A stretch of DNA of 61,292 nucleotides, filler included, from Sphacelaria rigidula (taxonomy: Eukaryota), in NCBI GenBank assembly GCA_964200075.2. It is 9 parts of 9 records of this genome, joined end to end, with 100 filler letters (N's around TTAATTAATTAA, not from the genome) between each part and the next. Parts side by side here need not be neighbours in the genome. Positions count along the whole stretch, not along the records: positions 20,467 to 27,187 come from CAXNAA020018420.1; 8 more parts are not named here. One strand, written 5' to 3'. Below are positions 1 through 61,292 of this stretch, one piece after another. Numbering within the stretch: position 1 is the first letter of the stretch; each line of letters begins with the position of its first letter. The position numbers and the translations under genes are program-made. The notes under the pieces are model-generated. The model was not told where the DNA came from and did not search any database. It worked only from the letters and a program-made list of their open reading frames with translations.

Positions 1-2413
1 ATTGAGGTGTCTTCATGACTAGGATGCGAACGTCCATGAGTCTGCGAAGTATCTGTCCCTACAGACGGCAACGCTTCATCGGAAATGGATTCTAACGTAG
101 TGCACGCGGGGTGGTCAGGGAGCAGTAACGATCTGTTCGAAATCTGGGGAGTACCGGCCTGTTCCACTCTAAGGTTTTCATCTGTCTGAGCCCACACGCA
201 ATCTCTTCCTTGGAGTTCACGTGCGCTTGCTACATCAGGGTTATCTACATTATCATCTGGAGGAGCCCGTCTCTGGTGACGCGTGTAGCGCACGAAAGGA
301 TCGGCGGCTCCAGGAGCTATTGAAATGAGTTCTTGGACAGTCGAACCTAGGTCACGCTCTTGGCGCACCACCTGAGTCGCTGTCACTTGGGGTTCCATTC
401 CAACCCGCTGAGCGACGGAAAGCATGGGTTCTTTGCGTTTGCGACCCTTCAAGGAATAATTATTCTCATCAAATAAAAGGGAACCGGGTACCGTAGTTTT
501 TCGGAACTCGGTAGGGTGGTTAGCCGGGCACTTGAGCAGATGGGGGGGTGCTTGGGTGTTTGGCTTCGAATTTGGTGTTCTCCACTGAACAGGCGAAGGG
601 ACAGCGACGACCGTATCACAAGATATTTCGGCTCCTGACGCGGTAGAAACTGCACTACATGACTTCCTCTCCCCCGAAGAGAAGGGATTCAATTGAATAT
701 GATTAATACCGCGTGCATGTAAAACTGGGTGATCAAATCCAGGATAAAAACGTTGGGTTTGGTCACTGCTCAATTGATAGCCATGCAACGGTGCACAGGC
801 TTCGACTGTCTTGGAACTCTTCACGCCAGTGTCAGTATATCCAGGGAACCCACACCACATGGTTGAACTCGCGGTGGCCACCGTCGATTCGTGGGTGCGA
901 TCTGCGTGACCTGGCCGAGCGAAAACAAATTGTTGACATAAACGTGTTGGGTACTTCTGCAGTGAATTACCGGTCATTGTATATTCTAATTGTGGGATTG
1001 TACCAACTAAATCAGAACTGACTTACAGAAGTAGAAAAATAAATAGGCAGGTGGCGGGGCTTAGCTTTTGGGCTGAGCAACGCGTCCTGGGTTACCCCAC
1101 TGTATGCTATTTGGAATCTCCGCAACTTGTAGAGCGTTCCCAAAAGGTTGTCAAGTTGTGAGGTGAGCATCAGCGCTGTGTGGGTACCGCCCTGGCGGGG
1201 TTCAGCCGCGGCATGAGATCCACTCATGTGTAAACGTCTACCGTTTTGTGAGTGGGCCGGTGCATGTGGTTGAAAGTGTGCCAGGTCAGGTGGATCAGGC
1301 GGTGACTCAGTTGTGGCCTTGAGGGCGGAGCAGGCAACCGTACGAACGCAGTTGTGATTGCCAGACTTGCCAACAGAGTCCAAAAAAATGCGGAGCTCCC
1401 AAGTATCTTCTTGTCAACACTTCATATTCTTGCTCCGCAATTTCCAGAGCCTTTGTGGATGTGCGTATCGCGCGTTCTAGTTCGTTCTGTTCTGTTGGCT
1501 TACTGGAACATCTAAATTATGGGGGACATCTAAAACGCGCGATACGCACATCTAAATTATGGGGGGTCTGCGCGGGCTCCTGGACCATTGTAGATACCTA
1601 TAGGCGGGCAAATTCCAACTCTCTGTGCTCGAGTTCCATGTGGTGTGCTAGATTGTTACTGCGGATCTGATCCCAGTACGCTGTTTGTTCAGCCTTTGAG
1701 AAGTTGTACCAATGGCGCGGTGGAATGAAGGCCGGACGCTTTCGCCGAAGCCGGTCGTGTGTTTCGTCATTCGTGGGCAGGTATTGTTCCAATGTGGGCG
1801 ACGGATCAAAAGCCAGAGTGGGGCGATCAGAGGATTCAGCACCGGTTTGGGTGCGGAGGTTATCGCCAGGAGAGGTTTTCGTAGCATCAGGGCTCACGTG
1901 AAGAGATGCCATCTGAGAATGAAAAGTGGAAACAGCGTCAGCGTTTTGGGTGGCTGCTTGGTGTGTAGTGGTATGTTCACTGAGGGAGGGGGGGTGAGCA
2001 TGGGGAGAACTGTGGTCCTCATCGAATTCTTCAGCCACATCTCTGAAAATACGTGCTGCAAGAGTGCTATCATCGTCGAAACAGTCTGGTTTGTTGTTGT
2101 CGACCGTCTCACTACGCATGGGTTGGGTTGACTTGTACGGTTGTTCACCAGTGTCTGTAGGGATCGCACCGTTCTTCGTGACATCGTGCTCCGATGAAGT
2201 CGAAGGGCGGTTGATATCAAACATTGCTTGTACATCTGCGCGATTTGCGCCAAACCGGTAACGGAGAGATGCAGAGGTTGAAAAGTGAACGTTTCGAAGT
2301 GGAATGGAGCATCGTTGTTGAGGGCTGAGGCGGCGTGAACAAAAATAAAAGGAACAAAGTGGCACGGTACTGTCGACAGTCGATCGACATGTAGTTCCGC
2401 GCACTCCGCACAT
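1..2413 (-). pseudogene. Frameshifted long coding-like region of unknown function, possibly a decayed transposable-element ORF
   Basis: Three consecutive minus-strand open frames: 1598-2413, 1012-1383, and a stop-free frame from ATG 977 running off the contig end at 1 (325 codons, absent from the ORF track). Low-complexity, S/T/P/D-rich. No convincing domain. Confidence 0.35.
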
Positions 2414-5400
2414 GCATGAGGTCTACTACCTTGTCAATCAGGTGTAGACAAGAGGGAAAGAAGAACAAATATGTCGAAGGCACACAACAAACCGTAGGTG
2501 TGTGTGTGTTGGAATAAATTGTAACAGCAAGAGACAAGAACACGAAGGTTGTCACAAGCAACAGACATACAGTGTCTGTCATCAGCCCAACAGCGCATTA
2601 ACAAACCTGCATGCCATGAAGGGATCTACGTGTGGGACGCAGCGAACCGCAACGTCAACCGCTCAGTTCTGTCTTGAGAACATGTTGACGTTGAGAGAAA
2701 AACAACACAACTGTCGGATGACGTATCGTATTTCCAGAGGCAATATCAGCGCAGCTGGTGATACTCATATAACAGCACCGCCTAGTTCACTGAAAATAGC
2801 CGAGTTGGAGTCTTGGTGACGTACATCGTGCAGGTAGACAGTCAATAAATGTACAAACACAACCGAAATACAAATGTGTAGTGCAGTGCAGTCAGCAGCG
2901 TAAAAAACACCAGATAACGAAATGCTGTGTGCGATCGTACAGTACACATGATCTTCACGTGGTCCAGCGGGCGTGGTCGACAGTGCATTACGATATCAAT
3001 TTGTTCGCATCACATGAAACAAAATCCGACACAACGTTATGCCCGCGCCATGTTTTTATCTACAATGCAATATAGATTACTTCGTTCAGATAGCGTAGCA
3101 GTACCAACGCATGCTACAGTACGGCACCTCACCGTCCGCAAGATATACCCCGCTGGGACCATTTGTAATTTAAACGGTGCTGTACTGTCGTCAGTACTTC
3201 AATTCGGAGCAATATTTCAACAGGAAAGGTGAGTGGTCTTCTGGACGACCAAGTATGTGCTGTAATGCGTGTTGGTGGGGCGGCAATCAAACTGTAGTGT
3301 ACACTGGTAACGTGCAAAAGCAACAAAAGTACAGAGTCGAGCGCTTGTGTACAAGTAACATGAGCCTCGCGCATCGCCGTGTTCAATCATGTTCGTGTAC
3401 AGATAGCATTCTTATCCTGGTCCATCATGCCGCATCGTTATAATTCGGTGCGCATGGTGGCTTAACGTTCCGTGTTTGGGCAAGAAAATTCGTATGTACA
3501 GCGGGCGACGATTGAAATAGCCTGCGAACTCTTTACCTGCAAGCATGAATCGGCGTGTGTTTGGACACATGTCGGTCGATTCGGTTGATACAGAATCGAC
3601 GGACTGTGAGCAGGGGCGCTTGCGGGGGCAGGTGGTCGGGAGGGCGGTGAAAAAGCTACGGATCCTTGAAGGGTGTATCTAAACAAGCAACGTGTGAGCG
3701 GCTCTATTATCCGAGAACCGCCCGTGGGTGAAAAAAGACACGGCACTTCAGATCGAGTGTGCATGAAAACGCTCTGGGTTCTCTGTGCAGTGTAAAACGT
3801 TGCCAGAGAGAGCGCATCCGCCACAGTGGGTTGGCTTGTACCGTCGATATGACCTGCAGGGTGCGAGGAATATGCTTGTGCAGCAAGAGAGGGCTGACGT
3901 GTGCGCTCGTAACTTGAGCGCTTCATGGTTCGGTTGCCAATGCCTGAAACCAACGTGGGTACTGTATGACACATCGAACACCTGCAGCTAACTCGAGTCG
4001 GGATGTCTGGTAAACTCCGAGTAAAAGAGAGAACAGCTGTCTAAGAAGCTGTGTAATTACCTTGGTGTATTACACCGCTGAATCATGTACGCAAATATCA
4101 AGTGAAAACGAGGGCCGAAAAATACAAGGTTTTCGAGAGAAAACCGTGAGCTGGTGTTTGGCTGTGTGTAAGCAGCGGCCGATCGAAAGAGAAAAACCGT
4201 ACAGCTTGAATGAATCAAGCTACCTCTGAAGTCCCATGGTTGTGGTAGTGTAAGCAACAACCGCAAGCAGTAGTGCCGTATACACCGAACGCAAGCAAGC
4301 CACACCCTTGTGAGGTGTCTGCCGCGATCCTGGATTGCCTTGTTACACTCAAACTGTAGGTTCCTCTCGCACAAGGCACTCGTCAACAGCAGACAGCTGC
4401 TATTGAAAGTAAGCACCGAGCTCTTCCTGAAAAAAAAACACCACTGTGATATCAAGGGGTTATATTACTTGTGACTTACTCGTGTTAAAGCTCGTCAAAG
4501 CTTGCCGGCAGAAGGGGAGACGTCGTGCAGAACAGATAAAAAGCTGATGGTCCTTCTTGTGGTCAGTTCTACGATAGGCCTTTCTCTGACAGGTGAATCG
4601 CAAGTGGCTTGGTGGGCGATGGTGCTCACGATTACCCTCAAAGCTCATAGCTACGCATACAATCTTGTCATATACACACAAATCAGCATGAAGCACTGTA
4701 CCTCAAGCCAATCAAAGCTGTAGTAGCAGCAGGTACACGCGGCTAATCGGGTACAATCCATCTACCTTCAACCCGCTGCGTCAACAATACAAGGATCGAA
4801 TCCTCCCTCATACAAACACCCATTCAACTAGAATTCTCCCGTACCCGCTGGTCGTTTCTAGGGATCATCTGCATATCCACAAGGAACTAGTTATAATTCA
4901 GGCACTCAGTCATTTACCATCACATTAGCCCACCCTGTATCGTTCAAGTGCAGTCGCTTTTCAGAAGGGTCGAACTTGCACCGAGCCACACCTCTCCCAC
5001 ACCACAGAAAATCGGGACTGCATTTGAAGATCGAGTCCTCTTGGGTACGGGAAACGGGAAGGGGCGATCAACACAAACGACATCAGTAACTGGCCAACAC
5101 AAGCACAAAGCAAAAAGAAACGAAACCGAACCGATACAATGATTCGGCGTCCTCGTATTCCGTGAGTTCTTCGGACGGCGTCATGGGAAAGAAAAAATAA
5201 GAAAAATCAAGAAAAATAAGACTCAGAATCAACAATCAAACCATATCCGAAAAATGCAGTGTCTCCAGAATGTCGTAAGCATTTCCGTGTAGGTACAGGA
5301 ACTCAGAGACCAATCAACAGAGGATTTTATTAAATGAGGTTCATCAATGAAATGAGGTTTGAAGACCCTAGCCGTTGAGTGACAAAAAGCCCTCAGGAGT

Positions 5401-6070
5401 ACCGCACGACGGCGCTGATGTGCAATTTTTGGGAGGAGTAGGAAGTGCGTCCGTGGTTGCACATGTCGCCCATCCGTGGTTAGCTGCGGGCGACGGAGCA
5501 TAACAACGTTTGTTTGATTGTCGACGATGTTTTCACTATTGTTTGTCTCGAGGCTCGTGTCCAGACAAAAATCTCGAGCGTCAAGTTGCTGTCAGTAAGG
5601 TCAGTAAGGTGCTGTCAGTGACGTGGTGGGGGGATATCACTGCCAACGCAGTGATGTGCCGAGCGGATGATTGGGCGTCCCCTGTCCTGAAGAATTGACG
5701 GCCGATGCACGACGTGAATAATTTATTGCACGATCCAACCGTACTGCAAATACCCGTCGAGCTTTCCAATTCGGTTTGAGCATATATGAGGCGGCAATGT
5801 CTCTGTCGAAAGAGAGATCGTGGGCATCCACCCCAAGATCGCTTCGTACGGTCCCGCCATACACACCATCGCAACACCGCATCATGCTACATGACAGCAT
5901 CTCGACCCCGCCCTGAACTGTGCGTTCGCGCCCGCATCCCGACCTGTATGTGAACCTATTGCTTTCACTCTCTAACTGCGCCACTACAACTCGAGGCTCC
6001 AGTGTCATCACTAGTTGCTATTGCAAACATCACCATCGCCATCACTTCCAGTATCACAGTCATCATGGTC

Positions 6071-6376
6071 AAATACAAAGGAGGGTAAGCGTCTCTTTTT
6101 CGCGTCTATGTCTGGGCTGTGTTATAGTAGGGTAAATATAAAGGAAGGTTAGCTTCTCTATTTCATGTCCATGTCCGGGCTGTGTTATGGTAGGTTAACT
6201 AAAAAGAAAGGTTAGTTTCTCTATTTCATGTCTATGTCCGGGCTGTGTTATGGTAGGTTAAATAAAAAGGAGGGTTAGCTTTTGTATTTCACGTCTATGT
6301 CCGAGCTGTGTTATGGTGGGGTAAATAAAACGGGGAGTTAGCTTCTCTATTTCCTGTCTTTGTCCGGGCAGTGTTA
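6071..6376. repeat. Minisatellite, about 5 copies of a ~58-bp unit
   Basis: Recurring GGTTAGCTTCTCTATTTCATGTCTATGTCCGGGCTGTGTTATGGTAGGTTAAATAAAAAGGAG-like unit. Confidence 0.85.
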
Positions 6377-6722
6377 TACTTCCTCTGTCCCATAAGTCTG
6401 TATCGTTATGGACGTTTAATCGTGTGGGCATTTTGATGCTCACGATCATGCTACAGTTGGGCTCGTTAGAGAGATAACGTGCAGACAGAGCTGACTGAGA
6501 AAAAAAAAAAGAACTTGTTTCAAATACTAAAATCATATCAAAATATACCCCATTTTGGCCCTTTTGGGTCCACTTCTACCCCGATGTTGACCGATTTTGG
6601 ACGTTTTGAGGTCGAGCACTCGCGATTACATGCTGAAAAATTGTCAGATGGGGGGGGGTGTAAATTAACGTCTCCGATATATCCAAATCAGTGGTGGTTC
6701 TGCGGTTTTCACATTTGTTTTC

Positions 6723-6822
6723 NNNNNNNNNNNNNNNNNNNNNNNNNNNNNNNNNNNNNNNNNNNNTTAATTAATTAANNNNNNNNNNNNNNNNNNNNNN
6801 NNNNNNNNNNNNNNNNNNNNNN
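6723..6822. other. Artificial contig spacer (N-run + TTAATTAATTAA + N-run); also at 13545-13644, 20367-20466, 27188-27287, 34009-34108, 40830-40929, 47651-47750, 54472-54571
   Basis: Identical 100-bp spacers containing stops in all six frames. The intervening contigs are 6722, 6722, 6722, then six of 6721 bp. Confidence 0.97.
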
Positions 6823-7398
6823 CTGTGCAGTATAGGAAGGAAGCAAGATCTCGATCGTTATTGTGAAGAATTTTATACGTTTTCATTTATCTGAATATTT
6901 ACTGTTTCGTCGCTGAAGAGCGGGAAAACTGCTTATATTGGACCACAAACGGCCAATGACACCCTCCTGATAAACGGGGTATCAAGTCCGTATCGCGCCA
7001 AAAACACCAACTTGAGCACTGCAGTTTGAGCGCGGCCTACGCTTTCTCCCTAAATCTACCGACGCCACCACTTTCAAGTGGTAGTGAAAAATAGTACTCC
7101 CGAAAAACTCAAGAAATACAACAACTACGAATTCTGAAAACTTCTGATGCTCACTACTATAGTTTATAGTTTATTCTTCCGAGCCCCTACGCATATTTTT
7201 GTGTAGTCTTTTTTTTTGCTGACGAGTTCGTAGAACCCTGCCCTTCTGGGCGCCGTGTTTCCTGTCCATGAACGTTTTGTTCATTTTCGCTTGTATTCTG
7301 TCTTGTTGTGCCATGGTGTTGTGACCGCGGGCGCTAGATTTCTGGGGAAAATCTGAAGTGAGAAACAACAACAACAACGACGACGACGACGACGACGA

Positions 7399-8470
7399 CA
7401 TGCATGGAACGCAACAGGACTGCAAAATGATTTGAAAAACTCCCGGCAAAACCATTCAGTAAGTGAAAAAGGCGTGTCCATACCTCGACACACGCAAAAA
7501 ACACAGTAGAACCGCAAAATGTAAAACACCCCCCCCCCTCCCCAAAACAACAGCAGTACGATGGACGTGTCCATGCCCCCGAATAAATACAGCAAATAGG
7601 ACTGCAAAATGGAAAAAACACTCCCCCGACTGAAGGGTCCAGCAAGCCAACGGGCGTGTCTATAGCCAGACATATGCAAAGGATGCAAGAGGACTGCAAA
7701 ATCAAGCACTCACCCGGCAAAATAATCCAGCTGCGAGGTGGGCGCGTGCATACCTCGACACTTGCAAGGAAGCACGACAAGACTCCAAGATGACGAAACT
7801 TCCGCAACAGAACCTCCAGCAGTGCGGTGGCTGTGTTCATACCCAGCCACGTGCAAAGAACGCAACAGGATTGCAAAACCAAAAATAGCTTCTCAACAAA
7901 ACCTTCAGCAGTTGGGATGTCCATACCCCCGACACATGCAAGGAACACAACACAACCGCAAAATACTCCCCCTCCCAAAAGAACTTTCAGCAGTGCGACA
8001 GGCGTGTCCATACTCCAACGCATGCAAGGAACAACACGACAGGACTGCAGAATGAAAACCACTCCCCAGGCAAAACATCCAGCAGTGCGGCGGACGTGTC
8101 CATACCTCGAGGCTTGCGACGCAAAACAGGAGTGCAGATGAAAACCACTCTCAACAACACCTCCAGCAGTGTGGCGGGCGTGTCCGTCCCTCGACACACC
8201 CAAAGTACACAACAAGAGATCGAAATAAAAAAAACCTTTCTCGAGAAAAACTGCAGCAGTGCGGTAGGTGTGTCCATATTTCGACCATGCAAGGAACACA
8301 ACAGAACTGAAGAAAATAAATAATAAAAAAACTCGCCTGCCAAAAGCGTTCAGCAATGTGGTGGACGTGTTCATATCTCACTCAGGGCATGCAAACCAAA
8401 ACAGAACTGTAAAATGAGAAGGAAAAAAAAAAAAAACTCCGCGGCAAATGGGTCCAGCAGTGTGGCAGAC
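7399..8470. repeat. Diverged tandem array, about 12 copies of a ~90-bp unit
   Basis: Unit CATGCAAGGAACACAACAGGACTGCAAAATG...CAGCAGTGCGGCGGGCGTGTCCATACCTCGACA recurs at about 7399, 7491, 7585, 7673, 7761, 7850, 7936, 8021, 8113, 8197, 8286 and 8388. Confidence 0.85.
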
Positions 8471-8724
8471 AGAAGCTCTTATACACAAAATCTCAAGGAC
8501 ACGGAATGGAAGATGACAACAAATGTGAACCAACGCCCGACCGCGCTGGAATCACAGCTTGCTACGCCCCGCCTTCGCCGCCTTCTCGGCAAGTTGAATC
8601 AATGCCTCCGTCGGGCGTCCAGCTTTCATCCTCCTGCCCACCATGGATCAAGAGCCAGTCAGCGCGACGAGCAGGTGATGGCGTATATATACATATGGAA
8701 CTATATTTTCGGGAGATTGAGAGC

Positions 8725-9090
8725 GTGTGGGTGTGTGTGTATTTTGTCGTCCCATCTATTCTGGCCGCCGGTCTACACCTTCCGGTATATGGGGGCGTAC
8801 CAGCCGGGGTCACACAGGAGGAAGGCCAACACGGGAGTTTTTCTGATTCTTATTTGTTTTTAGTACCCCACCTTCCTTCTGCGGTGCTCGCCTTCTATTT
8901 TTTATCGCGAGAGGGGTTCAGCAGTCCCTTTCCCTCGTCGACCGTTAAGTCGAATTTTTTGTACCCACGACATAGTCGCTTTCCACCATTGGGCATGAGA
9001 AGGAGTCCCACATCGCTCCGAGATTCGAACCTACGGCCCAACCGTCAGAAGGTTTCGAGGTTACCAACTGAGCCACCGGGACGACCGGCT
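8725..9090 (-). mobile_element. tRNA-derived SINE, family 1
   Basis: Minus-strand head has A-box TGGCTCAGTTGG and B-box GGTTCGAATC. Body is shared with 18576-18780 and 20005-20240. Ends in a (CA)n-like tail. Confidence 0.8.
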
Positions 9091-9554
9091 TACAGAGTAA
9101 AGGATACGATTGAGGATGAAAAGCGGTCAATTAGTGAATGAATCATTTCAGTTCCTAAATTCCCCTCCACGAGACCCGATATTCTTTCTGTGGTAGCTTG
9201 CCACTGAGGCCCTTGATATCCCTGATTAGGATATCGACGTGTAGCTGTAAGCACACGCCAGTGACAGAGGCGAAGAAAAGCACAAGGGGAATGAAGAATT
9301 GGCCAAGTTAAAGCGAATGATCAAGGCCACTCCCAATCAGCGCTAAACTCTCAATCTCACAAAAACTTTGTGATGAATAAATACAAACGGAACATACAGC
9401 AAAAACGCTGACGCGTGCCTCGTGCAGTATTGTGGAAATTTAATTATCGAGTATCATCCTATCGGCCGTAAATGTCTTCCACGTCGTGACAGTGATTCCA
9501 CCAGTGCAGTTCCATCTGCCAACAGCTTGTGGTGACATAGTTTCGTGACAGTTT

Positions 9555-10097
9555 TTTTTTCTATATGTCGCACTTTGAACACCTCCCCTTCCTCGGGATG
9601 AGTCCGTGGTCTGAAGGGAGTAACCCATCTCTCCAAGGGTAGGTCGAGTAGAGTATACTCACTACTCAGTAGTTTTCAAGAGTCATACTTTTAGTACTCG
9701 AAGTTTGAGTAGAGTATCTGAGGTCGTACTCAACGTACTCAATCATTCGAGTAGAGTATTTGAGGCCGTACTCGACCTACTCAAAATTTGAGTAGAGTAA
9801 TTACTTGAGTATTTTACTCGAGTACTCAAAAGTATAGACTCTATTCGTCCTACCCTTGCATCTCTCCTCTGGTACACGCCTTGCGTTTTGGTCTTGCCAA
9901 TTGGCCTAGCACTCCCGCACCGCGTCAACCCATGTCAAACGAACTCAGTCCACTACTTTATTTACTCACGTTCTCACGCTGTCCACAGCAGTGGAAATCA
10001 GACATTACGAAGAAAAAACCAATGCATCGGGAATCGAACCCTCGTCCTCTCCACCCTAATGGCGCCAGTCGGACCACTACACCACCGGGGCGCGGCG
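9555..10097 (-). mobile_element. tRNA-derived SINE, family 2, interrupted by a hAT MITE
   Basis: Head has A-box GGTGTAGTGG and B-box GGTTCGATTCC (10024-10097). The 3' end CCACGGACTCATCCCGAG...TTCAAAGTGCGACA matches 41044-41125. Confidence 0.7.
9634..9858. mobile_element. hAT-type MITE (225 bp)
   Basis: TIRs CAAGGGTAGGTCGAGTAGAGT / ACTCTATTCGTCCTACCCTTG. Perfect 8-bp TSD CATCTCTC at 9626-9633 and 9859-9866. Internal GAGTA/TACTC repeats. Confidence 0.9.
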
Positions 10098-13064
10098 GCA
10101 GTATCAGTGCAATAGTTGACATGAAAAAACTGTGACTTTCATAAAATCGTGTCAGTAGTGCGGTACACTGCAGTCATATTGACGCACTGAGCAGCAAAAC
10201 TAGGGATCACAGTTATATGTTGAAGCTAGCTAATAGCTGCAAATATTTTCCCGTCACCATGGCTGGGTCCCCGGGATACGTTAGTGTATCTACGTATGTG
10301 TTTGTATATCTCACAAAAAGTATTATCGACAGTATCAGATACCCCCCATATTCTACCGCTCATACAGGAGTTAGACACCACTGCAAGTCCATTTTTACAC
10401 GGGATACGAAGTGTGAATGATAAAAATCTTCCCCGAGATTATTTCGGCAGGGTAACAAGCAAGAAAGTAATTACGAACTGAATTCTGGGAGAGCATCGAA
10501 TCGAAACATTGATTGATCGGATGAGTGATTTTGTCGCACATTAACTGATCTCCTGGGACTTGCAGCCGAACTCACAAACGAGGCGTACGCAAAGCATACA
10601 AAAACGGCAGCACCCGCCCGAGGAAGCTCGAGAAAGAAGGGGATACGGAAATATCTGAGGAGAAAATTTGTGCTTTGCTTTTGTTGACTCTTTATTCATT
10701 TTTCTTTTCAAGGTCTTGGTATGCTATGATATAATATGCCGTTCTGTTCGACTTTTTCTGTTCCCTCCATCTTCTTCAGCGAGTGTTTCAACTTTGTTTT
10801 TTCTTGGGTAGGTCTTTCATGTGACCACGGCTGGATTCCTGGGGGTTCAGTTAGAGTGCGACAATTAACCCATCAGTTAATCAAACTATAGGGCATTCAT
10901 ATGTGTGCATAAATATATATATATATATATATGTATATACACACATGTGTCTGTATATACAGTCATCTCATTGCTCGTTGAGGAGCTACCCATTTGCCCT
11001 CAAGTGCGCATCACGACCAAACTCTGCGTTTTTAGAAGAGTCACGGTCAAGACCTCCAGTGAAGACATCGCCAAAAGCCCCCGAAGAACGTTCCTCCGAT
11101 AAATAATTGTGTCAAACCCCAGGGTATGCCGTATCTCTCAGTTCCGGCACCGCACGCGCACAAGCACTGCTGGCACACGCGCGCACGCACACCGTCATGC
11201 ATGCACGTCGTGGCGTGCAGTGACTGCTTTGCTTTCACCCATACACACACATACACACAAAAACACCTGCTCCCCCTTTTGTGAGTTTGGATAAATATGA
11301 CACATTAGCCGAAAATTCATCGTGGAAGCAGGCTGAAGGTCTCTCTTCAAGCACCTGCAGAAGCTGCACAAGTGACTCACCGTCCAGTGCAAAAAATTGA
11401 ATCGTCGTGTGAATTGAAATTTGCCCCGCATACCCCCCTGCAGGTCTCCAGGTAACTCAACAATAATAATAAACTCAGCCGCCTCATCGGTGCCTTTATT
11501 TTTTAAAACTACCACATCAGTTCGATTTTTCCGACTCGCGGTCGACTCGTATCACTAACTTGAAAAACAGCGTGTCAATGAATCCTTGCTCTGAGCCCAC
11601 AGGTACCCTTTCGACACGTGAACTAATCTCACCTTCGGAGGTCTGACGACATCCGACAGCCTCACTACTAGAATATCAAGTACCCGCCCCGCCTTTCCTT
11701 GCCCTATTATGTCCATGTTTGGCCTCAATCTATAATGGCACTGACCGGCGGTACCGCTGTAAAATCAATGCTCCTGGGTGAGTCATTTACAACCTCATAG
11801 TCAGATCACTGTGTCTCGTAGTAATGGTTGTATGTACCAGCGGTGGTGAGGGTAGGTAGGGTAGGGTACACCCTCGGGTACCCCTAGGGCCGGAGCTCAT
11901 AAGAGTAGGGCGGCGCGTGTACCGTGTCAAGTTAACACGGGGTTTTGTGCTTCTTATTTCATTTTGGTTATATTTGAGGTAATTGCGTTTGGCCATGTAT
12001 TTTGGCTGGAGTCTCTGGAAAAAATGATGGGGGAGTTTATTATGTCTTGTAAGGAATAGCAGGGACGGTATTGGAAAGACGAGCCGACGTCTGAGACCAC
12101 GGGTTCGAGAGATCGGACTAATGTGCAGAAATAATAATAATCATAATAATAATTAGTGGCCTCGACCCCCACACTGCCTTGAGAAAAGCTCTCCGAACGC
12201 CCGAGGCGCCTACCCCACATGACTGCCGCGAGGCGGCCTAGATGAACCTTCGGGTAATCGAACACGAACCCGTTCGCGGCGTGTAAGTGTTGGATGAAGT
12301 TTCCTCCTTCCCCCACGGCAAAAAAGTAAAATTAAAGCCCTCACGTACCCTGCATTTTCAGCGTACATGAATATCAAATACGCAGTTTTTCAGGGTACTC
12401 GGGGTACCGAGTGCCGAAAAAACTCAGTATTCCAGAGTATACAGGGTATCGAGTACCGAAAGTACTCGGTTTTCATCCAGAGGACCCGGGGTATCAACAA
12501 TCAATTTTGAGGGTACCCGAGGACGTGCCCTACCTGAGACAACTTTTTAGGTGAGTTGCAACTCTGTAAAGTAGTACCTGTCCAGCTCTACAAGCTCCAT
12601 TTTCAAGACTTTCATCAGCCTTGGTCGCCGATCCCTCCCCATCATGCTCTTGAACGTCTCGCAAGACTCTCCGGCCATGTACTGCTCCAGCACCGACTCC
12701 CTCACAACAGCTTTGACCTGCTTCGCCGAAGCCGAGTGTTGCAGGGGGGGGGGGGGGGGGGGTATTTCCTTCCTTGATAGAGTACGGGAGTGTACTCATG
12801 ATATTGCATGCCGTAGGCATAGCACCAAAAACCTCGGATAGCGAATGGGGGGGACGGGAATTCGGACTACGACACTAAAATAATCGTTCGTGTGAACCAC
12901 AACCACGAGCTTCTGGCATGAGCTATACACTGTGATACTGTGTTCTTATCACCCAACATCATCCACCCCCCTCCCCCAGAGACCGTGCTGTGGATCATGA
13001 CGCTGATTTGTGTCCATACTTTCGAGCCTCTCGAGCCTCCCGTCATACACGTCTCCACCCCCTC

Positions 13065-13544
13065 CCCTTGGCAAAAAGCCATAGAGTACAGTAGAACTCA
13101 CACAGTGGGAGAATGTGAAGTATACAAGGAGGAACGGGACGTGTTAGAGGAGGAAATGTGGGGAGTAAACGAAGGTGGCATGAATTCGTGTTATGCATTA
13201 GACAGCAGCGAGAAAAAGATCGCTATACTATGATATATATGATGGTCACAGACGGCGAAACAGGAAGGGGACAAGATATGTAGGCAGGTTTTTGTGTAGC
13301 GTATGGATCAAACGTAATGAGCGCCCAAATGTTCGAGGTGCATTTATTAGGAGTAGAAACGGTGCTCCGTCTCGAAAAGGGTGCGTGGTTAATGGTCAAA
13401 CGACTAACGTAAGCAACAAAGGAGTACGCTTCCCCCCCCTTCCCCCTCCCCCATCGGAAGAAACGTAATGAGCTACTAATGAGCGCCAGAATGTTGGAGG
13501 TGTCTCTATTAGGAGTAGGAACGGTGCTCCGTCTCGAAAGGGAT
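13065..13544 (+). mobile_element. Non-LTR retrotransposon (LINE) 3' fragment, ORF2 C-terminus with tandemly repeated tail
   Basis: Translates ...KAIEYSRTHTVGECEVYKEERDVLEEEM..., resembling the C-terminal E-x-H-x4-C zinc motif of LINE ORF2. Tail GGTCAAACGACTAA-GCAAGCAACAAA recurs at 61145-61292. Confidence 0.6.
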
Positions 13545-16500
13545 NNNNNNNNNNNNNNNNNNNNNNNNNNNNNNNNNNNNNNNNNNNNTTAATTAATTAA
13601 NNNNNNNNNNNNNNNNNNNNNNNNNNNNNNNNNNNNNNNNNNNNAAAGTGAATGATCAAAGCCACTCTCAATCGTATCATCTACTCTCAATCTCACGAAA
13701 ACACTGTTAGCAATGGGTCTCCACGTACGATTAAACCGAGCATCTCGACCGCTAGCCAAGGGAATCTGCGTGGGCCATATATATGTGGAGAACTGTTCAG
13801 CGTACTTATCACAATGTAACTACGCAAAGCCCGATCGTCGGGGTTCTACCTCGAGACGGGACACGTAAAACAGACTGCGAAACATTCGTGCGACAGGGAA
13901 GGAATTATCGCTTGAGGGTTATAACTCCATGCATATATGGAGGACGCACGATGCCCACCAGATACAAAACGCCCGCCCGTCCGAGGAAAGCGCTCTGAGT
14001 GGCAACTTCAGTGACCTTGGTATCTTTTTCGGTTTCACAGTAGCTTTCCTACGCATATTGGGTGAAGCGGAATGCCTGTAACAACCATCACCGCCTCTTA
14101 TTCGACAGCATTAACCGTCGCCTCTTCCACGGGGTGGAGGAGGGTGTACCATGTTTATCCTTTGCCCGTCCTAAAGTTCCATTTCAAATGCATACCGAAG
14201 AACCACGAAAGTAGGATTAGTACGATGATAGCTGATATCTCTATATATGTTACGGTAAACATAAGTATACATGGCAACCATAAATCGCAAAAGATAAACC
14301 TGTGACTAATCGATACTGCGGGTTTTCTGAAACATACGGGATGATTGTCATCAAAAGATAGCATAAAGCTCTTCACTGAAAGCGAGCCTAAGCGTACATA
14401 TGCACCACTCGAGCGGTTCCCCAACGAAGTCAACAAAAGGGTTGAACACAATTTGCGATCCCAAGCGAACGAAGCCCAACGCGATGCTTCAGATAATACG
14501 AGTACGTTGCATACCTGAAGAAGAATCAAGAACGACGTTTGCTGCGAACTGCTTCTTGGTTAGACCCTTTATTTTGGCGAAGCGACGGGTCGAAACATCC
14601 CCGACAAACGTGGAGCGTGGCCGTGCGGTGATGGTTGCCATGGCGAATGGTCGCACGAAATTTCCATAGCGATCGATCGAGCGGGTGTTTGAAACGTACG
14701 CACGGGCAGGCACGGGTGGCGGGGTGCACGGAGGGGGATTGCCACGGGATTCGGAGCGCAAGAGGTAACAGCCTTACAGTCAGGGCACTTTTAGTTCTTC
14801 TCGATGTGACCGCTACAACCTCTTCTTGCCTTGGCCAAATACAGGAAAAAAATATTGTGCAGGCTTGTGTTTCGTCCATCTTACCGCGGGAACAGCCTGC
14901 GCGATCCCAACGCTTAGTAGAAGGCCCACCGCCCGTCCGCAGTTGATCTTGCTAGGAGACATCGCTATTGAGTTGGAGATGACGTACAAGCTTGTCGCTG
15001 CTGATGCCTGTCGGTGGAGAAACGTTGGTGGTAATAAGGAAGAACGCGCTGCAGTTGATGAGCAACGGAAGAGACAAGGCCCAATCAGTAGGGGTTGCAA
15101 ATTGAGCACAAACGTTTCTAGGGTAAGGAGCTACTAAAGCCAAGGGAGCTGAACAATACGGACACGGAGCTCCCCCCCCCTCCCCCTCCCCCTCCTCCCT
15201 CCCGGAGAGCATTTTTTCGAAAATTGTCGCGATTCCCTCATTTTATATGTTTTGCTGTTGCAAGATATTGATCAATAAACACTGACAAACACCGAAAAGT
15301 CCGGTGGGCTTTGCGGGGTTCGTATATTTGCTTCTGCTCCTTGCCCGCTCTGTCCCGACCTCAGATGCCGGCCACGCTTACACAGATGTATGTACACAAG
15401 CGTACGGTAGCGACAGACTGTAGTCAAAGGAACAACAATATCTCACACCTCGCCAAACTTGCCCCGATTACTGGTAGATACTAGAGCCACACGACACGGT
15501 TCATGGTCCCGTAATTGTTATCATGGTAAGTGTAAGCGTGGAAAGGGCGGTCTCCATGCCAAGGATCCCTGTACACACGGCACCTGACCGTATCCGCTAG
15601 GACCTCGGCAATAAACTAGGGGACAGCAGGCTGGGTGTCCGCTCAATCCCCTTACCTTCCCCTCCCTCTCCCTTCTCAAAAACTAAAGGTCTCGATCTCG
15701 GGGGCTGGGTGTCCCGATATCGTTTGCCCTCAGTCCCCTGGTTAGAACCTCAAAATTTTATTATTCATTCACGATATCCCTAGCCCATCGAAACGCATAT
15801 CGTGTGGTAGTGTACTACGGCTTCGTCTGTATTGTTGTATACATCTAACCACCAAACATATATGTTAAAGGGAGACTTTTCTAGGCGCGCACTCATTTAC
15901 CATGTTTTTTGTTCCCGCCCACCCGTTGCTAGTTTAGATCCGCAAGCTTATTCCCCGAACCGATTACTGGCGGACCCCACTACAACTACCCACACGAACG
16001 ATGCTTTCTATCATGGAAAGTTTCTCGTAGCACGACGGATGAGTTATTGTGTTATTATGGCGTGGCATGTTCTACACGCTCTCAGACATGAGTTTTTAGT
16101 GGTATGTTGTTGCATTTATTTAGCACGATGTGTCAGACAAGAGAACAAGCTCGGAAAAAGAAGTTTCCGCAACCACCACAGGATATTTGATTGCGGGCGC
16201 CGAGCCGCCCTGCGCCGCGTGCCCAGACGAGGACGCGCCCGGCCATCCCGCTCGGCCCCAGCCCNNNNNNNNGAAAAAAGAAGTTTCCGCACCCACCACA
16301 GGATATTTGATTGCGGGCGCCGCGCCCCCCCCCCCCCCCTCCCCCGGCCCCTACGCCCCCCGGCCCCTACCCGTGAAACGCACAAGTCACCAGCTTCATG
16401 AAAAAGTCTCGACCAAGTTATCGGAGGAACAGTTGGGCTGTCCGCCAAGACTTTGATCCGTTCGCCATGAAAGGGGACGAACATAAAACGGCGGAGATAC

Positions 16501-16726
16501 GGGCCTTGACACGTGCACGCCTGCCACACGGCCCGGACCTGAGCCACAAGCATGCGTCAACTTCTGGTCCCACTGGCCCAGGATAGACAACGCGCAGATC
16601 TTGCGTGGCGGGTGTTGATCAGTTGAGTACGACGTTCCCGGCTCGGGGAATATCGGTTCGAAATCGAAAAGACCCGGCTGTATAACACACACACACAACC
16701 AAGGGGTTCGTGAGCAAGGTTTTTGG

Positions 16727-16765
<39 letters not shown>

Positions 16766-17680
16766 TCGCCTTCGTCCATGAATAAGCCATGCTACGGTAG
16801 GGGTTGCACTTTTTCAGCGAAAACATTTTTTGGGTCTGCTCGGGGTGTTGCACGAGTCATTTTGAGGATCGGCACCATTTTTACTTGACTGAAAATGATG
16901 CCAATTCACGAAGAGGCCCCTGCGTACAAACACCATGTTGTTTCTGGAAGTCCCGTCCCCCAAGATTTGGGTTGCACAGTAAGCCCTATATATTTGGGCT
17001 CCTACAAAAAAGAGACCCAGAAACCAAAAGTAAAACCCCTAGCGTAGCATTGCTCAAATACCCGATGGAATGCGCGGCGAAATAAAACTAATGACATATC
17101 ACTGACGAGCTCTAAGGGCGTGAAGCGCCTTGCTGGGTGGGGGGCTGCGTGCGTTCGTTCGAGCTCGGTCGTTGCGGAGGTGTAAGGAACGGGCTTCGAT
17201 CGCCGCAGTCTTGAGGCCTGTTGAAAATTTCAGACCTGTTCGATGCGCTGTGTCCAATGCCGAAAGAAAACCCGCCCTTCACAAAAGTCCGCCTGTATTA
17301 TTATTCTCGTTGGGACCTAAACTGATCGTGGTGGACCGGGGAAATTTGTTCGGGCTTCTTGTGTGTTTCTACGAGTATATTGTTTCGGTAAGACAAGGCC
17401 TTGATTAGCATCTGTTCTCCAAGAAAGTATGGAGTGGGAAATATCGTGCGTCCCTGCTGCAGCAAAATTAGATTTTCACAGCTCGCTACGTTTTAGGGTG
17501 TTGGTCTGTGCTACCCCCCCCCTCTAAATGTTCGTCCTGTAAATACTTTTTCCCCACAAAACGTTGGATGCTACTGCTTTGCTCCACGACGTAGCCCAAG
17601 TTAGGATCGGTGCGTTCAGTGTTTCATATATATACCAAGAACGTTTTTCTCTCAGTAGATATACGCATATAAAGTATGTA

Positions 17681-17933
17681 TGAGTCATGCTACGATAGGG
17701 GGGGGGGGTATTTTGGGCCGCTTTCTTCCACGAAATTATACTTGCAATCGTCGTTGATAGCAGCAACGGTAGTTCAAACGCGCTTGCTTCCGATTTATAA
17801 CGCTCATTCATACTGTTCGACATCGCTTTTACCCGAATACAAGCGCATCGCGAGTGTGTGGGGTCATCTGACGCACCTGTGAGCCAATTTTTTCGTGGAA
17901 TCGAACACCCCCCACCTATCGTAGCATGACTCG
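17681..17933. mobile_element. TA-flanked MITE (Tc1/mariner-like)
   Basis: TIR GAGTCATGCTACGATAGG / CCTATCGTAGCATGACTC with TA on both sides. Homologous copy at about 51938-52193. Confidence 0.75.
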
Positions 17934-18344
17934 TATCATGACACGCACGTTGCGATATCATGTGTTCAATACGTGCTCACGCAGAGGCGTATTCTCACCC
18001 TTTCGGTTGCTCGGTTATTCTCGCTCGATGCGCTCTTTCTTGATGACCGATCGGAAAAGTAGGTGGCAATCCAGAACAGAGGGTAGAAGTAGAGTAATGA
18101 ACCATGTGGGGGGCTGATACATGCTCAACTCGTCAAGCATGATTCATAACGAGGCATTATTACCTGCATGGGGGCTAATATCTTGTTTCTAGATACTATG
18201 ATGAGTCCGCCACAGCTATATCCAAAGGGTCATGACATGTGGCTCACAACTCTTCGGCTGCCAATTCGCGTGCTGAGCTACCCGGTACTCTAAGTGAGGC
18301 GGGAGCACACTCTCCGTGGACGCAGGTGAAGTTCTGCCTCGTCC

Positions 18345-18571
18345 CCGTGTACAGGACAATCCATATCAAACTGTCACGAAAACAAATGGCTGGTGTTTGA
18401 GTTTTGGCTGCATGAAGCTCCTCGTACGGGCAACATTGGCGAGAACGAACCCAAGCGTGAGAATTCCCAGCTGCTCGATGTGCTCGGCTTTTTCCATTTC
18501 GATTTACGTGGAGATCTTGCCTCTCCAAACCAGGCACTTTTTTTGGGGGGGGGGGGCTATCGTAGAAAGTG
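18345..18571 (-). mobile_element. Dispersed MITE-like repeat (copies at about 38205-38443 and 39198-39420)
   Basis: Shared core AAAAAGCCGAGCACAACGAGCAGCTG...CGCTTGGGTTCGTTTTCGCCAATG and terminal ACTTTCTACGATAGCCCCC. Confidence 0.7.
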
Positions 18572-18575
18572 CACA

Positions 18576-18780
18576 TGTGTCTGTGTGTGTTGTCGTCCCA
18601 TCTGTTATGGACGACGGTCTACACCTTTCGGTATATGTGGGCGCAGCAGCAGGGGTCACACAGGAGGAAGGTCAACACAGGAGCTTTTCTTCTGTTTAAT
18701 ACCCCACCTGTCTTCTACGGTGCTTACCTTTATTTTTTATCGCGATAAGGGTTGAGCAGCCCCTTTCCCTTGTCGATCGT
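18576..18780 (-). mobile_element. SINE family 1, 3' part
   Basis: GGGGTCACACAGGAGGAAGG...CCTTTCCCTTGTCGA is collinear with 8730-8945. Confidence 0.75.
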
Positions 18781-18783
18781 TAA

Positions 18784-18880
18784 CCCTTAGACCGCGAGAT
18801 TAATCTTTCTGGATCATGCATACTTTTTTTCACTTGAAATTGATGCCGATTCAACAGAAGACTAACCTCGCGGTTCAAGG
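18784..18880. mobile_element. piggyBac-like short MITE
   Basis: TTAA|CCCTTAGACCGCGAG ... CTCGCGGTTCAAGGG|TCAA. Related copy at about 53176-53276 ends in GGG|TTAA. Confidence 0.6.
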
Positions 18881-20004
18881 GTCAAGTCGAAGTGCGACCA
18901 TTATTCCAAATGCTAATATACATACTATGAGAGAGTTTCGATTATCGGCTTACTCGCTGTTTCTACTCTCTGCACACACCAGTTCGTGGCAAGGTAGTCG
19001 GAGAGGTCACACGCGGGAACTTTTTAGATTCTAGCAGGTCTCCTGCAGTTCAATCGGCTTCATTATATGGCTCTTTCGTAGTGGAGGTGCCCTTTTCATG
19101 CAGATGTTTCGTTTCCCGCCTTCCTCTGCGGGTTGTTCAAGTCATGGGTATGTGGGTGATATGATCCTTGCACTCTGTGACCACGGGTTCGAGAGGTCGA
19201 GCTATTAAACATATCGATCATCAATCATCATCAAATAATGTATTATAATTGCATACGCGCTCATGCACAGTAGGGACGAACTTTTCGAAAAACTGCTATT
19301 TATGCTATCAGCGTGATGTTCGTCCGTCCCATATTTGATCAGATGTGGAGTGAAGCCTTGTTTCGTTCATTTTTCAGTTTAAAAATGGGCGCATCCTCTT
19401 ACTACTGCAGGTGCTCTTTGTGCTCACACGCTCCAACTGCAGGTGCCTTGTCTGCTCACAACCTCGGACTGCAATTGCTCTGTCTGCAGTCCTAAATAAA
19501 GTACGATACTGTACAGCAGAACACCCCGCCTATACTGTTCTATGCCGTTCAGATTTAGAGTCAGAGTGCTACATATATACTACTGCATATCCTGCACTTG
19601 ACAAATTTCGAAGCCTTCTACCCTAGGGACGTGGGTTCGAATCGTAGTGAACTCACACGATCTGGGATTTTCACACCCCGGACAGATTTATATTGTCAAG
19701 AACGCGTACAGTACTGAGTACTGTATAACCTATATTGCCTATTGCAATAGAGGAAATAATAGTCGACACTGTACGCAGTATATTTTTGACATTGCAATCC
19801 CCACTGTCCACAGTGTGGATTCTCTCCCACCATGCCCATCAGTGGACAGCGACCACATGGCACAAAATTCGACATCACGGTCGACGAGGGTTAGGGGTTG
19901 CTCAAGCCTTCTCGCGAATAATTAAAGGGAAGAGGAGGCAAGCGCCGTAGAAGGAAGACGGTGTTCCAAAAACATAACAAAAATATGGTCTTCCTCGTGT
20001 GTAT

Positions 20005-20240
20005 CCAGTTGCCCCCGGTAGCTTAGTTGGTAACCTCGAATCCCTCTGACGGTTGGGTCGTGGGTTCGAACCTCGATGGAGTCACACGAACTGGGATTTT
20101 TCTTGCACCATGACCACCAGTGGAGAGCGCGATATGTCTCGACTTCATGGTCGTCGAGGGGAACAAGGGACTGCTGAACTCTTCTGGCGAGAAAAATAAA
20201 TGGACAAGCACCGCAGAAAGACCTTAAGGTGGAGTAGTAC
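20005..20240 (+). mobile_element. SINE family 1, 5' part with tRNA-like head
   Basis: A-box TAGCTTAGTTGG and B-box GGTTCGAACC. Body homologous to the reverse complement of 8860-9090. Confidence 0.75.
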
Positions 20241-20782
20241 TATTATACTGTTGCTTGGTGTCCGCTGTACAGAGTGTACAGTCCGCACAGCAGAGCAATG
20301 CTACGGTAGGGGTGCACTTTTTTCGCGAAATTTTGTCTGGTTCAGGGGCTCCTAACGTTCTAGACGNNNNNNNNNNNNNNNNNNNNNNNNNNNNNNNNNN
20401 NNNNNNNNNNTTAATTAATTAANNNNNNNNNNNNNNNNNNNNNNNNNNNNNNNNNNNNNNNNNNNNCCAACTCTAAATGTATAAAAGAGCATGGGCCTGC
20501 AAACTTCAAATCCGCCTCTAGGCTGGCCCAGCTCGTAGGGTTGAAAAACCCTGGGACTGAACGCGGTTTACACGAAGGATCGCCGCGTTACCATATCTCT
20601 CTTCCCGAGTAATCGGCGTCTTGGTGTAGCCGTCGATATTGATAACCGTTCTGCCGGGTTAGACTACGTGGAGCATTTCAATACCGCGCAGGAACGATTC
20701 TATCCCGCCCGGGGGGGGGGGTCCGCTGCCTTGCTGACCGCTCTGCCGGGTTAGACCACGTAAGGAGTTCGAAAACCGTTCA

Positions 20783-21395
20783 TCAATTCGACCCCGGAAC
20801 TGCTCCGGTATCCTGCCCATTCACCGCATATTTTTGCACCTCTAACTGCGTCATCTCTTCCCAATCCCCATCCTCATACTTGATACGATAATACGGCTGA
20901 CGGGAATCGAACACTACCCCGTCGAACTCCTGCTGCTCACCTTGGCTGTCCACAAACCGTTTACGGATTTTGGTCCCTCGGGGAATCTGTCGCAAAGCTT
21001 CATCCCGAGCAATAGAGTCTCTTTCTGCTCGAGATGGCGTAACAGATGGGCGTGGTTTGGCTTGCGGGTGATATAGTTCCCACAAGGCATGAAACACGTC
21101 CAGCTGCAACCCAGTGAAACTGTCCAAAACATCCTCCTCAGAAAGCCAGTGGGATTCGGCTCCGTCATGAAATAACCCCCGATAGGCCAAATAAATAAAT
21201 AAAGGCCCACTCCCATGACGATCCTGATCCTAGCGCCACCTTCCTATCTGTCAATGTGTACAGTTGCGGGACGGACTTGATCTCCTCAGCCAACCCCAAA
21301 TCAGCCCCCCATGCTAACTCAGAGTACTCGTTCGACAAGGGATGTCGCAGATGTTCAGGGCGCACATGAAATTTCTTCACATTGGCTGCCGACAC
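20783..21395 (-). pseudogene. Integrase C-terminal extension: chromo-like domain (about 21110-21265) and Tudor-like domain (about 20825-20990)
   Basis: LYTLTDRKVALGSGSSWEWA/YRGLFHDGAESHWLSEEDVL fits a chromo-like pattern once a 19-bp insertion is removed. GTKIRKRF...EFDGVVFDSRQPYYRIKYEDGDWEEMT fits the Tudor-like Y-x-I-x-YEDGD-x-E pattern. Confidence 0.7.
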
Positions 21396-21401
21396 CGTCC
21401 G

Positions 21402-22499
21402 TTATCGTACCTTGCGCCCCTCCATGCTGACCTTAAGGCTTAGACCGGGTATCACCACTTGCTGTACCGTCCATGGTCCCGTCCACAAGTCGTGCACTAG
21501 TTTAGTCGGCACATCTTCGTGTACAAGGTTGCCGTCGGACTCTTTCACTAGCATCGGATCCCCTACCTGAGCTCGCGACCGCGCCGACTGGCGAATCAGC
21601 TCGGCATTTCTAGCCGATCTTACCTCTTCCCTTTGCTTGTGGCGTTGGGTCAACAGCTCGTGAACCTCCTTCAGGCTCTGGCGCTGTTGTTCCACCGTGT
21701 TGTTCAACGGTGGAGACTCCGCTTCAGGTGACACAGCGTCTATTTGGGTGCGTGGCTCGCACCCAAAAAGCAGCTTAAATGGAGTCGGGTTATTAGGCAA
21801 TGCCGGGTCGGGAGTAGTACGGTGAATCCATACAGCGGGGTCTATGTACTCATCCCACCTTTCCGGCCACTGCTTATAGAGCTCGGCTAAAAGGTCGTGC
21901 AACCATCCCCCGTACCTCTCCACCGCCCCCTGACCGCGAGGGTGCTCTGCCGGACCATGATCCAGCTTCACCTTCATCCACTGGCATACATGGTTCACTA
22001 CCTCCGACGTGAACTCCCCCCCAGCGTCACTCCTTAGAAAGTAGGGTACCCCGAACGTCAAGAAGAGCTTCAGCAGACATTTCGCTACGGGTACCGTGAG
22101 CTTGGCAGCCAATGGGGAAGCAAAGAGAAACTTGGTTGCTCGATCCACTATGATCAACGAATACCTGTTACCCGAGGCGGAAACCTGCTTCATGTCCGAT
22201 ATATCCATCTCTAACACGTCCCATGCCCGCAGGAATCGGGCGGGCCGCATCGCTAGGGTGTGACTGTTGGTACACTTGCGTCGGCGACATCCACAAGACA
22301 ACACGTATTTGCGAGTATCGGCGGAAAGACCAGGCCATTCGTACCGTGCGTTAACTACTGCGGTCGTCCTCTTTACTCCGGCGCGCCCGTGCGTAGTGTG
22401 CACCCACGCCAGCAGACCTGGCACTAGGCTGCGTGGGATAGCTAACTCGGCTGGCTCCTTAGGGGAGGTGTACCATAGAAGATTATTCTCATCTAGCAC
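21402..22499 (-). pseudogene. Gypsy integrase (H2C2 zinc-binding region + rve DDE core)
   Basis: HTTHGRAGVKRT...SCGC (degenerate HHCC); catalytic residues in LEMDISD, LRSDAGGEF and GAVER; TPFKLLFG and WTGPWTV motifs. Confidence 0.92.
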
Positions 22500-22849
22500 G
22501 TACCCATCCCGTCTCTTGCCAGCTACTTCATCCGTAGGCCCCTCTTTTAACCTCCAAGACAGAAGTCTCGCTCTTGTAATAAAACGAGTTGCAGTTTGTC
22601 CACCAGGATCGCCCTCGTTTGTTCGAGAACGGTTCTAGGGTTACCTTTACTTGGTATTGGCTCTTCAGCTGAAGCCTCCCCCCCACCCGAGTCCTGGTCC
22701 GACCTATGTTCTGCTTCGGGAACCGACGAGCAAGTTACGGCGGCTCCCCAAGTTTCCAGCAACTCTGCATCCTCATGCGGCCATATAGCCGCAAGCGCAC
22801 TCAGACCTACGTCCTCACTCCGAATCTGAGTCAAACTCAACAAACCTTC

Positions 22850-23750
22850 CGCTTCCAAGCTTGATACAACCCCCCCCCCATCATCCACGGATAAACGAAA
22901 CAAGCCACAATATCTGGCATAGCGTCGGGGTCTACCGTGGGTGGGGTCTCGTAGTGGTCGAGGGTGGTCGCGATTTTCACGAAGTCGACTCTTTCCAGCT
23001 CTACTGCTCCCTCCTATACCCCTGCGTTCGCCCTGTGGGGTGTGAATTCCTCGCGCCGAGGTTTCCCTCTCGTCAGCCGAGGACGAGTTAACCTGGGCAT
23101 CGGATCCTCGAAACTGTGAAAAGCCTTGCCTCGCCCTGTCGGCTCCATGAAGTATGTGCCAGTTCGCCCCAATAGCTGACTCAACGGGGGGCAGGTAACA
23201 GCTTACGCTTCCATTAGCTGCCTCCACGCGCACAGTGGTTCTTCTCCCTGCCGACCAGCCTTCAAAGCGACCACATAGGTCCGTCTCTTCCGGTACGGGG
23301 CGCCCACCTGCACGGCGGAGATGGATGCCTGCTCGATGCAGCAGCCGGCTCCGCTCAGCAACGGAGCCACGCTCTCCTTCCAACCCGGAGAGTGCACCAT
23401 TACACCTGTAATCTCCTAGATCAGAGTTGTCGCCGAGACTGAGCAGAGGAACGACTCGACCAATTCTCGGACACCATCTGCGGATTCCGATTCCCCCGCA
23501 CTTTCATCCACGGAGGCAACCCTACTCGTATCTCCCACCAGCACTTCTGGTTGCACCTCCTCCACGAAGTTGTAGAAAGAAGGCGCCCTGGAGTCGTACG
23601 TACAAGCTTGAATCCCTTTCCAATTCGGTTTATTCTGACACAATCCAACGCCTTCCAATCTGCATCGGTGGCTGCTACCACTTCCAAGAACTTCTCCGCG
23701 GCCAGAACGCTTCCCCCGCCTCCGCAATGGACAGTCAAAGCGGGGGGTCG
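22850..23750 (-). pseudogene. C5 cytosine DNA methyltransferase-like domain inside pol (degenerate active site)
   Basis: Collinear motifs after one frameshift near 23588 and reading through three stops: I ALTVHCGGGG; II/III VVAATDADWKALDCVRIN; IV PEVLVGDTSR; VI LI*EITGV; VIII ISAVQVGAPYRKRRTYVVA; TRD-like HSFEDPMPRL; IX AVELERVDFVKIATTLDHYETP; X DIVACFVYPWMM. Confidence 0.78.
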
Positions 23751-24009
23751 TTGGTTAACCGGTCCGGTCACAGGGTTCTCGGAGTCAATAGTAACCCCGT
23801 CCCCCGTTCCCGGTGGATACAACGCGCTGACCTCCTCCAACGCCAATGCCATCACGTCTGCGGATTCTTTCGGACACTCAGCTTCCAGTTCCTTCGGTAA
23901 CATCCCGTCCTGTTTGGGTCCTTGCGGTCCTCCCCCTCCGCCTGGTCCAGCTTCGGTATCATCGTCAGGGACTGACACGTCAATGTCACTGCCCCTGGGT
24001 TGGCTCACT

Positions 24010-25640
24010 TGCAGCCGGGACAGGGCGTCCGGCAACTGGTGTTCGCGTCCAGCTCTCCACTTGAGGACCATATCATACTCCATCAACCTCAGCGCCCACC
24101 GGTGGAACTTGGGCGACAAGTTTTGACTACGAAACAGCCATGTCAACGCACTGCTATCCGTAACAAGCGTAAACTCTCGCCCCCATAGATACGATCTGAA
24201 TCGCTCCACGGACCACAGAACAACGACTACTTCTCTCTCTGATGCCGATCTTTTTTCATCTGCCCGAGACCATCTATGACTAGCGTATTCGATGATCCAT
24301 TCCCTCTCATCCGCCTCCTGGGCCAGGGCGACCCCTGCTGCGAACTCTGAAGCGTCTGAGTGTAGCACGAATCGTTCATTCCAGTCCGGGTACGCCAAGA
24401 TCGGATACGACATCAGAGCGCTCTTCAAGTCTAGGAATGCTTGTTGCTGCTGGTCCCCCCACGGAATCTCCATCCTCCGCGCTCGCTTGGAGGCGAATCG
24501 CGGGTCTCTCAGTAAGTCTGTGAGCGGTGCCGCCGGGTTACTATCCCCCTTTATGTACCTCCGCAGATATCCAGTCTTACCCAGACACAACCTCAGCTCC
24601 TCTACCCTCTGCGGCTCCCCTAACTGAGCGATAGCTTCGATCTTGGACTGGGAAGGTCGTATTCCCGACGCGTCGATCGTCATCCCTACGAAGTCCTGTT
24701 GCTGGGTGCACCATTGTGATTTCTGGAAATTCACAGTGAGGCCGGCCTTCAGCAAGCTATAGAGCACAACTCTCAACCCCGTCATGTGGCCGGCGAAAGT
24801 CGCACTAGGCCACAAGATATTACCCAACCACTTTTTGACACCCCGCGCCGGCAACAACGCTTCGGATACTGGTCGGTGAAACGTCGCTGGTCTTACTGTG
24901 AGTCCGAATCGACAACGTTGATATTGCCATACGTGCCCCCTCGCATCGCGAAAGGCGGTAAAGGGTCGGTCCTCCTCCGCCACTTCCAACTGGAAAAACC
25001 CACTCGCTGAATCCACACTCGTAAAGTACTTGGATCCCGTTAGGCCACTATACGTGGTCTGCATATCCCCCAAACCACCGCTATACGACTCGAGGAGTTC
25101 GTTTAGTCCACGAAAATCCTGACACAACCGTAAACTACCGTCCTTCTTCCGCACCGTGACGCAAGCAGCTGCCCATGCGGACCTCGACGGCTCAATGGTC
25201 CCCCGCTCCGCGAGTTTCTGGACCTCATCTTGTATAGCTGTTCCTTGTTCTGGCGAGTACCGCCTAGTACCGGCAGCGAATGGCCGGCACCGGTGATCTT
25301 TCAGTCGTGGACGCAACGGTTCCCCACGCGCAGCTTTCACCCGCTTGGGGTCCACCGCGAAAAGACCTGCTTCGTTGATGTCTCTTGACACGGATAACAG
25401 CTGGATCTTTTGCGCCGGACCCAACTGGCCCACGTTCGCTTCCGTGAGATCTACTCCTGTGGCCTCAGTTGTGTCCTTTTCCTCCACTTCCGCCGGTTCC
25501 TGCGACGGTTGGGGAGGGCTCGGCGCAGTCCCTCGATACTCCAGCCTCGACTTAAGCGTGGTGCCCGAGTCGGACACGTTCAGATTTTGCAACCGCTCGC
25601 GATCTCGAACATTCACGGCTACAACCTTCGTCACTACCAT
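24010..25640 (-). pseudogene. Gypsy reverse transcriptase and RNase H
   Basis: SAWAAACVTVRKKDGSLRLCQDFRGLN, YFTSVDSASGFFQ, RCRFGL, and YxDD box degenerate to WLGN. RNase H motifs LHSDASEFAAG, ERE, VTDSSAL, DALSR. Confidence 0.95.
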
Positions 25641-26099
25641 AACTTTTTGTTCACCAGGCGAGCACTCTTGGCCGTGTTGACCACCTTACATACTAACGGC
25701 AACTGTGGATCCCACCACTGCACTCCCCTGGCTACCCCTATCTCGGCTTCCTCCTCTAAATCGAACACTTTCCGAAGTTCGATCAATACGAGTTGACGTT
25801 CCTGCGGTTGAGGACCTAGCACGTAGCCTGAAACTAGCTCGCTAACGAAGCCTTCTAACCGTGGGTCCTCCGTCAGCCGTAGAAGCCACTGAAGTGTAGC
25901 TTCGTCCTCCCACGCCGCTCCAAGGCTTTTCCACACCTCATCCCATGCTGCCAGATCGCTCTCTCCCGACAGCACCCCAGTCGGGTCGTCACTGAGTGCG
26001 CTTGGCTTGACAGCACAGAAGAAATATCACCTTGCCGAATCTCCTTGGCCGGTGAGGTGATCGGTGTCAACAGCTCCGAGTCTTCGTGAACCATTAGAC

Positions 26100-26540
26100 A
26101 CGAATCTTACCCACGGGGCCTCCGGCGAAGGTCGAAATCCTGATCGACCTTCAAAAGACAGTGTGCTCTTGTTCCTTCTAAAGAAACTTGCCCCCAAGAC
26201 AAATCCGTACGGCAATCCATCGACCACCCTAACCCATACTTTACTTACCCTGTCCTTTGGGTGGAACCGAATCGGAATTATCGCTGACCCCAGAATCTTC
26301 ATCGGTGGCGTCCGGCTGTCACTAGGGTTTGCTGCCCTCAGAAATCCTGCTCCCTGTCGCTGTAGCTTGCCTGTTATGTTACCCCAAGTTACCAACGACT
26401 TCCACCACTGCTTTGATGCATAGCTACCCCCCCCCCCCCCCGGCCCCGGTGTCCAGTAACACCATTACTGGTAAACCGAGGCTACTTTTACTGTGATGCC
26501 AAACTCTAGCTTGCACCCACAGTTGCTGTGCATCATTACC
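26100..26540 (-). pseudogene. Retroviral-type aspartic protease
   Basis: VMVLLDTGAGG active-site motif (about 26443-26468), a G-run frameshift, then ...YGFVLGASFF. Confidence 0.85.
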
Positions 26541-26606
26541 TTTCACTGCTGCTAACCTACCCGCCTCTACGCTGTCCCCCGGGGACTGCGGCCCCAGGGC
26601 GCACCT

Positions 26607-27050
26607 TCATTCCTCGCCTGTGGCGTCGAAACGGTTGCTCAGCTCATCAACCGTCTCGACTCCCTCCTCCTCGTCGACGCTTTCCGGTTTGTCCAACCTG
26701 TGGTCGAACCCCCGATCTTCGTTCTGGCTGTCGATTAGTCCGAACAACTCCCCCAGTTGTAGGCTCATCAGCCTATCCCTCTTTGTCTGAGGCCTTACTT
26801 GGGTCTGCTCCGGCTGCTTGTAATAACCGAAGGGAATGCGGTATTTGTCATGGGAGTAGTTGCAGTCATCTGTGTCCTTGCTGCTGCAGTCTCGCCCGTA
26901 CGCGTGGTTGAAGCACACTCCCAGCAATCGTATGGCGACCTCACGCTCCTCCTTGGGTGCATTGCGGGCGGGAAGGAACCCGGTCGCCGGTGCTTCTCCT
27001 CGCGTGTTGAACTTGACATGCTTGGTTTGCTTGGTTGACTCTTGCTTGGT
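26607..27050 (-). pseudogene. gag C-terminal part with CCCH-type zinc finger
   Basis: CFNHAYGRDCSSKDTDDCNYSH (C-x8-C-x7-C-x3-H) immediately upstream of, and in frame with, the protease. Confidence 0.6.
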
Positions 27051-27902
27051 TGATGCACAGCAACTGTAGGTGCAAGCTAGAGTTTGGCACCACAGTAAAA
27101 GTAGCCTCGGTTTACCAGTAACGGTGTTACTGGACACCGGGGCGGGGGGGGGGTGTACTTATGATCATGCATGCCATAGTCATAAGANNNNNNNNNNNNN
27201 NNNNNNNNNNNNNNNNNNNNNNNNNNNNNNNTTAATTAATTAANNNNNNNNNNNNNNNNNNNNNNNNNNNNNNNNNNNNNNNNNNNNGGGCAATCAGGCA
27301 GAAGAAATCGTGAATTTGGTGATTTTGAGTCGTGATGATTTGTCCTAACCGTGGAGTGTTTGCACCAATCGTGTACAGTCGTGATATCCTCATTCAACAG
27401 ATGTGCACTGCGCTTTACCGAAACCCTCGTTGCGTCTCCCAACACTCCCTCAGCTCAACCTCTGACGCTTTCCTGGCATGACACTCTGACCCTGGCTACA
27501 ACAAGCATGCACACCATGTACACGCGATACAAACCGAAAATTATGACGTAGAAGTGGCTAAAGCAAACATCAGGTGACCCAACATATGAACTTACTCGTG
27601 GTTGAGTTGGAAACTAGAACAAAACATTACTGTTGGTTTTCACAGTACCCAATATTACACAAGAGGTGGGGGTATTCAAGTATCGGAGCACATGTTCGCA
27701 CGCACATGTACACGGTACCCAATATGACCAAAGAGATGGAGATATTCAAGCATGGGAGCACATGTGCCCGTGTAATAAGATTCGGCAAATATGTATATTT
27801 GTTTGCGCGTGTGCACATACCAAGTTCGGTATCAAAATTGTTATAACTTGCTTCCGACGGTCGTGTGTACTGCTGTTGAGAAAAAAAGACATCCCCTTTT
27901 CT

Positions 27903-29112
27903 ATGAGCTGGGCCAGCCGAGAAGCGATTCTGTAGTTTGCAGGCCCATTATACGACCAATACTTGGAATTGGACCCTGAAATTTGGTATGGACAATGAAA
28001 AGGGCATGATAAAAAAATTCCTAGTGCACACAAGATTTTTTTTTCTTCATGAGTTGGGGGCATTTTACCGATATCTGAAAACTGATTATTGCCCCTCCCT
28101 CATGAAAAAAAAAACCTCGTGTGCACTAGTAATTTTTTTATTATGCCCTACTCATTGTCCATTCAAAATTTCAGGGTTCAAATCCAAGTATTGGCGGTAT
28201 AATGGGCCGTTCAGTGACAAGGTCAGAAGAAATTCGGAACAGTATTTTGCAGACCATTTACCGGCCCATGTTTGGTGTTTGTGTATTGAAACTTTGTGTG
28301 GGGCGTGGCTAGGCCATACCCAACAAAATAAAGTGGGCGAGGTCATTTTTTTTCATTTTCTTCACTGGTTTAGGGCGTTGAGGTCTGGTAAAGACCATTT
28401 TTTCACTAGAACGCCTGAACCTGTCGAAAAAATAAATTAAGGCCCATTCATTTTTTATTTTTTGCATACCTTTGTGGTCCTCCATGCTGACTTTCAAATT
28501 ACAAGTCCAAAAATTGAGCTGAAAAATTGAGTTAAGTCCCAAAAGCAGTGTTCATTTTTCCTTGAAACTGCCCCAAAAACCCGAAGAAGTGGAAAGAAAA
28601 AAAAACGAAAAAATTGAAAAAGCTGTGTTTATGAGGTTAACTATACACTAGCGGTTCTTCATACGAACGTTCATAGCATAACTCTCGAAAACTGAGACGC
28701 GATATCCAGATTTAGGTCATCTAGTGCCTCTGCTCGTAATATACTGATTCTATTATGGACAATTATGTGCGCCATACCTCGAGATAGATTTCGAGTTAGG
28801 TGAAGGTGAGGGTATCTATCGTCTCCCCATGCTCCAGGAAATGTCCACATCAAAATTCGTCGTCATCCGCTGAATGCATCGATCAGGGGTTTCACAGAGA
28901 TTTTAATATGGACGCTATCTCCCTCAGGTATAGAAAATACTAAACATGGGGTTCAATCAACGAAAATATGTGGGCCCAAACTGTTGAGCAGATGGGCACC
29001 TATCCCTTGGTTAGACGATTAATACAATCTGCGTATCATGGTCCAACTCGTCCGTGTCGACGAGATATTGTTTTGAGAGCTTAAATACGTGTCTAGGCTG
29101 GCCCAGCTCGTA
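27903..29112. mobile_element. Non-autonomous TA-flanked (Tc1/mariner-like) element of about 1.2 kb with internal foldback
   Basis: TA-TGAGCTGGGCCAGCCGAGA at left and TCTAGGCTGGCCCAGCTCG-TA at right. The same terminus occurs at about 20517-20537, 40250-40264, 55009-55028 and 55612-55630. Confidence 0.72.
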
Positions 29113-29677
29113 TTTACATTTTGTAGCAGTGGAACATAACAGAATCAAACCAGGCCAGTAGTTCGGAACGTGATCAGGCATCTTCGAGTTCAGGACGATT
29201 TCCCCTTACTTGCCTATGGTGTATATGATCTCCCCCAACGTTGTCAGTTATTCTGCCAGTGGAGAGCAGCTCCCCAAAACGTTGGCAGGTGTTCTACAAG
29301 CTCTGAATTGTGTAATACTGCATGTATCATGTCCGGTGAAACACGACTTGGTATTATGCGTTCAAGCTTGTCTGCTTTCGTTCACCTGTGGTACCCTTTC
29401 AAAGCTACTTGTACTTCAGATCCATACTGCCGTATTGGTGAGGAAGTTCCATTCATTCAAAGAACGCTGGGCACTAGAGTTGTAGCCGTGGCGATCTGTT
29501 CATGTAAAGCGTTATTTCAGTAAGTGCAGGTGGCACCTCTTCTCCCCGTTGAAGTGCGACGATAGGCTCTTTTTTCAACTCGATTCTCCTGGAGCTGACA
29601 GAAAACCCTCCGTTGTTTTGCCAATTGTGCTCCCGCGAAATGTTATTTTTCTTCAGGAACACCACGCGGCAGAGCTG

Positions 29678-31492
29678 ATGGCCAGCGTGGCAGAAAGGGA
29701 GTGCATCAACGAGGGCTGCTCGAAGCGGCTATCGTTCGGTGTACCGGGCCACAAAGCGGAGTTTTGCTTGAAGCATGCCAGGGTGGGAATCGTGGATGTG
29801 GTGAGGAAGAAGTGTGGCGACGACGGCTGCTTGAAGAAACCGTCGTATGGTGTAGCAGGAAGCAACAAGGCGGAGTTCTGCTCTCAGCATGCTGAGGCGG
29901 GAATGGTGAATGTGGTGAAGAGGACGTGTGGCGACGAGGTCTGCTCTACCAGGCCGTCGTATGGCGTAGCGGGAAGCAAGAAGGCGGAGTTTTGCTCGAA
30001 GCATGCCGAGGCGGGGATGGTGGATGTGAAGAGGACGTGCGGCGACGAGGGCTGCTCTACAAGGCCGTCGTATGGCGTAGCGGGAAGCAAGAAGGCGGAG
30101 TTCTGCTCTCAGCATACCAGGGCGGGAATGGTGGATGTGGTGAAGAGGAGGTGCGGCGACAAGGGCTGCTCTACAAGGCCGTCGTATGGTGTAGTGGGAA
30201 GCACGAAGGCGGAGCTCTGCTCGAAGCATGCCAGGGCGGGAATGGTGGATGTGGTGACGAAGAAATGCGGCGACGACGGCTGCTCGAAGCAGCCGTCGTA
30301 TGGTGTAGCGGGAAGCAAGAAGGCAGAGTTTTGCTCTCAGCATGCCACGGCGGGAATGGTGGATGTGGTGACGAAGAAATGCGGCGACGACGGCTGCTCG
30401 AAGCAGCCGTCGTATGGTATAGCGGGAAGCAAGAGGGCGAAGTTCTGCAGAACGCACGCCAAGACGGGAATGGTGAACGTGGCGCACAGGACGTGCGGCG
30501 ACGAGGGCTGCTCTACGAGACCGTCGTATGGCGTAGCGGGAAGCAAAAAGGCGGAGTTCTGCTTTCAGCATGTCCGGGCGGGAATGGTGGATGTGGGGAA
30601 GAGGACGTGCGGCGATGAAGGCTGTTCTACAAGGCCGTCGTATGGTGTAGCAGGAAGCAAGAGGGCGGAGTCTTGCTCTCAGCATGCCAGGGCGGGAATG
30701 GTGGATGTGGTGACGAAGAAATGTGGCCACCAGGCCTGCCCCATGCGCCCATCTTGTGGTGTGGCGGGAAGCAAGAAGGCGGAATATTGCAAGAAGGCAG
30801 AATTCTGCTCCCACTATGCCAAGGCGGGGATTGTTCGTGTGGTCAGCTACAGGTCTAGCAAAGAGGGACGCTTGAATCCGGATAATTTCAATAACGACAA
30901 CCTTGATGTCGCAATGTTGTGCCGACAGCATCCCACTGCATATGAAGCAGCTACAGTATACGACATGGAGAACCTCAGCACTGGGGAGGCAACCTCCACC
31001 CGCAGCACAACCGATGGTAGTGAAGGAAGCGTCGCTGGCGTGCGAGGAACAAAACGCAAGCGCGGACCATGCTTGAGTTCTGGTACAGTCGACGTTGTTG
31101 ATGCTCAACGTAGTGTGTCCCCTGTTGCCAGGCGTAGTGGTGTAACACCACTTTTACGCTCGGGCCAGGTACTGTCAGGGGCTGGTCGTGAGGTGTCTTC
31201 CGTGCCAAGGGTAGGAGGAGGAATCAAGGTAGAGGTGTCAGCTCCTTCTCCTACGCACGGTGGTGCTGTGATGGAAGAGTGTAGCAAGCACACTTTCCCT
31301 TTGAGGGGTTGGAGCAGTGCAGGTGGTCAAAGTGGCTCCGGCAGTAATATTTGTGGTGTGAGTGCGGGACGGCTATATTGTTCGCCGGCAGTTGTATGTG
31401 GGTCTCTTGTCCGGTTCGTTGGTGTGGAATCAGTAAAGACGTTGGAGGGTTCAAGCGTGAAGTTGGAGCTAGGAGTTGCGTCCGACAGATGA
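29678..31492 (+). CDS. EsV-1-7 cysteine-rich repeat protein (10 repeats plus 1 degenerate)
   Basis: Uninterrupted ORF with ~38-aa units C-x4-C-x3-PSYGVAGSKKAEFC-x2-H-x3-GMVDV, the EsV-1-7 signature. ATG at 29678. A possible splice acceptor TTTTCTTCAG ends at 29656, so an upstream exon may exist. Confidence 0.92.
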   Translation: MASVAERECINEGCSKRLSFGVPGHKAEFCLKHARVGIVDVVRKKCGDDGCLKKPSYGVAGSNKAEFCSQHAEAGMVNVVKRTCGDEVCSTRPSYGVAGSKKAEFCSKHAEAGMVDVKRTCGDEGCSTRPSYGVAGSKKAEFCSQHTRAGMVDVVKRRCGDKGCSTRPSYGVVGSTKAELCSKHARAGMVDVVTKKCGDDGCSKQPSYGVAGSKKAEFCSQHATAGMVDVVTKKCGDDGCSKQPSYGIAGSKRAKFCRTHAKTGMVNVAHRTCGDEGCSTRPSYGVAGSKKAEFCFQHVRAGMVDVGKRTCGDEGCSTRPSYGVAGSKRAESCSQHARAGMVDVVTKKCGHQACPMRPSCGVAGSKKAEYCKKAEFCSHYAKAGIVRVVSYRSSKEGRLNPDNFNNDNLDVAMLCRQHPTAYEAATVYDMENLSTGEATSTRSTTDGSEGSVAGVRGTKRKRGPCLSSGTVDVVDAQRSVSPVARRSGVTPLLRSGQVLSGAGREVSSVPRVGGGIKVEVSAPSPTHGGAVMEECSKHTFPLRGWSSAGGQSGSGSNICGVSAGRLYCSPAVVCGSLVRFVGVESVKTLEGSSVKLELGVASDR

Positions 31493-32939
31493 TGGATGAT
31501 GCTGTTCCTTGTAATGATCCTGTTTAGATTAAGCCGAGAGTATGCTGGACGCCAGCTTGCACGACCCGCCCCCTCAAACGGAAAGTGGCTGGTACGGATT
31601 GGTTTGCTCTCTCGATGCGAAGGAGATCGTAAGGTTGGGGGGTCCTGATATCCCAATGCTATGTTCCACCAGTGTGTCGTGGACGCTTGGTTTGTACAGT
31701 TGTGATCGCCATGTGTCTTGATGTCATGTTCCAAGAGCTGCCTTAGGGTAGATGCACTGTGGAAGTCGGCCACCGAATGAAACGTTACACTGCTGTCGAC
31801 GTATAACTCTGCATCAATTATGTCCAGCTTTCTTTGGATAATGTTGTGCGATCTCCGAGGTGAATGTCTCTGGCACCACGATGGAGGCTCGGAGACGAAA
31901 AGAAGCCTTCGACTTGTCGCCCTCGTTCATCTCACACCTGCATGTGTATCCCAAGCCAGAGCGCACGTAGTGTCTCACATTTATGTACAGACACTACGAG
32001 TATAGCCATGAGCAAAGCTACAGTAGGAGTGCACGTTTTGCGCAAAATCTTGTCTGGTTGAGGCGCTAAATGCGGAAATGTATATCGACCAATCAGCGCC
32101 CTTCAAATTGTTCTGAGATAGAATTTCCTTCAAGGCCCTTAGGGCTGGAAAACGTTCTACTGAATCGAAATTCAAAAAGTGTCCGTCATGTCATATCCTA
32201 TCCTATCCGTCCGGTCCTCGTCACGAAGCTCCGAACACGCATGTTTTTTTTCTGAAATGATTCGAAGCAGCGCTGCGAAAATCAACCATCCCATCGTTCT
32301 TCAAACATGAATCGTGACGCCCTCAACAAGTTTCAGCTTCATTAGTGCTCATGGCGTTGTGTTTCGCTTCCGTCTCTGGGCGCACTCGAGAACACTTGCA
32401 ATTCTACCCCTTTTGACCAGACCGAGTCTTGATCGAACTTCTCAGACTTGACTGTCGCAACTTCAATCGAGGCACGTTTGGAGGTTGGGGGCATCACACG
32501 CAGCAACCGGCTCTCCGAATCACTTCCAACACCCTCAAGAAGGTTCAGATTTATTGCTGTTTTCTTTGTTGTCTTACCTTGTGCATGCTGACACCGTCCG
32601 TGACTGAGGTGGAGGGGGTCTTAAAATACGTAATGGACGTTCACCGCCTTACACCGACCCGATTATTCTGGGGGCATCTCAACAACGAGCTATCGGCCAT
32701 CGAGCAAAGGACTGATCTGAAGTAATCTCGGTTTCTATGTGGACGAACGGCGAGCGTACGGGTTCCCGTCATCAGAGGGTACGAGGGCGGTAGTGACGAG
32801 TGAACTTAAATTGGGTTGTCACGTGAAGTGTTGCCCGGAGAGTGGATAGGTCAGATAACAAGGAGAGACCAACAAGAAGACCGGACCAAGGAGGAGCGAC
32901 AAGAAGGTGAGCCTGACTGTAGTCAAATTCGCAAGCAGG

Positions 32940-33720
32940 CCGCATCTACTGTTGTTGTCATCGCTGTCTGGGTTGGTCTTCCTCCTGTCTTTGCTGTCTG
33001 TCTCGCCTCTTCTCAGACAACTCTGGCCTCCGCTCAGACGTGTTGCGCTCTTCTCTCATATGATAAGTCTGGGTTTCGTTTTATCTCTTGTTTATTCTAG
33101 CTCCGGTGTTTTGAGAATGTTAGGGTTGATCACGTGCTGAATTGGCATCAAACTCACCTGAAAAAGTCTGCGTGATTCAGGTGGACTTCCCGCATCGCGG
33201 TGTAAAGGTTAACACTTTCTGACACCTCATGCGCTGCCAGCATAGCTTCACACCGTCTGCAGCGTTTTTGTTTAGTACTAGGCAAAGGCATGATCAGCAT
33301 GCAGTGAATTGTGTTTCAGTGGAGAGCGATGGCACGTTTATACTGTCTCTTGCCGTTGTTCCCAGTGAAGAAATACAGCACACATACAGTCCGACTCAGC
33401 ACGCCATTGACTGCAGGGTCAAAGCTGTAGTCGATTCTGCAAGGAGTTCGCATCTACTGTTTGTCATTGCGGTGTGTGTTGATATCTCTTCTGTCTTTCC
33501 TGTCTTGCCTCTTCCCAGTCTACTCTTGCCTCTTCTCAGACGTGTTTCGTCCTTCTCTTATCTTTTAGGTCCGGACACTGATGACCTAGATGATATGGGT
33601 CTACCGTGTTGTCTGATGTCGTTCTATCTCTCGTTTGTTCTTTTTTCGGTGTTTAGAGGAGGTTAGGATAGGTCACGGGCTGAATCGGCATCAAATTCAC
33701 CCTCATCGTGGTGTAAGGCC
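32940..33720. repeat. Diverged direct repeat (~270 bp; 32940-33210 and 33450-33720)
   Basis: Shared GCATCTACTGTT-GTCAT...CTCAGACGTGTT...GCTGAAT-GGCATCAAA-TCACC. Confidence 0.7.
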
Positions 33721-35139
33721 TAACTCTTAGATAGCGACACCCCCGCAGGCGGTTTGTAATTGAATATACTCACACTCAATGATGGATGCATGTAATCAGG
33801 CCTGGATGCATGGGAAATGGATATTGTGGTTGGTTTATGACGTATGGGTGAAGGGGAAATAAGAGATACAGTTCTGTTATCAAGGGCATATACCCGATTT
33901 GTTGGTTGCAGCAGGGATCCGCTGAGAGGCACACGCCCAATCGCGTGGCCAAGGAATTAGGTTCTGACGTGTTGTTTTCCTACATGAGTGGCTCTTAATG
34001 ATTGACCANNNNNNNNNNNNNNNNNNNNNNNNNNNNNNNNNNNNNNNNNNNNTTAATTAATTAANNNNNNNNNNNNNNNNNNNNNNNNNNNNNNNNNNNN
34101 NNNNNNNNATAAAAAAAAGACTCACTTAAAGCGAATGAACAAAGCCACTCTCAATCGTAACATCTACTCTCAATCTCACGAAAACACTGTTATATGTAGA
34201 ACAGACAGAGTGGATGAAGAGAGAAAAAAAAGGAAAGAAAGAATGGAACAAAACAAGAATTCTGTAAATGACCGCCCTCCGAAAAATGGCTTCGGCGGAA
34301 GAGGTCTTGCGCAAAAAGCACACTCATATACCCGATTGTACAAAACAAAACGGCCTGCGGTTCATTTATGTCGACCTGGATATAAGAAGTACCTGAATAT
34401 TAGGCTTAGAGCTCTTGTAAACAAAACTTCGTGTCTAAAGATCCGAATTATTCTCCTGATATATTTTCGCGGTATACGATGATATCTTTGATTAGTACTG
34501 TTCGAGTGACGGAAGCATTTCCTATCCAACAAGCACACTATACACAGGATGACGCTGCACTACCGCACTCTACCATGATGTATGCCTGAGCGGTGTACAC
34601 AGTACGATGCTCTTGGAGTGTACGCCCTACGAATGTGCACTGCGAGGCGTGCTGCCATCGCGCGGAGGTCAAGATATATGCCCTACCGGCGCATGTTGAT
34701 CCCGATTTGTGGTCACCAGGGAACAACTTGTTCGCGGATTTGGGTAATTGGAGTTCGGGGTTGGGTTGGGTCACTGGCGAGGAATTTGATTTCTACCTCA
34801 CGGGGATAGCAAACTGGCCCGAGCCTGTGGAGCGCTTCGCACACATCGATGTTCATACCACGAGTGGACGTCTTTGACAGATGTTCCAGAGAAGCAGCCC
34901 ATTCGAATATAGGCATAACAGATCCGTGAAGGGTCATCCATGTCCCAGACGGACATTTTAGGCCGACGTTCGTACGGTGGTGCAGATGGAGATTCACATG
35001 CCATAGGCAGGTTCATATCCAGATGGAGATCGATAACCCAGATGGAGGTCAAGATCCCAGGTGGATCGCCCAGATGGACCTGGGATTGTAGATGAATATA
35101 CCGGATTGATTCATCAATTGATCAATATATATATATATA

Positions 35140-36692
35140 TATATGTACATGTATCATTTCGCAGTTTTCACCACTTTTGCCGAGTGTTCTCTGGCTGCAA
35201 GGTATCTTAGCCCGCGCTTTCTTTTGCAGTGCACAATGGAGGGTCAGCGGTACATTACAGTTCAGGTTTGGGTGTCATCTGATACCTGTGGCGCGTGTTC
35301 TTGCCATCGAAAGTCGCCCACGCTGGCTCTTTTTCGCGGGGTGTTGATCCCGAACTACAAAAGCCTTTCCAAGATCGTCGAAAACTTCAAACAAGAGCCA
35401 CAAAAGCCCGCTCACATGGCGGGGTATTTTTTCACCGTGATTTTCTTTGCGTTCTCGATGATTTGGGAACACGAAGACAGTGGTTATGCAGCGAATGTCA
35501 CGAGAACATGAGAGCGAAGCAGTTGAAAATCGCTGGACATTGCCTTGACTTAGTCAGCGGCAAACACAAGTGGAATGATCTGAGACCCCTTCTCATTTAG
35601 TTTTGACGTGAAGCCTCTAACACGGTCATATCTGCGTAATATGTGCCCCACTTATGCGAACGTAACAATCCACAAAAAAAGCATCGTGAAGAACACTGAA
35701 GAATGTGTAAATTGGTATTAGAGGAAGGGGTCACAGCCACAGCTGCAGCAGGGGAAGTCGCTGATGGCCCGGTGTGCATTGATACGGCGAATACCCACGG
35801 TGCGTGGCATTTTGTTTTTTCAACACCCTGCTGTCAAATGACGGCTAGATAGAGTGGGTACAGTGATAGTTGATCACGCAGGCTGCGACGGATCCTGCCG
35901 GCCTCATCATCAACCTTCGCCTAGTTATGGACGAACGCTCGAAGAAACCCAGCGAATAAGCATCGTTTATGGTCCGCTACATAGGTCTATGTGAGGGTTG
36001 GGAGCTGAACACTTCCTCCTCAAAAATCTCGACAGTCGAAGATTGAGCTCCTGTCGCGCGACCAGTGGGAAGTGCTGCGGACTCTTGCCGGCGTACCTGG
36101 CACTGGGGGCGATATCCCGGTACAGACAGTCCCAACACTACCGGGACGGCCGTGTACAAGCCGGCAGCCGGACTGGCCGTTGCACTGGTGTTCTTCTAGC
36201 GTTAAAAACTTAGAGTACGGCCGCACAGGCTTTGCACGCGAATATTTCGGTGACTGCCTCACATCCAATTCGGCCATGTGCTGTGGATTATTTGATTATT
36301 TCACGATCTCACCGCCTCATATGTATGGAAATGTATTACACCCTAGACGAGAGCTTTCTACAGTCAGTATAAAATTTGAAAGCATGTACTGTGCACAGTA
36401 TAGAAGCTATTGCTTTCTGCGACGTGCACAATACTCGTACAAAAGTGGGAACAGCGCGCAGTATGACTTCGAGACAGTGTAGAAATCTCCACGCGGTATG
36501 AATTGTCACAGCCGGCTTGCGCGCCATAGCGGCTGTGTTACCATCCGCTCAATATACAGAGGCGACCTATTACTCTTGCGTGCAACACCCAGGGCAAATG
36601 CACACTTAGCTGCAACACCGACCGCTGTACTAGATGTGGCAGAGCGAGGGGTGGTACACCACGTACACACAGACAGCAAGCAATATCATACA
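35140..36692. mobile_element. Unclassified ~1.55-kb interspersed element, copy 1
   Basis: Collinear over its full length with the reverse complement of 44033-45592. Flanked by (TA)n on both sides. Confidence 0.8.
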
Positions 36693-39600
36693 CACATATA
36701 TATATATATATACATACTGTTTACAAGTGTGATTTGAAATCCGTGCGCGCTGGGTCGGGCCGGCATTTAGAGAACCCTGCACAATCCTGCCGTGTACTAC
36801 TGGGACGCGACCTTGTTTCAGTAGCAATCACTTGCGATGTGTGCTGTGACGGGTCTCGTGCGTCATGGTGTTTTTTCCACGTCCGCACACCGCCCGTGAA
36901 GTGAGCTCTTCATGCTGGAAGTGTCCACCGCTCTTCCCACTAGTCTTGGTCTGAGACATTCGAAGCTGCGAAATGTGACAGTACGAGTATCTACTGGAAG
37001 GTACATATTCTCCCACACAATCGCCTCCATCATATGAAAAAGTAATAACACTGGTATATTTTCGACTTGCGTCACCCCCGGGGGGCCAGTATCAACCTCC
37101 CGAAGGGGAACCGTGTATCAATATATATATATATATATTCATTTCGAATTCCTCCCCTTCGTCGGGGTGTGCCCTTCGTCCGGATGTGTCCATGGTCTCA
37201 ACACGTGACCGTCCATTATCCTTCAACTCAATGAGATGACTTGGCTAAAATGTGAACCTTGCAACATATGAACCATCATCTTGTTCATTTCTACCCGTAC
37301 ATTTATTGGAAGAGACGTTTTACGATAGCCCAGCAGCCTGTGATGAAGCTCGGAGGTGTTGCAAGATATACGCTGTGCGGGTCTGCTCGTAGACCCTGAG
37401 TTCCGTGACGCGTTGTTATCGCGTTTGCTATTGTCATTAGTTGGGATTATTCCGGCCACCAGGGCGTCGACCCATCTCAATCAGTTACCGGCTTGCCTTG
37501 GTCTCTACCCTGGGCCATCTCTACGCTCTGCTCCTATGGCTGCGCCCCGGCTATACTGAGTACGAGAGGCATGTAGATATAACATGACGCTGTGAAACAC
37601 GTGAGTTCCTAATCAATAGTCTGCACATGGATGAGCCGTCTGTGTGATTGTTCTTGATGGGTAGCTATAGGTCGTACGTTGTGCCCACGTGGGAACTTGG
37701 GCTAGCTGGACCCAATGGTATCTCCTGGTACTCGTACTGAGAGGCCTCAGTCAGTGCATTAGCTACGCTATCATTATAACAATTGGCGTCGACGGTACGC
37801 CAATTGTTATAGTGTTAGGCGGGATGCACCCTCTTGGTGCAAGCCAGTCGGGTCAAAGGTCAGATTTTTCCAAGGCCAACACTGGCAGTTCTGTCCTCAC
37901 AAAGGATCGAGTTACAGACGTGTCCAAATCAGCTAACACCACAACAGCTTCACGCAGTAAGCTATACCCACTTGATACAAAGACTCTTGTTCACTCGTAT
38001 TCATTATCACTCCTTTCAATGCTCTCTCAGCTGCTCTCTGGCTATAGCAAATGCTCAGCAGTACTCCACCTTAGCGAGTACCGCGGCGAGGGCTCAAGGA
38101 CCCATGCCTGTACCTTCTTTCAGTCTCATATCCGGCCTAGTCAAGCTTGATCAGACCCGCAACTATAGAATCCCAGATTTGATCATAAACGCCTTCTAGC
38201 TTCATGACACGCCCCCCAAACATGGCTGGTTTGGGGAGGCAAAATCTACACGTGAATCGAAGTGAAAAAGCCGAGCACAACGAGCAGCTGAAAGTTGTCA
38301 CGCTTGGGTTCGTTTTCGCCAATGTCGCCCACATGTGGCGCTTCATGCAGCTTGAAATCAAACACCAAGCGCTGTGTGGCGATTTTCTTCATGACAGTGT
38401 TGGGCGGTTTATTTCGTTTTAGGGGGGGGCTATCGTAGAAAGTCCCGAAGAATTCCCAATAACGTCCCTTTTACCCTGTGATTGTTGCAGGGCAAGTCGA
38501 TACTACGCCCAATATATGCACAGCATATTCCTCCCTTTCTTCCGACAGTCGCGCACACTCCATGTATTGTGATAAGACTGTATACCACTTCATCACATCA
38601 CGCAACGACAAACAACTCACAGTAGTCACAACTCGCGTATGCAAATAACGAGAGACGAAGACACGCCAGACCGCCCTTTGGCCTACTTAGTCCTTATCGT
38701 TCACGCACGCCACTCCCTTTGGGATTCCTACGATAGGGAAGCAAGCATCTTATTTCAGAGAAAACTCCAAAACGTCTCCTGTGCTGCCACAAAAACCCAT
38801 GGGTATTGGAAACACATTTTTAAAAGTCATTCTCTTCACGAGAGCTCGGCCGGGTTCGTCCCTTCAAATTCATGGCCCCTCAGATGTCGATTGTCACGGG
38901 GGGGCTTTAACAATTAATATGACACTCGGGTTTCGACCCTTCCAACGCACACAGAGGGTACTCTCCGAGGTATACCTCCCTGCCCGAGGGTCTTCATACT
39001 GTGCATCCTTCCTGGGGGTTGTGGTTGGGGTTACGGTTGGCGTGAAGGCCAAGGCCTAGGTAACCGTACGCACGAGCCCAGGATGTGAGGAAAGGAGAAA
39101 GAAATACCCACCTACTTCTCTTCGGCATCTACGAGTTCCGCCAACAACACCCAATTAGGTTCTATGTTTCTCATCGAGTTGGGAAATATAGTGTGAAAGT
39201 CTTTCTATGATAGCTCCCCGCAAAAAAGTGGCTGGTTTGGGGAGACAAAAACTACACGTATATCGATATTTAAAAAGCCGAGCACAACGAGCAGCTGAGA
39301 ATTCCCCCGATTGCGTTCGTTTTCGCCAATGCAACCCATACGAGGCGCTTCAAGCTGCCTGGAAACCGAATATCAGGCGCTGAATGGCCATTTTCCTCGT
39401 GACAGTTTAAGGCTGGTTTCGGGGGGCAGGCGTTTTCATCTGTTGCTTGCCTTGGTCGTTTGACCATTGACCACGCATCCCTTCGAGATGGAGCAGGGTG
39501 AGGGGGGGTGGGGGGGTATTTTAGAAAGATTTTAAGAGTGCTGTAGAGTAAAGTTCCCGTATCAACCGAATCAGGATTAGAGGGTGGGGCTCCAACCGCG

Positions 39601-41299
39601 TCGTGGGCAGAGCCAAAGTCTACATCGTACTTGAATATCGAGATTGATGTGGGATGCCCCTCGGAACCTAGGGTATCCAGTAGGGTATCCGTCGTTACAA
39701 GGGGGATCTGTTTTGTTCACCTTGGTTACATCTATCGTTTGACCACAGCTAGATTCCTACACGATCAGCTCATGTACAACAGCCGCCGCGCCCCGGTAAT
39801 CCACCTTAAAATGGTACAACTGACACCATTAGAGCGGGAATAAGGCCGTTTCGATTCCCATCAGATGCATCTCGTTTGGATTTTTTCCCTGAAAGGGACC
39901 TGGTTCCCGCCGTTGAAAGCGTGAGAACGTACGTACGTCAGTAGCAAAAACAATCAGTGTGGCCAAAGGGTTTGTTAGACGGCAGTCGACGCAGATCGGC
40001 AGCGCTAAATCAATACACGATATCAATATATAAGGTGTGTACCGGGAGAGAGAGAGAGAGCTTCGTTCGCAGAGTCTGGTTCCGTCATCGAGGTAATACA
40101 TTGCTCATCACAATTTTTCTTTTTGTTTCTTCAGCGGTAGAGCATGCATGACCAAGTTGGTCTGCAGTTCACAGCAATATGCTTCAATCGAGCTGATTCG
40201 AGAAACTGAAGAAGTTGTTGTGTACGGGGGGGGTTCGGTGTTTCACGAACTGGCCCAGCTCGTATATATTTTTGCCGAACGTTCAGCCCCTTCCCTTACC
40301 CGGGGCCAGCCCGTATCCTGGAGGGACCAAGTCGTCTTGTCCCTCCGTACACTCGTTACACGTGCTAATTCGGGTTGGGTCAGCCATCTCGCGCCGCGAC
40401 TACTCTCGGCGACCAATTAATTGAGTTTTGTTACTCGCGTCCCCGCGCTTTCAATGAATTTCATACAGTTGTTTTTCCAACAAAGCCACATCTGCCAGGT
40501 TTTGAACCCTTAATCTGCCTCGACTCGTTTCAGTTGCATCAAATTACTTATATGTGTACTGCAATCAATCAGGAATATTGAATCTGCTACGGCTATCACT
40601 TAACGCCCGACTTGTGCAGTACCGAATCCTACAATCAGTAGTATCACTATTGTTGGCTGGTTGTTCAGATCCTGCAACCTTTTCTGCCTCCGGTCGAAGT
40701 TCAGTCGTCCTTTGCTACCCATGCGCCTTTTGGACGAGCATGAGGGGCATCGCTATTCCCCCCCCCCCCCCCCCCCCCCGCCCCCGACCTCGACACCACC
40801 CCACGACCACAACAACCCGAGCAAACCCCNNNNNNNNNNNNNNNNNNNNNNNNNNNNNNNNNNNNNNNNNNNNTTAATTAATTAANNNNNNNNNNNNNNN
40901 NNNNNNNNNNNNNNNNNNNNNNNNNNNNNTTGCACTCTGTGATCACGGGTTCGAGAGACCGAGCTAATGTGATGGATATAATATATAATAATATAATAAT
41001 ATAATATATTATTCTTATTCTTATTCTTATTCTTCTTATTCTTTGTCGCACTTTGAACCCCTCCCCGTGCTCGGGATGAGTCCGTGGTCTCAAGGGATCA
41101 ACTCATCTCCCCCCCGGTACACGCCCGCTATGCTGCAATAAAAGTTCAAAGACGAGACATCAAACGTGGACACACTATCCGTGGCCTGCAGGAGTACGGA
41201 GACATCATGTCATCATGTCATCCCGACAGTACGTACCCTGACAGTTACCGTCACTCGCCAGCCATTTGCAGGACAAAACACAAAAGAGCTCTATCCCAC

Positions 41300-41561
41300 C
41301 TGTCGACACGTTACCCCCGAGCCCGTCCAGCACCGTGTCCAAACCTACAACGCCCGTGCTGCCGCCGCCGCCACCGTCACGACCATTAGCCTGCAGATTT
41401 ATCGTCTGTCCATCCGCTCCGTTGTTCGTCGAAGGGGCACCTACTCTGTCAACCGGCCCCGCCAAGTTGCAGCTTCGAAGGGCTGCCCACAGAGCGGCAT
41501 CAGAATGTGTTCCAGATGGGTCGAGGTTTTCTCGAACCGTTCCTCGGAAGAGGAGAGGTTC
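41300..41561 (-). CDS. ABCC/MRP-type ABC transporter exon (NBD, up to the signature motif)
   Basis: EPLLFRGTVRENLDP...DAALWAALRSCNL...GGNVST(G). Canonical TTCCAG| acceptor and |GTGGG donor. Joins the upstream exon in frame. Confidence 0.9.
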
Positions 41562-43003
41562 CTGGAACAATTTTGGGAAGACATCATCAGTGGGATATTG
41601 AAAGGTTACTGTGAGGACTGCGTACCAAGTGATCGGTTTCCTTTCGACATATTCAGTATGTTTCTAAATTAGTTTTCCGAGTTCCCGATAGTGGTACAGC
41701 ATGCTTTTATTTCAGAATAAAATATCAACAGGTCATATTTGTTTCAACCGCTGATTTTTCGGATTTTCCACCGCCGCGGACAAACTTGGTCGCAATATCA
41801 GGAAATTATTCGAAGGTTCGGACAAGATGATCACCATAAAGATCGTGGGTTGATATGAAACATGAAATGTCACAGGTGGCCCTAGTATCTAAATAATAAA
41901 CATAGTAACTGAAATGTCCCAAGATATCATCGGCGGAATTTGAGCTGTCCTTGACACTACGAAAGAGAGACATCCGTCGGTAGGGGGAATGTAACGTATT
42001 TCCCAAAACAAAAGAGTTCATGGGTGTTATGCCACGGTCCCACGTACATACGTGTAGCTGAGTGTGGCAGACCGTCGTGAAGCTACCGATGAGTGGGTGA
42101 CTATCTACATCGAAACCAAGCTTCATTTTCAGCACTCCTTAGTGCTTTAAAAGTCACCCAAACACCCTCTCCGCTACCATGTGATGCTTCCCAACCGCGT
42201 TGATCGTCAAACTGTCCAAGTCGAGGGTTGCAACAGCCAGCCCACACACAATGAGCGCTTATGTTGTCAACTCATCACCGAATATATAGCACAAAAGTAC
42301 ACTTAGTTTCTCTTGTCCTTCATCACGACATTCGTGGTTTCTTCTTGTCTCTCAACGATTGTTGTTCCTTGTCAACCACAGCATCGCGAAATTTCCGCTG
42401 TTGGCGCTGTCGAGGTGGTGGTGGTGGTGGTGGTGAGGGTACGGACTTCCCAAATTCTACAAACCCTGTTGTTCCGCCGTCGCCACCGCTCGTCGTTTGC
42501 CACGCCGAGTGGCCTTTCGCGCATAGCCATCATCCCCTCGTTTCCACGAATATGCCATACTCCAAGCCAGCAGGTGAGCTCCCATGTTCAAACACATACG
42601 CAACACAAATCCCTGGGTCTCGGCCTTACTACTTGCTGACCGGCCTTCGCCCGAAACCAGGCTAGGCTCCCAACTGACACAAACTAACACAACGCAGGGT
42701 TTCTATGGTAGCTAAGAGCGATGAATATTCATAGGGCATAGTCGAATCCATTCAACACAAGCTCAGAGTTGGGGCCTCTGGTTATAGCTACAGCGGGTTT
42801 CAAAATAGAAAAGTAGTAATCATCATTTCTCAGTCGGGATTGGGTCTAAACACAGGGGACAAGAGTCAAATGACTTGACGCAAAAAGCAGCAATATTCGT
42901 GGGTCAACATCGGTCACACTTGATGAGTTGAGCCGCGGGTTTCCAAAAAGCGAAGCCTCCACTGGCTGCTTCAACAGTCCTCTACAGTCGGAGGAGGTCT
43001 CAC

Positions 43004-43162
43004 CTGCGGGATAACCGCCAGTCTTGAGCGGAGAACAGCCAATGGCAGTTTCGAGATGTCCACTCCGTCGATGCACACGGTACCTTCTTCGTAGGCGTAT
43101 AGTCCGAACAGAATCCTTACCAGGGAAGTTTTGCCCGATCCTGTCCGTCCCACGATTCCCAC
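43004..43162 (-). CDS. ABCC/MRP-type ABC transporter exon (Walker A, Q-loop)
   Basis: [14 protein letters not shown]...[26 protein letters not shown]| acceptor, CAG|GTGAG donor, 159 bp. Confidence 0.92.
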
Positions 43163-43354
43163 CTAGCCAGAGGGCAAACACAGACGAACAACAAGGCGTA
43201 GAGGTGGGCAGACGACGCGTTTTTAACCAATGAAGACGAACGAAGACAAGCGATAGGACACACATGAAGCTAATCGCGCGACACAGGTCGAAATTCCTGC
43301 GAAAACAAATAACTAGGATCCTTTGAAAACAACGTGCCGCTTCGAGTCAATTTC

Positions 43355-43853
43355 AAGGGCAATATACAAAAAAGGGTGCACCCTTATGCTTTTGGAGCAA
43401 AAAAGGGTGGCGCATTTTTAGAAAAGGGTGGCGCATTTTTCGCTTTGGGATGACCGTACCGCCGTCTCAGCGCAAGTTACGCCGAGCAGTCACAACCATA
43501 GCCATTTCCGGGAAACCTACACCCCGCCAAAAAAGGCCGAAACACAACGACCAGGAGAGTGTGGCCCCCCTGTTGGTCGGCCCGAAGACCCGGAAGATCC
43601 AACGATGCATACAGGTCCCTTGTGTGCCGGACCTCACGAAGATCCAACGAACACGGGTGAACATCTTGCCGGCACACCAGCCCGAACGGCACCACGCGGG
43701 GGCGGCAACGTCAGACCGTTGCCGGATCTGCAATTTGCGGCTCGGAAACGGAGGTGTTCGGCCAGCGTGCAGCGCCGCGCCCCAAAGCGAAAAATGTGCC
43801 ACCCTTTTTTGCTCCAAAAGCATAAGGGTGTACCCTTTTTTGTATATTGCCCT
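43355..43853. mobile_element. MITE with ~65-70-bp terminal inverted repeats (intronic)
   Basis: AAGGGCAATATACAAAAAAGGGTGCACCCTTATGCTTTTGGAGCAAAAAAGGGTGGC is mirrored at 43790-43853. No clear TSD. Confidence 0.8.
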
Positions 43854-44032
43854 TTTTTCCGGGGGCAATATCACGTCATCCCCTGCTTTCCTTTTTTTTG
43901 CACATTGTACAAATGATGTGCGGACCACATACCGGTGGTGGCCTGATCAAGAACCGCGTTATTCGCATACTGCCTGAAGCGAGCTTATGTTCCCGGTATT
44001 TCCGAGAGAGCCTATATTTCCGAACAGAGGAA

Positions 44033-45592
44033 GTATGATACTGCTTGCTGTCTGTGTGTACGTGGTGTACCATCCCTCGCTCCGCCACATCTAGTACAGC
44101 GGTCGGTGTTGCAGCTAAGCATGCATTAGCCCTAGGTGGCGCACGCAGGGGTTATAGGCCGCCTCTGCCGCTATAATTCCTGCCTGTATCTTGAGCGGAG
44201 CTGTATGGTAAGACAGCCGCTATGGCGCGCAAGCCGGCTATAACAGTTCATACCGCGTGGAGATTTCTACACTGTCTTCAAGTGATACTGCGCGCAGTTT
44301 CCACTACGAGTATTGCGCACATCGCAGTAGGCAATAGCTTCCATACTGTGCACAGTATATTCTTTTAAAATTGTATTCTGGCTGTTGAAAGCTCTTGTTC
44401 AGGGTGCAGTTCATTTCCACACATCTTAGGCGGTGAGATCGTGAAATAATTCACAGCACATGGCCGAAGTGGAAGTGAGGCAATCACCGAAATATTCACG
44501 TGCTAAGCCTGTGCGACCGTAGTCTCAAGTTGATGGCGCTAGAAGAACACCAGTGCATAGTCCATCCCGGCTGCCGGCTTGTTTGCACGGCCGTCCCGGT
44601 AGTGATGAAACCGTCTGCACCGGGATGTCGCCCCCAGTGCCAGGTATGCCGGCAAGGGTCCGTGGCACTACCCACTGGTCGCGCGACAGGAGCTTAACCT
44701 GCGACTGTCGAGATTTTTGAAGCGGGAATGTTCAGCTCCCAACCCTCACATATATACCGGACCATAAACGATGCTTGCTTGCTGGGTTTCTTCGAGCGTT
44801 CATCATAACTGGGCGAAGATTGATGATGGGGCCGGCAGGATCCGTCGCAGCCTGCGTGCTCAACTGCCTATGTACCCACTATAGCCGTCATCAGGCAGCA
44901 GGATGTTGGAAAAAAAAAATGCCATGCTCCGTGGTTACGCACCGTATCAATGCAGACCGGGCCATCAGCGACTTCCCCCGCTGCAGCTGTGACAGTGACA
45001 CCTTCCTCTAATACCAATCTACAGATTCTCCAATGATCTTCAACATGCTTCTGTGGACAGTTGGGTTCGCATACCTAGGACCCACATTACGCAGATATGA
45101 CCGTGTTGGAGGCTTCACGTCAATACTAAATATTAAGGCATCTCAGATCATTCGACTTGTGTTTGCTGCTGACTAAGGGCAAGGCAATGTTCAAGTGTTT
45201 TCAACTGCTTTGCTCTCATGTTCTCGTGACGTTCGCTGCATGACCGCTGTCTTCGTGCTCCCGAGTCAACGAGAACTCAAAGAAAATTACGGTGAAAAAT
45301 CCCCCGCCATGAACAAGCTTTTTGTTGTTCGGGTTTCTGTTCGAAGTTTTCCACGATCTTGAAAAGGCTTCTGTGGTTCGGGATCGAACACCCCGCGGAA
45401 AAGGTCCAGATTGGGCGACTTCCGGTGGCCAGAACACGCGTCGCAGTTATCAGATGACACCCAAACCTGAACGGTAATATACCGCTGCGCCATCTTCGTG
45501 TGCTGCAAAAGAAAGCGCGGGATAAAATGCCTGGCTGCCAGAGAAAACGCGGCAAAGGTGGTGAAAAATGTGAAATGATACATGTACATATA
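44033..45592. mobile_element. Unclassified ~1.55-kb interspersed element, copy 2
   Basis: Reverse-complement homolog of 35140-36692. Confidence 0.8.
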
Positions 45593-47750
45593 TGAATATC
45601 AATATGTTCAATAGTGATGTCGATTAGCACACGAGTGGAGCGTGCTACCTGCTATCGTTCAAGCCCAACATTATTGTTCTCGTAGCGTCACAAAATGATG
45701 TGATTTTCGCTGCTCTTGGCTTCGTCTTTACCCTAGACTTCTGGGAGACGACTGAAGTGCCCCCGAGAGCACCTGAACGTCCCTGAGAGTACTTGAGCTT
45801 GTTGTGCGTCCGGAAACGAGAAGGACGATACCGTGCGCGATGACGGCTGTTGTAGAATACTAGACCGCTCCTAGGATTGTCTACAACATCTTCTGCAGCG
45901 ATGAGTTCGGGATTTCCGCCGGTCATCGGCCACCACGCGCGATCATGGCGTCCGCGGATACTAGTCGCGTCTGTAGGTTATTTACAGCCTCTACTGCCGC
46001 GGAAAATTCGGTAGTTCCGCTGGTCATCGCTCCTCGCTCGATATGTGGACGGTTCTATGTCCTCAGCATATCATAATATCTCTATGGCTTGTCCGGGGCG
46101 CATTACCTTAAAGTGCCGCCTTTCGTCGACAATATACTACGTACAAAGACGTTCACCGTAGGATACAAGACGTATCTGAAGTTTGTCTTCGTCATCTATT
46201 GCTGCTGTGAGTGCAGTAACTCCGCCGGCCTTCGCCTCTAACCCGGTGTCCAGACGTGTTTGTATGTTCAACGATCATGATCTCAGCAGGCCTCTCTTGC
46301 TGTCGACACTTTACACTGCTCGTAAAACCGCCTCCACGAAATTGAATATACGAAGCACGCTACCACGCACGACCGTAGGATACTAGGTAGATCTTGCTGT
46401 GCATTCTCTACGGCATCTACTGCCGCTGTCAGTGCAGTCTTCACGTTGGTCATCGCTTGTCCCCCGATGTGTCCACTTGTCCGTGCTCTCTTACATAGTC
46501 ATGATCTAGGCGATCAAGCGTTCCTTGTGGAGCACATGTGCCTTCCAAATTTGCGTTTTTTCAAGCACACGACCACATGCGATGACTGCGACTAAGGGTA
46601 CTTACTTTACCTGTGTGAGCTTTTTTTCCACGGCATCCCCGGGGCACATTCATTTCTTACACTTGCCTGTACAAACACTGTTAATCTTGGGCCATACTAC
46701 TCGTTACTCGGCCCCTTGTGTTGCACTCCCCCGGAAACAAAGACTGGCTACTCGTCTACCGCCGTTAAGGTAGAACCCGGTACATGGCTAAGAATGAAGC
46801 AGCAGTAGTAGTACCGTACTCGTATCGTAGTTAGACATACTTGTTACCGCAGCTCGTATTATGTGGCGTACATACCTTCGATAGGTCGTGGATCTGTTTA
46901 GAGCACGAATTCGTGAATATATCAGGCGACAAGCGATGGTCTGGGGAAATACTGCAGTGACCATAGCTACCGTAGACAACACACAGCAAGGTCTAGTATC
47001 GTACGGTCGCGCGTGGTAGCGTGCTCCCTACGTTCCATTGTCAGAGGCACTTGAGCACAATGTGCCCCCGGAAAAGACCTATGGAGATCATGGTTAGAAA
47101 TACGTTCACGTTTTTATATCGGATGAGAAACGGTTACCAGCAGCAGTACTGCACCCACAACTGGAAAGGATGCCGCAGTTAGCCCTCAGTCACGTCTGGT
47201 GTCCTGCAGTACCCGCCATCGCGGGTGGTGGCGTTGTATATAGTTTCTATCTTCGGGGCACTTCAGCTGCATATTTAGCTTCATAAGACGACCTGTGTGG
47301 AGAGATTGTTATCGAGAGCACGAACCCGTCTGCACATCGACCGAGAAGCAATGAACAGGCTACCCTCAAGCAGGTCCAGTATTCTACGGTCGCCGTCGTC
47401 GTGCGGGAAACTCGTGCCCATACCGCGAAAATAGTGCGTATGCTTGCTCCGTGTCCAGTAGAATACTCACTACTCTCAATACACGAAGCACCTTCGGTTT
47501 CAGAGGTGCACCTACAGTACGTCCCGCAGCCGACTCGGTAGGATTTGGGGGTACCGTCCCCCCTTCCCCCTTCCAATAAAAATAAAGCAACTCATTGTAG
47601 GCTGGTATCCAAATGCAAGATGATCAGTAGGCTTCGGGCCGAACAATCTTNNNNNNNNNNNNNNNNNNNNNNNNNNNNNNNNNNNNNNNNNNNNTTAATT
47701 AATTAANNNNNNNNNNNNNNNNNNNNNNNNNNNNNNNNNNNNNNNNNNNN

Positions 47751-47878
47751 TGTTGTTGTTGTTGTTGTTGTTGTTGCTGTTGCTATTGCTGTCGTGATGG
47801 CTGCTGCTTCGGCTGCTGTTTTGGTCGTTGTAGTTGTTGTGGTCGTTGTTGTCGTTGATGTGATGGTTGTGGTTGTGG

Positions 47879-47946
<68 letters not shown>

Positions 47947-48196
47947 GCTGTTGCTATTGCTGTCGTGATGGCTGCTGCTTCGGCTGCTGTTGTGGTCGTT
48001 GTAGTTGTTGTGGTCGTTGTTGTCGTTGATGTGATGGTTGTGGTTGTGGTTGTTGTTGTTGTTGTTGTTGTTGTTGGTGTGGTGGTGGTGGTGGTGGTCG
48101 TCGTCGTCGTTGTCGTTGTGGTCGTTGTTGTTGTTGTAGTTGTGATCGTTGTTAATGTGGTGGTGGTGGTTGTGGTTGTTGTTGTAGTAGTTGTGG

Positions 48197-48230
<34 letters not shown>

Positions 48231-48400
48231 GATGGTTGCTGCTGCTGCTGTTGTGGTCGTTGTAGTTGTAGTTGTTGTGGTCGTTGTGGTTGTTGTAGTT
48301 GTTGCGGTCGTTGTGGCCGTTGTAGTTGTGGTCGTTGTGGTCGTTGTTGCTATTGTTACCCATATGAATGATGGTGGTGTTATTGTTGTTATTGATGATC
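47751..48400. repeat. Compound trinucleotide microsatellite (GTT/GTG/GTC/GCT)n with an internal duplication
   Basis: Long (GTT)n tracts. Block GCTGTTGCTATTGCTGTCGTGATGGCTGCTGCTTCGG occurs twice (about 47776 and 47947). Confidence 0.95.
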
Positions 48401-48579
48401 GTGGTGCTACTGTTGGCACCATGGTTGGCACCGTTGGCGACGAAGGTGTCCACGTGACCGGCTGTCGTTTCTCCTGGCCCACACAAGTGATCCGATCGTG
48501 GCGTGCCCGGTGCCTCCGACGGCTCGAGGAGAGCACGGAGAGGAACCTTGTACAGGAGGTACCGCAGAGCTTGAAGACC
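48360..48579 (-). CDS. Armadillo-repeat protein (ARMC8-like), third visible exon; 3' boundary uncertain
   Basis: CCCGCAG| acceptor at 48580. GLQALRYLL continues the ARM helix from VVLQ. The frame stays open into a poly-Asn/His tract. Confidence 0.55.
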
Positions 48580-49546
48580 CTGCGGGCGTTTCACCAAGCA
48601 CCCAACGGTAGCATCCAATAGATATCGTTACGGACCCTTGCTCTGCTGAATGAGGATACGCCGTGCGAGGGTTACTGTACACGTGTGCAACACCAAGATC
48701 ACAAGGAGCGAAGGTATTGGGTGGGGGAGACAGGAGACAGGGCTACTTCCGCCAAATGTATGATGCTCAGCGGTTTGCCGACGAAGGCGGTCCTTTGGAA
48801 TACTCATGCACTATACCACTCAATGTTCTTCTGTGGGTACGTTTTTTTTACGAGAGTAGATGAGATCCCTATCTCCCCTCGGTTGAAATTATGATTATGT
48901 TCGTCACATTAGCTCGATCTCTCGAAGCCGTGGTCACAGATTGAAAAGGGCTTATTTACCCAAATCGTACTATCTTTCATTAGCAACAATTGGACACATC
49001 CTTCGTAACGGGGGCGCTGCGGTAACGGTGGTTTTACAGGACGGCAGAGTAATATATCGTTAACTGTTTATAATTGTCAATCTGCTGCGGTAGCCTGGTT
49101 CTTGCCCTTCGCCTTCGCTGTGCAAGGATTCTGCTTTTTAATTTCGAACTTTAAGGATAAACAACGATCGTAGTCGTACGGTTCATGCGTCTCTCGTACA
49201 AGCTTTTTACCAGGACTTTCATCAAGCCCTTCGCTTCCACAAAGCTGTGATTTGAATTCTGGCTCGCCTCGCTACTCTCGTACACACCCCCAATCCTGCA
49301 AAGGGATATGTCAACCGACCTAATGTTCATAACGCACCTCCCTTTGACATGTCACTTGAGGCGATGAAAAGGACCTGCAATTGTTCTGGCGCCAAAATTC
49401 AGAGACATTTCCGTACTTCGGCGATGCATGATTCCGCAAAAGTGTACACATCGGCATGTGTCGTTGTCCACCACACCAATGAACTCCGGTGTTTAGGGCA
49501 ATGATTCACAGCTGTTCTACCGCGGGATGACCCACTTACAGCATAC

Positions 49547-49696
49547 CTGGAGGACGACCCTTGGCTGCTGATCTTTTACAAGGATAAGCATCCCTTCCAC
49601 CCCTCCCAGTAGCTGTGCGACCCGCATTCGCACAGTGGGGAACCTATCCGCCAGGAAACACAGGTTCTTCAGCAGGGCCAGAGAATCGATGCGGAC
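49547..49696 (-). CDS. Armadillo-repeat protein (ARMC8-like), second visible exon
   Basis: VRIDSLALLKNLCFLAD...LILVKDQQPRVVLQ. AAG| acceptor, CAG|GTATG donor, 150 bp, phase 0. Confidence 0.72.
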
Positions 49697-50129
49697 CTTC
49701 GCATGAAGAGGAGCACATGATCGCAGACGAGAGGATGGGAGCGGGGACAGGGAGTGGAGGGGGGCGCGGTTGCACCCGAGATGCAAAACTTCTCGGCACA
49801 AATACCGCAACACCACTTGGAGCCCGTCACCCGGCTCCTCGCTTCCTTGCGTAGAGTGTTCTTGTGTGCGTTCGTTAGCTTACACTGCAGCTTGTGGAAA
49901 GGCAGGGTATGTATATATTTTGTTCGAATGAAACGAAGTAAGCATATACTTTTCTGTAAAACTAACTAGTAAAACCTGCTTCAAATGCGAGTCGGTTCCG
50001 GTGCGGCAATTTTATTCATTACATACGTGGTACATGTACGTGATCCGCACCGCATAAGCGGACGCCATAACAAACATGTCATACCCGACGACAGCAACCA
50101 AGAGCACACGTTACTGGACGGACGCTCGC

Positions 50130-51389
50130 CTGAACGTCCGCGTCCTCATTCACCGCCGACCCGCAAATCCACTGAAGACACTCCGAGCTCGCGATGGCCT
50201 CCTTGACACCGCCGTGCTCCCGGCAAAGGTTTGCTAGTGCCATGACGACAAGCGACGTGGCCTTCCGGGCCTCTGCATCCTCCTTCTTGCCCTCCTTCTC
50301 GCACAACGACACTAGCTGGCGGATGATACACTGGTGCACCCCGACCCCGACGAGAGCATTACTCCCAACACTCGATCGTGCCACGTTTCTCACCAGCAGG
50401 AGCGCCGCGCAGAGTGTGGCGACGCGGCTTCGGTCACCGCTCCAACCGCCGGCGCCCGCACCATCCCCTCTTTTATCTCGGTCCCCGTCGCTCCCGAACA
50501 AATCCCCCCGCAACCAATAGTGAACCGCCGAGTGAAAGCTTCCAACAACAATCTTGTGGCGAGCTTCCTCGCAAGTAGAACACAGCGCTGCCAACGCGTC
50601 TAGTGCCGCCGCCTCGGCAGAGTGAGTGCCCGCCGCCGTCGGCCCTCGATACCTGGGCGGTGCTGCTGGGTGTCGGTGGACCCCCGTGGCGGCACGTGTA
50701 TCTCCGGTCGTGGAAGGGTGCCAGGAAACGGTCGGGAGCGAAGGTTTTCTTGCCCCAATATCGAGGTCCGCTTGTGCGGCCTGTCGCGCTCTCAAAAGCC
50801 ACGCCACGAGGGCATCCACCACACCCGCCGCCACGGCTTCGCGCTGTCTCTGCTTCGATTCCCTTTCGATCGTCACCTTGATCGCTCTCGCAAGCGCGCC
50901 GGCGTAAGCGCTGGCCGGCCTGGCGTCGACGGTGCTGTGGCTGACGTTGGTGCTGCTGTTGCTGTTACAGGTGGTGTTGAGGTTGTTGTTTGAAAGGTGA
51001 TACTGTCCTTCGTGGCTGTAGTGCGGGCGAGAGTGGGGGTGATATGGTCTCGCCGAGGGAGGGTTGGGGAGCCCGGCTGTAACCGGTATCGCCGCCCAAG
51101 AGAGCAGAGTCCGCACGAACAGAGGCAGCACTCGATGCGCGATCACAGCTTCCAGGGCTTGCGGGATGGTGCTACAGTTGGTGCTGCCCACGCCGCTGCT
51201 GCCATCGATGTCGTTGCATGCCCTCGTGCTGAAGCTGTCGAACGGGCGGGCGGCCCGAGCCGGAGAAGGAGGGGGCGGCGGCGTGAACTGCGAGGTGCTG
51301 CTGCGCGTGCTATCTGGCCGCTCGAAGTTCACGGTTTGCTCTCCAGCTCTAGAGCAGTTCACGAGGATCAAGCCCGCGAGTACTTTTAC
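50130..51389 (-). CDS. Armadillo-repeat protein (ARMC8-like), large exon
   Basis: CACAG| acceptor. ARM-type helices AVAAGVVDALVAWL, AALLLVRNVARS and VVMALANLCREHGGVKEAIASSECLQWIC. 1260 bp if the CAG|GCGAG donor is used. Confidence 0.75.
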
Positions 51390-51937
51390 CTGTGGTAGCA
51401 TGTTGGTTTTCAGACGACAGAGAACCTCTCAGACGGGAAAAATTCCGTCAAGGGCGATGTGACTGACGATGGGGATGTACAACATCCGGTGTACTCGTGG
51501 ACGAATAAGGTCGCTCATTGTACGAACTATGTCCGATAGTCAGTTGCTAGCATGACTAACGCATCTCGTCGATTTCTGCCCAGGTTAAAATAACAATACG
51601 TGTTCAGGCTTGAGGGAGAATTCATGAAACAGAACAGTGGCGTGGGGTAGAATTCTCAAGCTTCTTCCTGGGCGACGAGTACTTATCAAATATTTCGACC
51701 CCGTCGGCAGACGACAGCTGCGCCATTACCATGCCATAGAGTGAGTGATAAGGCTCTCAGAAAATCAGCTCAAATACACTGCCATGCATGCATCAAATTT
51801 CTCCACGTTCCACCGCATAAATCAGACAACAACAGCATAGCCTTGATGATGACGAACGAAGACAATCCAGCGGCTATTCTTCCGACTTTCGGCACGCCAA
51901 ACTCTCATCTGAAGAAATAGATATCTATCCGCGGTAA

Positions 51938-52193
51938 GAGCCATGCTACGATAGCGGGGGGAAGGGGGGAGGGGGGGTTGGGCCGTTTTTTTTTCACGAA
52001 ATTCCGCTTCAATCGCCGTTGAAAGCAGCCAACAGTTGTTCGAACACGCTTGCTCCCGATAAATAACGCTCATGTATACTTTACACCGATTTTACCCGAA
52101 TACAAGCGCGCCGCGAGTATTTTAGGTCGTTTGACGCATCTCGTAGCATATTTTTTCGTGGAATCGAACACCCCCCCTATCGTTGCATGACTG
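51938..52193. mobile_element. MITE, second copy of the 17681-17933 family
   Basis: CATGCTACGATAG...TTTACCCGAATACAAGCGC...CTATCGTTGCATGAC. Confidence 0.72.
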
Positions 52194-52933
52194 TGAAGCA
52201 AGGAACGTCAGGACCCCTGAACCGGAAGGAACTCCGATGCGTGCAGCCTACATAGCTACAGTCAAAATATTTTGTACAGCAGGTGACCCTACATGAAGAG
52301 CAGTCCTACATATGAGAGAGTCTTTTCTCCAGCACATCAAATTTCGGGATGAACTGCGGTGTGTGGCTGCTTAGGGAAAGAACCTATATAAGGCATTTAC
52401 ACATCATGAAAAAAACTAGCGTAAGATATCCATAAAGCGGGGGTCCCACTGTAGTACACGGGCGGATTTGGAATTTGTATAGCAGAAGCTGTTCGAAGTA
52501 AATCCTATTTTTTGCCCAATTTCGAAGCAGAAGCTGTTCGAAATAAATATTTCTACAGATCGTGTAGCAAATAATTTTGAATTTTCAAATTGGGTGAAGC
52601 GCCGATTGAGTTTATTAAAAACCCCGACAATGTAAGACGAGATTTTCAACAGAACGGCTGTGCGGGGCTTTGCCGACGTGCCTACACAGGGTTGCTTACA
52701 GTGTCGAGAAAAACGCTAGACAAAGTGCTGGTATACGTCTGCAAACGATGTACAGGAGTTTCCACAAATACCGTAAAGAACCCTTTCCAGAACGTCCTAC
52801 AAGGTGTTATCTATCTATCCATCTAATGAAGTAGGTGGTGTGTTACGGTGAGAGATCGAGTGTTTGGTGAGTGAAGAGAGACAGACAGACAGAGCGACCA
52901 GAGAGAGAGAGCACCCGTCGAGTCCGCATTTAA

Positions 52934-53276
52934 GCCTTAGGCCGGATGTTATGGCACACAGATTTTTGCGCACGAATTTTTGTTCAGCGGTCATCTAGAA
53001 ACCTCGGAGCCAAACCAAGCGAATCTGAAAAGCAGACTAGGCTCCTCTCTGTAGGGTGATGCAGGGTGTCCAAGACGTGTGTTGGCGATTTTCCTGTTTG
53101 GGGGTCAAAAAGTGGCTCAAATGTCCCGAAAGTGAACAATCCGCGGTTCAAAAATCTGTTTGCCATGACATCCGGCCTTAGACCGCGGTGCGGGTAGTCC
53201 ATCTGGATCACGAATACTTTTTTCAAGTGAATACCGATGCCGATTCAGCACGTGACCTACCCTCGCGGTCAAAGGG
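52934..53276. mobile_element. piggyBac-like composite MITE flanked by TTAA
   Basis: TTAA|GCCTTAGGCCGGATG ... CATCCGGCCTTAGACCGCGG ... CGCGGTCAAAGGG|TTAA. Confidence 0.55.
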
Positions 53277-54584
53277 TTAATCTTTTGATCGCCGGAGATG
53301 TCTATCTGTGAGACCGGCATCTTTTTTCTTGATAGCACACGTAGTCCGCACGGTCCAGCAACGATGCAATGCAGCCAATATACCGCTGGCAGACAGTTGT
53401 TCAGTACATGCATGCATGGACGAACGGCAAAAAAAAAACACTCTCTGGGCAATGACAATAGACTACAATGTCAAACAGTGTACTACAGTACGTACGATAT
53501 GGAATCTGTTGTTTATTGCAAAAGACGCAATAGTCTATGCTGTACGCAGTACACTTCTCGACAACGTAATTTATTTTTGTCGTTCTCCAGGATGTGCCCA
53601 CAAAGACATAGTACCGGGTGCTCCTGATCATGCCCACTTCCCGGCGACATATGGTGCACCGTCCCGTCGAGGAGTCGACATGTGCTGCCGAACGCCCAGT
53701 GATATCGGAACAATCCAGCAAGATGAGACTTATAAGACACGTTCCTTTTCGTCTAGTGCTCTGTATATCTTATCTTGACACTGGTCGCTCTCGCATAGGA
53801 CGCGTTCTTTCTTCGCTGCCCGTCATTTCACTGCCAGCCTCAGAATAGCCCGCCGCAGGTGTACAGCATGACGCACCTCGAGATGTCCGATGTGCAGGAG
53901 AAATATTCCCAAAATATCGGCACAAATGGCTCAGACGGGAGATCGAATGCACTCGAATTTCAAGTGAACGAAAATGATGGCCTATCATGGCTCGAGAGTT
54001 CGTGCAACGCTGCGCTGTGAGGCGTCGAGAGAAAATTCTTCCGGGATCCGATGAAAATTCCAATGTATCAAAATGTGATATTATGAGTCTTGGCATTCGT
54101 GTAAACTATGTGGGACCATCTGCAGTAATTTTCGCATAGCATGTGCATTAAACTCTCCTCCGCTCCACTGCATGAATTATGGCATTGTTCTGCCATCCTG
54201 CGGAGATACAAATCTCCGCACGGTAACGGTACACAAGAAAATACGAGCCTCCGGAGCGGACGGGACTCAAATACGTGCAAGCCACACATTCGCAGCTGGT
54301 AATTTTCGTATCATTATAGAATATTGACAACACCGAGCATCTTCGAGGTTGCAGCGACATTGATCACAACTGCCCCCTCCCCCCTCCCCCCCCCCCCCCC
54401 CCCCCCTTTCCCGGCCCTCCCCCAAGGGTGGTGCAACAACGGCGGTCTTTTTTTAGTGTTTTCCGGCTTTCNNNNNNNNNNNNNNNNNNNNNNNNNNNNN
54501 NNNNNNNNNNNNNNNTTAATTAATTAANNNNNNNNNNNNNNNNNNNNNNNNNNNNNNNNNNNNNNNNNNNNCAATTATTATAAT

Positions 54585-55028
54585 TGTGATTTGAAACTCG
54601 GCATGGAGAACGACAGAGGTATGCCGAGTAAAAAAAAATGAAGGCCTTTTTTTTTTCATGAGAGGTTCGGGCGGTCTCGTAAAAAAAACATCGTTAACAT
54701 ACCAAAACGCCCTCAATCAGTGATAAAAAATAAGAAAACCCAACCTCACTCATTTTTCTTGGTTCATCACGACCTAGCAAAGTCCCGCACAGAGTTTCAA
54801 CCCACAAACAACAAACGTGGGCCGATGAACGGCCTTCAAAATACTGTTGCGAATTTCCGCCGCCTCGGTTTTCCAAAGGTGAAATCGCATTTTTTTTCTT
54901 GGAGTTGGAAAGTGAAATTTGGTATGGACGGACAATCCCATACCAAATTTCACTTTCTAACTCCAAGAAAAAAATTGCGAATTCGCCTGCGAAGTACAAA
55001 ATCCGCTTGTAGGCTGGCCCAGCCTGTA
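54585..55028. mobile_element. Partial copy of the 27903-29112 element family with hairpin at about 54885-54982
   Basis: Terminus TAGGCTGGCCCAGCCTGTA and internal inverted repeat TTCTTGGAGTTGGAAAGTGAAATTTGGTATGG / CCATACCAAATTTCACTTTCTAACTCCAAGAA. Confidence 0.65.
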
Positions 55029-56436
55029 CGTACAAAGTATTTGTTTACGTGGTTCACAGCGGCCCCGCCTAACGAGGCACTTCCAGAGTGATCCTACGAT
55101 AACCCGTAGAGGGCTGGGGGTAACTGATTCTGCGAAAATACGGGATCATGGGTGTGCCAGATGATCCAACACACTCGCGCTGCGCTTGTATTTGGGTGAA
55201 AACTTGGCATGAGTGAGTTATAATTTATTGGCACCAAGTCCGTTCAAACAGCCGTTGCTTCTTTTAACGAGATATGAAGCGGAAGTTCGTGGTAGAAATG
55301 GCCCAAATCACCCTCCCGCCGCCTTCCCTATCGTAGGATGACGACTGCTTGGCTGTAATGTCAGTGCGAGATATACTGTGGCATGCCCAATAATGGGTCT
55401 ATTCTGGATAGCGCCCTACATTTGATGAGCCGTATACGTTCGACCAGCATACGATACGAACGTTTCTTTTTTACTGCTACCTGTACTGTTTTATACAGCT
55501 GAATTGGGCATTTTCAACTCGACAGAGTGCGCTTCTTATGCCTTCATGATGACCATCGTGGAGATCGCACTGACTGTGCAATTCTAGTGCCACGCGATAA
55601 CGATGCACTCGTACGAGCTGGACCAGCCTCGAAAATAATCTGCAGTTTGTGGGCAATTTAGGAGCCCATTTTTGAGAGTTGTGCTTCGGAAGTTGAGTTG
55701 GATGGAAAACCGTGAGGGCAAAATAGAAAAGTCACAACAAGAGAGATACCCTGTGGGGCTTTTCTATATTTTTTGTTAGCTAGAGCAAAAAACAATGTTC
55801 ATACGTATTTATGTCACAAAAACATCCTCGACTCATGAACAATAATCATCAGACCATCTGTTGGCGTAAGGCCGCTTCTCATAGTCAGAAAGTGGACCTT
55901 CAGAGAGCTATCCTTCTGGAGCCTTTCATCGCGAATCTTGGGCGGAATCCGGTCCTGGACGGATTGGGCCTCTTCTGAAAGATTAGCTATGCTTTCCAAG
56001 AGGATTCTAGCGCACTTTTCCGATCTTCCGTGCGCCCAGTTTTACTTTTTGCGGGATTTCCGATTTTTTCAGTCGCCCCCAAAATCTTGGAGTTGTCGGG
56101 GGGAAGTACCGCGAGTGAGTCGTATTGCTGACAAGCGCGATCAAACAAAGGTTGCTGCCTCCACCGACGACTTGGAGTGACATTTTCGTGGAAGAAATGG
56201 CCCAAAATACCCCCCCACCCCTCCAAACTACCCCCCATCCCTTCCTATTGTAGCATCACTCTAATTCCTAACCTTTTTTTGCGTTTTGCATGCATGCCTC
56301 TGGAGCGTACGCGTCTAGTGGACTTCGCCAGCAAGTATGACAAGTGGGTTGAGCTGCCTCCTGTGGGATCATACATGACGGCTGTGAAAACCAAACGAAG
56401 CACGCGTCTGACAACTCGTGAGTTGCCCGAAATATC

Positions 56437-56645
56437 CAGGGTCTACACGTCACATGTTCACGTTACGTTTTGTTCGGCACGTGAAAAAAATGAACGTTAC
56501 GGTCAAGTTTCATTTGAAAATTCAACGTTACGTTCACGTTACATTCATCACGTAAAAAAATGTTGACGTTGACGTTACGTTTCGGCCAAAACGTAACGTC
56601 AACGTAACGTGTAACGTTATGGCACGTGTGACGTGTAGACCCCTG
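56437..56645. mobile_element. hAT-type MITE with ACGT-rich interior
   Basis: TIR CAGGGTCTACACGTCAC / GTGACGTGTAGACCCCTG. Imperfect 8-bp TSD GAAATATC / GAAGTAAC. Confidence 0.75.
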
Positions 56646-56951
56646 GAAGTAACTAATCGAAGCGGACTCTCAGGTTCCTTGTCGAAGAAAACAAAGTACG
56701 TGACAGCGGGGTCTGAGAAGCCAATGCGCTACCTTTGCATAATCGTACTCCGCGTCCTCGGCGTCCAGCGCTGTAGGGAGCAAAACACGGGGGAAAAGGG
56801 ACCGAATGAGGTAGCTCATGATCCGGATCAGTACACTAATGAGAAGCAATATTTGGGTGGCGCATGACCTGTGCGACTTGTGAAAACGAACCCGGCGTCG
56901 GGCGCGTGGTTTACGGAGTACGTTCACCGTGTCGGAGTTGCCCAAATTTTC

Positions 56952-58461
56952 TAGGAATATACACGCTACACGTGCCATCGCGTCACACGTTACGTTCACG
57001 TTACCTTTTGGCCGACACGTCATGTGAACGTGAAATTTCCGACGTGATGAACGTAACGTGAACGTATCGATTTTGAAATGAAAAGTTAACGTAGCGTTAA
57101 TTTCAACGTGACACGAGTAACGTAACGTGAAAGGATCCAGGGGGGGGGAACGGCAGGTCCACAATAAGGGGGGTGCCGTAGCAGCCTCCAGCCGATCTCG
57201 GCCGTTGCTTGCAGCTGCAGCATCTGATGCGGGACTCGTCTGCCCCGTGGCCGATTACTTGTAGTGTGCAGTTAACATGCATGTAGTGGGTGGGGATGAA
57301 GAAGCGGTATATAGGCAGTTGATCTCGGTTGCTGAGAATTGCCCAGGGCGTGCGAGGGAGTATTCAGCGACAGCTGCTACTGTAGTCGGGGAGGCGTACT
57401 GCACTGTACTGTACTATACTGTATGTATGCACGCCGCAATGCTGATACCCTTCGGAGAGAATTCGCCGCATGCAACAAAGGGGGAAATGGCGGCCCACCC
57501 CGACCACAAAGGGCTGTGTGGCAAGGTGATGGGGACAATAATATCCAAAGCCACACGTGGCGGGCGGCCCGCCGGTCGCCGCATCCTGTTGGAGCCTCTC
57601 TACCGCGACCCATACTGCTTGCTAAATCAGATGCACATTACCTAATGCGCACCCTGCACCTAAAAATAGATTGGATGGAACTTTTGTTCTTCCTCATAAC
57701 CCTGCGGTTACACATGCGGATTTTCGGCAACATGCCACTGTTTCGTGCAGACGCCAGACATGTCATTCCTAACCAGCCTCATTGGTCGTTCTTGAGGCCT
57801 GGTCCCAAAAGGGTTAATACATGTATACATATATAGAAACAAGGGTACCCGATATAGTTCTGTCTGCGAAATATCAGGACGACGCAAGCCGGCGCTCAAT
57901 CATGTTCACGAACTGCTGTGTGTACAGTATGTGCTGTCGTGCGAGTGACTGAGCACTCGAAAATTGAAAATTGAAGGTTGGCAACAAAAAGATAAAGCGA
58001 ATAAAGGATATATACAAGTAATACGATCAAAAACGAATGAACGATAAATGATAGAAGAAGCAATGTTACACAACCAGATAATGCGCCTACGCTCAAACAT
58101 ACGACGGACCACCGTCAGCGTCACGTACACGATGAAGTCACGCGTTACACGACACGTTACAACTCCTTGGACATTGGTATATGAGCCGCGACATGCACAG
58201 AATGAAGCGTTACACTGGAACGTTACACGTGTCAGCGTAACGTTATACTAGACGTTACACATTACGTGAAACATTTCATCGGAACATTACACGTGTCAAC
58301 GTCACGTAACGTTAATTTTATTTTACGCGATGAATGTAACGTGAACGTAACGTCGAATTTTAACGTGAAGCATTGACGTAACGTTATATTTTTTCAATGT
58401 GATGAACGTGCACGTGTAACGTGTAACGTGTAACGTGTAACGTGTAACGTGTATATCCCTG
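56952..58461. mobile_element. Non-autonomous hAT element (1.51 kb)
   Basis: TIR TAGGAATATACACG / CGTGTATATCCCTG. Perfect 8-bp TSD AAATTTTC at 56944-56951 and 58462-58469. Subterminal ACGTTAC/GTAACGT arrays at both ends. Confidence 0.88.
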
Positions 58462-58574
58462 AAATTTTCCAATTTGCGTGTAAGAAGTAGCTTCCATACG
58501 TCAACGTTAAGACGTACGTTTCCTCTGCCGAACTGTGCCTACCCCATGTGGTGGTTGCTCTTCATTTCGACCAG

Positions 58575-58666
58575 GTTCGGGTTCGACCTGATATATGGCG
58601 GAGACTCCGAGCAAGTGGCGCTATGGACGGACGTGGGTGTTCCAGCTCTGGAGAAGGCGTTCGGAG
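58575..58666 (+). CDS. Kinesin motor-domain exon
   Basis: FGFDLIYGGDSEQVALWTDVGVPALEKAFG(G) matches the kinesin segment FxFD...Q...GYN just before the P-loop. CCAG| acceptor and GAG|GTGAG donor. Neighbouring exons not found. Confidence 0.65.
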
Positions 58667-61144
58667 GTGAGAAAGTTGGATTTGCTTTCACTTCTGAGAA
58701 TTTCGCGAATCCCGTAGCAATGTTCGTACACTGGTTGCATGCATCTGTAATACTGCAGGGTGATTTGCATTGGGAGTTATCCTACAGTGGAGCTGTGTGT
58801 CTGCGTGTGATTGCATGGAAAACGGAAGCTTATGGACACGGGTTCGAGCGATCGGGCTGATGTGACGAAAATAGTACTAATCATGACAATAATATAATGC
58901 AAATACTCAGAGAATGTATCAATGATAGTACACATGGATAGTAACGATAATGATAATACCACTAGTGCTAATGATGATAATAATGATGATGATATTGACA
59001 AAAAAACACGGGATTTTACAAATTGGGGATGGATACGAAGCTGTTTAAATGCCTGCGTCATGTTGATACCAAGCATGTTCAAGTGAAATTATATGTTGCC
59101 TGCATCAACGCTTCAAAATATATCCTTCGCGCGAGCATGGACTTTAACCCCCACCCCCCCGCCTCTATTAGCCTGACCCGGCGAAAATCCGGCGTGCAAA
59201 GTCCCGGCTTTGCAGGGACGGGCCCCCTATGGGGTTGGCCACGGTTGGCAATGACTCTGTAAGACACCCCACTCACTGCGTAAGCTAGACAACCAAGTTA
59301 CCGTCCTTTTTTGCGTGCTTGCGTTTTTGTTTTGCGGTAACCGTGATGCTGGTCGAGCTAGATCATGTTGTGTGGGATGGGAGAATCTCGATTCTGCGCA
59401 AAAGGGTTGATCATACTACCTCGTGGTGATAATGGTGAGGCACCCATGAGGCAGCGTATAAGACGTGGCTGTCTCTGGGAGGTGGCGATACCTGAAAATG
59501 AAGCAACTCATTGGAGGCTGTTATCCAAATGCAAGATAATCAGCATGCTTCGGGCCAAGCAATCTTGTCAGGATGGAGCTCATCCTTCATGCGACTCGCC
59601 GAACACATCACGGTGCTTCCCGCTTGGTGATTGATTGCGAGCCTGGGTCGGCGAAAACCTGGCGTGCTCCGTCCTAGCTTTGTAGGGATGCGAGGTCAAT
59701 GGCCATATGACTGCGGCATGCAAGATCATGAGTACGCCCCCTACTCCCCTACCCTTCCCGCCCAATCGTAGAATTACTCGTGACGAGCCGAAAACAACCC
59801 GACATGGTCGAGCAGCTCGTCCATAGTGCTGTATGAACCAGACTTGGAGCCTTGCTGCACTATACTTGATGCACATGACCCACGTCTATGATATGCTTAA
59901 GGTCATTGTTACCGAGACTTTTGTTCAGATTTTCCCGTATTTTTGGAAAAACGTTCCAACTTCTTGAGAAAAATTATCCTGAAAAAAAAGAATCCAACAC
60001 TAATTTTTCCGAGTAGTATGTAGTTTTTGTTAGCCTGAATCATTCTTCGATTCCTTGATCTGGTTGAAAAGTGTACTGTTACATTCTTCGGGGAGGAAGG
60101 TTTACTTTCCCCCCCCCAAAGTCGGAAAATTCTGAAGAAACACAGCTCTGTTTATAACGATCCTTAGAGGTATACACGCAGTCCTTACTCACGCAGTATG
60201 CCACGACACCTGGGCGGCGAGGTGCCTTTTCTGCAGAGAACAAACATCACCGACGTGCATTTTTGTACTGAGGGCGTGTCTTAGCTCATTAGTTTTCGAT
60301 CGAAATTGTGCGGTGAAAAGCGAACAAAATATCGATCTGATAGGTCGTACTTTCAACCATCGTCGTTTTTTTTTAAGATGGCTGAATCATGACCCATCAG
60401 ATCGGGATTTCTGCTTTCGACCGCACTTTTTCGATCGAAGGATAATGTACCAAGACACGGTCTGAGCAAGCCCGGCAGGCCAGTAGTCGACGAGCCGGAT
60501 TTTTCGGAAATGGATATAGACTCGATAGCAAAAAGAGGAGACGGAACATGCCCATTCGACAAGTTTTATCCTGATGTTTGAGCCTGCATTTGAGGAACAA
60601 AACTACGGATACCCGCTTTCAATAACAACTATCTGACCAGTAATCCCCATCGCAGACGCCTGACCCCGGAGGTATTGGAGAGGGGCTTCCGAGCTTCTGG
60701 TTTTAGGGAGAAGTCGCTTCCAAGCTTTGCTGGAGATGATCGGATGGCGTTTGAGTGCTCTTGATACCCGCAGAGTCGGCCTTTGCCCGGTGCTAGAAAA
60801 ATGATATGCAAATTGTATCAGTGTTTTTTTCCCTCCATCCAAAACCTTTGGCTTGAAAACACAATGCATTTCCTCAGCTAGCTTCCTCTTGAGGAGAGTG
60901 CCGCAGAAGCCGTACATGAAATTTCTCTTCGAAATGTGTCCCCCCCCCCCCCCCCCTCCTTCCGCAAAAGACGACACAAGATATGTGTATAGTACGAGAA
61001 AGTAACGGTTCTCAAAGACTCCTCGAAGAAAGTGAAAACCTACCCACGGATCACACCAATGCGCTTCCCTGGCAACCCCTTCACCCACAAAAAGGTCTGC
61101 AAGCTGTGCTGGTTGTTGTATATCATCCCCCCCCCTCCCTCCCC

Positions 61145-61292
61145 CTGGTCAATGGTCAAACGACTAAGGCAAGCAACAAATGAGTACGCCCCCCCCACCG
61201 CCCGCCCTCCTCGGTGCTCCGTCTCGAAAGGGATGCGTGGTCAATGGTCAAACGACTAAGGTAAGCAACGAATAAGTACGCCCCCGAAACCA
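61145..61292 (+). mobile_element. LINE 3'-tail fragments (same family as 13065-13544)
   Basis: GGTGCTCCGTCTCGAAAGGGATGCGTGGTCAATGGTCAAACGACTAAGG, with the tail repeated twice. Confidence 0.65.

Follow-up and report, generated by a model that had tools for sequence, protein, structure and literature searches.

The window analysed here, the whole stretch of 61,292 nucleotides of Sphacelaria rigidula DNA, consists of contigs of ~6.7 kb joined by spacers of the form N44-TTAATTAATTAA-N44, the first at 6723-6822 and the others following every ~6822 bases; the resulting 6.8-kb periodicity is an artefact of the joining. The piece at 20467-27187, identified as CAXNAA020018420.1 (G000:C18420, 100% match), holds a copy of a Ty3/Gypsy LTR retrotransposon on the minus strand (20533..27043). 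The limits of the copy are the points where similarity to other copies begins and ends. Its 5′ end is cut inside gag, its 3′ end falls just before the polypurine tract, and no LTRs are left in it. Pfam searches identified, all on the minus strand, a reverse transcriptase (RT; 24675..25154, RVT_1, E 1.7e-10), an RNase H (24075..24461, RT_RNaseH_2, E 2.1e-27, and RT_RNaseH, E 6.7e-26), the zinc-binding domain of an integrase (22293..22439, Integrase_H2C2, E 4.3e-9), the integrase core (21939..22217, rve, E 2e-7, slightly below the curated cut-off) and a C-terminal Tudor domain (20834..20977, PTM_DIR17_Tudor, E 8.3e-7). An aspartic protease-like motif, LLDTGA (26442..26459, minus strand), was spotted by eye in the translation close to a break in the frame, and Pfam gave no match for it. 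The assignment to Ty3/Gypsy (Metaviridae) follows from the PR-RT-RH-IN order seen here together with the remaining hallmarks found in other copies, which have LTRs of 633-662 bp with TG..CA ends, PBS-like and PPT-like flanks and 4-bp target duplications.

The copy at 20533..27043 is dead by virtue of its frameshifts, stops and truncation. In the domain described in the next section, the frame shifts by 1 base near 23583, is interrupted by three stops and takes up 2 additional bases near 22870. An initial annotation of this DNA had described the RT, RNase H and integrase as only lightly decayed. This was accurate in that the codons read contain no stops, but the RT catalytic motif at ~24830, intact in most of the 26 copies read, is disrupted here, and the element has lost both its ends. 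On its 5′ side it is flanked (27051-27154) by an inverted fragment of the gag region of the same family. Short repeats of very high copy number abut both element ends, where positions 20495-20537 and 27144-27180 showed extreme depth and many loose ends in the sequencing runs. The 3′ untranslated region includes a short direct repeat of ~50-70 bp (20599-20697), which other copies have too.

Other features of the window were a 668-amino-acid open frame on the plus strand with 10 EsV-1-7 cysteine-rich repeats in 114-bp tandem units (29486-31492), two inverted copies of a ~1.5 kb repeat on different contigs (35124-36691 and 44033-45608, 84-90% alike), a (TGT)n-type microsatellite tract with open frames in several phases (47751-48357), a degenerate tandem array of 84-97-bp units (7460-8375) and a 63-bp array of 4.9 copies (6071-6377).

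A predicted C5 DNA-methyltransferase fold within Pol

Between the RNase H and the integrase there is a region of ~1.6 kb without Pfam annotation. It contains a C5 DNA-methyltransferase (C5-MTase)-fold domain of ~310 amino acids (22821..23753, minus strand) that lies within Pol, in frame in unbroken copies. Open frames of 952 and 781 amino acids in other copies run from the RNase H or its linker through this domain into the integrase. The presence of a methyltransferase-like domain had been noted before at 23230..23750; such a domain does lie there, but its limits are 22821-23753, which leaves motifs IX and X outside the interval proposed at first.

Pfam gave no DNA_methylase (PF00145) match for the window or for three unbroken copies. 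Sequence searches of the PDB found nothing relevant for the domain, and one relative reached only E 0.19-0.2 to DNMT2. Word-indexed protein searches with the domain returned nothing at E 0.001, and a locus scan of metagenomes gave 114 pattern matches, of which 0 were confirmed. The ESM Atlas was queried with a local copy and with a relative from Cladosiphon, both of which were placed with PF00145 in 30/30 matches (at 0.95 for the local copy). A profile built from 22 unbroken pieces led to 112 relatives, and among the 36 scanned, one (P0044, 23.2 bits) passed the PF00145 cut-off. Phage C5-MTases matched the domain in profile-profile alignments at E 1e-7 to 7e-5.

A structure model of the domain, calculated from an 83-row alignment (10 local pieces and 73 of the 112 relatives), had a pLDDT of 87.7 and a pTM of 0.87. 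A fold predicted from the single sequence had a pLDDT of 33 and was discarded. Foldseek gave an E-value of 1.7e-10, and the C5-MTase family accounted for 44/44 PDB rows among the matches listed. Comparison of the model with HaeIII, HhaI, DNMT1 and DNMT2 yielded Z scores of 20.1-23.1 and rmsd values of 3.2-4.0 over 254-277 aligned residues, and the best viral match was BFVD entry A0A8S5PVD1 (TM 0.77, E 5.5e-16). The domain has a Rossmann core, a target-recognition region and motifs I-X in order. These results indicate that 22821-23753 encodes what the model predicts to be a complete C5 DNA-methyltransferase fold, and that the likeness is not due to chance. Since the fold scores to bacterial enzymes, DNMT1 and DNMT2 were tied, they do not name the donor. 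Two Bacteroidetes phage C5-MTases, L144 and L145, appeared as weak matches of a relative; they have motif I CFACGGGS, motif X LIGMSVPP and an intact Pro-Cys. At non-significant E-values, they are a possible lead to the type of donor.

Catalytic motifs in this copy and across the family

Copies in the genome were surveyed by a protein search, which gave 133 matches among 129 of the 222 candidates scored. Motifs were tallied at 72 loci, with motif IV readable in 64, motif VI in 63, motifs VIII and X in 65 and motif I in 31, and a codon-level survey read motif IV fully in 69/81 loci.

From this single copy, it had been proposed that several catalytic motifs are substituted. All coordinates that follow are on the minus strand. 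Motif IV reads VLVGDTSR (23544-23521), that is, GDTSR with no Pro-Cys, and this reading is typical of the family (G in 55, D in 55, T in 52, S in 47 and R in 60 of the 64 loci read). The catalytic loop (positions 75-91) contained a Cys in 0/69 copies read, and when the genome was searched with two Cys-type relatives the top matches were the same Cys-less family. Motif VIII (APYRKRRTY, 23301-23275) reads YRKRR instead of Q-x-R-x-R, with Tyr at the Gln site in 62, Lys at the first Arg site in 58 and the second Arg kept in 57 of 65 copies. Motif I (LTVHCGGGG, 23738-23712) keeps GxG and has His at the Phe site, as do 29/31 copies. Two other substitutions are in the sequence as claimed but are partly private to this copy. 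In motif VI (LI*EITGV, 23424-23401), the Glu is kept and the next two residues are not NV, giving EIT in place of ENV; an in-frame stop lies just before the Glu here. Among 63 copies read, the Glu was found in 57 and was followed by Ser in 52 and by Ile in 1. In the motif X-like segment (DIVACFVYP, 22914-22888), AC stands in place of GN and is shared with just one other copy; among 65 copies, Ala was found in 62, and the next residue was Asn in 23, Ser in 22 and Cys in 2.

The acidic residue of motif II (23658..23678) is kept, and the family copies have Asp in 69/69 codons read. A motif IX-like helix (22969..22998) was recognized in the translation and by profile-profile alignment. With respect to SAM binding, GxG and the motif II acid are kept, the motif I Phe is lost and motif X is altered.

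Motif IV lacks its Cys family-wide, so this copy inherited the loss of Pro-Cys; EIT and AC are in part its own. The view that the loss of catalytic motifs goes beyond recent decay holds family-wide, with the qualification that changes private to this copy enter into two of the five motif readings. The other copies restored neither PCQ nor ENV, which would have been the mark of an active enzyme mutated in this copy. As the motif VI Glu and the second motif VIII Arg are kept, the active site appears to have been remodelled, not erased.

Relatives outside this genome

A protein from Cladosiphon okamuranus has the same RT-RH-domain-integrase-Tudor order, and lineages at ~30% identity still have the whole fold, including the target-recognition region and motif X. 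The outside rows of the alignments include some close kin of the S. rigidula family and many possibly dead copies. Pro-Cys was found in none of them (30 rows in one alignment, 34 in another). Loop position 78 was Cys in 13, Ser in 11 and Tyr in 3 of 30 outside rows; position 79 was Arg in 24 and Cys in 2 of 29, and Cys in 4/34 in the second alignment. Given a Cys at loop position 78 or 79 in some outside rows, some members of the clade may have activity. The strand register of the model (strand 72-76), read with HhaI numbering, places position 78 at the Pro site and position 79 at the Cys site; in profile alignments, the residue matched to the catalytic Cys is either the Ser or the Arg after it. 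Whichever register holds, this family has no thiol at the catalytic site.

In a subclade (support 99) that includes P0041, P0044, P0048 and P0079, the canonical nucleophile position is occupied by Cys in 4/5 rows, without the Pro, and motif VI of P0044 reads ENP. These four relatives appear to be the best candidates for real activity. Ser at loop position 78 occurs at three separate places on the tree of the relatives, which was midpoint-rooted and does not fix the order of Cys loss. The residue at loop position 78 tends to go with the one that follows the motif VI Glu: both were Cys in 8 outside rows, both were Ser in 6 and the rest were mixed, counts that are not corrected for kinship. The counterparts of these two residues are described as being in contact in M.HhaI (PMC4802922).

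The motif VI Glu was present in 42/48 outside rows, the second motif VIII Arg site was Arg in 48 and Lys in 10 of 65, the motif II residue was Asp or Glu in 13/13, and the motif I Gly residues were found in 8/9 and 10/11. The motif I Phe was seen in 0/7 and the motif VIII Gln in 0/64. Position 76 (window ~23530), the site of the second Gly of motif IV, was Asp or Asn in 31/31 outside rows. By the strand register of the model, this position would be a new conserved polar residue of the pocket, adjoining the motif VI Glu.

Selection on the domain

Quartets of copies were compared, and a change was counted as inherited when the copies of one subfamily had it in common and those of another subfamily differed. 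The dN/dS values were obtained by the Nei-Gojobori method with Jukes-Cantor correction, and codons beside indels were dropped. In 5/5 comparisons among four full-length subfamilies, which share branches and are not independent, the dN/dS of the domain was 0.15-0.20 (kappa 1) or 0.19-0.29 (kappa 4), with an upper 95% bound of at most 0.42. A deleted subfamily served as neutral control. It comprises 39 loci (L064, L066, L071-L077 and others) without most of RT, RNase H and motif I, and the dN/dS of the same domain was 0.92-2.09. A value of about 1, which the initial annotation had associated with a neutral relic, was thus found in the control and not in the full-length subfamilies. These substitution patterns indicate that the C5-MTase-fold domain is under purifying selection. 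The control subfamily is non-autonomous, with one shared deletion that extends from early RT to motif II of the domain, and was amplified though its remaining coding parts are neutral.

The constraint on the domain is 3-5 times weaker than that on RT, RNase H and integrase (dN/dS 0.03-0.10), and the flanking linkers (0.06-0.24) are as constrained as the domain. Variable sites numbered 137/295 in the domain versus 25/81 and 33/74 in the flanking linkers. Conservation of the pocket residues above the domain average was not significant in this genome (4/13 variable, P 0.19).

Footprints of methylation and host methyltransferases

Private C-to-T changes at CpG amounted to 96/4355 (2.2%) versus 1.96-2.62% in other contexts, and in the deleted subfamily they ranged across contexts from 1.8 to 3.05%. 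The CpG o/e ratio in the copies was 0.95. No deamination or RIP-like footprint was seen in the copies, with no C-to-T excess in any dinucleotide context. Target duplications were collected from 58 LTRs, excluding 3 that were unclassified and 9 tandem junctions; they were A/T-centred in 27/46. A CpG preference at these target sites was not seen, with CG in 1/46 duplications versus 0.158 expected and CG steps in 29/468 beside the duplications versus 124/2285 further off. Nine of the 58 LTRs (L202, L208, L218, L221, L229, L231, L240, L241 and L255) have the polypurine tract on one side and the primer site on the other and are read as head-to-tail tandem elements sharing one LTR.

The host genome was searched in six frames with PF00145, a search that finely split genes could escape, and the only matches were two exons, which we take from their motifs to be DNMT2-like. 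Brown algae are reported to have lost every DNA methyltransferase but DNMT2 (PMC13076208) and to be without, or nearly without, 5mC (bioRxiv 10.1101/2024.02.19.579948), and a DNMT1 is described in Discosporangium (bioRxiv 10.1101/2024.02.19.579948).

Discussion

We lean toward the explanation that the domain is a non-methylating pseudo-DNMT within Pol, predicted to serve as a nucleic-acid-binding module. The absence of a loop Cys from 69 copies and a dN/dS well below 1 support the original suggestion of a catalytically dead, repurposed pseudo-enzyme. The predicted fold, its position in Pol with the same domain order in Cladosiphon okamuranus, the flat C-to-T pattern and a genome whose only PF00145 matches are DNMT2-like agree with it as well. 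In C5 methylation, the motif IV Cys attacks C6 while a Glu and an Arg hold the flipped base (PMC4802922, PMC5699548). A family that lacks that Cys and retains the Glu and the Arg is therefore read here as a non-methylating nucleic-acid-binding module. In the sequence of events that we propose, a C5 cytosine methyltransferase would have been captured by the element and made as part of Pol. With the Cys-C6 adduct no longer possible, the domain would not methylate by the normal route, and its fold would have been retained as a nucleic-acid-binding module. It may travel in the particle alongside RT and integrase and grip DNA, which could be the new cDNA or, jointly with the Tudor domain, the target DNA. 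A cytosine would probably be held by the motif VI Glu and the motif VIII Arg, as in Cys-less mutants of bacterial C5-MTases; M.EcoRII with its Cys changed to Ala is reported to bind DNA tightly (PMC4437897). Catalysis may have become dispensable after the hosts lost cytosine methylation. The domain would thus work like a Cys-less C5-MTase, yet it falls outside the active family. Several results count against this reading: the domain is no more constrained than its flanking linkers and less so than RT, RNase H and integrase, its pocket residues do not stand out by conservation in this genome, the target sites show no CpG preference, and several outside lineages have a Cys near the catalytic position.

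A broader history can be put forward only tentatively. An old brown-algal clade of Tudor-Gypsy elements might have turned a captured C5-MTase into a base-flipping DNA reader or an enzyme with a new Cys-independent chemistry, paired on one Pol with a histone reader. In hosts that have lost their own enzyme, the Cys-retaining subclade could then represent the last remaining DNA C5-methylase.

The domain could instead be a structural passenger or a protein scaffold, with a contact surface like that of DNMT3L, a host pseudo-DNMT with a non-catalytic C5-MTase fold. It would then be retained only for the sake of an in-frame, foldable Pol or for that surface, with no role for a nucleic-acid pocket. 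We find this rather unlikely. It agrees with a dN/dS and a site variability equal to those of the flanking linkers, with the lack of significant extra conservation at pocket sites within this genome and with a motif I Phe gone from all rows read, but it does not account well for a whole fold that persists at ~30% identity with its target-recognition region and motif X, or for the retention of surface residues of the catalytic site that have no obvious folding role (the Glu, the Arg or Lys at 58/65 and the motif II acid).

An altered chemistry seems less probable still. The domain would bind SAM or a related cofactor and act on cytosine or RNA without Pro-Cys, and the sister lineages that have a Cys may be genuine methylases whose hosts are supposed to have none. 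C5-MTases with a Cys-to-Ser change show residual activity, which speaks for such chemistry, as do the retained GxG, motif II acid, motif VI Glu and motif VIII Arg, the new Asp or Asn at position 76 and the subclade with a Cys at the canonical position. However, no dinucleotide context shows a C-to-T excess, the Cys-to-Ser change is repeated on the tree, the C81S mutant of M.HhaI is reported to give no covalent adduct (PMC3089467), and 5mC is described as absent or nearly so in brown algae (bioRxiv 10.1101/2024.02.19.579948).

A decoy role, with a host silencing factor or the host DNMT2 outcompeted or sequestered by the domain, is very improbable: beyond the fold and the selection nothing fits this idea, the genome search with PF00145 and the published survey (PMC13076208) point to no DNA-acting host C5-MTase as competitor, and a decoy would act in trans, whereas this domain is fused into Pol. 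A neutral relic, or an active enzyme decayed in this copy alone, can be practically dismissed, barring a subfamily with Pro-Cys that escaped the sampling, since the copy is indeed dead but the motif changes are family-wide and the dN/dS is far under 1 versus ~1 in the neutral control.

A non-methylating nucleic-acid-binding module can be compared with several known systems. Retrotransposon DNMTs have been described in KnitGypsy-Dnmt3, SymbioDIRS-Dnmt3 and SymbioLINE-Dnmt (de Mendoza et al. 2018, PMC5890265), which likewise have a C5-DNMT domain under purifying selection in a retrotransposon ORF (Pol for the Gypsy and DIRS types). Those elements are reported to keep the key catalytic residues and to carry out de novo CG methylation in methylated hosts (PMC5890265); in the Sphacelaria domain, Pro-Cys is absent, PF00145 is blind to it and the host is apparently unmethylated. 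The accessible parts of that article make no mention of Ectocarpus or stramenopiles. Gypsy-10_Ec32 of Ectocarpus (PMC12477816) resembles the element in its C-terminal Tudor domain, 4-bp target duplication, many deletion derivatives and LTR of ~636 bp versus 633-662 bp here, a likeness by description and not by sequence. This anatomy, the EsV-1-7 repeats of the window and the Cladosiphon relative all point to a brown-algal host. No C5-methyltransferase domain is named for it in the portions of the text and supplementary text of PMC12477816 that were searched. The EpiLTRs of Cymbomonas and Euglena (bioRxiv 10.64898/2026.05.21.726589) are also LTR elements that combine a DNMT domain with a Royal-family chromatin reader, but unlike the Sphacelaria element they are described with a DAM domain too, a chromodomain and a DNMT sister to DNMT4. 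A brown alga or stramenopile is not mentioned in the available parts of that preprint.

Host pseudo-DNMTs such as DRM3 (PMC2965745) and DNMT3B3 (PMC7608744) are also reported to have a C5-MTase fold without catalysis that is kept by selection. They assist an active paralogue, whereas no active DNA-acting partner was found here and the domain is transposon-encoded. The whole-length fold and the motif order I-X are shared with M.HhaI, M.HaeIII, Dcm-like and phage C5-MTases, from which the domain differs in its low identity (9-18%) and in having no Pro-Cys, motif I Phe or motif VIII Gln. The transposon-borne DNMTs known so far are described as catalytically intact (PMC5890265, bioRxiv 10.64898/2026.05.21.726589). 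In the portion of the literature consulted, we found no brown-algal retrotransposon reported to carry a DNMT with an altered catalytic site; Iyer et al. 2011, to which de Mendoza et al. refer for DNMT-RT fusions, could mention one.

A DNMT fold hidden in brown-algal retrotransposons and invisible to Pfam qualifies the picture of a loss of all DNMTs except DNMT2 in these algae. Transposon-borne DNMTs have been explained, in the sources seen, by self-methylation of the cDNA. A fold that outlived its nucleophile in an apparently unmethylated host suggests that the domain gives the element something besides methylation, and the natural Cys-type and Ser-type variants would make the question of why retrotransposons capture DNMTs a testable one.

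Follow-up and report, generated by a model that had tools for sequence, protein, structure and literature searches.

A probable C5-methyltransferase-derived domain in the Pol polyprotein of a Gypsy retrotransposon lineage of brown algae

What kind of protein is hidden in the broken linker between the RNase H and integrase domains of a Gypsy retrotransposon from Sphacelaria rigidula? The original prediction, made from the DNA sequence alone, had read this linker as a captured C5 cytosine methyltransferase-like domain that is expressed within Pol and thereby delivered to the new cDNA. The window, i.e. the whole stretch of 61,292 nucleotides that was analysed, is not one contiguous locus but consists of pieces of about 6.7 kb each, with N44-TTAATTAATTAA-N44 spacers between them; the spacer was read directly, and the N runs are regularly spaced about 6821 bases apart. 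The element is carried by the piece at 20467..27187 (minus strand), which is an internal Gypsy fragment bounded by these artificial spacers, and neither LTRs nor long direct repeats were found within this piece. The parts of Pol are all encoded on the minus strand and follow one another in the order protease, reverse transcriptase (RT), RNase H, methyltransferase-like domain, integrase and Tudor domain. The protease-like N-terminal part (25667..26600) contains the D-T-G motif in LLDTGAGGG and shares 44-45% identity with the residues 27-70 and 97-337 of the intact relative P0003 (tblastn). The ORF 23421-25685 encodes the RT core (24675..25154; residues 178-337; PF00078, E 1.7e-10) and the RNase H domain (24075..24461; residues 409-537; PF17919, E 2.1e-27; PF17917, E 6.7e-26). 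The integrase with its H2C2 zinc-binding domain and catalytic core (21939..22439; PF17921, E 4.3e-09; PF00665, E 2e-07) is encoded by the ORF 21402-22634, and downstream of it the ORF 20783-21229 encodes a C-terminal Tudor-like domain (20834..20977; PF21743, E 8.3e-07), which scores 29.1 bits versus a cut-off of 27.2. P0003 is collinear with the window over 27153-20825 (tblastn). At the upstream end, the protease 5' region is present as an inverted duplication (26433..27153) with arms of 103 nt (26433-26535 and 27051-27153), which are 96% complementary and read as the same peptide on both strands. This duplication is a rearrangement or an assembly artefact of the window copy.

The linker itself, at 22867-23756 on the minus strand, corresponds to about 300 aa that are split by one frameshift and three stops. 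Translation of the region 22400-24100 revealed that the minus-strand frame with ALTVHCGGGGSVLAAEKFLEVVAATDADWKALDCVRIN runs on from the RT/RNase H ORF; a second minus-strand frame contains, in this order, EVLVGDTSR, LI*EITGV and ISAVQVGAPYRKRRTYVVA, together with the three in-frame stops. A family HMM, which was built from 11 homologues with the window sequence left out, matched only two places in the six-frame translation of the whole window, the next-best matches having E values above 3. The first place (23586..23756; profile positions 5-61, E 1.2e-14) lies in the RT/RNase H frame and represents the N-terminal part of the domain with motif I (CGGGG) and motif II (ATDADW...RIN). The second place (22867..23571; profile positions 67-300, E 6.8e-51) lies in another minus-strand frame and contains the motif IV loop GDTSR, the motif VI strand LI*E and motif VIII in GAPYRKRRTY, and it also spans the target-recognition region and the C-terminal helices. 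Since the two matches are in different frames, the single frameshift that breaks the domain must be located within 23571..23586, a site at which the related contigs show a length difference of one base. The original prediction had placed one frameshift near 23588 and three stops in a linker of about 300 aa, which could be confirmed: the stops are at 23416..23418, inside the motif VI strand, at 23203..23205 and at 23014..23016. The relatives carry a sense residue in place of the first and the third stop, and the homologues P0123, P0126 and P0127 do so at the place matching the second one.

The C-terminal part of the domain shares 56% of its residues with P0123 over 195 aa; with P0003, the identity is 30%. 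By using the read-through of the window copy as a query, with X at the stops, 74 proteins were found at E <=0.001 and 29 at E <=1e-10 among 1.84 billion representatives. At the level of sequence, the matches of the methyltransferase-like stretch are thus far beyond chance. A word-index search with the read-through yielded no match among longer proteins, and the same kind of search with the 11-sequence profile found P0003 and P0203 alone. Moreover, contigs from four public sequencing runs cover parts of the domain with 85-100% identity. None of the listed runs that contain the stretch is recorded as RNA; four are guessed to be RNA, and the contigs of one of these four are identical to parts of the stretch. 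The 23 best-supported differences to related contigs within the domain, which are among the 40 differences listed for the stretch, with 203 more beyond these, comprise 7 synonymous and 16 non-synonymous ones. This proportion gives no signal of selection when compared with the 34% of synonymous changes expected under random transitions, as is to be expected because the window copy is dead. The CpG observed/expected ratio in the element (0.91-1.03) equals that of the flanks; therefore, a deamination footprint of CpG methylation is not present. The window copy is a pseudogene that makes no protein.

Does the domain belong to the element at all? The window is composed of concatenated pieces and the window copy is rearranged at its upstream end, and one may ask whether a host gene fragment or an assembly chimera came to lie beside the Gypsy sequence. 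This explanation is already contradicted and extremely improbable because the domain lies within one piece, collinear with Pol, because contigs of the four public runs cover it in parts, and because the same place is occupied by the domain in 11 polyproteins or fragments from several sources. The domain HMM matched 8 of 124 long Gypsy polyproteins (P0003, P0197, P0201, P0202, P0004, P0005, P0012 and P0015), and the domain was also detected in P0137 by blastp and in P0203 and P0210 by the HMM. It is in frame from RNase H to integrase in P0003, P0197, P0201, P0012, P0137, P0203 and P0210, and it is placed after RNase H in P0004, P0005 and P0015. The domain of P0003 is 95.0-95.3% identical to those of its intact near-copies P0197 and P0201, the corresponding values being 96.5% for RT/RNase H, 97.8% for the integrase and 86.6-87.8% and 92.3-92.9% for the linkers flanking the domain. 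In deep pairs, the domain aligns over its full length with 35-60% identity, as compared with 49-65% for RT/RNase H. P0004 and P0137 are from Cladosiphon okamuranus (EukProt) and the P0203 cluster has members from Laminaria digitata (NCBI); the domain is thus present in at least two brown algae. The assignment to a brown-algal Gypsy lineage and the prediction that related copies keep the domain in frame with pol, as seen in P0003, P0197 and P0201, were both borne out. As regards expression within Pol, the in-frame position would allow it in the intact relatives but not in the window copy.

The fold of the domain speaks for its descent from a C5-methyltransferase. A model of the P0003 domain, which was generated by AlphaFold2 with 62 aligned sequences, reached a pLDDT of 93.6 and a pTM of 0.90. 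In a Foldseek search of this model against the PDB, all of the best 50 matches listed are C5-methyltransferases, the best E value among them being 3e-11 and the TM score reaching up to 0.67. In each of two independent high-confidence models, 19 C5-methyltransferases take the top ranks, generic methyltransferases following after a Z gap of about 9-12, and the target-recognition part is included in the alignments. The models have the two-part fold, in which a Rossmann catalytic domain is combined with an inserted target-recognition domain and the chain comes back to the catalytic domain in its C-terminal helices. Among viral structures, a phage C5-methyltransferase matches best (E 1.5e-17; BFVD). 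The models and the collinearity with Pol agree with the predicted location of a C5-methyltransferase-fold domain between RNase H and integrase, and the proposed AlphaFold/Foldseek check came out in its favour.

Profile searches speak with a weaker voice, and it has to be considered whether the likeness is due to chance or to the generic similarity of Rossmann methyltransferases, in which case the linker would not be derived from a C5-methyltransferase. Pfam does not recognise the domain in the window or in most members: there is no relevant domain on the window pieces or on the intact P0003, P0005 and P0015, P0004 has a weak match to the generic methyltransferase family PF05175 alone, and 54 of the 62 family members do not match PF00145. 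No PDB sequence was matched by the family profile at E 10 or better, and a PDB-sequence search with the window pieces found nothing relevant. Against this explanation stands that PF00145 is the sole Pfam family matching more than two members (8 of 62 at E 10 or better), and that the eight matches all fall on the profile positions 95-196 in one register. The best of them, P0157 (E 5.3e-05), is the sole member above the cut-off (23.2 bits versus 22). In the proposed PF00145 check, the window pieces had no match, and one of the 62 members passed the cut-off. Furthermore, hhalign aligned the family profile with an annotated phage C5-methyltransferase with a probability of 86% and an E value of 4.7e-06 over 168 columns, motif I to motif VIII being in register. 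The alignment with Dcm of E. coli has the same register, its E value of 0.43 not being significant. A tblastn search of P0157 against phages gave weak matches (E 0.04) to a phage methyltransferase, which was used as a comparator alone. A language-model look-up, which served as a lead only, returned 30 nearest clusters, all with PF00145, the top score being 0.96. The PF00145, hhalign and model results, with the Z gap separating the C5-methyltransferases from the rest, already contradict a chance or generic likeness, to which we assign hardly any probability. We therefore hold it to be very probable that a C5-methyltransferase-derived domain is present in frame in Pol.

The motifs that had been assigned by eye are in register with the annotated phage C5-methyltransferase. 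In the profile alignment, CGGGG corresponds to motif I and the Asp of ATD to the motif II acid, G-D-T-S-R falls on the G-x-P-C-x loop, L-E falls on the E-N-V strand, and GxPxxKRR lies opposite GxPQxRxR. The motif I glycines are kept in 12 of 12, 13 of 14 and 14 of 14 members, with CGGGG in the window, and the motif II acid, Asp or Glu, is kept in all 16 members compared, with ATD in the window. The catalytic position is occupied by Cys in 14 of 31 members, by Ser in 13, as in the window copy, and by another residue in 4; none of the 31 has the preceding Pro. The nearest intact relatives, like the window copy, do not have the catalytic Cys but Ser, Ala or Gly instead, and Gly is found at this position in P0203 and P0210. 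The motif VI Glu, which in the window directly follows a stop, is kept in 40 of 44 members, and the residue after it is Cys in 22, Ser in 13 and Asn in one of the 44; the full E-N-V triplet is present in no member. Motif VIII retains G-V-P, with Gly in 49 and Pro in 47 of 55 members and Ser, Thr or Tyr in the position of the Gln, and its basic positions are occupied by Lys or Arg in 47 (first position) and by Arg or Lys in 50 (second position) of the 55. Motif X of C5-methyltransferases usually has G-N, which was not seen in the aligned C-terminal part of the family.

These residues bear on what the domain may do. The domain is part of the Pol polyprotein in one Gypsy lineage, the clade of which also contains Tudor-carrying Gypsy elements of Ectocarpus, and the stretch in the window is very probably the remnant of its Rossmann catalytic and target-recognition parts. 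The ancestral form may have been a working SAM-dependent enzyme because many members keep the Cys in G-[ND]-[AS]-C-R, the motif VI Glu and the basic motif VIII. As a part of Pol, the domain would be carried along in the particle and in the pre-integration complex, and it could then act on the cDNA of the element or on the target DNA. In the sub-lineage of the window copy, Ser, Ala or Gly has taken the place of the nucleophile, while there has been no loss of the SAM-binding motifs, of the fold or of the basic DNA-facing motif; for this reason, the domain, if used at all, might serve there as a non-catalytic module for binding SAM and nucleic acids. For this role, the odds appear to be even. 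Dead DNMT paralogues of the DNMT3L type illustrate that a DNMT fold can stay under constraint after the catalytic residue has been lost. DNMT3L has lost the SAM-binding motifs too, whereas motifs I and II are kept in the family of the window copy. We know of no partner enzyme in brown algae. Taken as a whole, a C5-derived Pol domain that is non-catalytic in the sub-lineage of the window copy is the explanation that we favour, with some reserve. Delivery of a methyltransferase to new cDNA, as originally predicted, is not supported for the window copy because it is a pseudogene and belongs to a sub-lineage without the nucleophile.

Alternatively, the domain could be an active de novo C5 DNA methyltransferase throughout the family, produced within Pol and methylating either the new cDNA or the site of insertion. 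The full two-domain fold of the models, the conserved SAM-binding motifs I and II, the Cys that 14 of 31 members have in canonical register and the Glu of motif VI would fit such an enzyme, and there is a precedent because the DNMTs encoded by DIRS elements of Symbiodinium carry out de novo CG methylation in yeast, according to the accessible text of the study (PMC5890265). This alternative appears unlikely in view of the Ser, Ala or Gly as nucleophile in the window copy and its closest intact relatives, the lack of Pro-Cys in 31 of 31 members and of Asn-Val after the Glu in nearly all of them, the missing CpG depletion of the element and the untranslatable window copy. Moreover, the accessible parts of two surveys describe brown algae as having no or very little 5mC (PMC13076208; bioRxiv 10.1101/2024.02.19.579948). 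A narrower version restricts activity to Cys-bearing members, for instance those of the Cladosiphon type, which would be working C5 DNA methyltransferases of prokaryotic or phage-type origin and the sole ones in brown algae lacking DNMT1, DNMT3 and DNMT5; we regard this as quite unlikely. Prokaryotic or phage-type enzymes match the domain best, both in structure and by profile, and these matches are the sole pointers to a horizontal acquisition. They also bear on a DNMT2-like action on RNA, by which m5C would be introduced into the genomic RNA of the element or the tRNA primer in the particle. At the profile level, the domain is most similar to a phage DNA methyltransferase, and among viral structures to a phage C5-methyltransferase, no DNMT2-specific feature was seen in the domain, and the nucleophile poses the same problem as for DNA; an RNA-modifying role is therefore very unlikely.

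Returning to the favoured C5-derived, non-catalytic Pol domain, the family was compared with the structures 3lx6, 8yf3 and 3g7u, with M.MpeI, M.HaeIII and M.HhaI, with the methyltransferase of the Cellulophaga phage phi18:3 and with DNMT2. The identity to these prokaryotic and phage C5-methyltransferases and to DNMT2 is 9-16%. Unlike them, the family has Ala, Ser or Thr for the Pro that precedes the catalytic residue, E-C or E-S for E-N, and Ser or Thr for the motif VIII Gln, and it is fused inside a retroelement polyprotein. The original prediction had pointed to DNMT-carrying retrotransposons in other algae. Such elements do exist, but according to the accessible text of the reports they are LINE and DIRS elements in Symbiodinium (SymbioLINE-Dnmt and SymbioDIRS-Dnmt3; de Mendoza et al. 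2018, PMC5890265) and LTR Copia and DIRS elements in streptophytes and dinoflagellates (PMC12344493), and not Gypsy elements. As far as these sources go, the Symbiodinium and streptophyte elements resemble the window family in having a C5-methyltransferase-fold domain within or beside the Pol ORF and in being present in many copies (PMC5890265). Pfam recognises their DNMTs, which have retained the key catalytic residues and fall into the DNMT3 or other known eukaryotic clades, whereas the window family consists of Gypsy elements with a Tudor domain, lacks Pro-Cys and, in part of its members, has lost the Cys itself.

A second Gypsy polyprotein with a C5-methyltransferase domain is P0082 (2358 aa; PF00145, E 8.1e-08), which has a PHD finger. 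In contrast to the window family, its domain (residues 953-1137) is located upstream of RT (1443-1596), and it has no profile similarity to the domain family. On the RT tree, P0082 is placed with proteins of the green algae Monoraphidium and Haematococcus, at a great distance from the window clade. The predicted independent capture is in agreement with this lack of kinship and with the different position of P0082 on the RT tree, and the domain is probably independent of the known DNMT-carrying retrotransposons. Among the closest described elements is Gypsy-10_Ec32, an Ectocarpus Tudor-domain Gypsy of 11.5 kb, which, like the window element, has the Tudor domain C-terminal to the integrase (PMC12477816). 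The link to this type of element is based on the Tudor domain and on the RT kinship with P0020, Gypsy-10_Ec32 being compared by its description in the accessible text only. In these parts of the paper, a methyltransferase domain is not mentioned for the Gypsy elements, and the words 'methyltransferase' and 'DNMT' do not occur in five of its supplementary files (PMC12477816). The domain is apparently an unreported C5-methyltransferase derivative in a Tudor-bearing Gypsy lineage of brown algae.

According to the accessible parts of the surveys mentioned above, brown algae lack all DNA methyltransferases but the tRNA enzyme DNMT2 and lost DNA methylation early, as judged by BLAST with identity cut-offs and standard domain tools (PMC13076208; bioRxiv 10.1101/2024.02.19.579948). 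Such methods would miss the domain because Pfam misses 54 of 62 members, which calls for caution with 'absence of DNMT' calls that are based on sequence profiles alone. The domain would add a third and independent type to the known DNMT captures by retrotransposons, and it would do so in a new class of elements; the family is a testable candidate for the source of the unexplained residual 5mC in kelps. In addition, the natural series from Cys-bearing to nucleophile-less members may reveal how a retroelement benefits from having a methyltransferase fold, with and without catalysis.

The RT tree bears on the history of the domain. The RT of the window copy falls into a clade of 17 rows (SH-aLRT 100) together with the Ectocarpus protein P0020. 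P0020 and its nine clade-mates have no match to the domain HMM. That the methyltransferase-less sister clade might have retained a remnant of the domain was considered as well, but the same search gave no HMM match there at E <=0.01. We infer a single gain of the domain at the base of the clade and a later loss in the branch of the Ectocarpus protein, a history that rests on a quick tree with SH-aLRT values of 92 and 83. A single gain without loss was also considered, and the well-supported branches of the RT tree are compatible with one origin of the domain.

The Pol of one Gypsy lineage of brown algae contains a hidden domain that derives from a C5-methyltransferase. In the window, this domain (22867-23756, minus strand) belongs to an internal Gypsy fragment on the minus strand of piece 20467-27187. 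The fragment includes an ORF with RT and RNase H (23421-25685, minus strand; 754 aa; PF00078, PF17917, PF17919) and an integrase ORF (21402-22634, minus strand; PF17921, PF00665). A Tudor-like domain, C-terminal to the integrase (20834-20977, minus strand), matches PF21743 above the cut-off (29.1 versus 27.2 bits) and assigns the element to the lineage of Tudor-carrying Gypsy elements that was recently reported in Ectocarpus. The member Gypsy-10_Ec32 likewise has a C-terminal Tudor domain and is described in the survey text as the first Tudor-carrying TE (PMC12477816). By tblastn, P0003, an intact relative of 1978 aa, aligns collinearly with the window copy, starting in the protease region and continuing through the Tudor domain. 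No LTRs were detected within piece 20467-27187. The upstream end of the element is disturbed by an inverted repeat (arms 26433-26535 and 27051-27153; 103 nt, 96% complementary, 515 nt between the arms), in which the start of the protease region is duplicated in opposite orientation. Either this dead copy was rearranged, or the duplication is an artefact of assembly at the piece end. Downstream of the Tudor-coding end, there is also a direct repeat (20639-20686 and 20731-20778; 48 nt, 75% identical, 92 nt apart).

Three-frame translation revealed that the RT/RNase H frame continues into ALTVHCGGGGS and VVAATDADWKALDCVRIN, after which a second frame holds EVLVGDTSR, LI*EITGV and ISAVQVGAPYRKRRTYVVA. 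The second frame is interrupted by in-frame stops at 23416-23418, 23203-23205 and 23014-23016 (minus strand). When all six reading frames of the whole window were searched with an HMM of the domain, built from 11 homologues without any window sequence, the only matches were at 23586-23756 (E 1.2e-14) and 22867-23571 (E 6.8e-51). Since both matches are in different frames, the frameshift is located between 23571 and 23586. The translation and the HMM matches confirm the predicted stretch of C5-methyltransferase-like motifs split by one frameshift and three stops. Contigs from four public runs cover parts of the stretch at 85-100% identity; at the frameshift site some of them are one base longer or shorter, and they have sense codons at two of the three stops. 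The third stop is a sense residue in the homologues P0123, P0126 and P0127. The lesions are therefore not common to all related copies, and the window copy is a pseudogene.

By using the window read-through with X at the stops as a HMMER query against 1.84 billion representatives, 74 homologous proteins were found at E <= 0.001 (29 at E <= 1e-10), most of which are fragments. Long polyproteins were recovered with the RT/RNase H ORF as the query, and the domain HMM matched 8 of 124 long proteins (P0003, P0197, P0201, P0202, P0004, P0005, P0012 and P0015). Further carriers are P0137, identified by blastp, and P0203 and P0210, identified by the HMM. P0003, P0197, P0201 and P0012 contain RT, RNase H, the domain and integrase, in this order, in one open frame. 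The domain is therefore a conserved one. Two source species are named: P0004 and P0137 come from Cladosiphon okamuranus, and members of the P0203 cluster from Laminaria digitata. In the C. okamuranus gene model g6222.t1 (P0004), Pfam recognises RT twice and RNase H twice, and an integrase is lacking; beyond the methyltransferase-like domain the model continues into a second partial element, and it appears to be an annotation that is merged or nested.

The domain is nearly invisible to sequence tools and clear in the predicted structure. Pfam gave no match for the domain pieces of the window and no PF00145 match for four intact relatives, and the family profile matched no PDB sequence. The P0003 domain was modelled by AlphaFold2 from an alignment of 58 of the 74 homologues and four long-protein domains; P0137 was omitted for its length, and the other 15, being the shortest or weakest, were removed manually. 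The model reached a pLDDT of 93.6 and a pTM of 0.90, and the Foldseek matches in the PDB that are listed down to rank 50 are all C5-methyltransferases, including DNMT2, M.HhaI, M.HaeIII, MET1, DNMT1, DIM2, DNMT5 and a C5-carboxymethyltransferase. PF00145 was matched by 8 of 62 family members, always on profile positions 95-196, with P0157 exceeding the Pfam cut-off (23.2 versus 22 bits). Moreover, hhalign aligned the family with an annotated phage C5-methyltransferase (E 4.7e-06, 168 columns), and a language-model look-up returned PF00145 clusters in 30/30 cases. These weak sequence signals agree with the structure. Two comparisons speak against the derivation from a C5-methyltransferase: the hhalign alignment with E. 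coli Dcm was not significant (E 0.43), in the same register, and none was obtained with the TE-borne DNMT of P0082.

Motif columns were tallied over the family in the register set by the phage alignment. The motif I loop has Gly in 12/12, 13/14 and 14/14 sequences, the acidic residue of motif II is Asp or Glu in 16/16, and motif VI has Glu in 40/44, followed by Cys (22), Ser (13) or Asn (1). In motif VIII, G-V-P is kept, followed by Lys/Arg (47/55) and Arg/Lys (50/55); the position of the phage Gln is occupied by Ser, Thr or Tyr. The catalytic position of motif IV is Cys in 14/31 sequences, Ser in 13/31 and another residue in 4/31, and the preceding Pro is found in 0/31. Ser is present in the window copy and P0003, Ala in P0005, and Gly in P0203 and P0210. 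Cys occurs in P0004, P0012, P0015 and P0137 and also in several fragments that are no closer to one group than to the other, so the ancestral loop was likely G-[ND]-[AS]-C-R, from which Cys was later lost several times.

The ancestral domain would have been an enzyme, and our best reading is that in the window branch it turned into a module that binds SAM and nucleic acid without catalysis. The Pol-borne methylation of new cDNA envisaged in the original prediction is not supported for the window copy, which is dead and belongs to a sub-lineage without the nucleophile. The Cys-bearing relatives are candidates for real activity. Between P0003 and its intact near-copies P0197 and P0201, identity is 95.0-95.3% in the methyltransferase-like domain, 96.5% in RT/RNase H and 97.8% in integrase, versus 86.6-87.8% and 92.3-92.9% in the linkers before and after the domain. 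These values are indirect evidence suggesting that selection kept the domain in recently active copies.

In a quick maximum-likelihood tree built from 47 rows of RT/RNase H (SH-aLRT supports), 17 rows form a long-stemmed clade (support 100). Within it, P0004, P0137, P0012 and P0015 make up a first domain-bearing group (support 99), whose sister clade (support 92) combines a second one (window, P0003, P0005; support 83) with ten domain-less proteins (support 100), among them P0020 from Ectocarpus. The simplest reading of this tree would be one gain followed by one loss; a single origin without loss would also be compatible with the well-supported branches. P0082, a Gypsy polyprotein on an 18 kb ENA contig, ends in a C-terminal PHD finger and has, upstream of RT, a canonical PF00145 domain (E 8e-08). 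By its RT it clusters with proteins of the green algae Monoraphidium and Haematococcus, far from the window clade, and hhalign detected no similarity between its DNMT and the family. P0082 may stem from a further DNMT capture, distinct from the present one, in a Gypsy element of green-alga type.

DNMT-carrying retrotransposons have been described from Symbiodinium (LINE, DIRS) and streptophytes, and the DIRS type was shown to methylate CG sites de novo when tested in yeast (PMC5890265); the known carriers have also been termed 'LTR Copia and DIRS' (PMC12344493). In the Symbiodinium and streptophyte elements the catalytic residues are conserved, whereas the domain described here resides in Gypsy elements and lacks the Pro-Cys pair. 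We retain the view that its acquisition was probably independent of the known cases. The text of the survey of Ectocarpus transposons reports a ParB and N4/N6-methyltransferase protein from a Sola1 DNA transposon and names no C5-methyltransferase for Gypsy elements; neither 'Methyltransferase' nor 'DNMT' occurs in five of its supplement files (PMC12477816). No prior report of the domain was found in searches of openly accessible full texts. For brown algae, DNMT1, DNMT3 and DNMT5 are stated to be completely absent and only DNMT2 to be present (PMC13076208), and DNMT1 is reported only from Discosporangium and outgroups (bioRxiv 10.1101/2024.02.19.579948). In Saccharina, about 1.4% of the cytosines are methylated, mostly in CHH context, which was tentatively ascribed to DNMT2 for want of another enzyme (PMC6916402).

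N runs recur in the window at a spacing of about 6821 bases (6723-6822, 13545-13644, 20367-20466, 27188-27287, 34009-34108, 40830-40929, 47651-47750 and 54472-54571). These junctions read N44-TTAATTAATTAA-N44, with stops in all frames, and the window therefore consists of joined pieces of about 6.7 kb and not of a single locus; pieces that are side by side in the window may lie apart in the genome. An extra run of 8 N is present at 16265-16272. The piece following that of the domain has an ORF of EsV-1-7 cysteine-rich repeats (29486-31492, plus strand; 668 aa; PF19114, E 8e-153, 10 stretches). Brown algae have a greatly expanded EsV-1-7 repeat family, and the ORF is consistent with the window coming from a brown alga. 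The underlying DNA of this ORF shows a tandem repeat of 9 copies with a period of about 114 nt (29687-30895).
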